This document shows, piece after piece, positions 1-64,000 of a stretch of DNA of 64,000 nucleotides. The DNA is from a virus. The DNA is taken from positions 1 to 64,000 of the IMG/VR virus record IMGVR_UViG_3300017770_000005, one strand, 5' to 3'. The notes beneath the pieces are model-generated. The model did no database searches. It saw only the letters and a list, made by a program, of their open reading frames with translations, and had not been told where the DNA came from. A program made the position numbers and the translations under genes. Numbering within the stretch: the first letter of the stretch is position 1; each line of letters begins with the position of its first letter.

Positions 1-217
1 CATGGGCATTGATCTAGTTGATTTTAAAGTTGGGTATGGTTATGATGCTTATGGTGATTTGTATCTTGCCGATGAGATCAGTCCTGATAGTATGAGACTA
101 TGGAAGATTGGTAGTGACGAAAGATTTGATAAGGATCTATTCAGAAATGATGAAGGTGATATCGTCCCTGCTTATCGTGAGATCCTTGACCGTCTACAAC
201 CACTTGCAATCCAATGA
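1..217 (+). CDS. purC: SAICAR synthetase, C-terminal part (truncated by window start)
   Basis: LVDFK..G, LADEISPDSMRLW and FDKDLFR motifs of PurC; purM and purS nearby. Confidence 0.93.
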   Translation, partial: MGIDLVDFKVGYGYDAYGDLYLADEISPDSMRLWKIGSDERFDKDLFRNDEGDIVPAYREILDRLQPLAIQ

Positions 218-393
218 AAAAATCATCACTTCTTAGTCGAAGTCTTATAGGTACAGGTATAATTGTCCTTGTAACACCTTTGATACTTATGGTGGTATGG
301 AATGAATTCATACCAGGTATTTTTGGATTACCAACTTTGGGATACTGGTCTGCAATGGGATTGTATGCAGTTTGTAATATATTATTTAAATAA
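214..393 (+). CDS. Small hydrophobic membrane protein, 59 aa (not in ORF track)
   Basis: Hand translation MKKSSLLSRSLIGTGIIVLVTPLILMVVWNEFIPGIFGLPTLGYWSAMGLYAVCNILFK; ATGA overlap with purC stop; fills the gap to the next gene. Confidence 0.7.
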   Translation: MKKSSLLSRSLIGTGIIVLVTPLILMVVWNEFIPGIFGLPTLGYWSAMGLYAVCNILFK

Positions 394-397
394 TGAA

Positions 398-1102
398 ATG
401 AGTTATACAAAAAAATACCCAGATGGATTTACAGACAAATGGGGCAATTATCGTAAAGTTGGAAGTGGAGATTCTTCTCCTGTCATAGGTAAATCTGGTC
501 CTCGGCCAGAACTTCGTAGTCTCTGTTATGGAGTGGGGATCAATGATGTAATGATTCCCTACTTCACATCAACACGAACCTGGAGAACTTGGAGTGGTAT
601 TATTAGGAGAACTGATAATAGAGACCCAAAATGGATAAATGAACAAAATAAAGAACACTATATTGGTTGCACTCTTGATTCAAGGTGGTATAAACTTTCG
701 GCATTCAAAGAGTGGATTGAGCAATGGGATGACTATGAGAACAAAGAAGTTGATAAGGATATCTTAATTCCTGGTAACAAAACATATGGACCAGATACTT
801 GTTTAATGGTTCGACCTATTGTTAACAAATGGTTCAAACCTAACAAGCATGGTGGAGGAGATTTGCCGAGAGGAGTTACTTTGAGTGTTCATTGGAAAAA
901 CAGGGGAACAGGTAAACCATATCGTTCTCAAATTACTCCTATTGGTGGTAAGAGGACAGGACTTGGATATTATGCTACAATAGAAGAAGCATCTGCCGTA
1001 TTTGAAAAAGCAAGAAGAGAACAAATTAAGATTCTTATTGAAACTGAAACAGATCTGAAAGTAAAAAATGCCATGCAATTCAATGAAACACGAAATCCCT
1101 GA
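398..1102 (+). CDS. Free-standing HNH-like homing endonuclease with C-terminal AP2-like domain
   Basis: YGVGIND, DKDIL..GNKTYGPDTC..V...N nuclease core; LPRGV...YRSQI...LGYYATIEEA AP2-like end; start moved to ATG 398 because 302-397 overlaps the upstream ORF. Confidence 0.75.
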   Translation: MSYTKKYPDGFTDKWGNYRKVGSGDSSPVIGKSGPRPELRSLCYGVGINDVMIPYFTSTRTWRTWSGIIRRTDNRDPKWINEQNKEHYIGCTLDSRWYKLSAFKEWIEQWDDYENKEVDKDILIPGNKTYGPDTCLMVRPIVNKWFKPNKHGGGDLPRGVTLSVHWKNRGTGKPYRSQITPIGGKRTGLGYYATIEEASAVFEKARREQIKILIETETDLKVKNAMQFNETRNP

Positions 1103-1355
1103 AGAGATTAAAAAGAATGCATTTGCTTGCTTCGGTAGTTTGAATCAAGCAGAGAGAGCAGTTGTTATGTTTGGTGATGAAGCATATCGTGAGTCACTAG
1201 ACCTTGACAACGATGATGCTCCTTGTTGGCAGATTCCAAGTGGAGAACACTCCACTTTTGCTGGATGGAATCCTCAGTGTGTGCCCACCATGGAGTACAT
1301 TGTATGGAAACTAAAACGACTTGACGGTATTATTACGGGAGAAATCATTGGATAA
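1083..1355 (+). CDS. Hypothetical protein
   Basis: ORF packed with neighbours; start at MKHEIP. Confidence 0.7.
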   Translation: MKHEIPEEIKKNAFACFGSLNQAERAVVMFGDEAYRESLDLDNDDAPCWQIPSGEHSTFAGWNPQCVPTMEYIVWKLKRLDGIITGEIIG

Positions 1356-1518
1356 GTTATCAAAAGAAGAAATGCGGGCTAAGATCAAAGAGTTCTCTGC
1401 ACTCCTTAGAAGTCAAAGAGAACACTGGGATAAAGAAGACCAAATTGGATTCACATATTCTTGTGATCTAATTTCACAATCACTCATTACATTATACATT
1501 CGTTTAGGTAGAGACTAA
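1348..1518 (+). CDS. Hypothetical protein
   Basis: GGAG before TTG 1348; stop overlaps purM start (TAATG). Confidence 0.6.
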   Translation: MDKLSKEEMRAKIKEFSALLRSQREHWDKEDQIGFTYSCDLISQSLITLYIRLGRD

Positions 1519-2447
1519 TGGACTACAAAACTGCAGGTGTTGATATTCAAAGAGGTAGATCTTTTGTAGAATATCTAAAGGTATTGGCACCTAACATTGG
1601 TGGGTTCAATGGAATGATGGAGATCCCATCAGGATATGATAAACCTGTGCTGGTATCTGGTACTGATGGTGTTGGAACTAAAATTAATATCTGTAGGATT
1701 GCTGATGATTACTCCACTATTGGTCAGGATCTCGTTGCTATGTGCGTCAATGACATTATATGTTCTGGCGCTAAACCATTATATTTTCTAGACTATATCT
1801 CTGCCAAAACACTTGACGGTAATGTAAGTGAAATCGTACATGGAGTTGTCAAGGCATGTGAACTTACTGGTATGGAACTCCTAGGTGGAGAAACAGCAGA
1901 GCATTTTAGAGCAACTGACTATGACCTTGCTGGTTTCTGTACTGGTGTTGTAGAGAAGAATGATATTGTCGATGGTAGTAATATCAGAGCAGGTGATGTA
2001 GTCATAGGTATTGAGAGTAGTGGACTTCATAGCAATGGATACACTCTTGTCAATGATATGCTGTGGAGAAATTACATCTTCTATAAAGAGATGCCTGAGT
2101 TGCTAACACCAACTACCATCTATGCTCCATTGGTTGAATATCTTCTAGATGAGATTCCTATCCTAGGCATGGCACACATCACAGGTGGAGGACTGCCTGA
2201 GAACCTCCCACGATGCCTTCCAAAGCATCTGACTGTTGATGTTGATTACTCTGCTTGGGATAGACCAGAACTCTTTAATAAGATCCAGAAAGCAGGAGAC
2301 ATTGCTGAGAGTGAGATGCGTAATGTATTCAATCTTGGTATTGGATTTTGTTTAGTTGTACCAAAAGAGGTAGTAACACTAACTCAAAGTTTGATTGCTG
2401 ATGTACCATTCGGTATGAAGTCTTGGACTATTGGAGAAGTAAAATGA
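1518..2447 (+). CDS. purM: Phosphoribosylaminoimidazole (AIR) synthetase
   Basis: YKTAGVDI, TDGVGTK, DLVAMCVND, GGETAE, SSGLHSNG, HITGGG, FNLGIG motifs. Confidence 0.97.
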   Translation: MDYKTAGVDIQRGRSFVEYLKVLAPNIGGFNGMMEIPSGYDKPVLVSGTDGVGTKINICRIADDYSTIGQDLVAMCVNDIICSGAKPLYFLDYISAKTLDGNVSEIVHGVVKACELTGMELLGGETAEHFRATDYDLAGFCTGVVEKNDIVDGSNIRAGDVVIGIESSGLHSNGYTLVNDMLWRNYIFYKEMPELLTPTTIYAPLVEYLLDEIPILGMAHITGGGLPENLPRCLPKHLTVDVDYSAWDRPELFNKIQKAGDIAESEMRNVFNLGIGFCLVVPKEVVTLTQSLIADVPFGMKSWTIGEVK

Positions 2448-2611
2448 TAGACAAAATTGACACACAAGGAATGAGTCTTCCTGGTAAATCAAAGAAACCA
2501 AGTAGTTATGATCCGATGCCAGTAAAGCATCGTACAATCTTCACACCAGAAGAACGTATAGAATTGAAACAAATTATTCATGAAGCACTTGACGAGAGGG
2601 AGAAAGCATGA
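2444..2611 (+). CDS. Hypothetical protein
   Basis: ATGA overlaps at both ends. Confidence 0.65.
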   Translation: MIDKIDTQGMSLPGKSKKPSSYDPMPVKHRTIFTPEERIELKQIIHEALDEREKA

Positions 2612-2883
2612 AGTTTAAAGCACTAGTATTCATCCGATTACGATCACAGGTGGATGACTCTCCTGGCAATGCCGTGAGAGATGCCTGTAAGAGATTGTCT
2701 GAGTTAGACATTAAGAAACTTAGACTTGGTAAGGTAGTTGATGTTTGGTTGGAAGCAGAGACCAGAGAGTATGCTGAGAAGGAACTCGAAATGCTATCTG
2801 ATAGATTCCTTGCCAACACAGTCATGGAAGACTGGGATTATGAATTGACTGAGATTGAAGACTTTCCTAAAGGTATTGAATAA
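2608..2883 (+). CDS. purS: FGAM synthase subunit PurS
   Basis: LR..V.D..G.AV, LRLGK, LAN.VMED pattern; purine cluster context. Confidence 0.9.
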   Translation: MKFKALVFIRLRSQVDDSPGNAVRDACKRLSELDIKKLRLGKVVDVWLEAETREYAEKELEMLSDRFLANTVMEDWDYELTEIEDFPKGIE

Positions 2884-3077
2884 TGGATGATTTTAACACA
2901 CCAGGATCTAATAAATCTTGGATGGATGATGGATTCAAAAAGTATGCTGCTGAATGGCAACTCAATAATATTGAGAAACTATTGGATGCTAAGGTAGAAC
3001 GTTGTCGTGTATACAACAGTGACAACCGAGATGAAATATATAATCAAATCACTATTACCTACAAGGACAAAAACTAA
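2883..3077 (+). CDS. Hypothetical protein
   Basis: TAATG overlaps at both ends. Confidence 0.65.
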   Translation: MDDFNTPGSNKSWMDDGFKKYAAEWQLNNIEKLLDAKVERCRVYNSDNRDEIYNQITITYKDKN

Positions 3078-3319
3078 TGCAGGCAGTAATTTATAGTAAC
3101 GGCAGTCAAGAGTGTGAGCGTGCTGGTATGCTCCTTAAGAGTGTTCATGAAGACTTCCATGAATACTTCTTGGATAAAGATTTTACAGACAAACAATTTC
3201 ATGCAGAGTTTGGTAGCAATGCAGAGTATCCGCAGATTTCTATTGGACTCAAGCACCGTGGTGGTCTCAAGGAAACTTTACACTATATGAATACGAATGA
3301 TATGCTCACACATTGTTGA
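3077..3319 (+). CDS. Glutaredoxin-like protein (SxxC instead of CxxC)
   Basis: VIYS..SQEC, YPQI.I...H.GGL glutaredoxin-fold pattern. Confidence 0.75.
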   Translation: MQAVIYSNGSQECERAGMLLKSVHEDFHEYFLDKDFTDKQFHAEFGSNAEYPQISIGLKHRGGLKETLHYMNTNDMLTHC

Positions 3320-4448
3320 AATACCAGATGGCATAGTCAGTATATGCAAATTCAGACACCATTTCTTCTGGATATTCGAGATGATCAACAAAATGATCCC
3401 AATCACAGTCCATAACCATCTCTACAAGTTCATCAAAGTCTTCTGAATAATCGTAGTTCTGTGCTAATTTTTGTGCATACTTCCAAAAAGGAGTATCATA
3501 GTCGGACCCATAAAAATAATGCCATAGAATCCATTGATGTACTTGTCTAACCTTTATATCGTATTTGTGAAGGGCAACTTTCAAATTTTTTCCAGATAAT
3601 GCAGATTCAAAAAAATCATCAATTAAGGTTCCATACATTGGAGTCGCAGTAGACTCTAAAGGTTCATAAAAGAAAATTCTATTACCATTTAATAGAGTTT
3701 TATTTTCAATATCAAAATATTTTTTAGATAGATAATTTTTAAAAGGAACTTTGTGAAGTGTTTCAACTCCAAACATTTCATAGAAGTTCTTTTCTGCTAT
3801 TTCTGGATCAGTAATATCCTTGTTGAAAATATAACCATATGAATATCCATCTTCGAGAGGTATTTTGAAAGTCCAACCATCTGGTGTAGCTATATTTTCA
3901 GTCCATACTTCTGGTGGTCTTGGTTCTTTAGTTCTTCCAATCAAAGCACAGTTTACGGGACTGACCATTTCCTCATAGTCTTCCCAGTTATTAGCAGACT
4001 TCCCTCTACAATCAATTATGATATCAAAGTCATCTTTAATATCTTCTGGAGATACATTTTTTTCTACAAACTTGGTCAAGTTAGTTTTTAAGAAACACTC
4101 TCTCAATCTTTTTGGATCATAGTGATATGCTAATCCATTACCACCTAGTTTGTATAATAGATTTTTATTTTTCTTTGCCCAATTTCTATAGTAGAATCCA
4201 ACCTTTGGAGTAATTCCTGCTAAATTTCCTAGGTCTTCATTACATATTAACTTTGATATTGCATGTGAAACATTTAATGTAGTTCCTTGACCAACAATTT
4301 CTGTTGGAATTTCAGAATCATGAAAGACTGTTATCTTTGGATCTTTTAGATCATGTTCTCTATACTTGAATATAATCATTATCGCAGATATAATACCTGC
4401 ATTCCCACTACCAATGATGGCAATCTTGGGATTATTCTTTAGATCCAT
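3306..4448 (-). CDS. Flavin-dependent (tryptophan) halogenase-like protein, PrnA family
   Basis: IIGSGNAG FAD motif, VGQGT, IIDCRG, GWTFKIPL, FYEPLEST, YDTPFWKY. Confidence 0.85.
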   Translation of the reverse strand: MDLKNNPKIAIIGSGNAGIISAIMIIFKYREHDLKDPKITVFHDSEIPTEIVGQGTTLNVSHAISKLICNEDLGNLAGITPKVGFYYRNWAKKNKNLLYKLGGNGLAYHYDPKRLRECFLKTNLTKFVEKNVSPEDIKDDFDIIIDCRGKSANNWEDYEEMVSPVNCALIGRTKEPRPPEVWTENIATPDGWTFKIPLEDGYSYGYIFNKDITDPEIAEKNFYEMFGVETLHKVPFKNYLSKKYFDIENKTLLNGNRIFFYEPLESTATPMYGTLIDDFFESALSGKNLKVALHKYDIKVRQVHQWILWHYFYGSDYDTPFWKYAQKLAQNYDYSEDFDELVEMVMDCDWDHFVDHLEYPEEMVSEFAYTDYAIWYFNNV

Positions 4449-4467
4449 TAAAAATTCTTATTTCTAG

Positions 4468-4474
4468 TATTTAG
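4468..4474 (-). promoter_or_regulatory. T4-like late promoter (CTAAATA) for the halogenase
   Basis: TATTTAG on + strand, 20 nt upstream of the halogenase start. Confidence 0.55.
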
Positions 4475-4493
4475 TTGCATTATACAAAATTAC

Positions 4494-4522
4494 TTGACTA
4501 AATAGTGTATGAGGTCTATAAT
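4494..4522 (+). promoter_or_regulatory. Sigma70-type promoter
   Basis: TTGACT-N17-TATAAT; predicted start site just before the riboswitch-like RNA. Confidence 0.85.
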
Positions 4523-4530
4523 AGACCTGT

Positions 4531-4755
4531 CGTTCATCCCGAAAGGGACGCAAGTAAGTCGCGGAACGGAGCCGTTCATCCCATGTTAGAAGTACTATTC
4601 TATACAACCCTCACCTGTGCTCAAGCCGATGCAATTATGTTTCGGATGAAAACAAATGAGAACATTCCTGCCGAATATAAGGTAGAATTGATTGAGGTAA
4701 TGAAGGAATCAACCCCTAATTGTTACCCATGGGACGCAAACGACTGAAGGAACGG
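4531..4755 (+). ncRNA. Tandem glutamine riboswitch-like RNA (glnA / Downstream-peptide class)
   Basis: Two copies of CGTTCATCCC..GGGACGCAA..GGAACGG; AGTA/GAA E-loop-like strands flank an AGTCG/CGACT helix; lies upstream of a YRG-motif peptide. Confidence 0.8.
4583..4747 (+). CDS. 54-aa hypothetical protein nested in the riboswitch P2 stem
   Basis: GGAG at 4568-4571, ATG 4583, open to TGA 4747 (MLEVLFYTTLTC...CYPWDAND). Confidence 0.65.
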   Translation: MLEVLFYTTLTCAQADAIMFRMKTNENIPAEYKVELIEVMKESTPNCYPWDAND

Positions 4756-4818
4756 GAAAAAACGGATCCATCGAAAGATGAGAAGGTTCAATTTTCACCC
4801 AACTTCAGGAGTAACACC

Positions 4819-4986
4819 ATGAACACACTAAACATCATCAGAAAGCAGATCAACAAAGCATCTGCTCTTCACGACGCACAGATTAATCACACCTCATATC
4901 GTGGTGTTGAGTATTCTACTCGTTGTGTAGAAAGTAAGGAAACACACGGTACATTCTGCTATCGTGGACGTACTTACAGCAAGTGA
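4819..4986 (+). CDS. DUF4278-like 'downstream peptide', 55 aa
   Basis: AGGAG RBS; two YRG motifs (SYRGVEY, CYRGRTY); follows the riboswitch. Confidence 0.8.
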   Translation: MNTLNIIRKQINKASALHDAQINHTSYRGVEYSTRCVESKETHGTFCYRGRTYSK

Positions 4987-5006
4987 GTTACTTGTATTAG
5001 ACTATC

Positions 5007-5033
5007 AGGACCTGCTTGACAGGTCCTTTTTTT
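5007..5033 (+). terminator. Rho-independent terminator
   Basis: AGGACCTG-cttga-CAGGTCCT followed by a T run. Confidence 0.85.
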
Positions 5034-5044
5034 ATGGGTATAAT
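5016..5044 (+). promoter_or_regulatory. Consensus sigma70 promoter embedded in the terminator
   Basis: TTGACA-N17-TATAAT. Confidence 0.85.
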
Positions 5045-5065
5045 TAGTACAGTAGATTTTGTGCT

Positions 5066-5224
5066 ATGGAAAAGGACAAATTGAAACTAATAGTTCATAA
5101 TCTAGAACTTCTAGTTGATGCTCTGAAGGCAGAAGTATATTCAGACCCTCAGGCATATTTGGAACGTTCTGAGATTAGTGACTATGATGAAATCTTTGAA
5201 GATGATGATGGCTACCCAGACTAA
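5066..5224 (+). CDS. Small acidic hypothetical protein, 52 aa (not in ORF track)
   Basis: Hand translation MEKDKLKLIVHNLELLVDALKAEVYSDPQAYLERSEISDYDEIFEDDDGYPD, directly after the promoter. Confidence 0.75.
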   Translation: MEKDKLKLIVHNLELLVDALKAEVYSDPQAYLERSEISDYDEIFEDDDGYPD

Positions 5225-5251
5225 ACAATGTTAACAACGAATATAAGAAAT

Positions 5252-5431
5252 ATGTATGAATCACTTAACTGTTTTGAGGAAGCACTCAAACACTTTGGAA
5301 CTAGAGTTGAGATGATCACTGCCATGGAGATGGCAAAGAAATTGTCACCTGAAGATGCCTATCAGATGATTAAAGATGAACTCAAAGATGTCAAAAAATG
5401 TCGTAAGCAATTTAAAAAAGATGAACGTTAA
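5252..5431 (+). CDS. Hypothetical protein
   Basis: ORF overlapping thyX start; ATG 5228 is an alternative start. Confidence 0.7.
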   Translation: MYESLNCFEEALKHFGTRVEMITAMEMAKKLSPEDAYQMIKDELKDVKKCRKQFKKDER

Positions 5432-6068
5432 ACTGATTTCTGTAACACCTGAAGCAGAAAAAAATATTGCTTATTGTGCTCGTGTGAGCAATCCTAATAA
5501 TCAGGAGAATGAAAAGATTGCTGGTCTTCTTAAATACTGCATCAATCATCAGCATTGGAGTATTTTTGAGATGGCATTCATGACTCTTGAGATCGAGACC
5601 ACAAGAGGACTAGCAGCTCAGATCCTGAGGCACAGGAGTTTCACATTCCAAGAGTTTTCTCAACGGTATGCTGATAGTTCTATGCTAGCAGATCGCATTC
5701 CTCTTCCAGACTTGCGTCGTCAAGATACAAAGAATCGTCAGAATTCTACTGATGATTTAGATGCTTTCCATAAGCAAGAGTTTGAGATTGCTATCGAGAG
5801 ACACTTTGCTTCTGCTATGGATCTATATCAGACCATGCTTGATCATGGTGTGGCAAAGGAATGTGCTCGCTTTGTGCTTCCTTTAGCAGTTCCCACAAAA
5901 ATTTACATGAGCGGCTCAGTTCGTTCATGGATCCATTATATTGATCTGCGTTCTGCTCATGGAACACAGAAAGAGCACATGGATATTGCCAATGAGTGTA
6001 AGTGTCTCTTTGCTGGACAGTTTCCAGTGATTGCTGAAGCACTTGGATGGACTGAGCATAATAAATAA
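5421..6068 (+). CDS. thyX: Flavin-dependent thymidylate synthase
   Basis: RHRSFTFQEFSQRY (RHRx7SxR), H.SIFE, E.ARFVLP. Confidence 0.96.
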   Translation: MNVKLISVTPEAEKNIAYCARVSNPNNQENEKIAGLLKYCINHQHWSIFEMAFMTLEIETTRGLAAQILRHRSFTFQEFSQRYADSSMLADRIPLPDLRRQDTKNRQNSTDDLDAFHKQEFEIAIERHFASAMDLYQTMLDHGVAKECARFVLPLAVPTKIYMSGSVRSWIHYIDLRSAHGTQKEHMDIANECKCLFAGQFPVIAEALGWTEHNK

Positions 6069-6088
6069 AACATATAGTAGTTCTTCAG

Positions 6089-6661
6089 ATGAAAGTAATC
6101 CCACAGGTAAGTTATTCTACCGTTGCAAAATTAATAAAAGATAATCATATTATAGCAATCTTTCAGGGTGCCGATGAAGGTGGTCCACGTGCATTAGGAA
6201 ATAGATCTTTCCTATTCAATCCGACAATGTATGAAATGTGGGGTCATGTAAATTTGCATAAGGGTAGAGAATGGTATAGACCAGTAGCTGGTTCTATTCT
6301 TCTGGAGGATTTTTCTGATTGGTTTGAAAATGGATCAATTAAGGAATCTCCTTTCATGACTTATGCAATCAGTGTGAAAAAAGAAAGAGCAAAAAGAATA
6401 CCTGCTATTGTGCATAAGAATAAGACTTGTAGAATACAAACTGTAACCGAAGAACAGAACTTGCATTACTATAATTTGATCAAAGCATTCAAAGATTTAA
6501 CTGGAATTCCAATCATTGGTAATACTTCATTCAATTTGAGTGGAAAACCAATGGTCCATAATTTAAAAGGTGCTCTTAGAACCCTGGAAGAATCTTCATT
6601 TGAATATCTTTATCTTCCTGAAAAGCAAACACTAATCTATTCAAAGAATCAAGAGGTTTAA
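6089..6661 (+). CDS. Carbamoyltransferase C-terminal (YrdC-like) domain, stand-alone copy 1
   Basis: E.GPRALGNRS, RE.YRP.A, RIQTV, NTSFN. Confidence 0.9.
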   Translation: MKVIPQVSYSTVAKLIKDNHIIAIFQGADEGGPRALGNRSFLFNPTMYEMWGHVNLHKGREWYRPVAGSILLEDFSDWFENGSIKESPFMTYAISVKKERAKRIPAIVHKNKTCRIQTVTEEQNLHYYNLIKAFKDLTGIPIIGNTSFNLSGKPMVHNLKGALRTLEESSFEYLYLPEKQTLIYSKNQEV

Positions 6662-6662
6662 T

Positions 6663-7928
6663 ATGTATATTTTAGGTGTAAACATATCACATGAACCATC
6701 AGCATGTCTTTTGAAAGATGGTGAAATCGTGTATTTTTCTGAGGAAGAGAGATTAACAGGCATTAAAAATCCAGAGGGATCTGTTGATGAAATCTTCCAA
6801 GAATTTGATGATACTGGTAAGATTATTGAACTTTGCCATCATGTAGATTCTATTAAAGAGTATACAACTTTCATTGATTATATTATATTTTCTTCTTATG
6901 GTAGAGATAGGGATGGTGATGATGAGGTTGTCTATAGTAGTTTTCTTCGGGGATTGCAGAATGGTGGTATAAAATTCAATACTTCTATATTTTATGCCGA
7001 CAATCATCACATTTATCATGCTGCAAATGCTTTCTTTGCATCTGGATTTGATGATGCAGCTGCACTTGTTCTAGATGGTGGTGGTGCTTTCGATGTAAAG
7101 TATAGAGCAGAAGTAACTTCTCAAAAATATGAGTATCCATTTAGAGAAATTGAAAGTATCTTTAATTGTTCTTATGATTTCCCATTCCTAGAAACTAAGT
7201 TTAAACAATGTTCTATCTTAGACTCTTTGGGTGATGAGATGCGTGGGGAGGAAGAAATTTTTTGGAAGAGGAGTAAGAATGAAATCTACTCTCGCACACG
7301 AAGTTGTGGGGATTTGTTTAATATGATTTGTGGCCTCTTTGAAATGCATGGTGGAACTGAGGCTGGTAAAATTATGGGATTATCTGGTCATCGTTTGGCA
7401 TCTGATAACCTCGAAGAGAATAAGCACATTTATAGAAACTATGAAAGAGAAAAAGCACTCTTTGTTAAAGATTGGTTTACAGAGTTTGAAGGTGTAGGGA
7501 TAACTGTATATGATCTCTACAAATATTTTGAAGACTTTATTGATGGAGTTGATCCAGAAGAATATGATGTTTCAATGGGTTCACGAGGAATCAATACCGA
7601 GTTTGATAACCCTACACTAGACTTTTATATTTGTGCATCTCTTGCTGAAAAACTTCAGAATACAACTTTCAAACATACATGCACTCTAATTAAGAAAGCA
7701 TTGGATCTTACTGGTAAAAATAAGATTGTACTTTCTGGAGGTTATTTTTTAAATTGTGTGAACAACTATAAATACACTGTAGCATTTCCAAATGTAGAAT
7801 TCTTTGTAGATCCTATTGCACATGATGCTGGAACAGCAATAGGAGCAGCAAAATACTTATGGTATGGAATAAGTAAAAGCAAAGATAAAATCCCATTCAA
7901 ACACCTTTATTTTGGACCTAGTGTATGA
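6663..7928 (+). CDS. Carbamoyltransferase N-terminal (Kae1-like) domain, stand-alone copy 1
   Basis: EEER, HHIYHA, LDGGG, GKIMGL, SGG..LNC..N, DAGTAIGAA. Confidence 0.9.
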   Translation: MYILGVNISHEPSACLLKDGEIVYFSEEERLTGIKNPEGSVDEIFQEFDDTGKIIELCHHVDSIKEYTTFIDYIIFSSYGRDRDGDDEVVYSSFLRGLQNGGIKFNTSIFYADNHHIYHAANAFFASGFDDAAALVLDGGGAFDVKYRAEVTSQKYEYPFREIESIFNCSYDFPFLETKFKQCSILDSLGDEMRGEEEIFWKRSKNEIYSRTRSCGDLFNMICGLFEMHGGTEAGKIMGLSGHRLASDNLEENKHIYRNYEREKALFVKDWFTEFEGVGITVYDLYKYFEDFIDGVDPEEYDVSMGSRGINTEFDNPTLDFYICASLAEKLQNTTFKHTCTLIKKALDLTGKNKIVLSGGYFLNCVNNYKYTVAFPNVEFFVDPIAHDAGTAIGAAKYLWYGISKSKDKIPFKHLYFGPSV

Positions 7929-8482
7929 AAATAAAATATGATGTTACATATGATGATGTTGTTGAATTAATTTTAGAAGAAAAAATTGGAGCAATACATC
8001 AAGGAAGATCCGAAGTTGGTCCTAGAGCATTGGGAAATAGATCAATAATTTTTGATCCAAGAATTCCTGGTGGAAAAGATATAGTTAATATTGTAAAAAA
8101 GAGGGAAAGTTTTAGACCATTTGCTGGTTCTGTTTTAGAAGAACATGCTGATAAATGGTTTGAGATGATTGGTCTTGAAAGATCTCCCTATATGACATTT
8201 AACCTTAGAGTGAAGGATGGAATGTCAGATTACATTCCTGCAATTACTCATGTAGATCAAACTTGTAGAATTCAAACCGTAAGTAAGGAAGAAAATTTTC
8301 ATTATTATAATTTGATTAAAACTTTCTATATGAGCACACAGGTTCCAATCTTGTTAAATACATCATTCAATCTTGCTGGTGATGCAATAGTAGAAACTGT
8401 AGAGCAAGCAATAAATTCTTTAGAGAAATCTGAACTTCATTATGTTTATTTCGCAGATGTCAGCATGTTGGTGGTAAAATGA
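7925..8482 (+). CDS. Carbamoyltransferase C-terminal domain, stand-alone copy 2
   Basis: EVGPRALGNRS, KKRESFRPFA, HVD.TCRIQTV, LNTSFN. Confidence 0.92.
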   Translation: MKIKYDVTYDDVVELILEEKIGAIHQGRSEVGPRALGNRSIIFDPRIPGGKDIVNIVKKRESFRPFAGSVLEEHADKWFEMIGLERSPYMTFNLRVKDGMSDYIPAITHVDQTCRIQTVSKEENFHYYNLIKTFYMSTQVPILLNTSFNLAGDAIVETVEQAINSLEKSELHYVYFADVSMLVVK

Positions 8483-9702
8483 AAGACTATAATGTAGCTG
8501 CTATGTCCTGTAGTGGACATGAAGCAGGTGTAACTATGCTTCGCAATGGTGAAATCCATGAGATTCTTTTGGAAGAAAGATTATCTGGCAAAAAGCATGA
8601 TAACTTTTTATACTATATTTTTGGGAGTCTAAAAAAGTTTCATGATGAGTATGGTCTCGATGAAATTATTCTACTCAATGGAGAAGATGCAGAATTTCGG
8701 GACATGATTGACATGTTGGAGAAATATAAACTCAATCATATTAAAAGGGAGCAAGAAGTTCAGGAGCATCATTTATATCATGCTGCTTCAGCATTTTATG
8801 CCTCAGGATTTGAAGATGCTGCTTGTATTGTTATTGATGGATGGGGTGCAGACTATAGAGTTGATACTCTAATGGAACTGGCAGGTATTGAATTGAACGA
8901 GGAGGAACTAAAGCAGGCTCAGGCATGGGATGATGTCATGTTCCTAGAGAGTACATCAATATATGATGCACAATATCCACATGGGTTTACTCCATTGTGG
9001 AAAAACTTTATTGTTCCATCACCACAACCCAGAGGATTTATTGAAGTCTATTTTCCAAATGACTTCTTTGAAATGATGACTGCAAATGATAAAATTGATG
9101 TCAATTCATGTTACGACATTGGCATTATGTATGGGACAGTTACATATCATCTAGGATGGCATCGTGATGAATGTGGTAAGACAATGGGTCTTTCTGCATA
9201 CGGGAAACAGAATGAACAGTTCCCACCATTCATTCTTGATAACGGAATGGCAAATATGAATGTGTTCTATAGTAATAGACTATTCAATACAACAAACTTC
9301 CCAGTTCTTAGACATCATGATGATTTCCAGAAGAAGGCAGATTTGGCATGGGAGATACAAAACTCTATGGAAGAAGTTTTGAGAATGAGAGTTGAACAAA
9401 CTTTAGATCTGAGACCAGAAACTAAGAATATTGTATTCTCTGGTGGATGTGCATTGAATATATGTGCGAACTCAGTAATTCAAGAAGAGTATCCTGATAT
9501 TAATTTCTATATTGATCCTATTGCAGGTGATGCATGTCAATCATTTGGTGCAGCAAAATTATTCCACTACGAAAGAACACAAGATACAACGATTAGACCA
9601 TTAGATTCCATCTATAAGGGTAAAATTCCACCATCAAACAGTATTTTAAAGAAGCAAATTGAACTAGAGGTTGCAAGACAGGACAAATTAGGTTATAATT
9701 GA
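8479..9702 (+). CDS. Carbamoyltransferase N-terminal domain, stand-alone copy 2
   Basis: EERLS.KKHD, HHLYHA, IDGWG, GKTMGL.AYG, SGGCALN..AN, DACQSFGAA. Confidence 0.9.
   Translation: MKDYNVAAMSCSGHEAGVTMLRNGEIHEILLEERLSGKKHDNFLYYIFGSLKKFHDEYGLDEIILLNGEDAEFRDMIDMLEKYKLNHIKREQEVQEHHLYHAASAFYASGFEDAACIVIDGWGADYRVDTLMELAGIELNEEELKQAQAWDDVMFLESTSIYDAQYPHGFTPLWKNFIVPSPQPRGFIEVYFPNDFFEMMTANDKIDVNSCYDIGIMYGTVTYHLGWHRDECGKTMGLSAYGKQNEQFPPFILDNGMANMNVFYSNRLFNTTNFPVLRHHDDFQKKADLAWEIQNSMEEVLRMRVEQTLDLRPETKNIVFSGGCALNICANSVIQEEYPDINFYIDPIAGDACQSFGAAKLFHYERTQDTTIRPLDSIYKGKIPPSNSILKKQIELEVARQDKLGYN
9671..9699 (+). promoter_or_regulatory. Sigma70-type promoter
   Basis: TTGCAA-N17-TATAAT upstream of the dehydratase. 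Confidence 0.65.
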
Positions 9703-9721
9703 AAAGTATTTGAGAAAAGAC

Positions 9722-10738
9722 ATGAAAAGAGCGTTAATTACTGGTGGTGCAGGTTTTATTGCACATCATTTAATTTCACAGATTCTGAGAAACACAGACT
9801 GGGAAGTAGTTACGTTAGATCGTCTAGACTTTAGTGGAAATCTTAATCGTCTTCAAGATGTTTTAAAAGATTTTTCTGCTGAGGATCGTTCTCGGGTGAG
9901 GATTGTATTCCATGATCTAAAAGCAGCAGTGAATCCACTGATTGCTGCAGACATTGGTAAGATTGACTACATTCTTCACCTTGCTGCTGGTTCTCATGTT
10001 GACCGCAGCATCGAATATCCTATGGAATTTGTCATGGATAACGTTGTAGCAACCTGCAACATCCTTGACTATGCTCGTAGTCTAGATCATCTAGAAAGAT
10101 TTGTTTACTTTGGTACTGATGAAGTCCTTGGTCCTGCACCAGACGGTATTCTGTATGATGAAAACGATCGTTATAATTCTACCAACCCATACAGTGCAAC
10201 TAAAGCAGGTGGTGAGGAACTCGCAGTTGCTTTCCACAACACTTATGGTGTACCTGTATACATTACTCACACAATGAATGTCTTTGGGCAACGTCAACAC
10301 CCAGAAAAGTTTATTCCTATGTGCATTAAACGTGCTCGTGATGGTGAGACAATTACAATCCATAGTGATCCAACTAAGGAAATCCCTGGTTCACGACACT
10401 ATATCCATGCTGAAGATGTTGCTGATGCACTTCTGTTTCTTCTTGGTAAGAACGTAGAGTCATCTACTTGGGGAGGTGCAAGGTGTCCTAAGTTTAACAT
10501 CGTTGGTGCGGAAGAACTCAACAATCTTCAACTTGCACAGATGATTGCTGATGCTCAGGGTAAAGAACTTAAGTATGAGATGGTTGACTTCCACTCTGCA
10601 CGTCCTGGACATGATTTACGATATGCATTATCTGGTGAAAGGATGAAGGCAATGGGATGGCAACCAAAAGATATCCGTAATCGTGTCAAGGAAGTTGTTG
10701 AATGGACCCTAGCAAACGAACGTTGGATTAAGATCTAA
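9722..10738 (+). CDS. NAD-dependent nucleotide-sugar dehydratase (dTDP-glucose 4,6-dehydratase/RmlB-like)
   Basis: TGGAGFI, HLAA.SHVDRSI, TDEV, YSATK, QHPEKFIP, RPGHDLRY. Confidence 0.92.
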   Translation: MKRALITGGAGFIAHHLISQILRNTDWEVVTLDRLDFSGNLNRLQDVLKDFSAEDRSRVRIVFHDLKAAVNPLIAADIGKIDYILHLAAGSHVDRSIEYPMEFVMDNVVATCNILDYARSLDHLERFVYFGTDEVLGPAPDGILYDENDRYNSTNPYSATKAGGEELAVAFHNTYGVPVYITHTMNVFGQRQHPEKFIPMCIKRARDGETITIHSDPTKEIPGSRHYIHAEDVADALLFLLGKNVESSTWGGARCPKFNIVGAEELNNLQLAQMIADAQGKELKYEMVDFHSARPGHDLRYALSGERMKAMGWQPKDIRNRVKEVVEWTLANERWIKI

Positions 10739-10761
10739 ATAAACTACACTCATTGATAATT

Positions 10762-11013
10762 ATGGCAACATATCCTGTTAAGAATAAACAAACTGGTGAA
10801 ACCAAAGAAGTGAAAATGAGTATTCATGATTGGGACCAGTGGAATGAAGATAATCCAGAGTGGGAAAGATATTACACTCCCGAAAATTCACCTGGATTGG
10901 GACTAGAACCAATTGGTGAGTGGAAAGACAAACTTGTTAAATCAAAACCAGGATGGAATGAAGTTCTAGAAAGAGCATCAAAACAACCTGGAGCACAAAA
11001 CCTAAAGATCTGA
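10762..11013 (+). CDS. Hypothetical protein of the type found upstream of cyanophage phoH
   Basis: MATYPV.N..TGE.KE, GWNEVL; CTAAATA at 10736. Confidence 0.8.
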   Translation: MATYPVKNKQTGETKEVKMSIHDWDQWNEDNPEWERYYTPENSPGLGLEPIGEWKDKLVKSKPGWNEVLERASKQPGAQNLKI

Positions 11014-11014
11014 T

Positions 11015-11776
11015 ATGGCTAGAAGGAAAAGAAACAACAATAACGTTGGTATTAATTCTGAGTACCATCGTCAAGCACTTAAGGGTAAGAAACCAATCAA
11101 TACAGATCACCTTTTAAAAGTTGAACCACTTACTGATAATCAGAAGAAGTTGTTCAAATCTTATGAGGAAGGAAAGCACGTTGTTGCCTATGGAACTGCT
11201 GGTACTGGTAAGACATTTATTACTTTGTACCATGCGATTAAAGAAGCTTTAGATCAATTTACACCATATGAAAAGGTGTATATTATTAGATCCCTTGTGT
11301 CAACTAGAGAGATTGGTTTTCTTCCAGGAGATCATGATGACAAATCTAATCTCTATCAGATTCCATATAAGAACATGGTTAAGTACATGTTCCAAATGCC
11401 TTCTGATGCTGAGTTTGAAATGCTCTATGGCAATCTAAAGACTCAGGGAACAGTTGGTTTTTGGAGTACATCATTCATTCGTGGCACTACATTTGATAAT
11501 TCTATTCTCCTCATTGACGAATTTCAAAACTTGAACTATCATGAACTTGATAGTATTATTACACGGGTTGGTGACAACTGTAAGATTATGTTCTGCGGTG
11601 ATGCAAGTCAAAGTGATTTGGTAAAGACCAACGAAAAGAATGGTATCTTTGACTTTATGAAAATTCTAGAGCAAATGCCTTCAGTAGATATCGTTGAGTT
11701 TGATGCTGATGATATTGTAAGATCTGGTCTTTGTAGAGAATATATTGTCGCAAAAAATGAATTAGGTATTGTATGA
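11015..11776 (+). CDS. phoH: PhoH-family ATPase
   Basis: GTAGTGKT, IGFLPG, RG.TF, DE.QN, GD..QSD, DIVRS. Confidence 0.96.
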   Translation: MARRKRNNNNVGINSEYHRQALKGKKPINTDHLLKVEPLTDNQKKLFKSYEEGKHVVAYGTAGTGKTFITLYHAIKEALDQFTPYEKVYIIRSLVSTREIGFLPGDHDDKSNLYQIPYKNMVKYMFQMPSDAEFEMLYGNLKTQGTVGFWSTSFIRGTTFDNSILLIDEFQNLNYHELDSIITRVGDNCKIMFCGDASQSDLVKTNEKNGIFDFMKILEQMPSVDIVEFDADDIVRSGLCREYIVAKNELGIV

Positions 11777-12477
11777 AGTATGATGTTTACTATGATCCTG
11801 TAAATTTTCATGATGAAAATATAATTGAGCATGAGGATCGTAGTTCTCATTCAGATTATACCTACAGTCAATGTCCTGTTTGGGGGCATATGTTTGACCG
11901 AACCTTTATTGGATATTCTCCTGTAGATTTTTCACTACAATATGAAGGTGACATTCTAAAGTATCAAATTGATGAGGAACCTTGTGTTACCATTAAGTTA
12001 GATGATGTTGATGAAGAATATGGTGACGAAAATATTTTCTTCACACTAAGTGATCTGGATAGTGATATCCATGTCATTCAGTTATCATTCATCAATTCAT
12101 TTTTCTGGACATCATATAAACAAGAATACTTGTGGTTTGAATTTTTAGATCACCCACAAACATTTGCTGATAATAACTTTGTTGCTATTGGTGGATGGTT
12201 TAATCTTGCCAATCATCCAAGAACAACTTCTCTTGGTATTAAATATGAAGCAAACTCACATGGAGTTATGATAGAGAGAGGTGATCCACTCTATCGAGTT
12301 CGTTTCTATACTGATAATATGAACGACAAACCAATTCTTAAGAAGAAAAAATCAACGGATAGTATGTTTGATGCTCTCGAAAATCGAAGAGAAGTTTTAT
12401 CTGAAGATTCAAAGTTCTTAAAAGAAGTTTTATTTGACAAAAACCTAAGAGGAAAATGCCCTTATCATGACGTTTAA
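11773..12477 (+). CDS. Hypothetical protein
   Basis: 234-aa ORF overlapping both neighbours. Confidence 0.75.
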   Translation: MKYDVYYDPVNFHDENIIEHEDRSSHSDYTYSQCPVWGHMFDRTFIGYSPVDFSLQYEGDILKYQIDEEPCVTIKLDDVDEEYGDENIFFTLSDLDSDIHVIQLSFINSFFWTSYKQEYLWFEFLDHPQTFADNNFVAIGGWFNLANHPRTTSLGIKYEANSHGVMIERGDPLYRVRFYTDNMNDKPILKKKKSTDSMFDALENRREVLSEDSKFLKEVLFDKNLRGKCPYHDV

Positions 12478-13141
12478 TCACATTAATCTAGATCTACCAG
12501 AACTAACTAGAGAAACTATTGATGGAGTTCGATATTATACAGTACCGAATCATGATGGTCCATTAAAGTTTGTATCTGCCACATCAGTTACCAGTCACTT
12601 TAATCGTGAAATTTTTATAAAGTGGAGAAAAAGAGTTGGTGAAGCAGAAGCTAATAAAGTAACCAAACAATCTACAAGTCGTGGTACTGACATGCACACT
12701 CTTGTAGAGAACTTTCTTCACAATAAAGAACTACCTTCTGGTTCTGTTCAACCACTGTCAGAGTTTCTATATTTGATTGCAAAAGATGATCTTAATAGGA
12801 TCGATAATATTCATGCTCTTGAAAGGTCCCTATATAGTCAGCAGTTAGGTATCGCTGGAACCGTCGATTGTATTGCAGAATTTGACGGTGAGTTAGCAAT
12901 AATTGACTTCAAGACATCTAAGAAACCCAAACCCAGAGCATGGATCGAAAACTATTTTGTTCAATGTGCGGCATATGCGTGTATGTTGTTTGAATTGACG
13001 GGTATTTCAGTCAAGAAATTCGTAATCATCATGTCATGTGAAAGTGGAGAATGCGTAGTCTATGAGGAAAGAAACAAATCAAAATATATCAAACTTCTCA
13101 CTCAATACATTAGAAAGTTTGTCGAAGATAAACTGTCTTGA
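12467..13141 (+). CDS. PD-(D/E)XK exonuclease
   Basis: RGT.MH..VE, AGTVDCIAE, IIDFKTS, Q..AYA. Confidence 0.9.
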   Translation: MTFNHINLDLPELTRETIDGVRYYTVPNHDGPLKFVSATSVTSHFNREIFIKWRKRVGEAEANKVTKQSTSRGTDMHTLVENFLHNKELPSGSVQPLSEFLYLIAKDDLNRIDNIHALERSLYSQQLGIAGTVDCIAEFDGELAIIDFKTSKKPKPRAWIENYFVQCAAYACMLFELTGISVKKFVIIMSCESGECVVYEERNKSKYIKLLTQYIRKFVEDKLS

Positions 13142-13166
13142 CCTTTAAAGTATCTAATGTTATAAT
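13138..13166 (+). promoter_or_regulatory. Sigma70-type promoter
   Basis: TTGACC-N17-TATAAT. Confidence 0.75.
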
Positions 13167-13214
13167 GTTATTATGAATTAATTTTATTATATGTTATCAA
13201 TCTTTTCCGATATT

Positions 13215-13484
13215 ATGCCGAAGAAAGAAAACGAAGAGTTAAATAAAGAACTAGAAAGTAAATTCTATTCTCAGGTGAAAGTGTCGCAGGATATTGAAGA
13301 AATCTATACCAAGAATTCTGATATGAGTTACATTGATAGTGTAATGCATTTCTGTGAACTCAATAAGATAGATGTTGAATCTATTCCTAAACTAATCTCA
13401 AAACCGTTAAAAGAAAAAATTAAATACGAAGCAATGGAACTTAACTTCCTAAAGAGAACTAGTAGAGCTAAACTCTCAATTTGA
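13215..13484 (+). CDS. gp33: Late transcription co-activator gp33
   Basis: YID....FCE.N.ID.ESIPKLISKPLKEKIKYEA.ELNFL; synteny with gp59 and gp32; ATG 13191 is an alternative start. Confidence 0.88.
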   Translation: MPKKENEELNKELESKFYSQVKVSQDIEEIYTKNSDMSYIDSVMHFCELNKIDVESIPKLISKPLKEKIKYEAMELNFLKRTSRAKLSI

Positions 13485-13564
13485 AAATCGATTTTTAGTT
13501 CCAAAAAAGGTCGTAAAAAAATCCCCAAAATTTTTTCGCACGAAGGGTTTTTCAAAATATTATG
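13483..13564. repeat. A/T-tract intergenic element, copy 1
   Basis: Aligns with 33018-33096; core AAAAAAATCCCCA.AATTTTTTC. Confidence 0.8.
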
Positions 13565-14158
13565 TTGAAGATGACTCCATTTGATTGTTATAAAACTTAT
13601 CTTGGTTTAAAGAATCATTTCACAAAAGATTCTTATGATTACCACAAGTATTGTGGTAAAACCCGTGCCTCTCTTCAGTCTTTCTACAAGAGGAAAGATA
13701 GGTACTGGTTTGAAAAAATTTCTAGACAGAAAGATGATGATGAAGTTAGAGACTTTTTTGTTTCTAACTTCATTTCTTGTGATGATCCACAGACTCTATG
13801 GATTGGTGAGATCATTCGTTCTGGTCAGATGAATTATAATAAGTGGCAGAAGAGGAATCAATCTTTGTCATATGTTTTTCGAGAAGAAGTTCAAAGTCTC
13901 ATTGAGAATAAAGACTTTGACTCATTGTTTTCTGTAGAAAAAGGTCATCCAATTATCTTAAAGAAGCATTTGTGTGGTGATATTTCTATCGAATCTTTGG
14001 TAATCTTGGAAAAGATCTTAGGATATAAGAAGCACTTTGATAAGTCTTTGAAAGATCCAGTATGGGAATTGACCAGTCTACGAATTAAAAAGTATATTCC
14101 TTTTCTAAATATCGATGTCTTTAAATACAAAAAAATCTTAAAGGAGATAGTTTTATGA
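13562..14158 (+). CDS. gp59: Helicase loader gp59
   Basis: YL.LKNHF..D.YDY.KY.GK, F.KRKDRY.FEK, FFVSNF. Confidence 0.92.
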   Translation: MLKMTPFDCYKTYLGLKNHFTKDSYDYHKYCGKTRASLQSFYKRKDRYWFEKISRQKDDDEVRDFFVSNFISCDDPQTLWIGEIIRSGQMNYNKWQKRNQSLSYVFREEVQSLIENKDFDSLFSVEKGHPIILKKHLCGDISIESLVILEKILGYKKHFDKSLKDPVWELTSLRIKKYIPFLNIDVFKYKKILKEIVL

Positions 14159-14493
14159 CTTTCTTTGAATCTGAACTTGTGAAGAATGAGATGGATGAGA
14201 TCTCTAAACTACAAGAAAAAGTCTATTCAAATGTGTTTGTCTTTCCAAGTTTAGATAGAGATGGCAAACTTAAACATATTAGTGATCTTGAGATGCTTAT
14301 GGAGAAACAAAAGATTCTTTACATGAGACTTGCATTATCAGATGATCCAGATGCATTGAATATGAAATTAAAAATTCAAGATTCTGCAACAATGATGGGT
14401 CTTCCTGAAGATGTTGACATGAACGCACTCTTTGCTAATATGACTAAGTTGGTTGGTAATCTCAAAGAGCAATTGCTCAAGGAAATCGATTGA
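14155..14493 (+). CDS. DUF1825-like protein
   Basis: FF.SE.V, L.EKQ...Y.RL.LSDDP.A; position between gp59 and gp32. Confidence 0.8.
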   Translation: MTFFESELVKNEMDEISKLQEKVYSNVFVFPSLDRDGKLKHISDLEMLMEKQKILYMRLALSDDPDALNMKLKIQDSATMMGLPEDVDMNALFANMTKLVGNLKEQLLKEID

Positions 14494-14518
14494 CACTAAA
14501 TAAAATGCCTGCTATAAT
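14490..14518 (+). promoter_or_regulatory. Consensus sigma70 promoter with a late-promoter motif in its spacer
   Basis: TTGACA-N17-TATAAT; CTAAATA at 14496. Confidence 0.85.
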
Positions 14519-14563
14519 GGCAGAGCACACAAGCCACAATACAAACAAACCGAGGTAATCCGA

Positions 14564-15496
14564 ATGTCCTTTTCAAATCTTAAAAAGCAATCATCTCTTG
14601 GTTCTCTGACCTCTAAACTGGTCAAAGAAGTAGAAAAAATGAGCACCAAGAGTGGTGGAGATGATCGTCTCTGGAAACCAGAACTAGATAAGTCTGGTAA
14701 CGGTTATGCCGTGATCCGATTCTTGCCTGCACCAGATGGAGAAGAACTCCCATGGGCAAAGATGTACTCCCATGCTTTCCAAGGTCCTGGTGGTTGGTTC
14801 ATTGAGAACTCACTAACCACAAATGGTGGAAAAGATCCTGTATCAGAGTATAATCGTGAACTCTGGAACAGTGGTAATGAAGCAGATAAGGAAACTGTCC
14901 GTAAGCAGAAACGCAAACTGTCCTATTATGCTAACATCTATGTTATCAAGGACTCTGCAAATCCTTCTAACGAAGGTCAAGTCTTCCTGTATAAGTTTGG
15001 TAAGAAGATCTTTGATAAGATCATGGAAGCAATGCAACCAGAATTTGAAGACGAGCAACCCATCAATCCTTTTGATTTCTGGCAGGGTGCTAACTTCAAA
15101 CTAAAGATCAAGAAAGTTGCAGGTTACTGGAACTATGATTCTTCTGAGTTTGATCGTCCTGCTAATCTACTAAATGATGATGATGCACTAGAAGCAGTTT
15201 GGAAGAAGGAGTACTCATTAGAGTCTCTAACTGCAGCAGATCAGTTCAAGACTTATGATGAACTGAAGACTCGTCTTGACTATGTTCTAGGTAACAAAGG
15301 TACTCCTCGTTTCCAAGATCAGGAAACTGTAGAAGAGGAAGCAGACTTCCGTCGTCAAAACCGTAGTGAAGAAACTTCTTTCACTCCCAAGTTCAATTCT
15401 GCTCCAACTCCTGCACCTGAACCTTCTCTTGAAACTACCACAGGAGAAGATGATGATGCACTATCATTCTTCCAAAAACTTGCTGAAGAAGATTGA
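14564..15496 (+). CDS. gp32: Single-stranded DNA-binding protein gp32
   Basis: GNGYAVIRFLP, HAFQGPGGW.IENSLTT, FGKKIFDKI, NYD.SEF, acidic tail. Confidence 0.97.
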   Translation: MSFSNLKKQSSLGSLTSKLVKEVEKMSTKSGGDDRLWKPELDKSGNGYAVIRFLPAPDGEELPWAKMYSHAFQGPGGWFIENSLTTNGGKDPVSEYNRELWNSGNEADKETVRKQKRKLSYYANIYVIKDSANPSNEGQVFLYKFGKKIFDKIMEAMQPEFEDEQPINPFDFWQGANFKLKIKKVAGYWNYDSSEFDRPANLLNDDDALEAVWKKEYSLESLTAADQFKTYDELKTRLDYVLGNKGTPRFQDQETVEEEADFRRQNRSEETSFTPKFNSAPTPAPEPSLETTTGEDDDALSFFQKLAEED

Positions 15497-15508
15497 GGTT
15501 AACTTATG

Positions 15509-15529
15509 AGAGGGTTTGCTTAACCCTCT
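15509..15529. terminator. Hairpin between convergent genes, probable terminator
   Basis: AGAGGGTT-tgctt-AACCCTCT. Confidence 0.6.
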
Positions 15530-15559
15530 TAGTTATTGCAGCATATTATAGTTTAATAT

Positions 15560-16213
15560 TTAAATAGATTCTGTATCTTTAAGGGTTCTGCTGATAAAAC
15601 CAGTGGAACCCTTTCTATATGACATGATCTCATCCATATCTTCAAATACAATATTTAAGTATAATGGTTTTAGTATCTTGATTACTCTTTTTTGTTCTTG
15701 AATTCTTTCTTCATATGTGTAATTTGTGACTGGAAAAGAACAATCTTCAAGAGATACATGTTGACCTAAATCACCATCATAGTATTCAACTTTATGGTTT
15801 ACATTCACAACAACTTTTGCTGGAAAAACTACTGTACCATTAGAATTTTTTATTCTCTTAGATTCGTAATGATGAACTTCATATATTGCTTCATAACTTC
15901 CATATTTTTCTAGTAGGAAATCATTATATAAATTTGTAGGCATTGGCCATTCGTTTTGGATATTTAAAATGTTATTAGTAATTAAAACTACCCAATCTAA
16001 ATCAGAATCACCATAAACTTTTTCTGCAACATTGTCTGGTCTTTCATCACCAACAATAAAATAATCTTCAAAGTAAGTTGTTTGACTTAAAATGTCCTCT
16101 CTAAGTTTTGCTCTTCTAAAAATATTTTTAGCATCAACTTTTAATCCAGGAGAACCTATCTCCAGAAGATTTTGATACTTTATGTTTGGTAGTCTTTTAA
16201 AGTAATTTGCCAT
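15560..16213 (-). CDS. gp53: Baseplate wedge subunit gp53
   Basis: YF..LP.I.Y, ERPD.VA..VYG....DWV.L..N.I, WP, HHYE. Confidence 0.9.
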   Translation of the reverse strand: MANYFKRLPNIKYQNLLEIGSPGLKVDAKNIFRRAKLREDILSQTTYFEDYFIVGDERPDNVAEKVYGDSDLDWVVLITNNILNIQNEWPMPTNLYNDFLLEKYGSYEAIYEVHHYESKRIKNSNGTVVFPAKVVVNVNHKVEYYDGDLGQHVSLEDCSFPVTNYTYEERIQEQKRVIKILKPLYLNIVFEDMDEIMSYRKGSTGFISRTLKDTESI

Positions 16214-16215
16214 GA

Positions 16216-17655
16216 TTAATATCCTATTTGGTCTGTAGGTATGCCTGTATAATCATCATAATATAGTGGTTCCATTTCTGTAAATGATAATGACATGGTG
16301 TATGCAGTCATCGTTGCTGCAGAATCATTGAAAGTCATATAACTTCCATCAGGAATATAATTAACGTTTACAGATTTCAAAGCACAAACTTTAGGTCTAC
16401 CAATTGATGGGTGATTACCATCACCTGATTGCCCACCTCGATGATAAGAAATTTTATATACATTTGGTGCGAGTAAGAAAAGATTTGTTGACTCTTTCCT
16501 CACTGCCATCGATTGCTTAAACATTCTAATAATTCTTCTGACCATTACTGCCTCAGCAGAGTTTCTTGGTCGTAATTGATATGAGAAAGAAAAATTTCTC
16601 AACTCTGGTTTTTGGAATAGTAAAACCATATTCGGATTTAAAATACCACCACTAGTTCTGGAAAGCATATTTGTTGTTTGAGATGCTGCTTGAGCAGCTT
16701 GCATCGCAATATATTTCTTTGCTTCTACACTCTTACCAGAAAGAGCAGTTTTTGCATTAGCTAAAGATTTACCAAGACCTCTACCACCATCAATAATAGC
16801 ACCATAAGCTGCCTCATATGCAAATGCTTTTAAAGGATTTACTTCATTATTTCCCCAACCAACAGCATTACCATCTTCAGCACCACCCGATATAGACAAA
16901 TAGCACGTTCCTTCTAATTTACCAAGACCTGCAGAATCAAAACCTATTTGACCTGCACTTTTAAATGTCTGGGGTTCATATCTATGTGTTGCAAATTTTA
17001 TATAATCTTGTTCAAGTTTAACCATTTTTTCAGGAAACTGTAACGTACCAAAATCCCTAGATTGTGATTTGAATGTTATTGGATTCGCAGATTCGTAGGC
17101 AGTTTCTTGACTTGTATCTTCATTTGTTTCACCATCAGTATCATCATCGGAACCAGTGTCATCATCTTCTTCTGAAGTTTCAACCTCTGTGGCAGTTAAA
17201 GAGTTTGATTCTATTTCTGTAACAGTTAATGCACTACTAGATATCAGTTTTTGTTGATCCTCAATCGATAGATTAGCATTTCTTTTTTCTGTACCATTTC
17301 TCTGCAAATCATCATTCCCACCATTAGCCATCGCAGAATTTAATTTACTTTGACTAATATTTTGACCACCAGGAAGATTTTTTGTAGATTGTAGTAATGC
17401 TTCTTTGTCTGTAATAGTAATTTGTCCGTTAGATTTGACGGATCCACCTCTTCCAATTAATGTTTCTGTACCATTAATTGTTGTATAAATTTCATATCCA
17501 CCATCTTGCTTTACTAGTTGGTCTGCTCCACCATCACTAGAAGTTGGAAACCTATAGATTATTGGTATATTAAATTTTTTATTTTGTACTCTAGAACCCT
17601 TGCCCACATTAATATCTAGACTCAGAGTATGTTCTTTTTTCTCTTTGTATGTCAT
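16216..17655 (-). CDS. gp48: Baseplate tail-tube cap gp48, with N-terminal extension
   Basis: NPN..LLF..P.LR.FSF.Y...PRN..EA, CAL....VNY.PDG, LSF.E.EP. Confidence 0.85.
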   Translation of the reverse strand: MTYKEKKEHTLSLDINVGKGSRVQNKKFNIPIIYRFPTSSDGGADQLVKQDGGYEIYTTINGTETLIGRGGSVKSNGQITITDKEALLQSTKNLPGGQNISQSKLNSAMANGGNDDLQRNGTEKRNANLSIEDQQKLISSSALTVTEIESNSLTATEVETSEEDDDTGSDDDTDGETNEDTSQETAYESANPITFKSQSRDFGTLQFPEKMVKLEQDYIKFATHRYEPQTFKSAGQIGFDSAGLGKLEGTCYLSISGGAEDGNAVGWGNNEVNPLKAFAYEAAYGAIIDGGRGLGKSLANAKTALSGKSVEAKKYIAMQAAQAASQTTNMLSRTSGGILNPNMVLLFQKPELRNFSFSYQLRPRNSAEAVMVRRIIRMFKQSMAVRKESTNLFLLAPNVYKISYHRGGQSGDGNHPSIGRPKVCALKSVNVNYIPDGSYMTFNDSAATMTAYTMSLSFTEMEPLYYDDYTGIPTDQIGY

Positions 17656-17672
17656 CTAGTGGATGCTGTTAT

Positions 17673-18020
17673 TCAGCTATTTAGTATTGTTTTTTGATAT
17701 GGTATTGATTTCATATATTCAATCTCTTCATTATATACCCGATGAACTTTACCAATAACTTCTTGCCAAGTATATCGTCTTGGCATACTTAAATGAAAGT
17801 TCAACCCAGTGAATCCCCAAGAATGAATAGAAGTGCAGGCAATTAATGGATGTTGATCGTAAATAATGTTGGGAGTTTTTGCAAGATAAACAAATGTATA
17901 ATAATTTCCTGGTTCTGGAATATATTCAGACTCGGTGAATACTTCAAGAACTGCAGTCATATAATCATCTGGATCAGAAAAGGTATCGATTAGTGCTCCT
18001 AATTCTGCAGTGCGATTCAT
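17673..18020 (-). CDS. gp2: DNA end protector gp2-like
   Basis: PG.YYTF.Y.AKT, YDQHPLI, GF.GLNFH; synteny. Confidence 0.75.
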   Translation of the reverse strand: MNRTAELGALIDTFSDPDDYMTAVLEVFTESEYIPEPGNYYTFVYLAKTPNIIYDQHPLIACTSIHSWGFTGLNFHLSMPRRYTWQEVIGKVHRVYNEEIEYMKSIPYQKTILNS

Positions 18021-18466
18021 CTCTTAATGCCAAGTTCGTTTTCTGTTATGATTTTAAATTCAAGTAAACGATCAGCACAAAATTCTGATGCTGCTCTCCA
18101 TTTTGCTTGGTTTACTGCGTATGTTTTTACCTCATACAACCATGATTTAGTCTTACGTTTTGGTTTTGGGTTAGGTTGTTGTGTTTGTTTATGTGGTTTT
18201 ACTTCAATTACATACTTTTTAATTTTACCATCTCTTTCACGAACCTTAACGAAAAAATCTGGAAAGTATTTGTGAACTCGATTATCAACAGGAGAACGAT
18301 AGGGTATCCAAAACTCTTCACTACCCCATTCTAAAATACTTTCATTAGTATCACACCAATTGCAGAATCTCCTTTCCCACGAACTTCTACAAATTATATT
18401 ATTTACATCACCCACATACTTTTGAGTGTTTGAAGGTTTAAATCTACTCTTGATGCTTTTCGACAT
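18017..18466 (-). CDS. gp4: Head completion nuclease gp4
   Basis: RSSWE..F, W.SEE..IPY, YFPDF, IEVKP, NQAKW. Confidence 0.93.
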   Translation of the reverse strand: MSKSIKSRFKPSNTQKYVGDVNNIICRSSWERRFCNWCDTNESILEWGSEEFWIPYRSPVDNRVHKYFPDFFVKVRERDGKIKKYVIEVKPHKQTQQPNPKPKRKTKSWLYEVKTYAVNQAKWRAASEFCADRLLEFKIITENELGIKR

Positions 18467-18495
18467 CTCTTATACATAGTATAACGAAGTATCTT

Positions 18496-18503
18496 TATTT
18501 ATA
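18496..18503 (-). promoter_or_regulatory. T4 late promoter TATAAATA
   Basis: TATTTATA on + strand upstream of gp4; a divergent variant TATACATA lies at 18471-18478 on +. Confidence 0.75.
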
Positions 18504-18508
18504 GTGTA

Positions 18509-19279
18509 ATGGCAGCCACTGGACCAAAGAAATTTAGTATGGCTGATGTCAAAGCCAGGATGGGTAACTATGCATCCACTAACTATTATCACGTATATTT
18601 TAAAATACCAAGTAAAGCAGAACAATTCGTAAAAGCACAGTATGGAGTCAATACATCACAATATCAAAATTTAGTAGAAATTGCTTGTATTGATACTACG
18701 TTACCAGGTTCTAGTCTTGTAACTCATGAAATTACAAATGATTATACTGGAATTACTGAGAGACATGTATATCGTAGACAATTTGACGGTAAAATTGATT
18801 TTACGTTTGCCATTGATAGGGAATATACTCTCCTAAGAATGTTTGAAGGATGGATGGGATATATTGGTGGTGAAAATGATCCACAAAACTTTTATAATAG
18901 GGATCAGATCAACGAAAGTTATAGAGTCCCTTTTACGAATGACTATATGTGCCAAAATTTATCCATTGTTAAGTATGAAAAGGATAGTTTCTCTCCATCA
19001 GGATCTAAAAAATCACTAAAATATACTTTTTTAAATGCGTTTCCGATTGCTATCACAAGTATTCCAATATCTCAAGGACCAACTGACTTCTTGACAATGA
19101 CTGTAACTATGGATTATCAAAAGTACTTCACCGAACCTATTCAGGGTAATTCCAGTTCTCCTGGTGAAGAAAAACCTAAAGCATCCGATGAAAATGTCGG
19201 AGCTGAGACTACTGCAGCAACACCTGGAGCAAACGGTCTCATAGGAGATGGGTATGATCCATACCAAGGATTTGCCTAA
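18509..19279 (+). CDS. Tail-tube family protein (gp19/gp54-like tube initiator)
   Basis: C....LPG..L, FE.WM..I, Y.F.NAFP..I.S, V...Y pattern; synteny. Confidence 0.75.
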   Translation: MAATGPKKFSMADVKARMGNYASTNYYHVYFKIPSKAEQFVKAQYGVNTSQYQNLVEIACIDTTLPGSSLVTHEITNDYTGITERHVYRRQFDGKIDFTFAIDREYTLLRMFEGWMGYIGGENDPQNFYNRDQINESYRVPFTNDYMCQNLSIVKYEKDSFSPSGSKKSLKYTFLNAFPIAITSIPISQGPTDFLTMTVTMDYQKYFTEPIQGNSSSPGEEKPKASDENVGAETTAATPGANGLIGDGYDPYQGFA

Positions 19280-19306
19280 TAAATAAAATTACTGAGTTGA
19301 AATACT

Positions 19307-20041
19307 ATGCCATTACCAACAATTGCTACACCAACGTTTGAACTAGAGTTACCTTCAACAGGACAAACGATTGAATATAGACCATTCCTAGTTAAAGAAG
19401 AAAAGGTTCTCCTATACGCATTGGAGTCTGAAAGTCAGAAACAAATTAGTAATGCAGTGAAGACTGTTATTAAAAATTGTATCAAAACAAAAGGTATCAA
19501 GGTTGAAAAACTTCCAACCTTTGATATTGAATACCTATTCTTGAACATTCGTGGAAAATCTGTTGGAGAAGATATTGAGGTTAATTTAATTTGTCCCGAT
19601 GACGGTGAGAGTACTGTCACTGTTCAAATTAATGTTGATGATATTGAAGTTCATAAGGAAAAAGGTCATGATCAACAGATCAGACTAGATGATACTATTA
19701 TGCTTGAGATGGCATATCCATCACTAACACAGTTCGTTAAAGATAACTTTGATTCTGAAACTGAAGCAGATAGATCTTTTGATTTAATTGCAACATGTAT
19801 TGACAAAGTTTATACTGAAGACGAAGTTTGGGAGGCTGCAAACTGCACTAAGAAAGAACTTATGGAGTTTGTTGAGCAAATGAATTCAACACAATTTAAA
19901 AAGATTGAAGATTTCTTTACCAGTATGCCCAAACTATCCCATACTGTAAAGATTGTAAATCCAAATACAAAAGTTGAAAGTGAAGTTGTACTTGAGGGTC
20001 TAGCATCTTTTTCGCATAGGCATGATCCATATGGATCTTGA
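19307..20041 (+). CDS. gp26: Baseplate hub subunit gp26-like
   Basis: MPLP.I.TP, YRPFLVKEEK, FDIEYLFL.IR.KSVGE, FF..MPKL; 3' end uncertain (see findings). Confidence 0.9.
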   Translation: MPLPTIATPTFELELPSTGQTIEYRPFLVKEEKVLLYALESESQKQISNAVKTVIKNCIKTKGIKVEKLPTFDIEYLFLNIRGKSVGEDIEVNLICPDDGESTVTVQINVDDIEVHKEKGHDQQIRLDDTIMLEMAYPSLTQFVKDNFDSETEADRSFDLIATCIDKVYTEDEVWEAANCTKKELMEFVEQMNSTQFKKIEDFFTSMPKLSHTVKIVNPNTKVESEVVLEGLASFSHRHDPYGS

Positions 20042-20201
20042 GAATTATTTCCGTCTCAATTTTGCCTTGATGCAGTACCATAAATATTCATTAACTGAGA
20101 TCGAGAATATGATTCCGATCGAACGTGACATCTACGTTATGCTACTTCAACAACATCTTGATGAAGAGAAGTTAAAACAGCAGACAGCAAATGGCATCTA
20201 G
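20022..20201 (+). CDS. gp51: Baseplate hub assembly catalyst gp51-like, 59 aa (not in ORF track)
   Basis: Hand translation MIHMDLENYFRLNFALMQYHKYSLTEIENMIPIERDIYVMLLQQHLDEEKLKQQTANGI. Confidence 0.85.
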   Translation: MIHMDLENYFRLNFALMQYHKYSLTEIENMIPIERDIYVMLLQQHLDEEKLKQQTANGI

Positions 20202-22611
20202 GACTAGCACCGATCCACTAGAAATACTCTTAGAGATGGGTGTAGACCTAGATAATCTCTCTGGTGAGGAAGATTATCTTAGTGCCTTGATGGAGGCGGC
20301 AGCAACTATTGAATTCTTGACAAAAGGAAGTGGTGATGAACGTAGTGCTGCCCTTAGAAAAGAAATTATAGCAGTAAGAAAGAAAAGAAAAGCAGCAGAT
20401 CCAAAGTTTAAAGCAAAAACTGCAAAAATATCTAAGAGTTCTTTTAAACCAAAGCAGGCACCTAAACAGAAAGTATTACCTTCAAGTGCTCTTGTTCCGT
20501 ATCAGAGTCCAGAGAATAAACCTGAGGAAGAGAGTGGAAATAAAAAAACAAAAAATGAACTTGTAAAGTCTGATAAAAGTGAAAGTATTTTTTCTAGTAT
20601 TCTGAAGAATATCATTGCAATAAAAGGTCTCATTAAGGAAAGACTTAATGTAACTAAGAGTATCAGAAATGCTGAGAGAAAGAACCTTCTGAAGCAGAAA
20701 AGAAAAGCAAAAGAAGATTTGTTAGAAAAGGATAAGAAAGGAAATGGTTTCCTCAAAAAATTAAAAGGTGCTTTACCTCGATTAAACATATTTGATGCAA
20801 TATTTAATTGGATCAAGAATGTAGTTCTAGGTAGAATTCTTATCAAGATCATTGATTGGATGTCAGATCCAAAGAATAAGAAAAAACTTGATACTCTTGG
20901 TAGGTTCTTAAAAGATTGGTGGCCAGCACTTACTGCTGCATTTGTATTGTTTGCTACTCCATTGGGTGCTTTTATTAGAACCGTAGTAAGTGGAATGGCA
21001 AGACTTACTGCGTTCTTAGTACGAAGAGCAATACCTGCGTTAATAGGTTTTGCAGCAAAGAATCCACTTGCAGCTGCTGCAGTTGCCACTGCCATCGGTG
21101 CTGGTGTTTTAGCATATAGAGCTAAGGATGGCACTGAACAGCAACTAGAAGAGAAAGGTCTGAGTGATGCTACTCCAAAGGAGCAAGCAGATGAACTATC
21201 AAAACCTGGTAGTATTATGGAAACATTTACTAGGGGTCTACTACCTTCTTTGAATGATAAACGAGAAGGATATTCTGGTGGTGGTATGGCTCGTGGAACT
21301 GATACTGTTCCTGCCATGCTCACTCCAGGTGAGTTTGTAATGAGTCGTGGTGCTGTTGATAAGTTTGGTAGTGGTTTTATGGAATCTATCAATGCTGCTG
21401 GTGGTGGTACAAATAAACCAAAAATAATGAGTGGAACCACATATGCATCAGGTGGTGGTAGTGTTATTGCGTCCGATTCTAAAGTGAGTTATTATGATCC
21501 ATCTCTTGGTGGAATTAATGCGAGTGGTGCTAAAACTGCTAGTGGTCTACCTGCTACTTCTACTGGTGAAGGATATAAACCAGAGGTATTTTCTGCTGCA
21601 GCATTTCCACCATTACTAAAACTTCTTCCCAGTGATATGACAGCACCTGCACAAGGTTTCCCTGGAGGTAGAACATTAAAAAGTCCATTCCAGGTTGTTG
21701 TTACCAAAGGTGATAAAAAGGCAGTTGTGCGTGTCAATGATGTTGGTCCTGGTGTTGAAGGACACGCAGATAATCATATGCTAGATTTTAGTGTTGCTAC
21801 TAAAAATTATCTAGGAACAGGAAGTGGTGGATTTGATATTCACATGGCAAAGAGTAATGCTAAATTGGGACCAATCGATAAAGATAAAAATATTTCCAAC
21901 TTTACAATCAAGTTTGACGGATTGAAAAATTATGGTGGTTATGTTCTTCCTAGTCTTGATAGCATTCCCAACTATAGTCAAGAAAAAGAAACTAAGAAAG
22001 AGTATAAAGTTGGTGATCTTGTACAAAAGACTACAGGTGGCAAAACTAGAATCCTAGTATTCGATGGTCAAGGATGGGCAGATGCTAGAAACCCGAGGGC
22101 AGCAACATCTCAAGGAACTGTTACAACTACACTAGGTGGTAGATCTGCATCTGAAAGTCGAGCTAATAGTGGTATTATGAGTAGTCTAGAAGGTATAGAT
22201 TTCTCAGATCTAAGAGGAACTTCTGCTTTTAGTGATATTTTTGCTGGAGCAAGACAGAGTTTAGGAACAGAAGGACCAACATTTACTCCATATGTAAACT
22301 CTTTAAGTGATTCACCAAGTACATCAATTCAAAACAATAATACTACTAATACATTTAAGTCTGATGGTAGACAACAACTCATCCCATTTCCTTTGGAGAG
22401 ACTTTCTCCAATCGATAACTTAAAACGTCAACCTCTAAATTCAGTTGAAACTATAGATCTTGATCCAATTACATCGGCATTTGGACCACCATCTTCAAAT
22501 CCCACAAACTCACCACATGATCCAGAATTTCCAACAATTTCAGAATCCAAAGAGTCGGTAATTGTGAGAGAAATGGTTCTTCTAAACACTCTTGGAGGTG
22601 ATGGAGAATGA
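20191..22611 (+). CDS. Tape-measure-like virion protein with RlpA-like (DPBB) lytic transglycosylase domain
   Basis: Lys-rich helical N-terminus, hydrophobic segments, GTDTVPAMLTPGEFV; SYY...KTASG...AA...VRVNDVGP...LDFS. Confidence 0.7.
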   Translation: MASRTSTDPLEILLEMGVDLDNLSGEEDYLSALMEAAATIEFLTKGSGDERSAALRKEIIAVRKKRKAADPKFKAKTAKISKSSFKPKQAPKQKVLPSSALVPYQSPENKPEEESGNKKTKNELVKSDKSESIFSSILKNIIAIKGLIKERLNVTKSIRNAERKNLLKQKRKAKEDLLEKDKKGNGFLKKLKGALPRLNIFDAIFNWIKNVVLGRILIKIIDWMSDPKNKKKLDTLGRFLKDWWPALTAAFVLFATPLGAFIRTVVSGMARLTAFLVRRAIPALIGFAAKNPLAAAAVATAIGAGVLAYRAKDGTEQQLEEKGLSDATPKEQADELSKPGSIMETFTRGLLPSLNDKREGYSGGGMARGTDTVPAMLTPGEFVMSRGAVDKFGSGFMESINAAGGGTNKPKIMSGTTYASGGGSVIASDSKVSYYDPSLGGINASGAKTASGLPATSTGEGYKPEVFSAAAFPPLLKLLPSDMTAPAQGFPGGRTLKSPFQVVVTKGDKKAVVRVNDVGPGVEGHADNHMLDFSVATKNYLGTGSGGFDIHMAKSNAKLGPIDKDKNISNFTIKFDGLKNYGGYVLPSLDSIPNYSQEKETKKEYKVGDLVQKTTGGKTRILVFDGQGWADARNPRAATSQGTVTTTLGGRSASESRANSGIMSSLEGIDFSDLRGTSAFSDIFAGARQSLGTEGPTFTPYVNSLSDSPSTSIQNNNTTNTFKSDGRQQLIPFPLERLSPIDNLKRQPLNSVETIDLDPITSAFGPPSSNPTNSPHDPEFPTISESKESVIVREMVLLNTLGGDGE

Positions 22612-25600
22612 TTGGATTACTGGGGAGTTCAATTACAAGAGCAGTTGGTGGTCAACTAGCAAAAGGTGCTGCAAAAAAAGCACTTGGTGGTAAAAATAAA
22701 AAACAATCTCAAATTGTAAAAAGTCCAACCCAAGGTCAAGGACAAGGAAAAGGTGGTGCGATTGCAATAAGACCAAAGTCTGTACTTATACCAGCATCAA
22801 CTATTCCTGCAAGAAATAATAAAACAGTATCTGGATCATCAAAGTCTGGTCCAGGAACACTCGAACGTATTGATAAAGAAGTTCTTGAAATTAGAAACTT
22901 ACTTGGCAAGTCAATAAAAATAGAGAAACAAGATGCAACTACCAAGAAAAAATTATTTGAAAAAGAATTAAGGCAGTCTAAAGAGAACAAACTAGAAAAA
23001 AAATCTAAGATTGGTTCTGGACTTGGTGGACCAGGACTTTCAAAAATTCTTCCCAGTGGTGGAATTATTGATGCTATTCAAAACTTTATATTCAGTGTTA
23101 TTGGTGGTAAAATATTAATATTTTTATTTGAAAACAGAGAAGCAGTATTTAATATTGTAAAAGGTCTTGCTGCTGCCACAGAATTTATCCTAGATCTAGG
23201 AGGAAAAATTCTAAATGGAATTATATCTCTAGTTGATGGTGCCTATGATATTACCGACGCAATATCAAAAGAGATTGAAGCTGTTGGTGGAGAGGATGCT
23301 GGAAAAGAATATGGTAAGTTCACAGAAAAATTCAACAAGTTTGTTAACATTGCAATGATCTTGGCAATGTCTGGAGTTCCTCTTGGTGGTATGGGATCTC
23401 CTGCAGCAAAACCTGGAGCAAAACCTGGAGTAAAACCTCAAAGTAATCTATCACCTGGTGGAAAACCAGGACCAGGATCAAATAAATTTGGTGGTGCAAA
23501 TAATAAGACTACGGAATATATGAATCGTAACCGCACGGCAAAATATTTTGAGAGAAAGTATGGTAATAATGCTGCTAGAGAATTTTCTAATGCACATAAC
23601 AATGCTATAAACTCTGGCATGAAGCCAAAAGACGCATTAGCAGATGCAAAGAAACGTACAGAAAGGTTGATAAGAAAGAACAAGGGTCGTTTCAAAGTTC
23701 AATCTGCAGGACCTGGTTTGAGAGGTGGACCTGGAGGACAAGTAGCATCTGGAAGAGCAGGTGGTGTTTTTAGAAGAGGACTTAGAAATTCTGGAAGTCG
23801 TCTTCAGACCAGAATTATGGGTCGTGGTGCAAGACTTGGTTTGAATAGAACAGGAGCAAGACTTGCAAGTAAATTTGCCAGAGTTGGTGCTGGACCTCTA
23901 GGTAGAATACCAATTGTTGGTCCACTTATGGTTGGTATTGCTTCCTATATGGAAGATGGTAAACTTGATAGAGCATTGTTTAAGGTAGGTGGTTCTGCTA
24001 TTGGTGGTTTCCTTGGTTCATTTATCCCAATTCCATTCCTAGGAACACTCCTCGGAACACTTGCTGGTGAATATGTTGGTGACTTATTTTATGAACTACT
24101 GCGTGGTGGTGGTGCATCTGCGGTTGGAAAGAGACTGAAAAATGATATTTTAAAAGTTGTAAATGGAGCTAAATTATTTTCTGAGTGGATGATGAAGGGT
24201 ATTTCTAATATCCAAAAACAAGATGGACCAGAACTTGATTTATCATGGGTTCCCTTCTCAGATTTTGGTAAGATAAGACTTGGTGGTTGGGCTACTTTAT
24301 TAAATCCTTTAGAGTTGAATCTAGTTAAAAAGTTTGATGTTTTAAGAAAATCATTCTTCTCAGAATCGAATAATAATCCTGATAGTTCAACAACTTATAC
24401 TGAAGGTGGAAGTAACGATGGAAGAGGAAATAGTGATGCTGAGGGTGAAGAAAGTAGGAGTGGTGGTGGTGCAAGACCAACTGTAACTGGTGGTGGTGGT
24501 AGACGTTCAATTCCTTCTGGGAATGGAGCAATTACCAAAGTTCCATTTGGTGATCCAAACTTTAGTCCAGGTACAACTAGAAATAAGTCCACACAAATTT
24601 ATCTACATTGGACTGGTGGAAATTATAATGATACTAGTGCAAGTTATGGATATCATACTATTTTTGCAGGTGACGGCAGTATTCATAGAAATAAAGGATA
24701 TGATGTTACTGGAATGCATACTGAAGGAAAGAACTCTAATTCAGTAGGACTATCACTTGCTGCTATGGGTGGAGAAGGTGTAGATTGGGATAGATTTGGG
24801 TCATACCCAGTTACTCAGGAACAATTAAATGCAATGACTGCAGAAGCAGCAAGACTTGCAATCAAATGGGGGTGGAGTGAAGGTGATATTGATAAGAATA
24901 TTTGGACTCATGCCGAAGCAGGTTCTGGTTTAGATCCAAGAGGATTGAGTGGACACCTAGACAAGAATGGAGATGGAGCTCCAGATAATTATGGTCCGAG
25001 AATGTGGGGTGGATCTGTAGCAAGATGGGACCTATTGAATGTCACTGAAGGTGCAGAAATGGGCAGTGGAGGTAGTGTTGCCCGTGACATGGTTAAGAAA
25101 CATTTTAGAAACTTTAAGCAAGAAGAAACTCAAAGAGGAAAAAGTGATGCTGAAGGTCTAGAAGCAGCAGCACCATCAGGATCAGGTGATAGAAAGATTC
25201 CAAATTCATCTGGACTAGAAAAGTGGCTCAATAATACTGAGAGAGGTAGTGGAGAAGAATATAATTTGAAAGGAGTTGGAAATTATGTTAGAGGGACAAT
25301 GTTCGGAGGAGCACCTTATGACAAGTTATTCCTATATCCTGGTGCTAAGGAATTTAAAGATAAGAATGGACAAGTAAAAGGCATAACAAGAATTAGATCA
25401 TATCTAGAAAGAAACTATCCAAATTTGTTGTCTGATAAAATTATGGATGAAAAAGGAAGGACCCAGAAAGGTGCGGGTCTTCCTGGTAATCAAAGTCTTT
25501 CCCTTAAAGAAAGGAAAGCTGCTTTAGATGCGAAACAAGAGGTAAAAACAACTACAAAGACTACTACCACAACAACAGAAGATGATTCAAGAGAAAGAAA

Positions 25601-25877
25601 TACAGGTCTAGAAGGTATAGATTTTTCAGATCTAAGAGGATCTTCTGCGTTTACTGATATTTTTGCTGGGGCAAGAAGTAATTTATCATCAATAGGTCCT
25701 TCTTCTACCATTATGAGACCTGAAGAACTAAATAGGGATATTGCTTTACGTGATCAAGCAAGTTATGAGCAGGATGGTAGTAGAACAATTATAGTAAATC
25801 AACCGTATCTAATTGCTACTGGTAATCGTGATGAGCAACAACTAGCAAGTTCATCTGGAAGTAAATTCTATTCGTAA
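22608..25877 (+). CDS. Tape-measure-like virion protein with N-acetylmuramoyl-L-alanine amidase domain
   Basis: Gly-rich hydrophobic helices; IYLHWTGG, YH..F..DG, HT...NSNSVG, HAE (Amidase_2-like). Confidence 0.72.
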   Translation: MIGLLGSSITRAVGGQLAKGAAKKALGGKNKKQSQIVKSPTQGQGQGKGGAIAIRPKSVLIPASTIPARNNKTVSGSSKSGPGTLERIDKEVLEIRNLLGKSIKIEKQDATTKKKLFEKELRQSKENKLEKKSKIGSGLGGPGLSKILPSGGIIDAIQNFIFSVIGGKILIFLFENREAVFNIVKGLAAATEFILDLGGKILNGIISLVDGAYDITDAISKEIEAVGGEDAGKEYGKFTEKFNKFVNIAMILAMSGVPLGGMGSPAAKPGAKPGVKPQSNLSPGGKPGPGSNKFGGANNKTTEYMNRNRTAKYFERKYGNNAAREFSNAHNNAINSGMKPKDALADAKKRTERLIRKNKGRFKVQSAGPGLRGGPGGQVASGRAGGVFRRGLRNSGSRLQTRIMGRGARLGLNRTGARLASKFARVGAGPLGRIPIVGPLMVGIASYMEDGKLDRALFKVGGSAIGGFLGSFIPIPFLGTLLGTLAGEYVGDLFYELLRGGGASAVGKRLKNDILKVVNGAKLFSEWMMKGISNIQKQDGPELDLSWVPFSDFGKIRLGGWATLLNPLELNLVKKFDVLRKSFFSESNNNPDSSTTYTEGGSNDGRGNSDAEGEESRSGGGARPTVTGGGGRRSIPSGNGAITKVPFGDPNFSPGTTRNKSTQIYLHWTGGNYNDTSASYGYHTIFAGDGSIHRNKGYDVTGMHTEGKNSNSVGLSLAAMGGEGVDWDRFGSYPVTQEQLNAMTAEAARLAIKWGWSEGDIDKNIWTHAEAGSGLDPRGLSGHLDKNGDGAPDNYGPRMWGGSVARWDLLNVTEGAEMGSGGSVARDMVKKHFRNFKQEETQRGKSDAEGLEAAAPSGSGDRKIPNSSGLEKWLNNTERGSGEEYNLKGVGNYVRGTMFGGAPYDKLFLYPGAKEFKDKNGQVKGITRIRSYLERNYPNLLSDKIMDEKGRTQKGAGLPGNQSLSLKERKAALDAKQEVKTTTKTTTTTTEDDSRERNTGLEGIDFSDLRGSSAFTDIFAGARSNLSSIGPSSTIMRPEELNRDIALRDQASYEQDGSRTIIVNQPYLIATGNRDEQQLASSSGSKFYS

Positions 25878-27182
25878 ATGACAACAAACAAAGCACTCGA
25901 AGTACACAATATAACGAAGTTTAAACTTCATTCAAACTATGGAAAGGATATTAGTTTGCTTGGAGAGGGTGCATTTTCTCATGTCTTGATATTTCAAAGC
26001 ATCTACGACCATTCTGTTCGTGCAACATTTGAAATGTTTGATAGTGGTATAAGACAGGAAGAAAAGAAAACTAAATCTATTGAAGAAACAGAGTCATTTA
26101 ATATAACTGCTGGTGAAAAGGTTGAACTTATACTTGAAGATGAAAGAAAACAAAAATTAGAATTTATTGAAGGAAAAGTATTTACAATATCCGAAGTGAA
26201 AGCTTCAATGACGAACACTATGAAAGAAAACTTCAAGATTGAAATGTGTCTGAATGATTTTATAGAGAATGAATTGGAGGAAAATTTTGTTGTTGAAAGA
26301 TTTGATCAAAAAATAAGTGCTACTGTTAATCAAGTTCTTTCTAAGGTAACTGAAAGAACTATATTTATTGATCCAACAGTGACAGAACTACCTATAAAAG
26401 GATGCACTGAAAGACCTTTTGATTTTGTTACATCATTATGTTTAAAAGCACAACCAGAAAAGTTTCCTGAATCTGCAGGATATCTTCTTTTTGATAATTA
26501 TAATGGACTACACTTCAGATCCATTGATGTTATGTTTAGTCAAGAACCCAAGAGGAAAATGATACTAAACGAAACTCCAAGACTTCCTCCAGGATATAGT
26601 AATAAAATATTGAATGTAGAATTTAATAACACCATGAATGTTCTTGATAGTTTAAGATATGGTGCATTACAAAACGACAAGATGAGGACATTAGATCCAA
26701 ACTATCATACATATGCACAAAACTCTCACAATAGTGATGACCTTTATTTGGGAGACAATAATCTTAAGGATGTAAAACCAGTAGTTGGAGATCACTTAGA
26801 ACTTCCAAAAAAATCTAGTAGAGTTATGAATCAAATGCGTGACACTGGTGTTCATCCACCTGGAAAAGACCTAGAAGAACAACTCCCATTTGCACAAGAA
26901 CGGGTATTTGATCATGATACGATCCCACAATTAGCAATCAAAAGACATTATCAGTCTAGGTTATATACTGTAAATATTAAATTATACGGTGATTTTGGCA
27001 TTTTCCCTGGTGATGTAGTATATTGCGACTTTCCAGAAATTTCTTCGGACCAATCTAAAAAGAATATTTCAAAGAAAAAATCTGGAAAATACTTAGTAGC
27101 AGATGTGGCACATTTAATATGTCCAGAAGGTTGTTATACTAAGCTAAATATGATCAGAGACTCAATAGTAGAAGAGGAGTAA
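25878..27182 (+). CDS. Baseplate hub protein (gp27-like)
   Basis: GY..F....G.HFRSID, I...GD....GD.....P, SGKYL...V.H; lies upstream of gp5. Confidence 0.65.
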   Translation: MTTNKALEVHNITKFKLHSNYGKDISLLGEGAFSHVLIFQSIYDHSVRATFEMFDSGIRQEEKKTKSIEETESFNITAGEKVELILEDERKQKLEFIEGKVFTISEVKASMTNTMKENFKIEMCLNDFIENELEENFVVERFDQKISATVNQVLSKVTERTIFIDPTVTELPIKGCTERPFDFVTSLCLKAQPEKFPESAGYLLFDNYNGLHFRSIDVMFSQEPKRKMILNETPRLPPGYSNKILNVEFNNTMNVLDSLRYGALQNDKMRTLDPNYHTYAQNSHNSDDLYLGDNNLKDVKPVVGDHLELPKKSSRVMNQMRDTGVHPPGKDLEEQLPFAQERVFDHDTIPQLAIKRHYQSRLYTVNIKLYGDFGIFPGDVVYCDFPEISSDQSKKNISKKKSGKYLVADVAHLICPEGCYTKLNMIRDSIVEEE

Positions 27183-27183
27183 A

Positions 27184-27411
27184 ATGGACAGTATCGAGCA
27201 ACATATTGAAAAGGACAAAGAGATTCTTGATAATCCAATGATCTCACCCAATCAACGTCGTCATATTGAAGGTGAGTTGCATGAATTGGAAGACTATGCA
27301 GAACATCATAAGAAAGAAATTGAAGAAGGTGATCATCACGATCCCTCTCCACTAGAATTATATTGTGACGCAAATCCATCAGAACCAGAATGTCTTGTTT
27401 ACGAGGACTAA
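27184..27411 (+). CDS. cp12: CP12 Calvin-cycle inhibitor
   Basis: C-terminal LELYCDANPSEPECLVYED; GAGGAG RBS. Confidence 0.93.
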   Translation: MDSIEQHIEKDKEILDNPMISPNQRRHIEGELHELEDYAEHHKKEIEEGDHHDPSPLELYCDANPSEPECLVYED

Positions 27412-27418
27412 ATGAACA

Positions 27419-30280
27419 ATGGTTAGAAGAGTAACAAGCCAATACAATAGAACAGGTGTTGAAAAAAATGTAATGTACTGGTGGACTGGTCAAGTAGTTG
27501 ATGAGTCTACCTGGCTTGACAATGAACTTACACCAAATCACCCAAAGGGTGCTGCAAAAGGTCACGGAAAACGATATCGTGTTAGAATATTCAGTAGAGA
27601 TTCTGAGGTCAAAATTGTCCCAGATCAACAACTGGATATGGCAGATGTCATTATCCCTGTAACTGCAGGTTCTGGTCATGGTTGTTATTCTGAGACTGTT
27701 GTCTTATCTCAAGGATCCTGGGTTACAGGATGGTTTTGGGATGGTGCTGAAGGTAGACAACCAGTTATTTTAGGTTCTCTCCCCAATAATCCAGATACGG
27801 GACTTTTTGGTGGAGATCCACCAGAAGGATATATTGGTAGAACTGGTCTGAATGGTCTAACTGGACCAAAACCGATAAAAGAAGAAGATATACTTGCTGG
27901 CACTGCAAGTGGAACTGCAATGCCTGCTATCGAATCAAAAAGTGCAGATCCTAGTGAATTAACCAACGCAGATCCTATACAAACAGCAGATGGGAATGAG
28001 GTATCACCAAGAAAAAGAAATATTGAGTGTGAAGGTGGTTCTGGTCCATTAAAAGGTGTTCAAGGATTTATCCAAAGAGCTCTTGCTACTATCCAAAAAC
28101 TAAAACTATTCAAATCAACAGCACAGAGCACAATTAACAGTATCTTAGCAACTGCATCGAATATTACAAATCAAGTTGCTGGTGCAGTTGCAAGTCTCTT
28201 TAAGATGATTGTTGGTAAGATGAGAGGATTTATCCTCAATAAAATCAATGCTGGTCTTAAAGATGTTGGAGAACTGTTACCACCAAGTTTGAGACAAGCA
28301 TTTTCTTCTGGTGCTAATAATACGATTGACACACTTGCCTGTGTATTCCAAAAAATTATGGGTACACTCTTTCAGATGGCAAAGGGTATGTTTGAGGAGT
28401 TGGTTGATAGTTATGTTATGGCACCATTATGTGCCGCCGAGAAGATGGTCGGTGATATGATTGGAAATATTCTGGGTGAAATTACTGATGCTGTAGATGG
28501 TGCAATAGGTGCTATTGCTGGATTAGTTGACTCTGGATTTGCTATTGTAGACCAAGCATTTTCTGTTCTTGAAATTATTCAAGGTCTCCTTAATTTCTTA
28601 AAATGTGATGCTACTCCAGATTGTGAGTATAAAGATCAGTGGAGTTTCTGGAACGGTTCTAGTCTATCGGCAGATGTGTCTGATGGAATTGCAAATATTA
28701 TGAAAGATATCTCACAGGGAGTTGATAATGCTCTTGGAGGAGGTGGAGGAGGTGGTGGAGGTGCTGGAGCAGGATGTAACACTGATCAACTACCTTGTGG
28801 TCCTCCAGGTCTTTCTTTCAGTGGTGGAGGTGGATCTGGTCTTGCTGGTAATTTGATAATGTCTGCTGGACAAATCATGGGTGTTGATTTCTCCAGTTTT
28901 GGTAGTGGATATTCATACACACCAACTCTTAGTGTTACAGATGGTTGTGGAAATGGTGGTGGTTATAAAATAGAACTTCTTACTAATGATGGAAACAATT
29001 CTTCATCAGATACAAGTATAAAAGAAGGAGAGAATATTCAGATTGTTGGTGCTGTTGTAGTCCAACCTGGTTCGGGTTATCTAGATGAACCAGACGGTTC
29101 TACAAATATTAGTAAACCAGAAGAGTCAATTATTAGATATGAAGATGATAGATGGGAGGTAATGAAACCTGATGATGTAGTTGAGATACCTTATAAAGAA
29201 GACGGATATGATAATTGTCCTACTATTGCTATGCCAGTAGATACAGAATCTCAAGTATTTGATCCAAGTGGAAATGTAATTCAAGTTCTTACTGGTCAAG
29301 GACCAACAACTCCACTTCCAATGTGTAATGGTGGAACAATTACAATTCCAACTCCTCCAAATGTATTTGAAAACGAGCAAGGTCCTGCAGATTTTACTGG
29401 AACTGCACCTGTAGATCCTGAACTCAATTCACCATACGTTAATGTTACGACTGGTACTGGAAATTGGGATGGATTTGTTGGTGAAGATGTTAGAAATGAT
29501 GATAAGGCAATTTGGGATGGTGAAAAATGGAGACTTATAAAAGAACCACGTGATAATAGACCTAATAGTGGTGGAGAAAAGGCAGATATTATATTAGATG
29601 GGGTGTATATTTACAATCCTGGATATAACTATCAACAAGGTGATGTAATTGTAGTAGAACCAGATACTGGTTTAAAATTAATTCCAACATTTAATGATAT
29701 TGGTCAATTGACTGATGTTACAATTCAAGATCCTGGGTCAACATTTAGTTCTTACCCAGAAATTTACATTAAATCAGTGACTGGAATTAATGCTACAATC
29801 TTACCAATATTTAAAGTTAGGACTGAAGAAGATCCTGACGCAAATTCAAGAATTCTTTCTGGAGACAGAATTATTTCTGTTGATGATTGTATTGGTAGAT
29901 TGATTATAGGTTATGTAAATGGTCAACCATACTATGGACCATTCCATAAGCATAAAGGAAGGAAGATGGTTGGTGCTGTACATAGTTCCAAACCACATGC
30001 ATTCATTTACGATACACCAGAAGCAAGTCTGAGAGATCCATATTCAAAACTAAAATCAAAGATTTATACTGCAGGACCAACTGTTCCAGTTGAGGAAACA
30101 GAAGTTTCTTCGGATGAAAGTGTTATGGTGGAACAATCAACACCCACACCTGCACCTACACAAACTCCCACAATCATATCAACACCAACACCACCTCCAA
30201 CAACTAGACCCACACCACCACCATCTAGTGGAGGAAGTTCTGGATATAGTAGTGGTGGAAGTGGTGGATCAGGGTACTAA
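27419..30280 (+). CDS. gp5: Baseplate hub/spike protein gp5-like
   Basis: N-terminal OB-fold pattern WW.GQV, RYRVRI, G.WV.G.F.DG...QPVILG; no lysozyme domain seen. Confidence 0.75.
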   Translation: MVRRVTSQYNRTGVEKNVMYWWTGQVVDESTWLDNELTPNHPKGAAKGHGKRYRVRIFSRDSEVKIVPDQQLDMADVIIPVTAGSGHGCYSETVVLSQGSWVTGWFWDGAEGRQPVILGSLPNNPDTGLFGGDPPEGYIGRTGLNGLTGPKPIKEEDILAGTASGTAMPAIESKSADPSELTNADPIQTADGNEVSPRKRNIECEGGSGPLKGVQGFIQRALATIQKLKLFKSTAQSTINSILATASNITNQVAGAVASLFKMIVGKMRGFILNKINAGLKDVGELLPPSLRQAFSSGANNTIDTLACVFQKIMGTLFQMAKGMFEELVDSYVMAPLCAAEKMVGDMIGNILGEITDAVDGAIGAIAGLVDSGFAIVDQAFSVLEIIQGLLNFLKCDATPDCEYKDQWSFWNGSSLSADVSDGIANIMKDISQGVDNALGGGGGGGGGAGAGCNTDQLPCGPPGLSFSGGGGSGLAGNLIMSAGQIMGVDFSSFGSGYSYTPTLSVTDGCGNGGGYKIELLTNDGNNSSSDTSIKEGENIQIVGAVVVQPGSGYLDEPDGSTNISKPEESIIRYEDDRWEVMKPDDVVEIPYKEDGYDNCPTIAMPVDTESQVFDPSGNVIQVLTGQGPTTPLPMCNGGTITIPTPPNVFENEQGPADFTGTAPVDPELNSPYVNVTTGTGNWDGFVGEDVRNDDKAIWDGEKWRLIKEPRDNRPNSGGEKADIILDGVYIYNPGYNYQQGDVIVVEPDTGLKLIPTFNDIGQLTDVTIQDPGSTFSSYPEIYIKSVTGINATILPIFKVRTEEDPDANSRILSGDRIISVDDCIGRLIIGYVNGQPYYGPFHKHKGRKMVGAVHSSKPHAFIYDTPEASLRDPYSKLKSKIYTAGPTVPVEETEVSSDESVMVEQSTPTPAPTQTPTIISTPTPPPTTRPTPPPSSGGSSGYSSGGSGGSGY

Positions 30281-30299
30281 ATACAAATAAAAACACAGT

Positions 30300-30890
30300 A
30301 TGTCAGAGTCAAAGCAATTAAAACATTTCCAGGTAAGAAAAACTAATCCTCAGGGTGATTTGTTGCTTGGAACTCAGTGTGCTGACGGTGTAATTACTGG
30401 ATGTGGATTTGAAGCTTTCCACCCATTACATTATCTGCATATGGATAATGATGGAAATAGAGCAGGATGGACTTCTCTAAGAAATCCTGGTGTATTTCAG
30501 ATAAAATGTGGTGATACTGTAAATGGTAGAGAACCTGGAATTGATATTCATTGTCTCAATGGTGATATAAACTTGACAGCAGACAATGGTCGTATTAGAC
30601 TGGTTGCTAGAGATATCGACATTCTAGCAAATGGTGAAACTACAGGACGTGGCCATATCAAAATAGAAGCAAACCAAGATATTAAACTTAAAGCCGATGG
30701 ATCATTTGATCTAAAAGCAGAAGTTGGGTATAGACTTTTTACACCTCATGTAGGAAAGGTCGTGGCAAATACTGAACTGAAAATAGTATCAAACTTTGTT
30801 AAGGGATTGACATGTGCATCTTCAAAACTAATCGGTAAAACAGATCTCTTGAATGTCGCAGATTTCACAACATTATCATCTTATATTTAA
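30300..30890 (+). CDS. Probable baseplate spike/beta-helix protein
   Basis: NGDI.L.A.NGRI.L.A.DI.I.A repeats; CTAAATA at 30277. Confidence 0.55.
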   Translation: MSESKQLKHFQVRKTNPQGDLLLGTQCADGVITGCGFEAFHPLHYLHMDNDGNRAGWTSLRNPGVFQIKCGDTVNGREPGIDIHCLNGDINLTADNGRIRLVARDIDILANGETTGRGHIKIEANQDIKLKADGSFDLKAEVGYRLFTPHVGKVVANTELKIVSNFVKGLTCASSKLIGKTDLLNVADFTTLSSYI

Positions 30891-30896
30891 ATAATT

Positions 30897-31730
30897 ATGG
30901 CATGGTCATTCGATGATTTAGTAATCCAACATCAACTCAATGTTGGTGCAGGTATAGTTCCATTTTTTGGATTAGGAGCTGCAAGAGTTCGTGGTGCCGC
31001 ATATATTGAAGGACCAATGAATGTTGGCACACCATTTCCTCTATGTTTTGGTGCAGTTAATATTGGTCCCCTAATCAATCCCGATTCACCACCACCATTT
31101 ATTCCTGGTGGGTTCTGCTATGGACCACCTGCAAACCCATTCTCGTTAGCAGTCTTGGGTAGTGTTGGTATTCTGGGTGATCTTAATGTTGCCACCAATG
31201 CAGTCGTAGGTGCTAATGTTTTAGCACAAGGCATGGTTATAGGTAGTTGTGGAAGACATGTTCTTGCACTCAAAAAAGATTTACCATTTGATATGCCTCA
31301 TCCAAATAAGGATGGATGGAGATTAAGGCATGTTTGTATAGAAGGTCCAGAGATTGCTGTATATTGTAGAGGAAAGATTCCACCAAATGGTGTTATTGAA
31401 CTCCCATCTTTTTGGGATGGTCTCGTCAATAAAGAAGATATGTCCATTAACCTGACACCATTTGGAACTTGGCAAGAACTATTTGTTCAAGAGATTAGAT
31501 GGGGAAAGCAAGTTATTGTAAGAAATAATCTTGGTGGACCTATTCGTGGTGATTATCATATTGTTGCCCGTAGACTAGATGATGATCTTATTGTAGAATA
31601 TGAGGGTGAATCACATGAAGATTATCCTGGAGGAAACGAAGGATACTCTTTCAACTTTGAACACAACTATGTTGAAGGATTGATTAAAGACATGGTTAAA
31701 GAAAATCTAAACAACATTGAGGAAAAATAA
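30897..31730 (+). CDS. Probable virion structural protein
   Basis: FD.PHP.K.G.RL.H.C.EGPE domain shared with the next gene. Confidence 0.7.
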   Translation: MAWSFDDLVIQHQLNVGAGIVPFFGLGAARVRGAAYIEGPMNVGTPFPLCFGAVNIGPLINPDSPPPFIPGGFCYGPPANPFSLAVLGSVGILGDLNVATNAVVGANVLAQGMVIGSCGRHVLALKKDLPFDMPHPNKDGWRLRHVCIEGPEIAVYCRGKIPPNGVIELPSFWDGLVNKEDMSINLTPFGTWQELFVQEIRWGKQVIVRNNLGGPIRGDYHIVARRLDDDLIVEYEGESHEDYPGGNEGYSFNFEHNYVEGLIKDMVKENLNNIEEK

Positions 31731-32353
31731 TGACATTTACACCAGGAAATAGACCACCAGGTCCCGATTGCGCTGATACCGCAGTTTGGGGAGCTCCATC
31801 AACTTTAACGCAGTATATTGCAAAGATTAAAGTTGAGGGACAAGATGATTATCCAGCAGATGCTTGCCCACCATATTATTATTCAACAGCAACGATTGAC
31901 AATTTTACAATCACTGCAACGTTGGGTGTTGGTGGTCTTTTGACGGGAACATCTGCAGCATTTTCTGGTTTAGTTTCTGCAGGATCGTTCAGTTCAAACT
32001 CGAAAGCATTCAATATTCCACACCCATCACCAAATAAAGATGGTATTAGGTTGTGGCATGGATGCCTTGAAGGACCAGAATATGGTGTATATGTTCGTGG
32101 TAGAGTAACTAATAGAAAAGAAATTAATCTTCCTGCATATTGGAAAGACCTTGTAGATGTTAGGACAATGACTGTTTCACTAACACCTATTGGTTCCCAT
32201 CAAAATGTTATTGTAAAAAGACTTGATTCTGAAAAAGTACATCTACAAGCACAGGGTGGTATGCCAATTGATTGTTTCTACCACATTTATGGAGAACGTA
32301 AGGACATCGATCCACTGGTCATCGAGCAAGAAGAAGTTGACATGGATCCCTGA
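31730..32353 (+). CDS. Probable virion structural protein, paralogue of 30897-31730
   Basis: FNIPHP..K.G.RL.H.CLEGPE, LP.YW..LV. Confidence 0.7.
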   Translation: MTFTPGNRPPGPDCADTAVWGAPSTLTQYIAKIKVEGQDDYPADACPPYYYSTATIDNFTITATLGVGGLLTGTSAAFSGLVSAGSFSSNSKAFNIPHPSPNKDGIRLWHGCLEGPEYGVYVRGRVTNRKEINLPAYWKDLVDVRTMTVSLTPIGSHQNVIVKRLDSEKVHLQAQGGMPIDCFYHIYGERKDIDPLVIEQEEVDMDP

Positions 32354-32365
32354 TCCTGCTATGAT
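32337..32365 (+). promoter_or_regulatory. Sigma70-type promoter
   Basis: TTGACA-N17-TATGAT. Confidence 0.75.
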
Positions 32366-32388
32366 ACGTGGGTAAACCAGGGAAAACC

Positions 32389-32577
32389 ATGGAAGAATAC
32401 GTCAATTCAGTACTAATTGATATGAGTACGAGGAAATTCACGTTATTTTCAAGTTTGGGTAATGAAAAAGTTGTTAATTGCGATAACTATGATGAATTCA
32501 TGAATGTATTCAAAGTTGTTCGTGACAAAATTGATGAAGATATGATCTTCTATACAAAACCAAATGTGGCAGCATGA
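32389..32577 (+). CDS. Hypothetical protein
   Basis: ORF after the promoter; ATGA overlap with cpeT. Confidence 0.75.
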   Translation: MEEYVNSVLIDMSTRKFTLFSSLGNEKVVNCDNYDEFMNVFKVVRDKIDEDMIFYTKPNVAA

Positions 32578-33032
32578 TTGAAGAGTTTGTAACAAAATTA
32601 ACAGGAAAATATAATAATTTAAGTCAAGCACAATCAAGTCCCAGAGATCACTCTCATGTTCATATTGAATGGACAAACCTTCGTGAAGGAGGTAGAATGA
32701 CCATTAAACAATGGTATGATCATGAGGGAGAATCAAGTCCTTATCGTGCTCGTTGCCATAAGGTCTTGGTAAAAGATGACTCAATCGTTGTTGAAAACTG
32801 GGGCACTGATTGGACCCATAGTCCTACATTCGATATGAGGTTTACACTCATAGATACATTCTATAAAGGTGAACTAATTTATCCAGATCCAATCATTCGT
32901 GAAACAACACTTAAAAGTTTTGTGGAATTTGATGGGTATACCTATCGTAGTATGGATCAAGGATGGAAAGGTAACAAACTTGATTGGGGTTCATTAACAT
33001 ATTATGAACTCCAAAAGGAAAACGGATTTTAA
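32574..33032 (+). CDS. cpeT: CpeT/CpcT-type phycobiliprotein lyase
   Basis: G.Y.N..QA...P, QWY......PYR, S.D.G, WGS...Y. Confidence 0.85.
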   Translation: MIEEFVTKLTGKYNNLSQAQSSPRDHSHVHIEWTNLREGGRMTIKQWYDHEGESSPYRARCHKVLVKDDSIVVENWGTDWTHSPTFDMRFTLIDTFYKGELIYPDPIIRETTLKSFVEFDGYTYRSMDQGWKGNKLDWGSLTYYELQKENGF

Positions 33033-33096
33033 ATCAAAAAAATGGGGCAAAAAAATCCCCACAATTTTTTCATATGAGAGGTTTTTGAAAATTATG
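33018..33096. repeat. A/T-tract element, copy 2
   Basis: Aligns with 13483-13564. Confidence 0.8.
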
Positions 33097-33255
33097 CGAC
33101 CAGAAACAAGAGAGTCAATGGAAATGCTATTTTCGGCAAAATGGAATCTTCCGAAAGCAGCAAAAAATTGTGGATTGACAGAAAAGGAAATGAAAATAAC
33201 ATTTAATGAATACTGCTTTTTTCACCCACCCACTTGGGAATCATCGGAAGTGTAG
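33094..33255 (+). CDS. Hypothetical protein, 53 aa
   Basis: MRPETRESMEMLFSAKWNLPKAA...; the N-terminal extension in the ORF track runs through the A-tract repeat. Confidence 0.7.
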   Translation: MRPETRESMEMLFSAKWNLPKAAKNCGLTEKEMKITFNEYCFFHPPTWESSEV

Positions 33256-33338
33256 CTCAATTGGCAGAGCGAGAAGCTTATACCTTCTGTATGCACCAGA
33301 TTAGTGCGCGGTTGTGGGTTCGAGTCCCACCACTTCCA
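33246..33338 (+). tRNA. tRNA with anticodon TAT (nominally Ile), long variable arm, CCA not encoded
   Basis: Acceptor GGAAGTG/CACTTCC+A; D arm GCTC/GAGC; anticodon arm AGAAG-CTTATAC-CTTCT; variable arm GCAC/GTGC; T arm GTGGG-TTCGAGT-CCCAC. Confidence 0.92.
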
Positions 33339-33399
33339 TAAAATTATTACTATAATTATATTGATAAATAGACCTATAGGAATTTAACGCGTTAATACA

Positions 33400-36300
33400 A
33401 TGGGTCTTAGTCGTCTGGATAATTTTCTAAAGAGTACTAAAGGTGAGATTCTTTATGTAGATCCTTCAAGTTTGGATTCTACTGATAGTATCGAAAATAA
33501 AGGTAACTCTTTAGCAAGACCATTTAAAACAATCCAAAGAGCACTGCTAGAGGCATCTCGTTTCTCCTACCAAGCAGGAGAAAATAATGATAGATTTGGT
33601 AAAACTACCATTCTACTCTATCCTGGTGAGCACATAGTAGATAATAGACCAGGATGGATACCAATCCAAGATCAAGTACCAAATACATATAGACTTAGGT
33701 CTGGTACAACTTCTGATGATTTTCCACCATTAGATGTAAACAGTAATTTTGATTTAGATAGTCCTAATAATGCATTATATAAACTTAATAGTGTTCATGG
33801 TGGTGTCATCATCCCTAGAGGCACATCATTAGTTGGTCTTGACCTTAGAAAGACCAAGATTATTCCCAAATATGTTCCAAATCCAGAGAATGATCAGATT
33901 GCAAGATCTGCAATTTTCCGTGTAACTGGTGCATGTTATATGTGGCAGTTCTCCATCTTTGATGGTGATCAGACTGGTACGGTATATAAAGACTATACAA
34001 CTAACGCATTTGTTCCCAACTTCTCACACCATAAACTAACAGTATTTGAATATGCTGATGGTGTAAATCCAGTAACTATCAATGATGACTTCTTAGTCTA
34101 TACTGATACAAATACTGACCTTGAGATGTATTATCAAAAGGTTGGTTTTGCATATGGTAAACCATCTGGAAGAGAAGTTTCACCAGACTACCCTTCTGAT
34201 ACTCTAGATATTGAACCAAAGGTTGATGAATATCGTATTGTTGGTTCTACTGGTGCTGAAGTAGGAATTACTAGTATTAAGTCTGGTGATGGTGCTCTTG
34301 CCACGACAGAGATTACAGTTACATTAGAGAACTCAGTTCCTGGTCTAGATGTAAATACCCCAATTCGTATTCAAGGTATTGCTGATCAGGGTTATGATGG
34401 TCTGTTTGCTGTATTTGAAGTTCTATCACCAACAGAGGTGAAATATCAAGTATCTGTCCCACCAAATAATCCACTACCAGCATCAACTTCAGGTGCAACT
34501 CTGAATATTTCTGTCGATACTGTTACATCTGCATCACCATACATCTTTAACATCTCACTGAGATCCGTTTTTGGTATGTGTGGTCTCCATGCAGATGGAT
34601 CTAAGGCAACTGGATTCAAGTCCATGGTTCTAGCTCAATTCACGGGAATTGGACTTCAAAAAGATGATAATGCCTTTGTTAAGTATAATCCAACTACTGG
34701 ATTATATGAAGGAACTCTTGCTGCAGGAAATGAGAACATTCATACAGATTCTGATGCTAGATTTAAACCAGAATATGAAAACTTCCATATCAAGTGTAGC
34801 AACAATTCACTTCTACAGATTGTTTCTGTCTTCGCAATTGGTTTCAACAATCACTTCTTACTAGAGTCTGGTGGTGACGCATCTATCACCAACTCCAACT
34901 CTAACTTTGGAGCAAAAGCTCTTGTTTCTAGAGGTTTCAGACCAGATGCCTTCCCAAGAGACGACATTGGTTATATTTCACATATAGTTGCACCAAAAGA
35001 AATTGAGTCTGTTAAGGCAGGTATCGAATTCCTAGGTATTGATGTAGGTGTTTCTACTGCTGTAGGTATTGCAACAACTAGCAAATTATTCCTATATGAA
35101 GAAAATAACTTCGATATTCCACCAGCAACAGTTATTGATGGATATCGTGTTGGTTCTAATAAAGATGAAGCACTAAAAGTTCTCCTTGCAGAAGGAAACG
35201 AAATTACAACTTACCACTCTAAAGTTGTAATGCCTAATACAGAAGGCACTAGTGATGAAAAGATATCTGAAAAAATTCATAAAGTTAAACAAACTGCTGG
35301 TGTAAATGTTATTGTATCAAATACATTTACTCTTGTAGGAAATCATAGTTTCCTAAATGGAGAAACAGTTAGAATTATTAGTGAAAATGGTGGACTACCT
35401 GATGGTGTTGAAGAGGAAAGAGTATATTATGTAATTACTACAGCAATTGCTCCTAATCCAGCACTTGGAGCAAATCAACTAAAACTTGCTGCAACTCTAA
35501 ATGATGCAAACAATGATATCCCAATTACTCTCAACAATACTGGTGGTATTCTCAATATTGTAAGTAGAGTATCTGATAAATCTGCTGGAGATCTTGGGCA
35601 CCCAGTTCAATGGGATGGATTAAAAAGTCAGTGGTATATTAATGTATCAACTGGTAGTACGGGAGCAAGCATTTATAAGCAACTTTATGATAGAGGTGTT
35701 GCAGAATTGGGTGAAACGACTCCAAGAACATTTGTACTCAGAAAACCAACTGATAGAAACATTGAAGCAAGCATCTATAAGATGCGTTATGTTCTACCAA
35801 AAGATTCCCCAACATTGGGTAGACCTCCTGTTGATGGATTTATTATCCAAGAGTCAAACAACGTTGATGGTGTTTCTAACAGTGAAGTCGAAAAGTATCT
35901 AAGTTTTGATAGTCAAACACTATCAAACTCAACCGAGTTTAGAAACTTTAAGTTTATTGCAGATGCTGAGTGGAGTTCTGTTGATAGTAAAGCAACAATC
36001 AGAACAGAAATGCCGCATAATTTGACTGCTGGTTCTGAAGTAGAAATCACTAACACATTTAGTGGATTTAATACTACAGGAAGAATAAATTCAGGATTTA
36101 ATGGTACATTTATTGTAGATAGTATTGTATCAAGAAAAGAATTTAAAGTTAATATTTTAACAAATCCAGGTGATCTTACAAGTGATACATCCATTCGCAA
36201 TCAAGATCTTCCAAAAGTTAAGAAGAAAAAGCACGATGGCACATTTGTTGTATATAAGTCGGACGAAGTTCAACGGTATGTGCAAAATGAGCAGGATGGT

Positions 36301-38961
36301 GTATATCACCTAACTGTCGTTAACTCATCAAATACACCAAATGTTGCACCATTTACTGGTGTAAAACTATCACAACCTCTTGATAACTTATATCCAGAGT
36401 ATGATAGAGACAATCCAAACCCTGATCCAGATCCTTCAAGATGTTTTGCTGTTGCTGATCCTATCGGTAAGGTTGTTATTGATGATCCAGAAAAGAGTAT
36501 TACTAAAGAAACAATAATCTCTGCTCTAGAAAATCACGGTGTTGGCATTGCAATTACGGATATTATTTCTGATGATGAACTTCAGGGTTACAGACATACA
36601 GTCTTCACTTCCAGTGATCATGGACTAAACAGAGTTGTAGAAGTTGAGATTGTTGATCCAGGAACCAGTTATGGATCTGGTATTGGTGTAACCGAAAACC
36701 TTTATAACGCAGAACTAATTGGGTATGGTGGATCAATCACTGGTGAAAAAGCAACTGCAAGAGTTCAGGTATCATCTGCTGGTACACTTGCGAGTATTGA
36801 AATTGTTGATGGTGGTTCTGCATATGGTGTAGGAAACACTATGTCTGTTGTTGGTATTGCCACAACAACGGGACACCTTTCAGGATCTGTAAGAGTAACT
36901 AAAGTCTACAGTAACGTCGGTGATTCTATCAGTATTGAAAGAGTTAGTAATCTTTATAAAGGATATAATACTACATATCAAATTAATGATATTAGTGTTG
37001 GAGAAATTAATAGTTTTGATGTAGTTTCTTCAACTCCTGTGGGTATTGGTTCTACAATCAGTGGAATTGGTCAATTAAATGCAATAGATGCATTTGCATA
37101 TCTAAACGGACCAGCATTTAATATCACAGGTGCTAATTTCACTCCAGCGACTGGTATTGCTACATTTACTACGGGTCTCAATCCTCATGGATTGCAAGTT
37201 AACGATAAGATTTATATTGGTGGTGCAACAGGAAATAGTGAACACTTTAATGGTGAATTCTTAATTCGGAGAGTTGATTCTCTCATTGATCTTGTTGTCA
37301 ACGTTGGAGTTTCAACATTAGCAGCAATTACTCTTGGTGGATCTCCTGCACTATATCCAACTACTTTGGGTGCTAAAGGTGGAGAAATTACTAGAGGTGA
37401 TGAAAGTTTTAGTAGTAGACTTTCAATTCCATATGGTAATCTTTATGGAAGTCTTGCATTGGCAATGACGAAACTTGATTCTACAATGAATATTACCGAT
37501 CTAGATGGTTTAGATCTAGATATTGGTGACTTTATTCTTGTCGATAGTGAAATCATGAGGGTCAAGCAAACTGTGACTGGGAATCCAGTTCAGGTTTATA
37601 GAGGTCTCTTAGGAACACAGGCAGATGCACATATTAGTGGATCAGCATTTAGAAGAATTGATGCAAAACCAGTAGAACTAAGAAGACATTCTATTATTCG
37701 TGCTTCTGGTCATACGTTTGAATATCTTGGTTATGGTCCTGGCAACTACTCTACTGCATTCCCAGATCGTCATGATCGTCAACTAAGTGCATCAGAAGAA
37801 GTTCTTTCCCAATCATTCCAAGAAGAAGGTGGATTTGTTGTTTACACTGGCATGAACAGTGATGGTGACTTCTATATCTCCAATAAGAGAGTCATTACTA
37901 CCGCAGGTGATGAAGAAGTATTCTCCACACCACGTCCAAGATTTAGGGGTGAATCTAAGCAGATTCCAGATACTAAACTAGGATTTAATGTTATTAAAGC
38001 ATCTGAAGTTAATGTCTCCGATGCTGTAAGAGTTGATGGTGGTGATAGTAAAACTACTATTTCACAGTTTGATGGTCCACTTCTTGTTAATAACAAACTT
38101 ACCGTTACTTCAAACAAAGGACTAGAATCACCAAGTCTATTCTTACAAGGTAATGAGACGGTTTCTAGAAAGTATACTGTAGGTGTTACCCAACCAGCAT
38201 CTTCTGTAGAACTTGTCGGAGAAGGTGCAGGAAACCCAGGTGATATTATCTTCAACGGCAACCCATTCAGAGGTCAAAATGCTGGTTGGTGCTACACAAC
38301 TGACAATGATTGGTATCCTTGGGGTGCTATTTCCAATAAAACAGATAGATTCGAGATTGGTGGATACTTCATCGGTACATTTACTGGTGATGGTGCTGGT
38401 CTCTATGACGTGTCTGATATTTGGCAAATTGATGCTACTGGTATTCACACCACTCGTAATGTAGGTTTTGGTTCTACAAATAGTTCCAAACCAGACATTG
38501 CCATGTACGTTCAAGGCAATGCAGAAATCAGAGGCACCATGAAGGTGTTTGAAATCATTGAAAATACTACCCTAGATAATGCTACAGTTATTGGTATTGG
38601 TACTACAGTTATTGAAGTTGACTTGGATAGATCTTCTATCTACTACTTCACACAAGATGCTGGTGCTAACTGGGCAGTGAACATGAGAGCACGTGCAGGA
38701 CTCGCATTGACTGAATTCCTAGAAGTTAGTGAGTCTATTACACTTGCTATCACTACGAAACAGGGTCCGACACCATACTATAATGATGAAGTTTATATTG
38801 ATGATATCAGAATGTCTCCAAGATACTATGGTTCATTGGCTATAAATACTGGAAATGCAAACAGTTTAGATCTATATACATATGTGTTGGTCAGGAAATC
38901 TAATACTGGTGATCCAGTAGTTGACTTTGATGTTCTATACTCACAATCTCAATATCAATAA
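33400..38961 (+). CDS. Large virion structural protein (baseplate/fibre-associated), 1853 aa
   Basis: PFKTIQRAL and beta-helix-like N-terminal region, V.I..PG.GY repeats; ATAAATA at 33364. Confidence 0.8.
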   Translation: MGLSRLDNFLKSTKGEILYVDPSSLDSTDSIENKGNSLARPFKTIQRALLEASRFSYQAGENNDRFGKTTILLYPGEHIVDNRPGWIPIQDQVPNTYRLRSGTTSDDFPPLDVNSNFDLDSPNNALYKLNSVHGGVIIPRGTSLVGLDLRKTKIIPKYVPNPENDQIARSAIFRVTGACYMWQFSIFDGDQTGTVYKDYTTNAFVPNFSHHKLTVFEYADGVNPVTINDDFLVYTDTNTDLEMYYQKVGFAYGKPSGREVSPDYPSDTLDIEPKVDEYRIVGSTGAEVGITSIKSGDGALATTEITVTLENSVPGLDVNTPIRIQGIADQGYDGLFAVFEVLSPTEVKYQVSVPPNNPLPASTSGATLNISVDTVTSASPYIFNISLRSVFGMCGLHADGSKATGFKSMVLAQFTGIGLQKDDNAFVKYNPTTGLYEGTLAAGNENIHTDSDARFKPEYENFHIKCSNNSLLQIVSVFAIGFNNHFLLESGGDASITNSNSNFGAKALVSRGFRPDAFPRDDIGYISHIVAPKEIESVKAGIEFLGIDVGVSTAVGIATTSKLFLYEENNFDIPPATVIDGYRVGSNKDEALKVLLAEGNEITTYHSKVVMPNTEGTSDEKISEKIHKVKQTAGVNVIVSNTFTLVGNHSFLNGETVRIISENGGLPDGVEEERVYYVITTAIAPNPALGANQLKLAATLNDANNDIPITLNNTGGILNIVSRVSDKSAGDLGHPVQWDGLKSQWYINVSTGSTGASIYKQLYDRGVAELGETTPRTFVLRKPTDRNIEASIYKMRYVLPKDSPTLGRPPVDGFIIQESNNVDGVSNSEVEKYLSFDSQTLSNSTEFRNFKFIADAEWSSVDSKATIRTEMPHNLTAGSEVEITNTFSGFNTTGRINSGFNGTFIVDSIVSRKEFKVNILTNPGDLTSDTSIRNQDLPKVKKKKHDGTFVVYKSDEVQRYVQNEQDGVYHLTVVNSSNTPNVAPFTGVKLSQPLDNLYPEYDRDNPNPDPDPSRCFAVADPIGKVVIDDPEKSITKETIISALENHGVGIAITDIISDDELQGYRHTVFTSSDHGLNRVVEVEIVDPGTSYGSGIGVTENLYNAELIGYGGSITGEKATARVQVSSAGTLASIEIVDGGSAYGVGNTMSVVGIATTTGHLSGSVRVTKVYSNVGDSISIERVSNLYKGYNTTYQINDISVGEINSFDVVSSTPVGIGSTISGIGQLNAIDAFAYLNGPAFNITGANFTPATGIATFTTGLNPHGLQVNDKIYIGGATGNSEHFNGEFLIRRVDSLIDLVVNVGVSTLAAITLGGSPALYPTTLGAKGGEITRGDESFSSRLSIPYGNLYGSLALAMTKLDSTMNITDLDGLDLDIGDFILVDSEIMRVKQTVTGNPVQVYRGLLGTQADAHISGSAFRRIDAKPVELRRHSIIRASGHTFEYLGYGPGNYSTAFPDRHDRQLSASEEVLSQSFQEEGGFVVYTGMNSDGDFYISNKRVITTAGDEEVFSTPRPRFRGESKQIPDTKLGFNVIKASEVNVSDAVRVDGGDSKTTISQFDGPLLVNNKLTVTSNKGLESPSLFLQGNETVSRKYTVGVTQPASSVELVGEGAGNPGDIIFNGNPFRGQNAGWCYTTDNDWYPWGAISNKTDRFEIGGYFIGTFTGDGAGLYDVSDIWQIDATGIHTTRNVGFGSTNSSKPDIAMYVQGNAEIRGTMKVFEIIENTTLDNATVIGIGTTVIEVDLDRSSIYYFTQDAGANWAVNMRARAGLALTEFLEVSESITLAITTKQGPTPYYNDEVYIDDIRMSPRYYGSLAINTGNANSLDLYTYVLVRKSNTGDPVVDFDVLYSQSQYQ

Positions 38962-38982
38962 TATATTCGGAGGATTATATAA

Positions 38983-41900
38983 ATGCCTTTAATTGGTGCT
39001 CAGGGTCCTGGATCTAATATTGCGTGGAGAGGTAATCTGGATGAATATCCAGATTCATTTAGTTTTGTAGAAATTCTTGAAGTATTTCCAGGAACAGCTG
39101 CTACTTGTACTCCACAAGTTATTACAGGTATTAACTATAAAGCACTGGTAACAGCAGTTGGTTCTGGTGCTTCAGTAAGAGTTACTCCATATATTGAAGA
39201 AACTGATTCTTATGGACCAGTGGGACCATTCCTACCTGGTGATGATGTTAACAATAACCCTGTCATCATCAGAAATAAGGATAAAATTGAGATTGAAATA
39301 CTTACTGAGTCACCACAAGTTGGTGGTAGAGGATCATTTAACAGGACATATCCTGCAAATATTACTATTGGTAAAAGAGGTCCAGAAGGTTGGTTTATTA
39401 AAACAAGGGATTTGGATGATATTCCAATCCCATTTGATTTTGTAGATCTTAATAATCTTCAAATTAATACTCTTGTTAATAGTGATGTTGTAACAGTTGA
39501 TGATATTGATAATACTATTGGTGTAGATATTTTTATTGTTGGTACAGGACAACTCCAAGTAAATGGAAATGGAACCTGGACGCAAACCGCAAAGATTTTT
39601 GATGGGCAGACTCTACAGTTAAGAAACACCACATCAAATTTTTATTCCACTCAAGTAGAAACAGTTGTTCAAATCGGTGTTTTCCAGGCTAATTGGTTAA
39701 TCCAAACTAGACCAGCAGATACTACAATTGTCGATTTTACGTTTAATGATATCGTTGATGTAGATATTAATACAATACATGAAAGTAATTCAATCACTAT
39801 CAGTGGTGCAGATAATAATTTAAATGGAAATAATCCATTACCTCTTACTTTCAGTGGTAATGGTCAGTATAGAATCGTCAGAGGTGGTTCTACAGTACAA
39901 GACTATACAGATGTATCACCATCCACTTGTAATAATGGTGATATAATTACCCTAAAGCAGACAGCATCTGGTAATTATGTTGCAACAACTAATGCGACAT
40001 TAACTGTTGCGAATCAGTCAGACACTTATTCTGTAACAACTCGACCAAGACCGATTGATACAGTTCCAAATCAATATACTTTTACTGATCAAACTGGTGT
40101 ACTTAGAAATGAATTGATTTATAGCAACATAATTACCCTATCAGGTATGACTGCTTTTGGTGATGAAGGTACTGCTACTATTGGTGGGTTTGATGGAGCA
40201 CGATATCAAGTTACTAGAAATGGAACAGTAGTAAGAAGTTGGACTAAAAACTCATTTGGAGTTCAACTTGGTGATCAAATTCAATTAAGATTGACATCTG
40301 CAACAACATCTCAAGGCACTAGAAGTGCAACGTTTACTATTGCTGGTACAAATACATTTAACGTTATTGGTGGAGTTAGTGGATCTACATCAGATACTTG
40401 GAATGTAACATCAAAGGCAAGAGATTGTAGTATCACAAGTTTTAGTCTCACAAATATACCAGAATCATCATCTACACTAAATCCTGGTCAGCAGGCAAGT
40501 ACAAACTTTACAATTGGTGGGGGTTTTGAATTTGATTGTGCAGTTTCTGCAACTACATCTAATGCCAACTCATTCCTTAGAAAGAGAGGAACTACTCAGC
40601 AAGGTACAACATTAAACAATCTTGTTCGTGGAGATATCATCGATGTCTACATGACAACTCCATACTTCTGTAGCACTAGAACTACAACAGTAAGTTTGTC
40701 TGCAGCATTTACAACTCCTGGATCAGTTAGGTCTACTACTTGGGTAATATCACCAAAGGCACCACCAAAACCAACATTAACATTATCTGCAGATAACCTC
40801 AATCCACCGTTTGTCTTCCCAGATGGAGGAAGCACTACAATTAGATATTCATACACTCATGTTACAAATAGTTCAGTAACTGCCACTGGTCCTGGTGGAT
40901 TTAGTGGGTTGAATAGTATTCCAGTTACGACTCTAGGTGCTCAAACAAAGAGTGGAAGTAGAAATGTATCAGATTTATTGCAAGGACAAAGTACATTTAG
41001 GTTAACTGTATCTAATTGTACTGGAAGCACACAAGAATCAATTAATGTTATTACTGGAGCTCCACCAAATCCAACATTATTCTTCTGTGTTAATAGAACT
41101 GCTGTAAATGGTTGCCCCACTACATTTAACTTAGCTAGAGGTGGTAGTGCAACTTTGTATTGGTCATCATCCAATGCAATTAAAGTAGAAGCTGTACGTG
41201 GATCGGGATTTAGTACAGGAAATAGACAATCTGGAAATGACTCAGTTAAACCTTCATCTGACGGTGAAATTTATACTGCAAAGGCAACTGGTGCAGGTGT
41301 ATCACCACAGACAGTTTCAAAGAGTATTACCTTTAGATTTAAACCATCAGTAACTCTTACCGTATCTCCAGCAAATGTAATTACTGGTAATAATGTAACT
41401 GTTACATGGAGTGCTGTTGATGCTGATAGTGTAACATCTAGTAGTGGACCAAGTTTTAATAGTATTAGTGCATTATCTGGTAGTCAAACAATCAACATGG
41501 GTACTAGAGGTAATTATAATTGGTCAATTAGTGTTAAAGATAATGGAACTGGTGAAACGGCAACTGCTAGTGACTCAACACGAGTAACTGATGACACAAC
41601 TATTGATAATTATAGTATGAGTCCATCAAGTGAAACTAACCGAAATCTTGGTGAAAGAAGAGAATCCGAACCAAGGTTCAGTGCTTCTCCCACAAATTCT
41701 GTTCATGGACTATCTCCTGGTGTTTCTGTAACTGCCAGAGTTAGTGGTGGTGGTGCTACATTCGTCAGTGGAGGAACCACAAAAACTGTATCTAATGGTA
41801 CTTCTTGTAGTAGTTTAAGAATTAAGATGAATGCATCTGGTTCTTTCAGCACCACAAAAACTGCTACAATGAACATTGGTGGAGTTAGTAGAACTTTCTC

Positions 41901-42993
41901 AGTAAGAACAAAATCTTGTACGGTAGAAAATGGTACTGGAACTGTTGGTGGATGTACATTAAGGACCAGAAGATTTATCAACAATCATGGTATTAATATC
42001 ATGGGGGTTAGAGGTATGGATTCTTGTGCTGGAACCACTGGTGGAAGAAGAGAACAGAGAACTTCAGGAGTTATAGATAGATTTTCAAATCAAAAGAATT
42101 CAACATTTACACTACCTCAAGGAACTTCAAGAGTAGAAGCAAAAGGAGTTGGTGGTGGTGGTGGAGCTGGATGCGACAGAAACGATAGAGATGAAGGTGC
42201 TGGTGGTGGTGGAGGAGGTGGATCCTTCAATGTAGAATGGAACCAAGCAGAGGGTGGAGATACAGTTACATTCTGGGCTGGTAGAGGTGGTAACGGTAAG
42301 AGTGGTGATAATGGTGATGGAGAAAGTGGAGAAAGTTCTTTCATTGAAATTAGAGGATCTCGCCAAAGAAGCAGAGCAAATGGTGGCGGTGGTGGAGGAG
42401 GTAATGAAAGCGGCGGAGGAGGCGGCGGAGGTGGACAAGGAAATGGTTCCTCTGGCCGTGGTGGTGGTGGAAGAAGAGGTGATGAAGGTGGACATGGTGG
42501 TGGTGCCGCTCGTCTAAATGGTGGGCAATGTTCAAATGGATATGCAGATTCTGGTTCAAAATCATGTGATCAAGGTGGTCCAGGACAAGGAACAGACCAA
42601 AGTGGTGGTTGTGGAGGAAACAATCGTCAAGAAAGAGGAACTGAAGAAGGTTGGTCTGGAAACACTTATGGTGGTGGTGGATCTGGAGGTGGATGTGGAA
42701 ATGGTGGTGGCAGAGGTGCAGATGGACTCTGCGTTATTCAATATTATATTGAATTTTCAAGAGAAAGAAAAGCAGACGTTATAAAAAGGGTTAATAGAGC
42801 ATATTGGGATGACCAAAATAGACCAGCAACTGTTGGTGAAATTAGAGTTTGGTATCAAAGATTTAGAGATGACCCCAATAACTATCCCACTTTAGATTCA
42901 ATGTACAATACTATTAAGAGTAATCTTTCTGGATCAAAGAGTGGTGGAAATCCAAGAGACAACTGTGGAAATTCCTATCCAAAATTTACATAA
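38983..42993 (+). CDS. Tail fibre/adhesin-like protein with Ig-like repeats and Gly-rich C-terminal domain
   Basis: Repeated D..P..F.F.D modules, Thr/Ser-rich; GGGGGG..G.GG.G domain. Confidence 0.75.
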   Translation: MPLIGAQGPGSNIAWRGNLDEYPDSFSFVEILEVFPGTAATCTPQVITGINYKALVTAVGSGASVRVTPYIEETDSYGPVGPFLPGDDVNNNPVIIRNKDKIEIEILTESPQVGGRGSFNRTYPANITIGKRGPEGWFIKTRDLDDIPIPFDFVDLNNLQINTLVNSDVVTVDDIDNTIGVDIFIVGTGQLQVNGNGTWTQTAKIFDGQTLQLRNTTSNFYSTQVETVVQIGVFQANWLIQTRPADTTIVDFTFNDIVDVDINTIHESNSITISGADNNLNGNNPLPLTFSGNGQYRIVRGGSTVQDYTDVSPSTCNNGDIITLKQTASGNYVATTNATLTVANQSDTYSVTTRPRPIDTVPNQYTFTDQTGVLRNELIYSNIITLSGMTAFGDEGTATIGGFDGARYQVTRNGTVVRSWTKNSFGVQLGDQIQLRLTSATTSQGTRSATFTIAGTNTFNVIGGVSGSTSDTWNVTSKARDCSITSFSLTNIPESSSTLNPGQQASTNFTIGGGFEFDCAVSATTSNANSFLRKRGTTQQGTTLNNLVRGDIIDVYMTTPYFCSTRTTTVSLSAAFTTPGSVRSTTWVISPKAPPKPTLTLSADNLNPPFVFPDGGSTTIRYSYTHVTNSSVTATGPGGFSGLNSIPVTTLGAQTKSGSRNVSDLLQGQSTFRLTVSNCTGSTQESINVITGAPPNPTLFFCVNRTAVNGCPTTFNLARGGSATLYWSSSNAIKVEAVRGSGFSTGNRQSGNDSVKPSSDGEIYTAKATGAGVSPQTVSKSITFRFKPSVTLTVSPANVITGNNVTVTWSAVDADSVTSSSGPSFNSISALSGSQTINMGTRGNYNWSISVKDNGTGETATASDSTRVTDDTTIDNYSMSPSSETNRNLGERRESEPRFSASPTNSVHGLSPGVSVTARVSGGGATFVSGGTTKTVSNGTSCSSLRIKMNASGSFSTTKTATMNIGGVSRTFSVRTKSCTVENGTGTVGGCTLRTRRFINNHGINIMGVRGMDSCAGTTGGRREQRTSGVIDRFSNQKNSTFTLPQGTSRVEAKGVGGGGGAGCDRNDRDEGAGGGGGGGSFNVEWNQAEGGDTVTFWAGRGGNGKSGDNGDGESGESSFIEIRGSRQRSRANGGGGGGGNESGGGGGGGGQGNGSSGRGGGGRRGDEGGHGGGAARLNGGQCSNGYADSGSKSCDQGGPGQGTDQSGGCGGNNRQERGTEEGWSGNTYGGGGSGGGCGNGGGRGADGLCVIQYYIEFSRERKADVIKRVNRAYWDDQNRPATVGEIRVWYQRFRDDPNNYPTLDSMYNTIKSNLSGSKSGGNPRDNCGNSYPKFT

Positions 42994-43044
42994 ATAGGAT
43001 TAGTAAAAAATAAATTGGGGGGAGAGTGAACCCCAGGAGAATCG

Positions 43045-46000
43045 ATGGGTATTAACAAGAATTTTGTCGTTCGTAACGGTCTTGAAGTTGCGAACACCTT
43101 GTTATATGCAAATGATGAAACTAATCGTATTGGTATTAATTCAGGAACACCCGAACATGAATTGGATGTTGTTGGTGATACCTCACTAGACGGTAAGATC
43201 TTTTCACCAGTATCATTTGGTGGAACTAGTGGTGTAACTGGGCAATATCTTGCATCAACTGGAGAAAAGTGGAAATGGGAATCATTTCCCAGGTCCAGAC
43301 ATACAGAAATATTTACTCTTACTGCAGGACAAACTAGATTACCTCCCACTGGAAGTTTCGGAACTTTTATACTTACAGAAACCGAACTAACCAGTGTATT
43401 CCTTGATGGTGTAAAACTTACTGACGGTGACTATGTAATTAACCCTGGTGGTGGATCAATCTCACTATTTGCTCCAGCATTTGGTGGTGAAGAGGTAGAA
43501 CTTATTGGTCATGGTGCTGTTGCTGTTGGTGCAGGAAATACTGGTATCCTTGGTATTTCTGTTAGAAAAGCAGGTATTGATAGTGGCACTGCTGGTAGAA
43601 TTAATATTATTGATTTTGTTGGTCTAGGTGTTACTCTAGATTCACAATCGGGTTTAGTTACAGCATACATCGACTCTGGTGGTCTAACTGCTGTTATCAA
43701 TGACCCATCACCAACACTTGGTGGTTTCTTAAACTTAAATAATTATGGTATTGCTGGTGTAGGTGTTGTCACCGCAACAGAATTTTATGGTGATGGTGCT
43801 AATATCACTGGTATTTCTACTCTTAATATTACTGGATATGGCATTGGATTGGGTGGAGGTTCCAATGCTGGTGCATCTGGAGTATTTGGTGAGGTAAATG
43901 ATGACTCTGCTGTTGGTATCTTCACTGACAGTGCTGCAGTTGGTCTTGGCACAACAAATCCACGAGTCCAAGTAGAAATTGGAAATAGTCAGGGAGAAGT
44001 TGCTGGATTAGGAACTAATCTTTGGGTTAATGGTGATGCAAGAATTACTGGTATTCTAACTGTTGGTTCATCCAGTATTGCAATTGATGGTGTCAATGAT
44101 GAGATTAGAATTGGTGCTGGTTTCACACTGTCTGCAGATACAATCACTCAAACTGCAAACCTACAAATCACTGGTATTGTTACTGCAACTGGATTCGATG
44201 GTGACTTAGTTGGTCAACATAAAGTCTTCACTGCAGGTGTATCTAATGATGATGATTATGATATTGCACTATTCCTCGATCCAGAGCAAGGTGCTCATAC
44301 ATTCAATAGATTTGATCTAGGAGGAAAACTAAGATATAACCCAAATTCTGGTCAACTTTCAAACTTAGGTGTTACAAGTACCCGTGGAGTATTAGTTACT
44401 GCTGGTGCAACGTTTACTGATGAAGTTCAGTTCCAAGGTAATATTCAACTTGGAAATAATGATCAAGCAATCTTTGGTGCAGGTAATGACCTAAGAATTT
44501 ACTTTGATGGTACAAATAGTTACATTCAAGATCAAGGTAGTGGTGGACTTAATATTGATGCAAGTCCATCGGTTACGATTGGACAGTATGGAACTGCTGC
44601 AGAAATGGCATCCTTTAGAGTGGGTGCTGGTGTAAGTCTCTTCCATAATAATTCTAAGAAGTTTGAAACTACTTCAGATGGTATTGATGTAACTGGCAAA
44701 GTAACTGCAGATGACGACATACAATCAGTTAGTGGTAATCAGACAGCAACAATAACAGGTAGTGATGATACCAAAAATGATCCAGAATTAGTTCTGTACA
44801 CAGATAATACATCTGAATTTAGAGGTTCAAGAGTTGAACTTTTAAACTCTTCAAATGGAACTCAGTTAGCACATTTAAATAATACATCAAGTGCTGGTGG
44901 TGGACAATATTTTGCCATAGAAAAAACTGATAATGCTGGTGTTTTCCAGCAACAGATGGTAATCTACTCTTATCTAAATGATGAGTGGGTGTTTAAAACT
45001 GGTTCTGCGGAAGTTGAAAGTCTCACTATCAATAATGGTCAGGTTGGTATTGGAACAACAGTTATTACTGATACTCTAACAGTTGATGGTAATATAAGAG
45101 CTACTGGAATTAGTTCTGCATTATCATTCTCTGGATCAGGTATTGGTCTAACTGGAATGGTTGATGTTGCAGATGGAACCTATGGTGGTTCTACTGTATC
45201 ACCACAGATAGAGGTGACTGATGGAAGAATTACTGGCATCACTGCAACTCTCATCTCTGGAGGAGGTGGAGGAGGCGGTGGTGGAGGCACCGAAGTCATC
45301 ATTGAAGATAATGATAGTCTTGTAGGTACTGCTGGAACAATTAACTTTGGTTCTGGAATTTCTGTATCCTCTTCAACTGCTGGTGTTGTTACTGTTACTG
45401 CTGCATCTGCAGAGGTCATCAATGACACCACACCACAACTTGGTGGTAACTTAGATCTCAATAGCAGAACCATTAACGGAACTGGTAATATTAACATTAC
45501 TGGTAGTTCACGTTTCAATGGTCCTGCTACTTGCACCAGTGATCTTGATGTAGATGGTGAGATTAAGGCAGGATCTGGTTGTGTTCCAGATACGGATTTG
45601 GGTGCTTACTTAGGATCTAGTACTGAAAGATGGACTGCTGCTTGGATTGATAATATCGGTATTGGAACAGGAGCTGGTGCATTAATTGCCTCTCACGTAG
45701 GTGATCTTTCTATCAGTTGCAATGAATCTACTGGAATTGTATCAGTATCTACAGATATTAATGTTTCTGGTGTTGTCACTGCAACAGCATTCTATGGTGA
45801 TGGATCAAATCTAACTGGTATTGTTGCTGGTGGTGGAAGTGGAACTGGATACTTCGATAACAACCAATCTAATCCTGGTATACATACAACAGCAGCTCAT
45901 GTTGGTCTCGGAACTACCAATCCAAGAACACCTCTACAAGTTGAAGAAGTCTATGGTGTCTACACAGACTATGGATCATTCACAGCAGTTGCAGGTGTTA

Positions 46001-46284
46001 CAACTATAGGTGATGCTTCTTGGGTGATTGCAACGGATGACTTTAAAACTGCAGAATATACACTGTACTTCAAATATAATGATAACATCCAATCACAGAA
46101 AGTTCTATTGATGAACGATGGGACAACTGCATATTCTCAAGAGTATGCGATTATGTATAATAATGACCTTCTAGTTTCGGTAGGTGCTACTGTTAATTCT
46201 GGAACTTGTGAATTACAATGGACTCCAGAACCAGGAGTAAGTGGTATAGTCACATATAGAGTAGTAAGGGAGACAATGCTCTGA
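43045..46284 (+). CDS. Tail fibre-like structural protein
   Basis: KNFVVRNGLEV start, VG.GTTNP and TAT.F.GDG repeats; ATAAATA at 42990 and AGGAG RBS. Confidence 0.8.
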   Translation: MGINKNFVVRNGLEVANTLLYANDETNRIGINSGTPEHELDVVGDTSLDGKIFSPVSFGGTSGVTGQYLASTGEKWKWESFPRSRHTEIFTLTAGQTRLPPTGSFGTFILTETELTSVFLDGVKLTDGDYVINPGGGSISLFAPAFGGEEVELIGHGAVAVGAGNTGILGISVRKAGIDSGTAGRINIIDFVGLGVTLDSQSGLVTAYIDSGGLTAVINDPSPTLGGFLNLNNYGIAGVGVVTATEFYGDGANITGISTLNITGYGIGLGGGSNAGASGVFGEVNDDSAVGIFTDSAAVGLGTTNPRVQVEIGNSQGEVAGLGTNLWVNGDARITGILTVGSSSIAIDGVNDEIRIGAGFTLSADTITQTANLQITGIVTATGFDGDLVGQHKVFTAGVSNDDDYDIALFLDPEQGAHTFNRFDLGGKLRYNPNSGQLSNLGVTSTRGVLVTAGATFTDEVQFQGNIQLGNNDQAIFGAGNDLRIYFDGTNSYIQDQGSGGLNIDASPSVTIGQYGTAAEMASFRVGAGVSLFHNNSKKFETTSDGIDVTGKVTADDDIQSVSGNQTATITGSDDTKNDPELVLYTDNTSEFRGSRVELLNSSNGTQLAHLNNTSSAGGGQYFAIEKTDNAGVFQQQMVIYSYLNDEWVFKTGSAEVESLTINNGQVGIGTTVITDTLTVDGNIRATGISSALSFSGSGIGLTGMVDVADGTYGGSTVSPQIEVTDGRITGITATLISGGGGGGGGGGTEVIIEDNDSLVGTAGTINFGSGISVSSSTAGVVTVTAASAEVINDTTPQLGGNLDLNSRTINGTGNINITGSSRFNGPATCTSDLDVDGEIKAGSGCVPDTDLGAYLGSSTERWTAAWIDNIGIGTGAGALIASHVGDLSISCNESTGIVSVSTDINVSGVVTATAFYGDGSNLTGIVAGGGSGTGYFDNNQSNPGIHTTAAHVGLGTTNPRTPLQVEEVYGVYTDYGSFTAVAGVTTIGDASWVIATDDFKTAEYTLYFKYNDNIQSQKVLLMNDGTTAYSQEYAIMYNNDLLVSVGATVNSGTCELQWTPEPGVSGIVTYRVVRETML

Positions 46285-49200
46285 TGCATACAGAAGTACA
46301 TTCCGAGTCTGGCAGAGTCATTGTCATCAGTGACATAGCAGATAATGAATCTCAATCGTTTACAGTTGCAATTAGAGATCCCGCCGATTGGCAGGAAATG
46401 CATGACTATATTATAAATGAAAATGATCTTGATGGGATACCAAATAGAAGAATAGATTGTACTGCTGAAATGCCCTTCTCAACAAAAAGGGCAGTGTATC
46501 AGATTTCTGTGGAAGAAGCAGAAGTTTTAAGACAACATCCTAAAGTTGAATGGGTTGAAGAGTCTTCTACTTATAATCCAACTTGTCTTGAGCAAAGAAA
46601 GTATGATGAGAAATTTGATCGTCATGCTGATAAATTTAGATTTAAAGATACTAGCATTAGACATCTAAGAGCTGCTGGTACTCCAGGTTCGGATCTAGAT
46701 TTTACTCAATGGGGTTTACATCGTCATGGATATAAAAATGATCCTTTTGGATCAGAAACAAATGCAACAGCAGATATTAAGTACCAATTTACTGGTAAGA
46801 ATGTTGACGTTGTAATTATGGATACTGGAATTCGTTGGGATCACCCAGAATTCTTAAAACCTGGAGTTACAACTTTTGTTGATAAGAATAGTACAAGAGT
46901 TAGAGATATTCTAATCCATGGAGCATCTGAATATGGAATTGATTGGGAAGCAGAAGGATTGATTCCTGCAGGACAATCCACATATTCAAACTATACTGTA
47001 GCAAATGTTTTAGAATCAAGTACGTTTGGAAATCCTGGATCTTGGCACGGATCTCATGTTGGAGGAACTGCTGCTGGTAATCAATTTGGTGCAGCATTTG
47101 AAGCAAATATTTGGTCTATTGCTTGCGTAGATCGTTCTGATGTTGGTTGGGCAGAACCATCTGATGGATTTGATTATATTAAAGTATGGCATAAAAATAA
47201 ACCCATCAATCCAGAAACTGGAAAAAGAAATCCAACTATTGTAAATTGTAGTTGGGGACACAGGCAATTTATAAGAACTGATCTTTCTTCTGAAGCAACA
47301 TTTAGAGGAGTATCATATGGTGATGGTGGTGATTTTTACCGCAATGAAGCATATGACGCCATTTATTACCTAGACTATACGACTTCCGTATATAAAGGAT
47401 TTACCACTAGAAGAGTAAGTGGTCAAACCATAATGAATGAACTTCTAGATGATCCAGATTGTCAGGGTGTAGTTTTTATATGTTCTGCTGGTAATTCTGA
47501 CCACAAACAAGATACTATTGGTGGCATTGATTATAACAATCGATTTACTTCAGGATCACTTTATTATAGTACAGCTGGTTATGATAGTTATTTTCATAGA
47601 GGAGGAACTCCAGCAGTTGGTCATGAAGGAGCAGCAGATGCAGTAATTAGTGTTGCTGCTTTATCAGAATATTATAGTAACAGTCAAGAAACATTAGATA
47701 GTTATACAAATAGAGGACCAAGAACTGATATATCTGCTGCTGGTGGTGAGATTTTGTCTCCATGGGACGCAGGATATGATGATCCAAGAGATACGTCATT
47801 CCATAATAATTACTTACAAGGAACAAGTATGGCAGCACCAAATGTAACTGGTGTTCTTGCTTTATATTTACAATCAAGACCAGATGCAACAAGAGTTGAT
47901 GCTAGAAATTGGTTATTTGACCATGGATCTATAGTAGCACCACTAAGAGATTCTGAACCAGACTTTACGGATTCTAGTTATTGGGGAAGTAGTACTGCAC
48001 TGAGAAATACAATTCCAAGAGTTCTTTTCAATCCATTTGCAAATAATGAGAGAGTTTCAATTGTTCCTGGAGTTGAGCAAATTATCAAAGAAAATCTAGT
48101 TATGGAACTGGATGGTGAAAAAGAAGAAATTGTAGATAATATATGGAGAGATACAAGTCGTAATGGTTCTAATAATCTCGCAACATTAGATCCTGGTGTT
48201 GATTACTTTGGTGATCGTTACTCTTATCAATTTAATGGTAATGCTAAGGCAAGTATAGCCAATAATAGTGACTTCCAATCTATTGGAGAATTTACTATTG
48301 AACTTTGGTATAATCAACATACACACTCACTATCAAATGTATATCCAACAGTAATTTTTGGATCATGGAATGCTCTTGAAGTTGATGATAATGAGTTTGC
48401 AATTTACCAACAACCAGATGGCACATTGACATATGAACTTGCAGGTGGTTCTGCAAATTCTGGCATCACATCTACACATCAAACAACACCACAACTGAAT
48501 ACTTGGAATCATGTTGTTCTAACAAGAACTAGTAATAAAATTGATTTTTATCTGAATAAAGAAAAAACAACATATCAAGGAATTTATTCTCCAAATATTA
48601 CTTGCACTCTTGAAGCAAGAGTCGGAACAGACAACAGCACTGGAGATTTTATTAATAGAGTTACTGGTATTAGTGCTGGATCTGGGTATGAAACAGTACC
48701 AACAGTTAATGTTGTGAACCCTGGTGGTGCAACAGGTGCTACCTTTGTTGCATCATTAAGCACTCAAGGAACTTTTAAAAGATTTGAAGTTACTAGTGGT
48801 GGATCTGGATACACATATCCACCTGTTGTAACACTTGGTGGTGGTATGGCAGATGTTGGTGCTACCGCAGCAATTACTGCTGGTGTTGTTACGTCAATTT
48901 CCCTTGATGGTATTGTTTATGATACTACTAATTCCGATGATATCTTTCAGTTTGGTAGTGGAACTAGTATTGCAAGTAATGGATCTGGTAATGGAGAGCA
49001 GGGTGGATTTGACATTGGTGGAACACACTTAAGATTTGGTGATTCTGATGGTGGTATCCGTGCAGTTGTTGTAAATCCAGTCGATGCCACAGATTTTGAT
49101 ACTATTAGAATCTATGCTATTCGTGGTGATGACTTTAATGGTGGTGAACTTCCTGAGGGAGATTCTGGTGACGAAAGTCTAAGACTTTCTTATAATATTG

Positions 49201-50510
49201 GTGCTGGAGTTACTGATTCTTGGACAGATGCTGGTATCATTATTTGGCATGAAGGTCTTGATGGTACTTATGGAAATCCTGGTGGTGATTTGAGAAACTG
49301 GGACATTAGTATTCCTGGTATTGCAAGAACAGATAATGTCTACTTTAGATTGTATATGCCAAATAATAGTGGAACAATTTATGATAACTATGGTATTTTA
49401 AGTGTCTCATTTATTGATGAAGGCACGGAATATACTGATAGTACAGTTACATTAACACCCAATGCACTGGAGTCTAATCCATCGGGCATCACAACAGCAA
49501 CAGCAAATGTTTGGATCAATAAAAATATAACCGATATTGAACTAACTGATGGTGGTTCTGGATATGGTGGAACATATGCATTATCAATGTCAGGTGGAAA
49601 TCCAACTTCACCAGGATCTGGTCAAGCAGTTGCAGATGGAAATTTATACTATGATGGTTATGTTGGTATGGTGAGATACTATAAAGGTAGACCATTCATT
49701 CAAGATGAAGTCAATCAACATTATGAAGAGCAAATTGCAAGATTTGATCCAAGTAAGAAACCATCAATATCTTTTGGAAACTCAGATCCTAGTACCGATG
49801 CATCACTTGCTGATATAACTACAACTGGACTTGTAATGCACATTGATGGTCCAACTAAATTTGATACTGATTTAAGTGGTAATGGCAATGTACCAACTTA
49901 TTATAGTGATAATCCATATAATGGACTATCATATCTTAATTTTCAAGGAACTACCAATACTTCTGGTGGTGGATTACTTAGTGGTGTGAACATATCTGGA
50001 GGTTCCTTTGCAATGGAAGCATGGATTTATCTTCTAGGAGATCCTAATTCTGGCACAAATGGACAGATTGTATCTCAAGATGATGGTGGTAATGATGGGC
50101 AGGGATGGCAATGGAGAATAAGTGATGCTCCAGATTATCAACAAGATTTTGTATATTTTACTTCTTCATCAAGAGGTTCTGCAGTTGATCTCTCAGCAGC
50201 ACCAACTCCAATTCCTTTAAATAAATGGAGTCACGTTGCAGTTACATATGATGGAACTGATATTAGAATGTACTTGAATGGTGTTCAAGATTTTATCCAC
50301 ACACCAGCATCTTCACTTTATGCAAGCAGTACTCAGATAGGAATTGGAAGATATGGTGGCACCGCTTTTGCTAGCAGTTATAGATTAAATGCTAGATATG
50401 GTGCTGTCCGTCTTTACAATCAGTTCTTAACTGGTGATCAAATCAAATCACACTATGATTTACAAAAGTATCGTTTCATCCCTCAATCTCTCACTTTATC
50501 ATACGAATAA
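46284..50510 (+). CDS. Subtilisin-like S8 serine protease fused to LamG/ConA-like domains
   Basis: Triad motifs VVIMDTG, HGSHVGGTAAG, GTSMAAPNVTG; SAGN oxyanion motif; W.HV..T LamG motifs. Confidence 0.9.
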   Translation: MHTEVHSESGRVIVISDIADNESQSFTVAIRDPADWQEMHDYIINENDLDGIPNRRIDCTAEMPFSTKRAVYQISVEEAEVLRQHPKVEWVEESSTYNPTCLEQRKYDEKFDRHADKFRFKDTSIRHLRAAGTPGSDLDFTQWGLHRHGYKNDPFGSETNATADIKYQFTGKNVDVVIMDTGIRWDHPEFLKPGVTTFVDKNSTRVRDILIHGASEYGIDWEAEGLIPAGQSTYSNYTVANVLESSTFGNPGSWHGSHVGGTAAGNQFGAAFEANIWSIACVDRSDVGWAEPSDGFDYIKVWHKNKPINPETGKRNPTIVNCSWGHRQFIRTDLSSEATFRGVSYGDGGDFYRNEAYDAIYYLDYTTSVYKGFTTRRVSGQTIMNELLDDPDCQGVVFICSAGNSDHKQDTIGGIDYNNRFTSGSLYYSTAGYDSYFHRGGTPAVGHEGAADAVISVAALSEYYSNSQETLDSYTNRGPRTDISAAGGEILSPWDAGYDDPRDTSFHNNYLQGTSMAAPNVTGVLALYLQSRPDATRVDARNWLFDHGSIVAPLRDSEPDFTDSSYWGSSTALRNTIPRVLFNPFANNERVSIVPGVEQIIKENLVMELDGEKEEIVDNIWRDTSRNGSNNLATLDPGVDYFGDRYSYQFNGNAKASIANNSDFQSIGEFTIELWYNQHTHSLSNVYPTVIFGSWNALEVDDNEFAIYQQPDGTLTYELAGGSANSGITSTHQTTPQLNTWNHVVLTRTSNKIDFYLNKEKTTYQGIYSPNITCTLEARVGTDNSTGDFINRVTGISAGSGYETVPTVNVVNPGGATGATFVASLSTQGTFKRFEVTSGGSGYTYPPVVTLGGGMADVGATAAITAGVVTSISLDGIVYDTTNSDDIFQFGSGTSIASNGSGNGEQGGFDIGGTHLRFGDSDGGIRAVVVNPVDATDFDTIRIYAIRGDDFNGGELPEGDSGDESLRLSYNIGAGVTDSWTDAGIIIWHEGLDGTYGNPGGDLRNWDISIPGIARTDNVYFRLYMPNNSGTIYDNYGILSVSFIDEGTEYTDSTVTLTPNALESNPSGITTATANVWINKNITDIELTDGGSGYGGTYALSMSGGNPTSPGSGQAVADGNLYYDGYVGMVRYYKGRPFIQDEVNQHYEEQIARFDPSKKPSISFGNSDPSTDASLADITTTGLVMHIDGPTKFDTDLSGNGNVPTYYSDNPYNGLSYLNFQGTTNTSGGGLLSGVNISGGSFAMEAWIYLLGDPNSGTNGQIVSQDDGGNDGQGWQWRISDAPDYQQDFVYFTSSSRGSAVDLSAAPTPIPLNKWSHVAVTYDGTDIRMYLNGVQDFIHTPASSLYASSTQIGIGRYGGTAFASSYRLNARYGAVRLYNQFLTGDQIKSHYDLQKYRFIPQSLTLSYE

Positions 50511-50527
50511 ATAACTAAAAAAGACTT

Positions 50528-53137
50528 ATGGCCAATAAGGATTTTGGTGTAAAGAAGATAGAACTTATTGGTTCATCTGGCACCCCAAATTTAACTAGTC
50601 CAACTAACCTAAACTTAAACGCAAATACTGTTGCGATTAGTACGGATGTCACGATCGGAGGTAAAGTTCAATCAGATGTCATTGTTGGTAGTGGATATTC
50701 AGTAGGTATTGGTAGTACACAACCACAGCAAGCACTTGATGTTAGTGGAACAATTCGTGCTACTGCTTTTGTAACTCCTGATGGTCCCATTGGTGCTGGT
50801 GGAGGTGGTGGTGGTGTAACTGGTGTAACAATCAGAGAAGAAGGATCTGTCGTCGGTGTTGCAAATAGTATTACTGATATTGATTTTGTCAGTAGTAATT
50901 TAACAGCAACTGCATCTGGTGCTGATGCCACAATCACATTATCAGATACACCATCATTCACTTCAGCAGTAGTAGGATCTGCAGTTAATATTAATTCTAC
51001 TGGTGTCAATGTTGTTGGTACTGTAACTGCAACATCATTTTCTGGTGATGGTTCACAACTTACCAACATTGGTGCAGGAACAACTAGTGAATGGACTTTG
51101 GGTGCAAATGGTAGTAGTGATTATACATTCACTGGTCCTGGTCTAACTGGTGCAGAGAATGATCCCACACTCTACTTAGTAAGAGGTCAGTCATATAGAT
51201 TTACTAATAACATGGGTGCTCACCCATTCAGAATTCAGAGCACTGTAAACGGATCTACTGGAAGTCAATATAATGATGGTATCACAAATAATGATGTAAG
51301 CAACGGAACTCTAGTATGGGATGTTCAGTTTGATACTCCTGACACTCTATATTATCAGTGTACTGCTCATGGTGGTATGGGTGGTCCAATCTTTATTGTT
51401 GGAGAATCACCCAACAAAGAACTTACACAACTTACAGTCACTGGTGTTGCTACAATTACCAATGGTAGAATTCAATCGGGTGGAGCATCCAACCTAAGAT
51501 TTGGTAACATTGCTGCTGGATCTGGTAGTGGTAGAAATATTGCAATTGGTGATCAGGTTCTAGGTTCACTCTCTAGTGGTAACGGTAGAAATATTGGTCT
51601 CGGTGAACTTTCACTTAATAATGTAAATTCTGGTGGATATAACATTGGTCTTGGTATCAAAGCAGGACAATTAATCACAAATGGTCAATATAATGTTGTT
51701 ATTGGGGGATATGATGGTAACTCTGGTAATCTAGACATCAGAACTCTATCTAATCGAGTTATTATTGCTGACGGTGAAGGAAATATTAGACAATATATCA
51801 ACAACTCTGGAAGAACTGGTATCAATACAACAGTTCTCACAGACATGCTAACTGTTGGTGGTAGTGTTACTGCCACATCTTACTCTGGTGCTGCTTCTGG
51901 ACTTACAGGATTGCCTGCTGGGCAACTCACAGGAGCACTACCTGCACTCGATGGTTCTGCACTTACTGGTGTATCTGCTGTTGGATCTGGTATTGAAGTC
52001 AAGGATAGTGGTTCAGCAGTTGGTGCTGCTGCAACCATTGATTTCTCTACTGGTTTAGATGTATCTCCAGTATCTGCTGGTGTTGTCACAATCACAGCAT
52101 CTATTCCTGGTATCAGCACAACAGGAACTTCTGGTTTTAGTGATATTACTAGTACTGGTATTGATGTAACTGGACATACTGAGACTGATAGTTTAAGAGT
52201 TTCTGGTGTTTCTACATTCGATGATGTAAAAGCAACAAGGGTGTCTACTGGTGACGGTTTCAGTTCTGGATTGAAGGTTGGTGTAGGTGATGATCTTTCA
52301 ATATATGAAACTAGTAGTGATGTTGGGATGAGCTATGGTGGTACTGGACTACTATTTGTGCGTACTGGTGGAAACTATCAAATTGATAAAAATGGTTCAA
52401 AGAGAATTTATGCATACTCTTCTGGTGAAGTAGACCTTTATTATAACAATTTCTTAAGACTTCAAACAACAACTAACGGAATTACTGTTTATGGTAATGT
52501 AACACTTTCTGGTTCTGGTTCAGAGTTTGTTGGTTCTGGTGCTGGTCTCACAAGTATTCCTTCAGGTGAACTTACTGGTTCATTACCTGCTATTGATGGA
52601 TCTGCACTACTCAACGTTAATGCAACTGGTGATGGTGTTGTTGTTGAAAACAGTGGGTCAAACGTTGGTTCAGCAAAGACTATCAACTTTGATACTGGTC
52701 TAGATGTTAGTTACGGTTCTGGTATTGCTACTGTTACTGCATCTGGTGGTTCACTACAAAACAGAACAATAGTTTCTGCATCAACAACATCTATTGCAGA
52801 CAATGCTGTAGGTCTTGTAACAGTTACTGGATTTAAGTCTTATGCACTGATGAAAGTTGGTCTATCTACAGCAGGTTGGATTAGAATATATACTGATAGT
52901 GAATCTAGAACTGCTGATTCTAGTAGAAGTGTTGGGGAAGATCCAGCAGCAGGAAGTGGAGTTATTGCTGAAGTTGTAACGACAGGAATCTCTACTGAAC
53001 AAAAAATCTCTCCATTCACAATGGGTGGAAACATGAATGATCCAGTTGATGCCACGATTTATATGGCAGTCACAAATCTATCTGGAAGCACACAATCAAT
53101 CAATGCAAATCTAACCATTCTTCAACTAGAGGCATAA
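50528..53137 (+). CDS. Tail fibre-like protein with cupredoxin-like domain
   Basis: Fibre repeats; L.RG..Y.F....AHPF...LYYQCTAHGGMGG; ATAAATA at 50507. Confidence 0.78.
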   Translation: MANKDFGVKKIELIGSSGTPNLTSPTNLNLNANTVAISTDVTIGGKVQSDVIVGSGYSVGIGSTQPQQALDVSGTIRATAFVTPDGPIGAGGGGGGVTGVTIREEGSVVGVANSITDIDFVSSNLTATASGADATITLSDTPSFTSAVVGSAVNINSTGVNVVGTVTATSFSGDGSQLTNIGAGTTSEWTLGANGSSDYTFTGPGLTGAENDPTLYLVRGQSYRFTNNMGAHPFRIQSTVNGSTGSQYNDGITNNDVSNGTLVWDVQFDTPDTLYYQCTAHGGMGGPIFIVGESPNKELTQLTVTGVATITNGRIQSGGASNLRFGNIAAGSGSGRNIAIGDQVLGSLSSGNGRNIGLGELSLNNVNSGGYNIGLGIKAGQLITNGQYNVVIGGYDGNSGNLDIRTLSNRVIIADGEGNIRQYINNSGRTGINTTVLTDMLTVGGSVTATSYSGAASGLTGLPAGQLTGALPALDGSALTGVSAVGSGIEVKDSGSAVGAAATIDFSTGLDVSPVSAGVVTITASIPGISTTGTSGFSDITSTGIDVTGHTETDSLRVSGVSTFDDVKATRVSTGDGFSSGLKVGVGDDLSIYETSSDVGMSYGGTGLLFVRTGGNYQIDKNGSKRIYAYSSGEVDLYYNNFLRLQTTTNGITVYGNVTLSGSGSEFVGSGAGLTSIPSGELTGSLPAIDGSALLNVNATGDGVVVENSGSNVGSAKTINFDTGLDVSYGSGIATVTASGGSLQNRTIVSASTTSIADNAVGLVTVTGFKSYALMKVGLSTAGWIRIYTDSESRTADSSRSVGEDPAAGSGVIAEVVTTGISTEQKISPFTMGGNMNDPVDATIYMAVTNLSGSTQSINANLTILQLEA

Positions 53138-53140
53138 TAA

Positions 53141-55093
53141 ATGGCAATTACTACAAACACAGTTTCTATTGCAGGAACTTGGACAAAAGTAAATCACTTA
53201 GAACAACTTGGTGAAGCTCTTGAGTGGTTAGGTTGGCACAGTATTGCTGGTTCTGGATCTTCAGAAACGGGTAAAGTTTGTGGACTTCAAACATTTTATG
53301 GTGGTGGATCATTACCTAATGCAGATCCCAAACAACCAGAATATCAAGATGTATTTCCTATAGCAACAACTGGTATTGGAACTGGAGCATCATTCTTGGT
53401 GCAAAGATGTCCACTCGACAACGACAACGGTTCAGGTGTCAGAGTTGTTGATGCGATTATGGCTAATCGTCCTGGATACGGATATACTGGTGGAGAAGTT
53501 GTAACACTTTCTGCTGAAGATATTGGTGGTTCTTCAAATGGTGCAACAAATATTACAATTCCAGTTGTTATTGAATCTGATATAACTGGTGGTAATTCTT
53601 ATATTTGTACATTTACAGGATCCAGCCCTATGACCATGGAAGCATATGGTAGAAATGGATTTGTTTCTGGATCATGCACTAACACCTATGTTGAAATTCA
53701 AGAAGGTGACACTATAACCTTTGATAATAACACTGGTGCATGGAATATGGCACTTTGTTGGAGAAATCATCCAATCCAAAATAATTTATTTCATGAATAT
53801 AGCAACGAAAACAGAGTTTTTAATGCCAATGTATTCAATAACGGAGGAACGGGAACATTTACTCCAATCTCTGGTCAAGCAGGAAAGTATTTCTTACGTG
53901 AAGATAGCACAGATATTAGAGATATTGTCAATAATGATGTAGGTAATATAATTGTAACTGCAGCAACTTCTGGTATTTCTACAGTTGGTTTTGGTACAAC
54001 AAACAGTTGGTATCATGTTGACTATTCAAATACATCATACCCATGGGCAGTTTGGAGACAAAGTTTTGACGAGAATAAAAAGTTTGGTGCAACCTATAGA
54101 TTATTTGGAATTAATAATAACTTCCTTGGCATTACTCAATGGGTTGGTAGTGGATGGCAACCTTCAACAAGATCGCAATATGTTTATTTCAGTGGTGGTC
54201 ATGGATATGGTATGAGATTTGCTGGTGCAAATGGATTAGATAATGGTTACGGAGGTCATATGTATGAGACATATGCTACATTTGAAAGTGGACTTACTGG
54301 AAATAATCTTACTGCCCATACAAATGCAGGTTTATCCCATGGTGGAACTGCAAACAAAGCCCTTGACTTAAACATTTATAGATCAGGAATTGATACCGAT
54401 TTTGCAGTATTTTCATATTATGAACCAGATGTATCTGCAACAAGATGGGACGGAAGAAGTGTCAATGCATGGTTCTTCCATAACTTCTCACAGAATGTTT
54501 GGGATCTAGATGAATGCTTTACATCTGGAACAACTTTTATTAGTCCTGGTTCACAAGGTGGTGTAAATCCATACATTCGTATCCAAACACAAGTTGGTGG
54601 AACTCACCGTGTAGGTTATGATGATAATCCTTCAAGACGTTCTGGTGAATTTGGTTATTCATCTCTTGATAATGGTTATGATTTTAATAATTTTATTACT
54701 ACTGATTACTATTCTGAGATAGTTCCAGCAAGATCTTCTGCTACCATCAATCCTGCTGATGAAATGAGAATTTACCATAGATCAACAAATTCTTCATTAA
54801 ATCAGAAAGATTTGAGTACTGGTTCAGGTGGAACAACAGGACAAGATACCGTAGGTGTTGATTTTAATCCAGTCATTAAAGGAATTCCAATTAGTGGTAA
54901 GATGGTTCCTTGTCCATATTATATTCCAGACGATTTTGTGTTGATTGATTTCTTCTATGCTTCCGATAACGAATTCATCGACCAGGGAGATACAATTACA
55001 ATTAGTGGTAGTGAAGTATACACAATAATTGTTGCATCATATTATCAAGGATCAGGAACAACAGGTATTGCATTCTGTGCGAGGACAACCTAA
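53141..55093 (+). CDS. Putative virion protein, cassette A large gene
   Basis: Full-length paralogue of 55352-57271. Confidence 0.8.
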   Translation: MAITTNTVSIAGTWTKVNHLEQLGEALEWLGWHSIAGSGSSETGKVCGLQTFYGGGSLPNADPKQPEYQDVFPIATTGIGTGASFLVQRCPLDNDNGSGVRVVDAIMANRPGYGYTGGEVVTLSAEDIGGSSNGATNITIPVVIESDITGGNSYICTFTGSSPMTMEAYGRNGFVSGSCTNTYVEIQEGDTITFDNNTGAWNMALCWRNHPIQNNLFHEYSNENRVFNANVFNNGGTGTFTPISGQAGKYFLREDSTDIRDIVNNDVGNIIVTAATSGISTVGFGTTNSWYHVDYSNTSYPWAVWRQSFDENKKFGATYRLFGINNNFLGITQWVGSGWQPSTRSQYVYFSGGHGYGMRFAGANGLDNGYGGHMYETYATFESGLTGNNLTAHTNAGLSHGGTANKALDLNIYRSGIDTDFAVFSYYEPDVSATRWDGRSVNAWFFHNFSQNVWDLDECFTSGTTFISPGSQGGVNPYIRIQTQVGGTHRVGYDDNPSRRSGEFGYSSLDNGYDFNNFITTDYYSEIVPARSSATINPADEMRIYHRSTNSSLNQKDLSTGSGGTTGQDTVGVDFNPVIKGIPISGKMVPCPYYIPDDFVLIDFFYASDNEFIDQGDTITISGSEVYTIIVASYYQGSGTTGIAFCARTT

Positions 55094-55335
55094 TGGCAGA
55101 CTATTCTTTTTCACATATAACCACACCATCACGAAGTATGTTCGATACTGTTACCAGATTTACAACTGGTAGCACTATTCGATCGGGAGATAGTCCTTTT
55201 TATATTACTACAACTAATGGTGGTATCCAATTAAGAGCATTTGATGTCACACATACATCTGGCACAATAAATGTCTTTAATAGTAGTCAAGATAGACCAC
55301 CAAATGGTCAGATGTATCCTAGATTTAATAAATAA
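55093..55335 (+). CDS. Small protein, cassette A
   Basis: MADYSF...GQMYPR; TAATG coupling. Confidence 0.75.
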   Translation: MADYSFSHITTPSRSMFDTVTRFTTGSTIRSGDSPFYITTTNGGIQLRAFDVTHTSGTINVFNSSQDRPPNGQMYPRFNK

Positions 55336-55351
55336 CTAAAAATAAAAACCA

Positions 55352-57271
55352 ATGGCAATATCCACACATACAGTATCTATTGCTGGAACATGGACAAAAG
55401 CAGATCTCATCAATCAGTGGGAAGATGCTTTTGAGTGGTTAGAATGGCATGGTGATACAAAAACTGGATTAATTATTGGAATCTCTACATTTACTGGTGG
55501 AGATTATAGAGAGGGAACTAGTGATGCTGATCATTATGATGTTTTTGCAAAATCAACATCTGGAATTGGAACTGGTGCATCATTCTCTGTTGATTTAAGT
55601 AATGGTGGTATTAACCATGTTCGTGTTAATCGTCCTGGATACGGATACACTGGTGGAGAAGAAATTACAATTGATGGGGCAGATATTGATAGAACTTCTG
55701 GTGTAGGAGATATTAGTTTTAAGGTTGCAATTGCATCAACTATTACCAATGCAGTTTCATATGCAATAACTGCCACTGATTATTTTGTACTTTCTGGAAC
55801 TGATAGAAATGGTGTAGTATCTGGAAAAGCAACCTCTATTACAATTAAAGAAGGTGATACTCTAAAGTTTGATAATAATATGAGTAACAGTAGTTATCGT
55901 TTAAATATTGTTTGGAATTGTGATGAACAATCTGGTACAAGTGTTGGAAGTACAAATAGGGTATTTAATGTTTATGGACAAAATGCAATTTATAATACTG
56001 GAGAAATGTTCTGGACTCCAGTTTCTGGGCAAGCAGGAACATATTTGGTGAGAGATGATAATGGTAATGAGGGTATAAGTGGTGTAGGTACAATTACAGT
56101 ATTGCCCGCAAGTCCTTCAGATGTCACTGCACTTGGATATGGTAGCACAACTACATTCTATGCAAAAAATACCACCAATGCATATCCATATGGTGTATTA
56201 AGACATGTAATTGCAGAAAACAAAAAGTTTGGTGATACTTATCGTGGATTTAGTTTTCGTGATACTACTAATATAGTTTTCAGTGTAGGTTCTGCATTTT
56301 CTCCACATAAACCTTGGGATTCCGATCACGGATCTTCTGCCAATGGAGGTTCTCAGTATCCCGAAAGGATGGCAGGAAATTCTTTCTTAGATACTTATCT
56401 TCAACCACAAAGTACCCAGGCAAGTTTAACGAATTCTTCTCATTATCAATATACTCAAAATGGATATACTGATGGTACTCGATTTCAAACTGGTGGAAAT
56501 ACAACAGAGCAATTAGATCTAAACATTTATAGATCCAGTTTAGATCCTAAGTTTGTTGTAATGTCATATAAAGCACCTACAGTATCAAGTACCAAACTTA
56601 GAGAAAATACTTTTGATACAATCATCTTCCACAACTTTACAAATGATAATTTGTGGGATAATGATGATCTATTCTTAGGTGGGTATACACAAATTATCCC
56701 AAGTGCCGATTATACAAATGATAATTTACCATCGTTAGAATTCCGTACTAGTCTCACTGGTAATCATGACGATGGCAATAATAGATACCCATCTAAGAGA
56801 ATGGCAGAATTTGGATATGAAGGTATTAAATTGAGTGGCACTGATCCATATTATGTACAACAATATTGTAGTTATTATATTCAACCAACAAATAATTCTG
56901 CGGGTGGTAGTACACCAATGACTTTTGATCATGGGAGAGTATATTACAGAAATGCTTCAGATGATCCAGAAAGATCATGGGGTGGTACTTCTCAACAAGA
57001 ATCTGGCAATCAATACGATAAAATTGGAGCAGGTGCAGATTTCAATGCTGTAGTCAAAGGTATTCCATTGAACGGAAACCTAATTCCAGTTCCGTATTAT
57101 ATTCCAGATGATTTTGTAATAATTAATTTCCATTATAGTAACCCAAATACAAATATTTCTCAAGGTGATACAATCACCATCAGTGGTAGTGAAGTTTATA
57201 CTGTAATCACTGGTTCTTATAACCAGGATACACACACTAGAGGTATTCTATTCTGTGCGAGGTCAACCTAA
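55352..57271 (+). CDS. Putative virion protein, cassette B large gene
   Basis: Paralogue of 53141-55093; ATAAATA at 55328. Confidence 0.8.
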   Translation: MAISTHTVSIAGTWTKADLINQWEDAFEWLEWHGDTKTGLIIGISTFTGGDYREGTSDADHYDVFAKSTSGIGTGASFSVDLSNGGINHVRVNRPGYGYTGGEEITIDGADIDRTSGVGDISFKVAIASTITNAVSYAITATDYFVLSGTDRNGVVSGKATSITIKEGDTLKFDNNMSNSSYRLNIVWNCDEQSGTSVGSTNRVFNVYGQNAIYNTGEMFWTPVSGQAGTYLVRDDNGNEGISGVGTITVLPASPSDVTALGYGSTTTFYAKNTTNAYPYGVLRHVIAENKKFGDTYRGFSFRDTTNIVFSVGSAFSPHKPWDSDHGSSANGGSQYPERMAGNSFLDTYLQPQSTQASLTNSSHYQYTQNGYTDGTRFQTGGNTTEQLDLNIYRSSLDPKFVVMSYKAPTVSSTKLRENTFDTIIFHNFTNDNLWDNDDLFLGGYTQIIPSADYTNDNLPSLEFRTSLTGNHDDGNNRYPSKRMAEFGYEGIKLSGTDPYYVQQYCSYYIQPTNNSAGGSTPMTFDHGRVYYRNASDDPERSWGGTSQQESGNQYDKIGAGADFNAVVKGIPLNGNLIPVPYYIPDDFVIINFHYSNPNTNISQGDTITISGSEVYTVITGSYNQDTHTRGILFCARST

Positions 57272-57492
57272 TGGCAGACTGGTCTTTTCCATCACTTACT
57301 ACAGTTAAAGTAGGATTTGTAACAACTACTGTACAGATTGGTAATAATATTATTTCAGTAAATCCTGGAATAAGTTATAAAGATAACACCAACTTTGTCT
57401 TTACGAACATAAGTCCACAAGTACCTGGATTCTTGACTGGTCGTAGACTTGGAGTTGGTCAATTATATCCCAGAGGTGTATATAATAAATAG
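57271..57492 (+). CDS. Small protein, cassette B
   Basis: MADWSF...GQLYPR; TAATG coupling. Confidence 0.75.
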   Translation: MADWSFPSLTTVKVGFVTTTVQIGNNIISVNPGISYKDNTNFVFTNISPQVPGFLTGRRLGVGQLYPRGVYNK

Positions 57493-57545
57493 CAGATTAT
57501 TAAAAACTAAATACTCTTAAGAGATCCACCTAGCTAAAGAAATAG

Positions 57546-60500
57546 ATGACTAGAAATAGTAGAGAATTATCTCAATTTGCATCTTTTGTTGAAATTAGAG
57601 ATGCTAATCAAAACATAGGATTGTCAACATCTTTGGTGATGTTGGGTGGTGTTGGTATTGGTAGTACGGTCGGTGATTTTTTAGCAGAAAGAGCACTAAG
57701 AGATCCTGATGGTGATCCATTAATTAACTTTAATAAATCATTTTTCTTAGATGATGTCTTCATTCGTGGAGACTTCAATCTAGATGGTGGAGAAACTTCT
57801 ATAACTGGTGCTGGCGCCACATTCCCAGCATTGAATGTAACTGGATTAACAACAACTAAAAATCTAGTTGTCACGGGTGTTACTACGCTTTCCCGTGACA
57901 CTGGAATGGGAACGGTTTATATTGGTCAACAATCGGTTCCTGTTGCTGGAGCACAGGGAGATGATCCAACAAATAGTAACTCTGATATTGGAATTGGAAT
58001 TACTGGTCCTGGTGGAACAGTTAATGGTTCTGCGGATGGTCCTGGTATAGCACACGGTTTAGTTGTCATTGATAATGTTGGTGCTGGAGATCCTCAAAAG
58101 GATGTAGCACTATATGTTTCAGGTAGGGTTCACTTTAATGGTGGTGATCCACTTATTACTGATCCCGCAAATGGTGGTGAAACTGGGTTAGGAACTGAGT
58201 TCGTTGTTGTTCCCGAATCACTCTTCTATGACACCATTACTTGCATGGAAGATATCAATATCGTCCGTGAACCAGGTAATTCAACGAAAGCAAGATTAAG
58301 AGTATTTAATGATGAACGTGAGGGTGATTGGGCACAAGCAGGTATTGATACAGAGTCAGCATCTGCTGCAATTTTCACCACTGGTGGTTTTGAAGCAAAG
58401 AAATTTGGATCAGTAGGTTGGGGATTAAGAGTTCAAGAATATGTTGATGTTGGTTATGATTTAGGTGGAACTAGTGGATCTGAAGATCATCTCGGTGATG
58501 ATGTACTCAGTAGATTTTACGGAAATATGAATTTGGAGATGCCAATCCTTTCGATTGGTATGACACCTGCTTCCCATAAGGCAGCATTTGCTCCATACGG
58601 AAAAACTGAGGTTAATACTGATGGTGCAGTATTCTCCCAACTACAACCAAATATTGTTAACACTCCAACTGGTGGTATTGGTAGTGATGGTGCTCGTTGG
58701 AATAATGTTTTCAGTAACTTCTTAGATGTTGGTCCTTTAGGAACTGACAGTCAAGCAAATATGGTTAACCTAGACGTTGGTTTGGGTGCAACTATTGGAT
58801 ATCTAAATGTTGCTGGTGTTGGTGGAACCGATGAGAATGAAATTTATCTAGATGTTGGTCCTGGTAAATCAAGACTATCTAATGTGGATAGTTCTGGATT
58901 CTTTAATCATCTTGGTGTTGCAACAATCAATGGATTCTTAAACGTCATCAGTGATAGTTACAATAATGCGTATGTTGCTACTGCTTTCCAATCAAATAAT
59001 GTAGATTTATTCAAGCAAGACGAAACTAATAGTACAAATCCCGAGTTTTTCTATCCAGCAATGGGCAACTCTGGACAGAATCAAACTGATGCTGGTGCTC
59101 AACTATTTGTCAACCCAGGATTCTATCTGGATGCATTTGGTACTAGTTTATTCGTACATAATAATCTAAATGTTCTTGGTACATCTATTCTTGCGTCAGA
59201 AGAAAATCCAGACCTAAGATTTGACCTAATAAACTATGGTGTTACTGAACTTAATTTTGCAAGTCAGGCAAGATATATTGATATTGGTGAAGCACAAAGT
59301 GCTGTTGGTGGTTTTACAACAATTAGAAGTAATAATACAGAACTTGCCAGACTAGTTCTATCACAGAATGAGATTAAAGCAAGTGATCAGCAAGTAAATA
59401 TCACTCTTGATAGTGCAACATCCACAGCATTTGCTGGTTTTGTTCAAATTGGTGGTACACACATTAAATGTGATTCCAATGTTATTGACATTGCAGACTC
59501 ATCACAAAGAGCAGATTTATTCAAACAAGCAGAAGATATTATTGTTGGTTCTAATGATGTTGGTATCATCACCATTAGGAATAATGTCACAGAACTTACT
59601 GGTTTCTTGAGACTTGGTAAGAATGTTATTCAATCATCTGATGAATTTACCGCAATTCAAATTGGATTGGGTGCAACATATACTGAAGTCACTGGTGATT
59701 TGGTTGTTGGTGGAAAAGATATTCAAGATGGTATTGGTATCACAAACATGACCCTAGATGGTGATGTTAAGACTACTTTCTATGGAGACATTGAGGTTCG
59801 TGGAAATCAGATTCTAGCATCAGATGGTACAGTCAACATCTTGATGTTTGATGCACAAGAAGCAACGAGTTTTACTGGTAACATAAGAGTTGAAGGCAAT
59901 AACATTTTAGCAGGTACTGGTGATACAAATATCACTATGGTTGCAAATAATAATACCATATTTGCTGGACCAATTCAAGTCAATGGTAATGCAATTCGTG
60001 CAAGTAATGGTCAAGATAACATCGAAATGGATAGTGATGTTAAGACAACCGTTTTAGGTGATTTGCAGGTAGGTACAGGCACAATGCGTGCTGGTGATGC
60101 AACAATATGTATTAAAATGATTGGTGGTACTGGTGATGTTGGAATTACAAGTGACTTAACTGCTAATAGTGCATTCTTTAATGGTGATGAAGCAAGACTG
60201 AATACATTAGATGTTAACATCAGAGATAATCTACTAACTCTTGGTCTCATTGAAGATCCACTTAATCAAGGTCAACTTATTCCTCCTAATGTATCGGTAG
60301 GAAATAGTGGTGATGCTGGTATCGTCATGGCACGTTATGACGTTGGACTTTCAACTCATAAGTATGCTGCTATTTTCTACGATAATTCTCAAGGAAGAAT
60401 TGCAATCCGCACTGATGTTAATCCAGATCCTGGTACTGGTGAGGTTGGAAGAGATCGTTTTGTTGTTGAGCAAGGACTTCCATCAGAATTGGAAGTACAA

Positions 60501-60632
60501 AATTTATACATTAATCTAAATAGCACTCTTGGAATCACTACTATCTTTGAAGCACAAGTTTCTGATGATGGTGAATCAGTTGAGGATGTTCTTGCTGTTG
60601 TAAATGTTGAGATTGATGCTGGGTTCTTCTAA
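57546..60632 (+). CDS. Fibre-like structural protein
   Basis: C-terminal G.I.V.GN.I.A repeats of about 28 aa; late motifs at 57485 and 57507. Confidence 0.75.
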   Translation: MTRNSRELSQFASFVEIRDANQNIGLSTSLVMLGGVGIGSTVGDFLAERALRDPDGDPLINFNKSFFLDDVFIRGDFNLDGGETSITGAGATFPALNVTGLTTTKNLVVTGVTTLSRDTGMGTVYIGQQSVPVAGAQGDDPTNSNSDIGIGITGPGGTVNGSADGPGIAHGLVVIDNVGAGDPQKDVALYVSGRVHFNGGDPLITDPANGGETGLGTEFVVVPESLFYDTITCMEDINIVREPGNSTKARLRVFNDEREGDWAQAGIDTESASAAIFTTGGFEAKKFGSVGWGLRVQEYVDVGYDLGGTSGSEDHLGDDVLSRFYGNMNLEMPILSIGMTPASHKAAFAPYGKTEVNTDGAVFSQLQPNIVNTPTGGIGSDGARWNNVFSNFLDVGPLGTDSQANMVNLDVGLGATIGYLNVAGVGGTDENEIYLDVGPGKSRLSNVDSSGFFNHLGVATINGFLNVISDSYNNAYVATAFQSNNVDLFKQDETNSTNPEFFYPAMGNSGQNQTDAGAQLFVNPGFYLDAFGTSLFVHNNLNVLGTSILASEENPDLRFDLINYGVTELNFASQARYIDIGEAQSAVGGFTTIRSNNTELARLVLSQNEIKASDQQVNITLDSATSTAFAGFVQIGGTHIKCDSNVIDIADSSQRADLFKQAEDIIVGSNDVGIITIRNNVTELTGFLRLGKNVIQSSDEFTAIQIGLGATYTEVTGDLVVGGKDIQDGIGITNMTLDGDVKTTFYGDIEVRGNQILASDGTVNILMFDAQEATSFTGNIRVEGNNILAGTGDTNITMVANNNTIFAGPIQVNGNAIRASNGQDNIEMDSDVKTTVLGDLQVGTGTMRAGDATICIKMIGGTGDVGITSDLTANSAFFNGDEARLNTLDVNIRDNLLTLGLIEDPLNQGQLIPPNVSVGNSGDAGIVMARYDVGLSTHKYAAIFYDNSQGRIAIRTDVNPDPGTGEVGRDRFVVEQGLPSELEVQNLYINLNSTLGITTIFEAQVSDDGESVEDVLAVVNVEIDAGFF

Positions 60633-60635
60633 CCC

Positions 60636-60664
60636 TTGACAAGATGCCCAAATGTTGCTACAAT
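60636..60664 (+). promoter_or_regulatory. Sigma70-type promoter
   Basis: TTGACA-N17-TACAAT with extended TG; a second TGCTACAAT at 60722-60730. Confidence 0.7.
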
Positions 60665-60749
60665 CTCTCTGTTGAGGTTAGAAAAGATATAGCTCTAAGA
60701 CTTTAATACTTGTCTATATACTGCTACAATATAACTAAGGATTATTTTC

Positions 60750-60914
60750 ATGGACCCATCTGAAATTTCTTTAAGTACTCCATCAAAATCTTTTGAATAT
60801 GAAAAACTTGCTAGAGATATTGATAAAATTGAAGATATTGAAGAACTGAAAATGACTCTTAAATCTTATGTTAAATTATATTTTAAGCAACAAGAAACAA
60901 TTAAAATGATCTGA
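60750..60914 (+). CDS. 54-aa NblA-like protein (not in ORF track)
   Basis: AAGGA RBS; MDPSEISLSTPSKSFEYEKLARDIDKIEDIEELKMTLKSYVKLYFKQQETIKMI; two-helix pattern resembling NblA (tentative). Confidence 0.55.
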   Translation: MDPSEISLSTPSKSFEYEKLARDIDKIEDIEELKMTLKSYVKLYFKQQETIKMI

Positions 60915-60918
60915 TGGA

Positions 60919-60974
60919 GACAGTTTGAGAACCGTCACAAGCACCTTGACTTTAGGGTCGGGGTGCTTTATAGT
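60919..60974 (+). promoter_or_regulatory. Early-type promoter with two inverted repeats
   Basis: GACAGTT-tgag-AACCGTC; AAGCACC..GGTGCTT enclosing TTGACT, then N17-TATAGT. Confidence 0.7.
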
Positions 60975-60997
60975 ATATTCATTGACAGGGACAGCAC

Positions 60998-62245
60998 TTG
61001 ACCATCACTCTTCGTCCACACCAGCAACGTGCAGTTAATGCTATGTGGGACAACAGCAAAGGTCAGGTCATCGTTCCTACGGGTGGTGGCAAGACTATTT
61101 GTATGATTGAAGATGTAATGATCAATCTTGATCTTATCAATCTTGGTCAGACTTATGTTGTTGTAGCACCTCGCATTCTGCTTGCTGAACAACTTTGTAG
61201 TGAGTTTCTTGAACTGATTGATACTAAGAATGTTCATGTAATGCACGTTCATAGTGGTGAGACTCAGCATTTCAGCAGCACTAAAGCAGAACAGATTCAT
61301 ATGTTTGCTAATGTTGCTCGGACTTCTGGTGACTCCTGCATTATCTTTACTACTTATCATTCTCTTCATCGTGTGATGGAAGCAGATATTGAGGTCAATA
61401 CTATCTACTTTGATGAAGCACATAACAGTGTTCAACGTAACTTTTTTCCTCCCACTGAGTTCTTCTCTCACGAAGCAGATCGTTGCTTCTTTTTCACTGC
61501 TACTCCTAAGCATTCTATCACGGTAATGAAACCTGGCATGAATGATCCTGAAGTTTATGGTCAGGTTATTTGTCAGGTTCCTGCTCCAGAACTTATCAAT
61601 GGTGGTTTCATTATTCCTCCTAAAGTTGTTGTTAATCAACTAGATAATGCAGATCTCTATCCTGATGTTCCTCTCAGGGATTCTACACACTTAATCAAGA
61701 CTATTGATGAGACTGGTGCTGATAAGGCATTGATCTGCTCTAAGTCTACAAAAAACATCATCAATCTAATTGGTCAGTCTGACTTTACTTTCCAACTAGA
61801 ATTGCGTGGATATTCTTACATGTATATCACAGCAAAAACTGGTGCTATCATCGATGGACGTAAAGTCAACCGTGAGGTGTTCTTTGACACTTTGAGTGCA
61901 TGGGGTCGTGATGATGACAAAAAGTTTGTTGTGCTCCACCACAGCATCCTCTCAGAAGGTATCAATGTCAGTGGTCTTAATGCTGTAATTTTCATGAGGT
62001 CAATGGATTATATTGGCATCAGTCAGACTATCGGTCGTGTGATTCGATTGCATAAAGATGATGCTGCTGGTCTTCGCAATGGCACTATTGTTCCTGGTAA
62101 ACTTGATCAGTATACCAAATCTTATGGTCTAGTTTGTATCCCTGCCTTCAATAAAGTTGGTATTCAGACTGCACAAAAGATTCAGAATGTTGTTGACATT
62201 GTGTTTGAGCAAGGTGATGCTGCTGTTTCTGTAGTTAAGAAGTAA
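60998..62245 (+). CDS. Superfamily 2 (DEAH/ResIII-like) helicase
   Basis: LRPHQ, PTGGGKT, DEAH, TAT, LSEGINV, QTIGRVIR. Confidence 0.92.
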   Translation: MTITLRPHQQRAVNAMWDNSKGQVIVPTGGGKTICMIEDVMINLDLINLGQTYVVVAPRILLAEQLCSEFLELIDTKNVHVMHVHSGETQHFSSTKAEQIHMFANVARTSGDSCIIFTTYHSLHRVMEADIEVNTIYFDEAHNSVQRNFFPPTEFFSHEADRCFFFTATPKHSITVMKPGMNDPEVYGQVICQVPAPELINGGFIIPPKVVVNQLDNADLYPDVPLRDSTHLIKTIDETGADKALICSKSTKNIINLIGQSDFTFQLELRGYSYMYITAKTGAIIDGRKVNREVFFDTLSAWGRDDDKKFVVLHHSILSEGINVSGLNAVIFMRSMDYIGISQTIGRVIRLHKDDAAGLRNGTIVPGKLDQYTKSYGLVCIPAFNKVGIQTAQKIQNVVDIVFEQGDAAVSVVKK

Positions 62246-62248
62246 TTT

Positions 62249-62473
62249 ATGAAGTATACATACACTAACTCATCAAAGTTAGAACCTACTTACTATAAAC
62301 AATTCTGCTCTGATGATGGAAATTTTGTTGTAATTCCAATTGCAGGAAAGGGTGTTAAATACACCATTATTGCTCAAGGAAAACCAACGGGAAAAATTTA
62401 TAGAAAATTTGACACAGCAATGAAAGATGTGTTAAAGTTACAAAAAAAGTACAAAAAGAAATTCAAAAAGTAA
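62249..62473 (+). CDS. Small basic hypothetical protein
   Basis: ORF filling the gap between helicase and oxygenase. Confidence 0.65.
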   Translation: MKYTYTNSSKLEPTYYKQFCSDDGNFVVIPIAGKGVKYTIIAQGKPTGKIYRKFDTAMKDVLKLQKKYKKKFKK

Positions 62474-62478
62474 TTGGT

Positions 62479-63147
62479 ATGTCAAATTTTTCATTATATT
62501 GTGATGTTCCAGAAGGGCATAATGAATATCTAATTCCCATGTTTTCTGTCCCACTTCTGCATCTCAAAGTGGAAGAATGGGATGAAAAGAGAAAAAGTCT
62601 TCTCGATATGTATTCAAGAAGAAGACAAGAAAGTGATAAATTTAAGATTGCCACAGGTTCTAATTCTTCTCTAGATGTGGAAACTGATTATCACCACAAT
62701 CATGACACTGGAGAGACTTACGATAGAGAAATAACAGATATTCTCAAATCAGAATTAGAAACTTTTTCAGATACTTTTGAATGTGCTGCTGAAGTATGTA
62801 CTTCATGGTTTGAAAGAGCAACTAATAGTAAGTTTCATCAGGTTCATAATCATGGATCTATGGGATTTAGTGCTGTATTATTCATTCAGTTTAGTCCTGA
62901 GTATCATACTCCCACAGTATTTTTGAATCCAAACCTGGCAGATAATGAGGTTTGTAATTGCGTACCACCAGGAATTAGGGAAGGTTCACTTATATTTTTC
63001 CCTTCTTATGTTCTTCATTATACTGCACCGAATGAGAGTGAGAAGGATAGAATCGTCCTCTCATTTAATATAAATGTAGAATACGAGAGTTTTTCTTTCG
63101 CAGATGAAGACGATAGTGATGGTGAATACTTCACAAAAGATGTCTAA
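62479..63147 (+). CDS. 2OG-Fe(II) oxygenase-like protein (TIGR02466-like)
   Basis: H.H...FSAV.F, EGSLIFFPS...H...N....RI.LSFN. Confidence 0.85.
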   Translation: MSNFSLYCDVPEGHNEYLIPMFSVPLLHLKVEEWDEKRKSLLDMYSRRRQESDKFKIATGSNSSLDVETDYHHNHDTGETYDREITDILKSELETFSDTFECAAEVCTSWFERATNSKFHQVHNHGSMGFSAVLFIQFSPEYHTPTVFLNPNLADNEVCNCVPPGIREGSLIFFPSYVLHYTAPNESEKDRIVLSFNINVEYESFSFADEDDSDGEYFTKDV

Positions 63148-63703
63148 ATCATTTATTCTTCGCAATTTTTTATTCAAAGATGATGTAAAAGCACTCAATC
63201 AATGGACTCTAGATAATTGTCATCTAGATTTTTTTGAAGATGCCTGCATGGATCCAGATAATCATGGAACACGATTCACAACTCGATTCCCTAATGAAGA
63301 GATAGCACCTAATTTAAACTATCCAAAGTCTGCACATACTGTACGGCAAAGAATAATCAATTATTTTCATCTAGAAGGTTACAAAAGTCCACCATCCTAC
63401 AGTCATGGAATTGTAAATGGCATTGGATATGATGGTGGCAGAATAGAGAATCATATTGACCCTACATATTATCCAAATACTAAAACAGTTCACTTTAATG
63501 CTATTACTCAACAAGCACATAAGGGTGGACATACGATCATTGGTGGTGTAGAATATACAGATATAAATTCTACAGATCTTTTGATATATCAAGTCTCTGA
63601 GATTCACCATGAAGTAACACCAACACAAGGTGATACTGCCAGAATACTATGGGTTTTTGGATTTTGTTTAGATGATGAAAAAGTACAGGAGATATTCTTA
63701 TGA
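63140..63703 (+). CDS. 2OG-Fe(II) oxygenase
   Basis: H.D (HID), GG, H.VTP..G..R. Confidence 0.8.
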   Translation: MSKSFILRNFLFKDDVKALNQWTLDNCHLDFFEDACMDPDNHGTRFTTRFPNEEIAPNLNYPKSAHTVRQRIINYFHLEGYKSPPSYSHGIVNGIGYDGGRIENHIDPTYYPNTKTVHFNAITQQAHKGGHTIIGGVEYTDINSTDLLIYQVSEIHHEVTPTQGDTARILWVFGFCLDDEKVQEIFL

Positions 63704-64000
63704 AAGATTTTGCCAACGATGAATCATTATTTGAAACTAATGATTTTTCTAATATGAATATCATTGAGTTTTGTGATGGTGATAAGGTTTCCAATTTTTA
63801 TTGGATGGATAATTTTTATAAAAGACCATACGATGTCTATGAATATCTTTTATCTGTTGAACCACCATTATGGAAAATGGGAGAAGATTGGGAACTTGGC
63901 AGAGGTACACTCAACACAAAAAACTTTGAGGATCGTAGACATATGATGAAGCATCCTGGTATGTCTTCACTATACAGTAAGATCTCGGGTATTTGTGACC
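63700..64000 (+). CDS. Partial ORF, DUF6445/2OG-like (runs off window end)
   Basis: Open from ATG 63700: MKDFANDESLFE...WMDNFYKRPYDV...; AGGAG upstream. Confidence 0.6.
   Translation, partial: MKDFANDESLFETNDFSNMNIIEFCDGDKVSNFYWMDNFYKRPYDVYEYLLSVEPPLWKMGEDWELGRGTLNTKNFEDRRHMMKHPGMSSLYSKISGICD

What the first reader, a model, noticed from the sequence alone, without database searches (positions are those of the whole stretch)
4531..4755. Protein-coding ORF nested inside a stem of a tandem, interlocked glutamine riboswitch-like RNA
Seen in sequence: right after a TTGACT-N17-TATAAT promoter there are two aptamer-like units. Unit 1 is CGTTCAT-CCC(GAAA)GGG-ACGCAAGTA-AGTCG-CGGAACG (4531-4568). Unit 2 is CGTTCA-TCCCATG(4579-4585)...CATGGGA(4728-4734)-CGCAAA-CGACT-GAAGGAACG (to 4754). 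In unit 2 the GAAA tetraloop is replaced by about 140 nt. A 54-codon ORF has its ATG in the 5' strand of that stem and its TGA in the CGACTGAAG core, with a GGAG RBS in the linker between units. AGTCG of unit 1 is complementary to CGACT of unit 2 and is flanked by AGTA and GAAG, so the units appear to share one helix. Either CGTTC can pair with either GAACG, which allows tandem, nested or linker-hairpin folds. Established: these elements match the glnA/Downstream-peptide glutamine riboswitch classes of cyanobacteria. Inference: translating the nested ORF would melt the aptamer, while ligand-bound folding would hide its start codon, giving a translation-coupled nitrogen sensor for two small proteins.
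Basis: partly seen in the sequence, partly recalled or inferred. Interest (0 to 1): 0.9.

Follow-up and report, generated by a model that had tools for sequence, protein, structure and literature searches.

The report
Gene nested inside double glutamine riboswitch
In this T4-like cyanophage, a glutamine-sensing RNA switch made of two sensor cores, one nested inside the other, closes one hairpin around a real 54-codon gene, so sensing the host's nitrogen state and translating that gene must compete on one mRNA; I found no paper describing this layout.

Summary
4531-4755 holds two glutamine-I (glnA-type) aptamer cores behind a near-consensus promoter. The long-range helix AGUCG/CGACU (4557-61/4741-45) and the stem closing around the ORF (4579-85/4728-34) both keep pairing through compensatory changes in 118 related phage sequences. 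The 54-codon ORF (4583-4747) is a real gene: PHROG 504, intact in 142 of 143 relatives, pN/pS 0.43.

New here:
- The third base of each CGN junction covaries with the base after a GAACG strand. This fits only the nested fold (253 of 253 for the outer core). A side-by-side tandem would give G·G and C·C.
- ORF-less natural relatives exist. Rfam's glutamine model scores one of them at 46.8 bits across the whole nested span.
- CUGAAG, which holds the ORF's stop codon, alternately pairs with CUUCAG at the Shine-Dalgarno of the downstream DUF4278-like gene (71 G-C, 41 A-U, 24 G·U, 0 A·C).

Glutamine binding, and any coupling between translating the ORF and sensing, remain inferred.

This scan has already reported the same layout on other phage genomes. 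No paper I could search describes nesting or embedded genes.

Verdict: a new variant of a known riboswitch class.

The parts
4494..4522 (+). Sigma-70-type promoter TTGACT-17-TATAAT. The transcript should start about 4529, right at the aptamer.
   Evidence: 11 of 12 matches. Similar -35/-10 boxes lie the same distance upstream in relatives.
4531..4535 (+). Strand a: CGUUC, 5' strand of the outer P1. It pairs with 4750-4754.
   Evidence: Invariant in 118 sequences. The partner is assigned from linchpin covariation and the Rfam alignment of L363.
4537..4548 (+). P2a hairpin UCCC-GAAA-GGGA of the outer core.
   Evidence: All 4 pairs show compensatory changes. In 29 of 143 relatives this hairpin also encloses an ORF.
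4549..4556 (+). Outer junction CGC-AAGUA. C4551 is the linchpin base, pairing with G4755. AAGUA is the 5' strand of the E-loop.
   Evidence: Matches the Rfam consensus aCGGAAGUA. C:G changes to G:C in 253 of 253 sequences. The role of these bases is taken from PMC6698751.
4557..4561 (+). P3 5' strand AGUCG. It pairs with 4741-4745 across 179 nt.
   Evidence: 100% paired in 118 sequences; 3 of 5 pairs show compensatory changes.
4564..4577 (+). Inner P1' hairpin: GAACG (strand b, 4564-68), loop GAGC (4569-72; G4569 is the linchpin to C4737; GGAG at 4568-71 is Shine-Dalgarno-like), CGUUC (strand c, 4573-77).
   Evidence: Both strands invariant. The hairpin is present in the minimum-free-energy fold. 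The inner linchpin is C:G in 239 and G:C in 2 of 253.
4579..4585 (+). P2b 5' strand UCCCAUG. It contains the ORF-A start codon (4583-85).
   Evidence: Inner 5 pairs are at least 97% paired except A-U at 88%, with compensatory changes at 4 positions.
4583..4747 (+). ORF-A: a 54-aa protein (PHROG 504, no Pfam). Predicted two-helix hairpin with a conserved Cys12/Cys47 pair. Function unknown.
   Evidence: phrog_504, E 3.4e-29. Intact in 142 of 143 relatives, pN/pS 0.43, third codon positions most variable. AlphaFold2 mean pLDDT 81.8. Only phage or marine hypothetical proteins as homologues.
4728..4734 (+). P2b 3' strand CAUGGGA. It also encodes Pro-Trp-Asp of ORF-A.
   Evidence: W to E in the protein is matched by UCCUC in the 5' strand in L115 and L153.
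4735..4740 (+). Inner junction CGC-AAA. C4737 is the linchpin to G4569. There is no E-loop here.
4741..4745 (+). P3 3' strand CGACU. U4745 starts the ORF-A stop codon UGA (4745-47).
   Evidence: The stop codon sits at this exact place in 191 of 198 ORF-bearing relatives.
4746..4755 (+). GAAG (3' strand of the E-loop), GAACG (strand d, 3' strand of the outer P1, 4750-54), and linchpin G4755.
   Evidence: Matches the Rfam consensus GAAGGAACG. Covariation.
4744..4749 (+). CUGAAG: the switching segment. It lies in P3 and the E-loop when the sensor is folded, and pairs with 4803-4808 when it is not.
   Evidence: 71 G-C, 41 A-U, 24 G·U, 0 A·C across relatives. The helix is in the minimum-free-energy fold.
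4756..4796 (+). Extra irregular hairpin with a GAAA loop, inserted in the expression platform. Present in a subset of relatives only.
   Evidence: The CAUC/GAUG stem covaries by eye (AUC/GAU, UCG/CGA, AGC/GCU, UGC/GCA). Folded. The spacer is 44-48 nt in these relatives against 16-20 nt in others.
4803..4811 (+). CUUCAG (4803-08), overlapping the Shine-Dalgarno AGGAG (4807-11) of ORF-B.
4819..4986 (+). ORF-B: 55 aa with two YRG motifs; the riboswitch output gene (PHROG 545, weak DUF4278 / IF17-like match).
   Evidence: phrog_545, E 1e-35. PF14105, E 2.3e-4, below Pfam's cut-off. DUF4278 genes are the usual glutamine-riboswitch output (PMC6212724).
5007..5033 (+). Intrinsic terminator: 8-bp stem followed by a T run.
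   Evidence: Contigs from RNA libraries that are identical to the window reach 5033.

Best explanation
This is the 5' leader of a roughly 500-nt phage mRNA (about 4529-5033). It carries a glutamine-I-type riboswitch built from two aptamer cores, one nested inside the other.

Outer core. It is a complete glnA-type three-way junction: P1 (4531-35 with 4750-54), P2a (4537-48), CGC-AAGUA/GAAG E-loop, and P3 (4557-61 with 4741-45).

Inner core. It sits at the far end of P3 and is a circular permutation of the same design. Its P1' (4564-68 with 4573-77) is closed by the GAGC linker. Its P2b (4579-85 with 4728-34) and CGC (4735-37) follow. It uses the same P3 helix from the other side.

P2b loop. It holds a real 54-codon gene whose AUG lies in the 5' strand of P2b. 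Its UGA straddles the P3/E-loop boundary.

Inferred mechanism. Without glutamine, CUGAAG (4744-49) pairs with CUUCAG (4803-08) and covers part of the Shine-Dalgarno of the DUF4278-like gene, so that gene is OFF. Glutamine locks CUGAAGGAACGG into P3, the E-loop and P1, frees the Shine-Dalgarno, and turns the gene ON, as in the Synechocystis gifB leader. The ribosome-landing site of the nested gene (strands b and c, P2b 5' strand) is buried by the inner core once the RNA is complete. The nested gene should therefore be translated mainly before P2b closes. Each ribosome that reaches its stop codon must unfold P2b, P3, the E-loop and the OFF helix, which resets the sensor.

What is shown and what is inferred:
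- Shown: the helices, the nesting, the coding status of the ORF, and the alternative helix.
- Inferred: glutamine binding, the direction of the switch, and the translation-sensor coupling.
For: Helices. P2a, P3 and P2b keep pairing through compensatory changes on 118 sequences; 0 of 500 shuffles reach the observed covariation (variants listed).

Nesting.
- The third base of the outer CGN pairs with the base after the distal GAACG in 253 of 253 unique sequences (151 C:G, 102 G:C).
- The tandem pairing would give 91 G·G and 100 C·C.
- The identity of this tertiary pair comes from the solved glutamine-I and glutamine-II structures as described in PMC6698751.
- The inner pair is Watson-Crick in 241 of 253, with a G:C swap in L323 and L377.
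- Rfam RF01739 aligns the ORF-less relative L363 over strands a to d at 46.8 bits (gathering score 35), with the inner core as a 48-nt insert in P3.
- 52 unique ORF-less versions show that the double core is the base design.

Nested gene.
- PHROG 504, E 3.4e-29.
- Intact in 142 of 143 relatives, pN/pS 0.43.
- AlphaFold2 mean pLDDT 81.8.
- The AUG lies 3-5 nt after CGUUCA in 196 of 198, and the stop lies at the P3/E-loop boundary in 191 of 198.

Expression platform.
- CU[G/A]AAG against [C/U]UU[C/U]AG gives 71 G-C, 41 A-U, 24 G·U, 0 A·C.
- The unconstrained minimum-free-energy fold (-85.9 kcal/mol) contains this OFF helix together with P1' and P2b. The enforced nested sensor is -74.6 kcal/mol.
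- The ON logic and the DUF4278 output gene match PMC6212724.

Expression. RNA-library contigs identical to the window cover 4562-5033 in four runs from two studies.
Against: - No Rfam hit in the window reaches the gathering score: 25.8 bits for unit 1 only.
- All four P1 strands are invariant, so P1 pairing itself carries no covariation.
- The C:G to G:C linchpin swap separates two large clades and may be a single evolutionary event.
- In L323, Rfam scores two side-by-side hits (38.6 and 39.6 bits), so a tandem reading is not excluded where both linchpins allow it.
- The inner core lacks the E-loop, and 12 of 253 sequences have a mismatched inner linchpin. Its ability to bind ligand is uncertain.
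- The nearest-neighbour model puts the sensor fold 11 kcal/mol above the OFF fold. The switch would therefore need kinetic control or large tertiary and ligand energies.
- There is no direct evidence of glutamine binding, of ORF-A translation, or of any effect of translation on the switch.
Confidence: 0.72

Rival explanations
1. The element is a conventional side-by-side tandem: unit 1 (4531-4568) and unit 2 (4573-4754) each close their own P1. The AGUCG/CGACU helix forms between the units as a kissing contact. The two act as separate or pseudo-cooperative sensors, as tandem glutamine riboswitches are described in the literature.
For: - Either CGUUC can pair with either GAACG.
- A transcript ending at 4570 folds with strands a and b paired (-12.8 kcal/mol).
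- The enforced tandem fold without P3 is about as stable as the nested fold (-74.1 against -74.6 kcal/mol).
- Rfam scores two adjacent hits in L323.
- The literature speaks of glutamine 'doublets' (PMC9481103; PMC2864571).
Against: - In the 102 unique CGG-type sequences, the tandem pairing puts G opposite G in 91 and C opposite C in 100 at a tertiary pair that the solved structures show next to the ligand pocket. The nested pairing is Watson-Crick in 253 of 253.
- The E-loop strands AAGUA and GAAG have the native connectivity to P1 only if strand a pairs with strand d.
- Rfam's best alignment of L363 is nested.
- There is only one expression platform.
Confidence: 0.1
2. The nested genes are passengers. 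P2 loops tolerate any insertion, and a compact phage genome has parked small genes there. The riboswitch works as in ORF-less relatives, and no regulatory coupling exists between translating ORF-A and sensing.
For: - ORF-less relatives keep the same double core and the same kind of output gene.
- Several unrelated-looking ORF lengths and sequences occupy P2b, and a homologous family occupies P2a (hhalign probability 93%). This looks like cassette insertion.
- P1' and P2b are predicted to form in both states.
Against: - The AUG abuts the stem in 196 of 198 sequences.
- The stop codon lies inside the sensor core in 191 of 198, in both marine and CGG-type classes, although ending earlier in the loop is possible and does occur in a few.
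- In P2a genes the stop codon is itself part of the stem, and its identity covaries with the 5' strand.
- A terminating ribosome cannot avoid covering CUGAAGGAACG, so some physical interference is unavoidable.
Confidence: 0.3
3. Only the outer core binds glutamine. The inner 'core' is a decayed duplicate that now serves as a structured extension of P3 and as a translational operator for ORF-A.
For: - The inner junction lacks AGUA/GAAG. Its joiners are CGC-AAA and CG.
- 12 of 253 sequences have a mismatched inner linchpin.
- Rfam does not hit unit 2 in the window.
Against: - The ligand-contacting bases named in PMC6698751 (first two P1 pairs, G of CGN, linchpin) are all present and nearly invariant in the inner core.
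- The inner linchpin shows a G:C swap in L323 and L377.
- Glutamine-II aptamers also bind without an E-loop.
Confidence: 0.25
4. The ORF is not a gene. The open frame is a by-product of a conserved RNA.
For: The last seven codons are dictated by the aptamer core. There is no Pfam family and no fold match.
Against: - pN/pS is 0.43, with third positions most variable in the 46 codons outside the core.
- The frame is intact in 142 of 143 relatives.
- Insertions and deletions come in multiples of three across lengths of 49-66 aa.
- A PHROG family exists.
- The AlphaFold2 helical hairpin is confident, with an invariant Cys pair.
Confidence: 0.04

Closest known systems
Glutamine-I riboswitch (glnA RNA motif, Rfam RF01739), e.g. 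the Synechocystis gifB/IF17 leader (PMC6212724)
   Same: - Same core: CGUUCA, P2, CG(N)AAGUA, P3, GAAGGAACG, with an E-loop.
- Same kind of output gene (DUF4278 / IF17-like).
- Same proposed logic: ligand binding releases a Shine-Dalgarno-masking helix, giving an ON switch.
   Different: - P3 is not a hairpin. It is a 5-bp long-range helix that encloses a second, circularly permuted core.
- One P2 loop holds a whole gene.
- The linchpin is C:G, as in glutamine-II, not G:C.
- The window scores below Rfam's gathering cut-off.
Tandem glutamine riboswitch 'doublets' (PMC2864571; 157 doublets in PMC9481103)
   Same: Two glutamine aptamer cores in one leader. Some ORF-less relatives give two adjacent Rfam hits (L323).
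   Different: - The papers describe them as separate riboswitches with pseudo-cooperative action and list them under multiple expression platforms.
- Here the two cores share P3, are nested, and feed one expression platform.
- Neither paper mentions nesting or genes inside aptamers.
Glutamine-II riboswitch (Downstream-peptide motif, RF01704; structure in PMC6698751)
   Same: Same ligand-pocket bases. The CGC...GAACGG (C:G) linchpin is the type found in the window. It occurs in marine picocyanobacteria, the hosts of this phage.
   Different: Glutamine-II forms P1 as a pseudoknot with a hairpin loop and has no E-loop or three-way junction. The window scores 20.3 bits against a gathering score of 33.
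Tandem-aptamer glycine riboswitch (two aptamers, one expression platform)
   Same: Two homologous ligand-binding domains are physically joined and read out by a single platform, which may sharpen the response.
   Different: Glycine aptamers lie side by side and dock through tertiary contacts. Here one core is inserted into a helix of the other. Cooperativity is untested.
ORFs looped out of structured RNAs (homing-endonuclease genes in peripheral loops of group I introns such as T4 td), and leader-peptide attenuators (from my own knowledge, not checked here)
   Same: A coding region sits in a loop of a functional RNA fold. RNA folding and ribosome passage exclude each other.
   Different: The host RNA here is a metabolite sensor. 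The embedded gene encodes a conserved 54-aa protein rather than a nuclease or a throw-away leader peptide.

Membership tests
Glutamine-I riboswitch (RF01739) | P1 formed by CGUUC and GAACG | tested here: met
   Both strands are present twice and invariant in 118 sequences. Being invariant, they give no covariation.
Glutamine-I riboswitch (RF01739) | P2 hairpin directly after CGUUCA | tested here: met
   P2a: 4 of 4 pairs covary. P2b: compensatory changes at 4 of the inner 5 pairs.
Glutamine-I riboswitch (RF01739) | CG(N)AAGUA ... GAAG E-loop flanking P3 | tested here: met
   The outer core has CGCAAGUA (4549-56) and GAAG (4746-49), invariant or with the G/A variant. The inner core lacks it.
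Glutamine-I riboswitch (RF01739) | P3 helix between the E-loop strands | tested here: met
   AGUCG/CGACU is 100% paired, and 3 of 5 pairs show compensatory changes. It is long-range (179 nt apart) rather than a local hairpin.
Glutamine-I riboswitch (RF01739) | Long-range 'linchpin' Watson-Crick pair capping P1 | tested here: met
   Outer core 253 of 253 (C:G or G:C). Inner core 241 of 253. The pair is defined from PMC6698751.
Glutamine-I riboswitch (RF01739) | Score at or above Rfam's gathering cut-off (35 bits) | tested here: not met
   Window: 25.8 bits for 4529-4572 only, and nothing at the gathering threshold. The ORF-less relative L363 reaches 46.8 bits over the whole nested span.
Glutamine-I riboswitch (RF01739) | Selective binding of L-glutamine | not testable with these tools
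   Needs in-line probing, calorimetry or similar.
Glutamine-I riboswitch (RF01739) | Leader of a DUF4278 / IF17-like or nitrogen-metabolism gene | tested here: inconclusive
   ORF-B matches PF14105 at E 2.3e-4, 21.9 bits against a cut-off of 25.3. Relatives carry clear M..TYRGV.Y genes downstream.
Glutamine-II riboswitch (RF01704) | P1 formed as a pseudoknot with the loop of a 3' hairpin; no three-way junction | tested here: not met
   20.3 bits against a gathering score of 33. The covarying P3 and the E-loop show a junction design.
Independent tandem (pseudo-cooperative) riboswitches | Each aptamer closes on itself and has its own expression platform | tested here: not met
   The cores share P3. 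Linchpin covariation fits nesting only. There is a single Shine-Dalgarno-masking helix.

The most novel reading that the evidence does not exclude
The double sensor and its nested genes form one translation-coupled device. Glutamine and ribosomes compete for the same RNA, so the nested protein(s) are made only in a short window before the sensor closes, or when glutamine is low. Each ribosome that terminates on the UGA inside the E-loop erases both the ON and the OFF fold. This lets the mRNA re-sample glutamine and couples the DUF4278-like output to translation of the nested gene. It would be a riboswitch whose aptamer is itself an open reading frame boundary, with two cooperative glutamine sites joined through a shared helix.
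Probability: 0.3. Interest if true: 0.88.

Novelty: new variant of a known kind. Interest (0 to 1): 0.8.

Why it matters
Riboswitch aptamers are treated as compact non-coding domains, and tandem glutamine riboswitches as beads on a string. Here two things differ.
- Hundreds of natural sequences show one aptamer inserted into a helix of another.
- Whole protein genes are placed inside aptamer stems, with start and stop codons forming part of the sensor's helices.

This has three consequences.
- Standard covariance-model scans miss the element, so riboswitch censuses of phages are incomplete.
- It gives a natural system for studying how ribosomes and ligands compete for one RNA fold, and whether a shared helix makes two sites cooperative.
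- It ties a set of widespread, unannotated cyanophage small proteins (PHROG 504 and the homologous P2a family) to the host's glutamine level, the central nitrogen signal during infection of ocean picocyanobacteria.

Tried and rejected
- **Rfam on the window.** The gathering scan found only a tRNA. The E-value scan gave sub-threshold hits to unit 1 only.
- **Removing the ORF for a scan.** I could not run Rfam on the window with 4586-4727 removed, because typed or joined sequence is not accepted. The ORF-less natural relative L363 served instead.
- **Genome-contig scan.** The pattern was too loose for 596 Gb. 118 of 120 returned loci are chance matches. Only L235 and L288, short contigs from MAG bins that look like phage, carry the element. 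I therefore cannot say whether cellular genomes have it.
- **Ames & Breaker 2011.** The first description of the aptamers could not be read: not held by PubMed id or as PMC3127080.
- **Function of ORF-A.** No Pfam family. No named homologue. Atlas neighbours are unnamed. No PDB fold match at E <= 0.001.
- **Metatranscriptome contigs.**
  - No contig lay on 4100-4522 or 5040-5500.
  - One contig joint, 4570 to 4730, had a 24-letter side and depth 3.3. I take it for another strain's ORF variant or an assembly artefact, not RNA processing.
- **Mis-specified fold.** My first OFF-state constraint used wrong coordinates. It was redone.
- **80-aa GTG-started ORF (4505-4747).** Some gene callers report it. 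I rejected it because it reads through P2a, whose length varies by non-multiples of three among relatives.
Full report
**Setting**

The window is a T4-like cyanomyovirus (Kyanoviridae).
- The stretch 4450-5050 matches 420 phage records, nearly all Synechococcus or Prochlorococcus myoviruses, where the two ORFs are annotated as hypothetical proteins.
- Upstream, on the minus strand, lies a tryptophan-halogenase-like gene. Downstream lie small ORFs and thyX.

All motifs are at the stated coordinates.
- A TTGACT-17-TATAAT promoter at 4494-4522 would start the RNA about 4529, two bases before the first CGUUCA.
- A terminator lies at 5007-5033.
- Contigs from four marine metatranscriptome runs of two studies, several of them identical to the window, cover 4562-5033.
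- Rfam gives no gathering-level hit. Unit 1 alone scores 25.8 bits for the glutamine model (cut-off 35) and 20.3 bits for glutamine-II.

**Relatives**

Three searches supplied the comparison set.
- A protein-seeded search returned 80 IMG/VR loci.
- A scan for the linker motif GGAACGGAG(N)CGTTCA returned 120 more, of which 117 have the full layout.
- A third scan, for CGGAAGTA...GGAACG...CGTTCA, found a second large class.

Together these give 253 unique sequences.

**Helices**

On a 118-sequence alignment with the window as first row (A1), the named structure pairs in 96.3% of cells, against 31-54% when partners are slid. Twelve pairs change on both sides, and none of 500 shuffles reaches the observed covariation.
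- P2a: covaries at all four pairs.
- P3, the long-range helix (4557-61 with 4741-45): paired in every sequence. Variants are AAUCG/CGAUU, AGUCA/UGACU and AGUUG/CAACU, plus G·U forms. The changes on its 3' strand are synonymous in the ORF.
- P2b, the stem closing around the ORF: keeps its inner five pairs, with UCCU/AGGA, CCCC/GGGG, UCUA/UAGA and UCCUC/GAGGA variants. Its outer two pairs (the UG of AUG) form in only 55-70% of sequences.
- The four P1 strands never vary, so they say nothing about who pairs with whom.

**Which fold**

The solved glutamine-I and glutamine-II structures place the ligand on the first two P1 pairs and the G of the CGN joiner. A long-range Watson-Crick pair between the third base of CGN and the base just 3' of GAACG caps the pocket (PMC6698751).

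I call the four P1 strands a (4531-35), b (4564-68), c (4573-77) and d (4750-54).
- In the window both CGN are CGC and both GAACG are followed by G, which is uninformative.
- In the second class the first joiner is CGG. The base after strand d is C, while the base after strand b stays G and the second joiner stays CGC.
- Over 253 unique sequences the pair 'joiner a with base after d' is C:G (151) or G:C (102), with no exception.
- A tandem pairing would give 91 G·G and 100 C·C.
- The inner pair 'joiner b with base after b' is C:G in 239 and G:C in 2 (L323, L377).

So strand a pairs with d and strand c with b. A complete glnA-type junction therefore spans the whole element, and a circularly permuted second core sits at the far end of the shared P3.

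Independent support:
- The AAGUA and GAAG strands of the E-loop have native connectivity to P1 only in this fold.
- Rfam's own model aligns the ORF-less relative L363 over a to d at 46.8 bits, with the inner core as a 48-nt insert in P3.

Caveats:
- The swap may be a single evolutionary event.
- In L323, where both readings satisfy the linchpins, Rfam reports two adjacent hits.

**ORF-less relatives**

In 52 unique sequences P2b is a plain hairpin, for example UUCGCUAUU-CGCA-AAUAGCGAA. The rest of the double core and the DUF4278-type downstream gene are kept. The double sensor is therefore the base design, and the genes are insertions into P2 loops.

**The nested gene is real**

ORF-A (4583-4747):
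- It matches PHROG 504 end to end, E 3.4e-29.
- It is intact in 142 of 143 relatives, with pN/pS 0.43 and third codon positions most variable.
- Lengths range from 49 to 66 aa, with insertions and deletions in multiples of three.
- AlphaFold2 on 78 sequences gives a confident two-helix hairpin (mean pLDDT 81.8). Cys12 is invariant and Cys47 nearly so.
- No function could be assigned.

Placement of the start and stop:
- The AUG begins 3-5 nt after CGUUCA in 196 of 198 ORF-bearing sequences.
- The stop codon (UGA, or UAA where the E-loop starts with A) straddles the P3/E-loop boundary in 191 of 198, in both classes.
- The C-terminal Asp-Ala-Asn-Asp is simply the aptamer core read in the one frame that has a stop.

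In 29 of 143 marine relatives, and many of the second class, P2a also encloses a gene of about 66 codons.
- Its stop codon lies in the stem, and its identity covaries with the 5' strand: UCUCAUG/CAUGAGA, UCUUAUG/CAUAAGA, UCCUAUG/CAUAGGA.
- That family is homologous to ORF-A over the Cys-to-Cys core (hhalign probability 93%, E 3e-7).
- The window has only the P2b gene.

**Expression platform**

CUGAAG (4744-49) contains the ORF-A stop and belongs to P3 and the E-loop. It is complementary to CUUCAG (4803-08), which overlaps the AGGAG Shine-Dalgarno of ORF-B.
- Across relatives the variable pair is G-C 71, A-U 41, G·U 24 and A·C 0.
- The unconstrained minimum-free-energy fold of 4529-4835 (-85.9 kcal/mol) contains this helix. 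It also contains a pairing of 4529-4537 with the ORF-B start 4819-4826.
- That fold still keeps the linker hairpin and P2b. The enforced nested sensor is -74.6 kcal/mol.

The outer core is therefore the switching part. The inner hairpin and the stem over the ORF-A start are predicted in both states.

**Mechanism (inferred)**

As in the Synechocystis gifB leader (PMC6212724), glutamine should hold CUGAAGGAACGG in the sensor and free the Shine-Dalgarno of the DUF4278-like gene, an ON switch.
- Because the OFF fold is much more stable on paper, the choice is probably made while the RNA is being transcribed.
- A 30S subunit on the ORF-A start would need strands b and c and the 5' strand of P2b single-stranded. 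ORF-A should therefore be translated mainly before its 3' partner is made, about 150 nt later.
- Every ribosome that reaches the UGA must open P2b, P3, the E-loop and the OFF helix.

Whether phages exploit this, through reciprocal control, resetting of the sensor or coupling to ORF-B, or merely tolerate it, cannot be decided here. I give the coupling about even odds against the passenger-gene view.

**Known or new**

- Sherlock 2022 counts 157 doublets and treats them as pseudo-cooperative separate riboswitches.
- Papers on phage glutamine riboswitches mention neither nesting nor genes inside aptamers.
- Ames & Breaker 2011 could not be read.
- This scan has reported the same layout on other cyanophage genomes. 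Those notes agree with what I found independently.

I class it as a new variant of the glutamine-I riboswitch.

Noticed in passing
window 4529-4537 and 4819-4826: The 5' end GU-C-GUUCAU, which includes P1 strand a, is complementary to AUGAACAC, the start of ORF-B. The minimum-free-energy fold uses this 8-bp helix, so the free strand a may also mask the ORF-B start codon in the OFF state. ORF-B starts AUGAAC in 98 and AUGAAU in 11 of 142 relatives. No covariation test is possible.
   Followed up: partly
window 4756-4796: An extra irregular hairpin (GAAAA/UUUUC, GGAUC/GGUUC, CAUC-GAAA-GAUG, with an AGAA bulge) lies between the sensor and the Shine-Dalgarno-masking partner. It is present only in a subset of relatives, and its GNRA stem covaries by eye. 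It overlaps the neighbouring finding e1-6078063.
   Followed up: partly
L332, L335, L352, L364 and other loci of the CGG-type class (P2a genes): The genes nested in P2a of this class begin MTKALLLLAWVPLLSVS..., which looks like a cleavable signal peptide, followed by a Cys...Cys helical core. The nested proteins may be exported. No signal-peptide predictor was available.
   Followed up: no
L324-L442 (CGG-type class), P3 region: P3 is extended to AGCCGAC[G/U]C with AAA[C/A]GCCGACU. This is a near-palindromic helix (GCCGAC on both strands) with conserved C·A and A·C mismatches and a covarying eighth pair. That fits a pseudo-twofold axis between the two cores.
   Followed up: partly
L363:3805-4007, L363:2684-2774, L330:5813-5907: Relatives' contigs carry a group I intron (87.9 bits) and PhotoRC-II RNAs (77-81 bits) a few kb from the glutamine element.
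   Followed up: no
window 33246-33338: This is the only Rfam gathering-level hit in the window: a 93-nt tRNA with a long insertion in the variable region (61.3 bits).
   Followed up: no
window 3306-4448 (- strand): A 380-aa tryptophan-halogenase-like protein (PF04820, E 7e-27; phrog_2928) is divergently placed just upstream of the riboswitch promoter.
   Followed up: no
window 4505-4747: Public gene calls often start this gene at the upstream GTG, giving 80-81-aa forms that read through unit 1 of the riboswitch. This is probably a systematic mis-annotation.
   Followed up: partly
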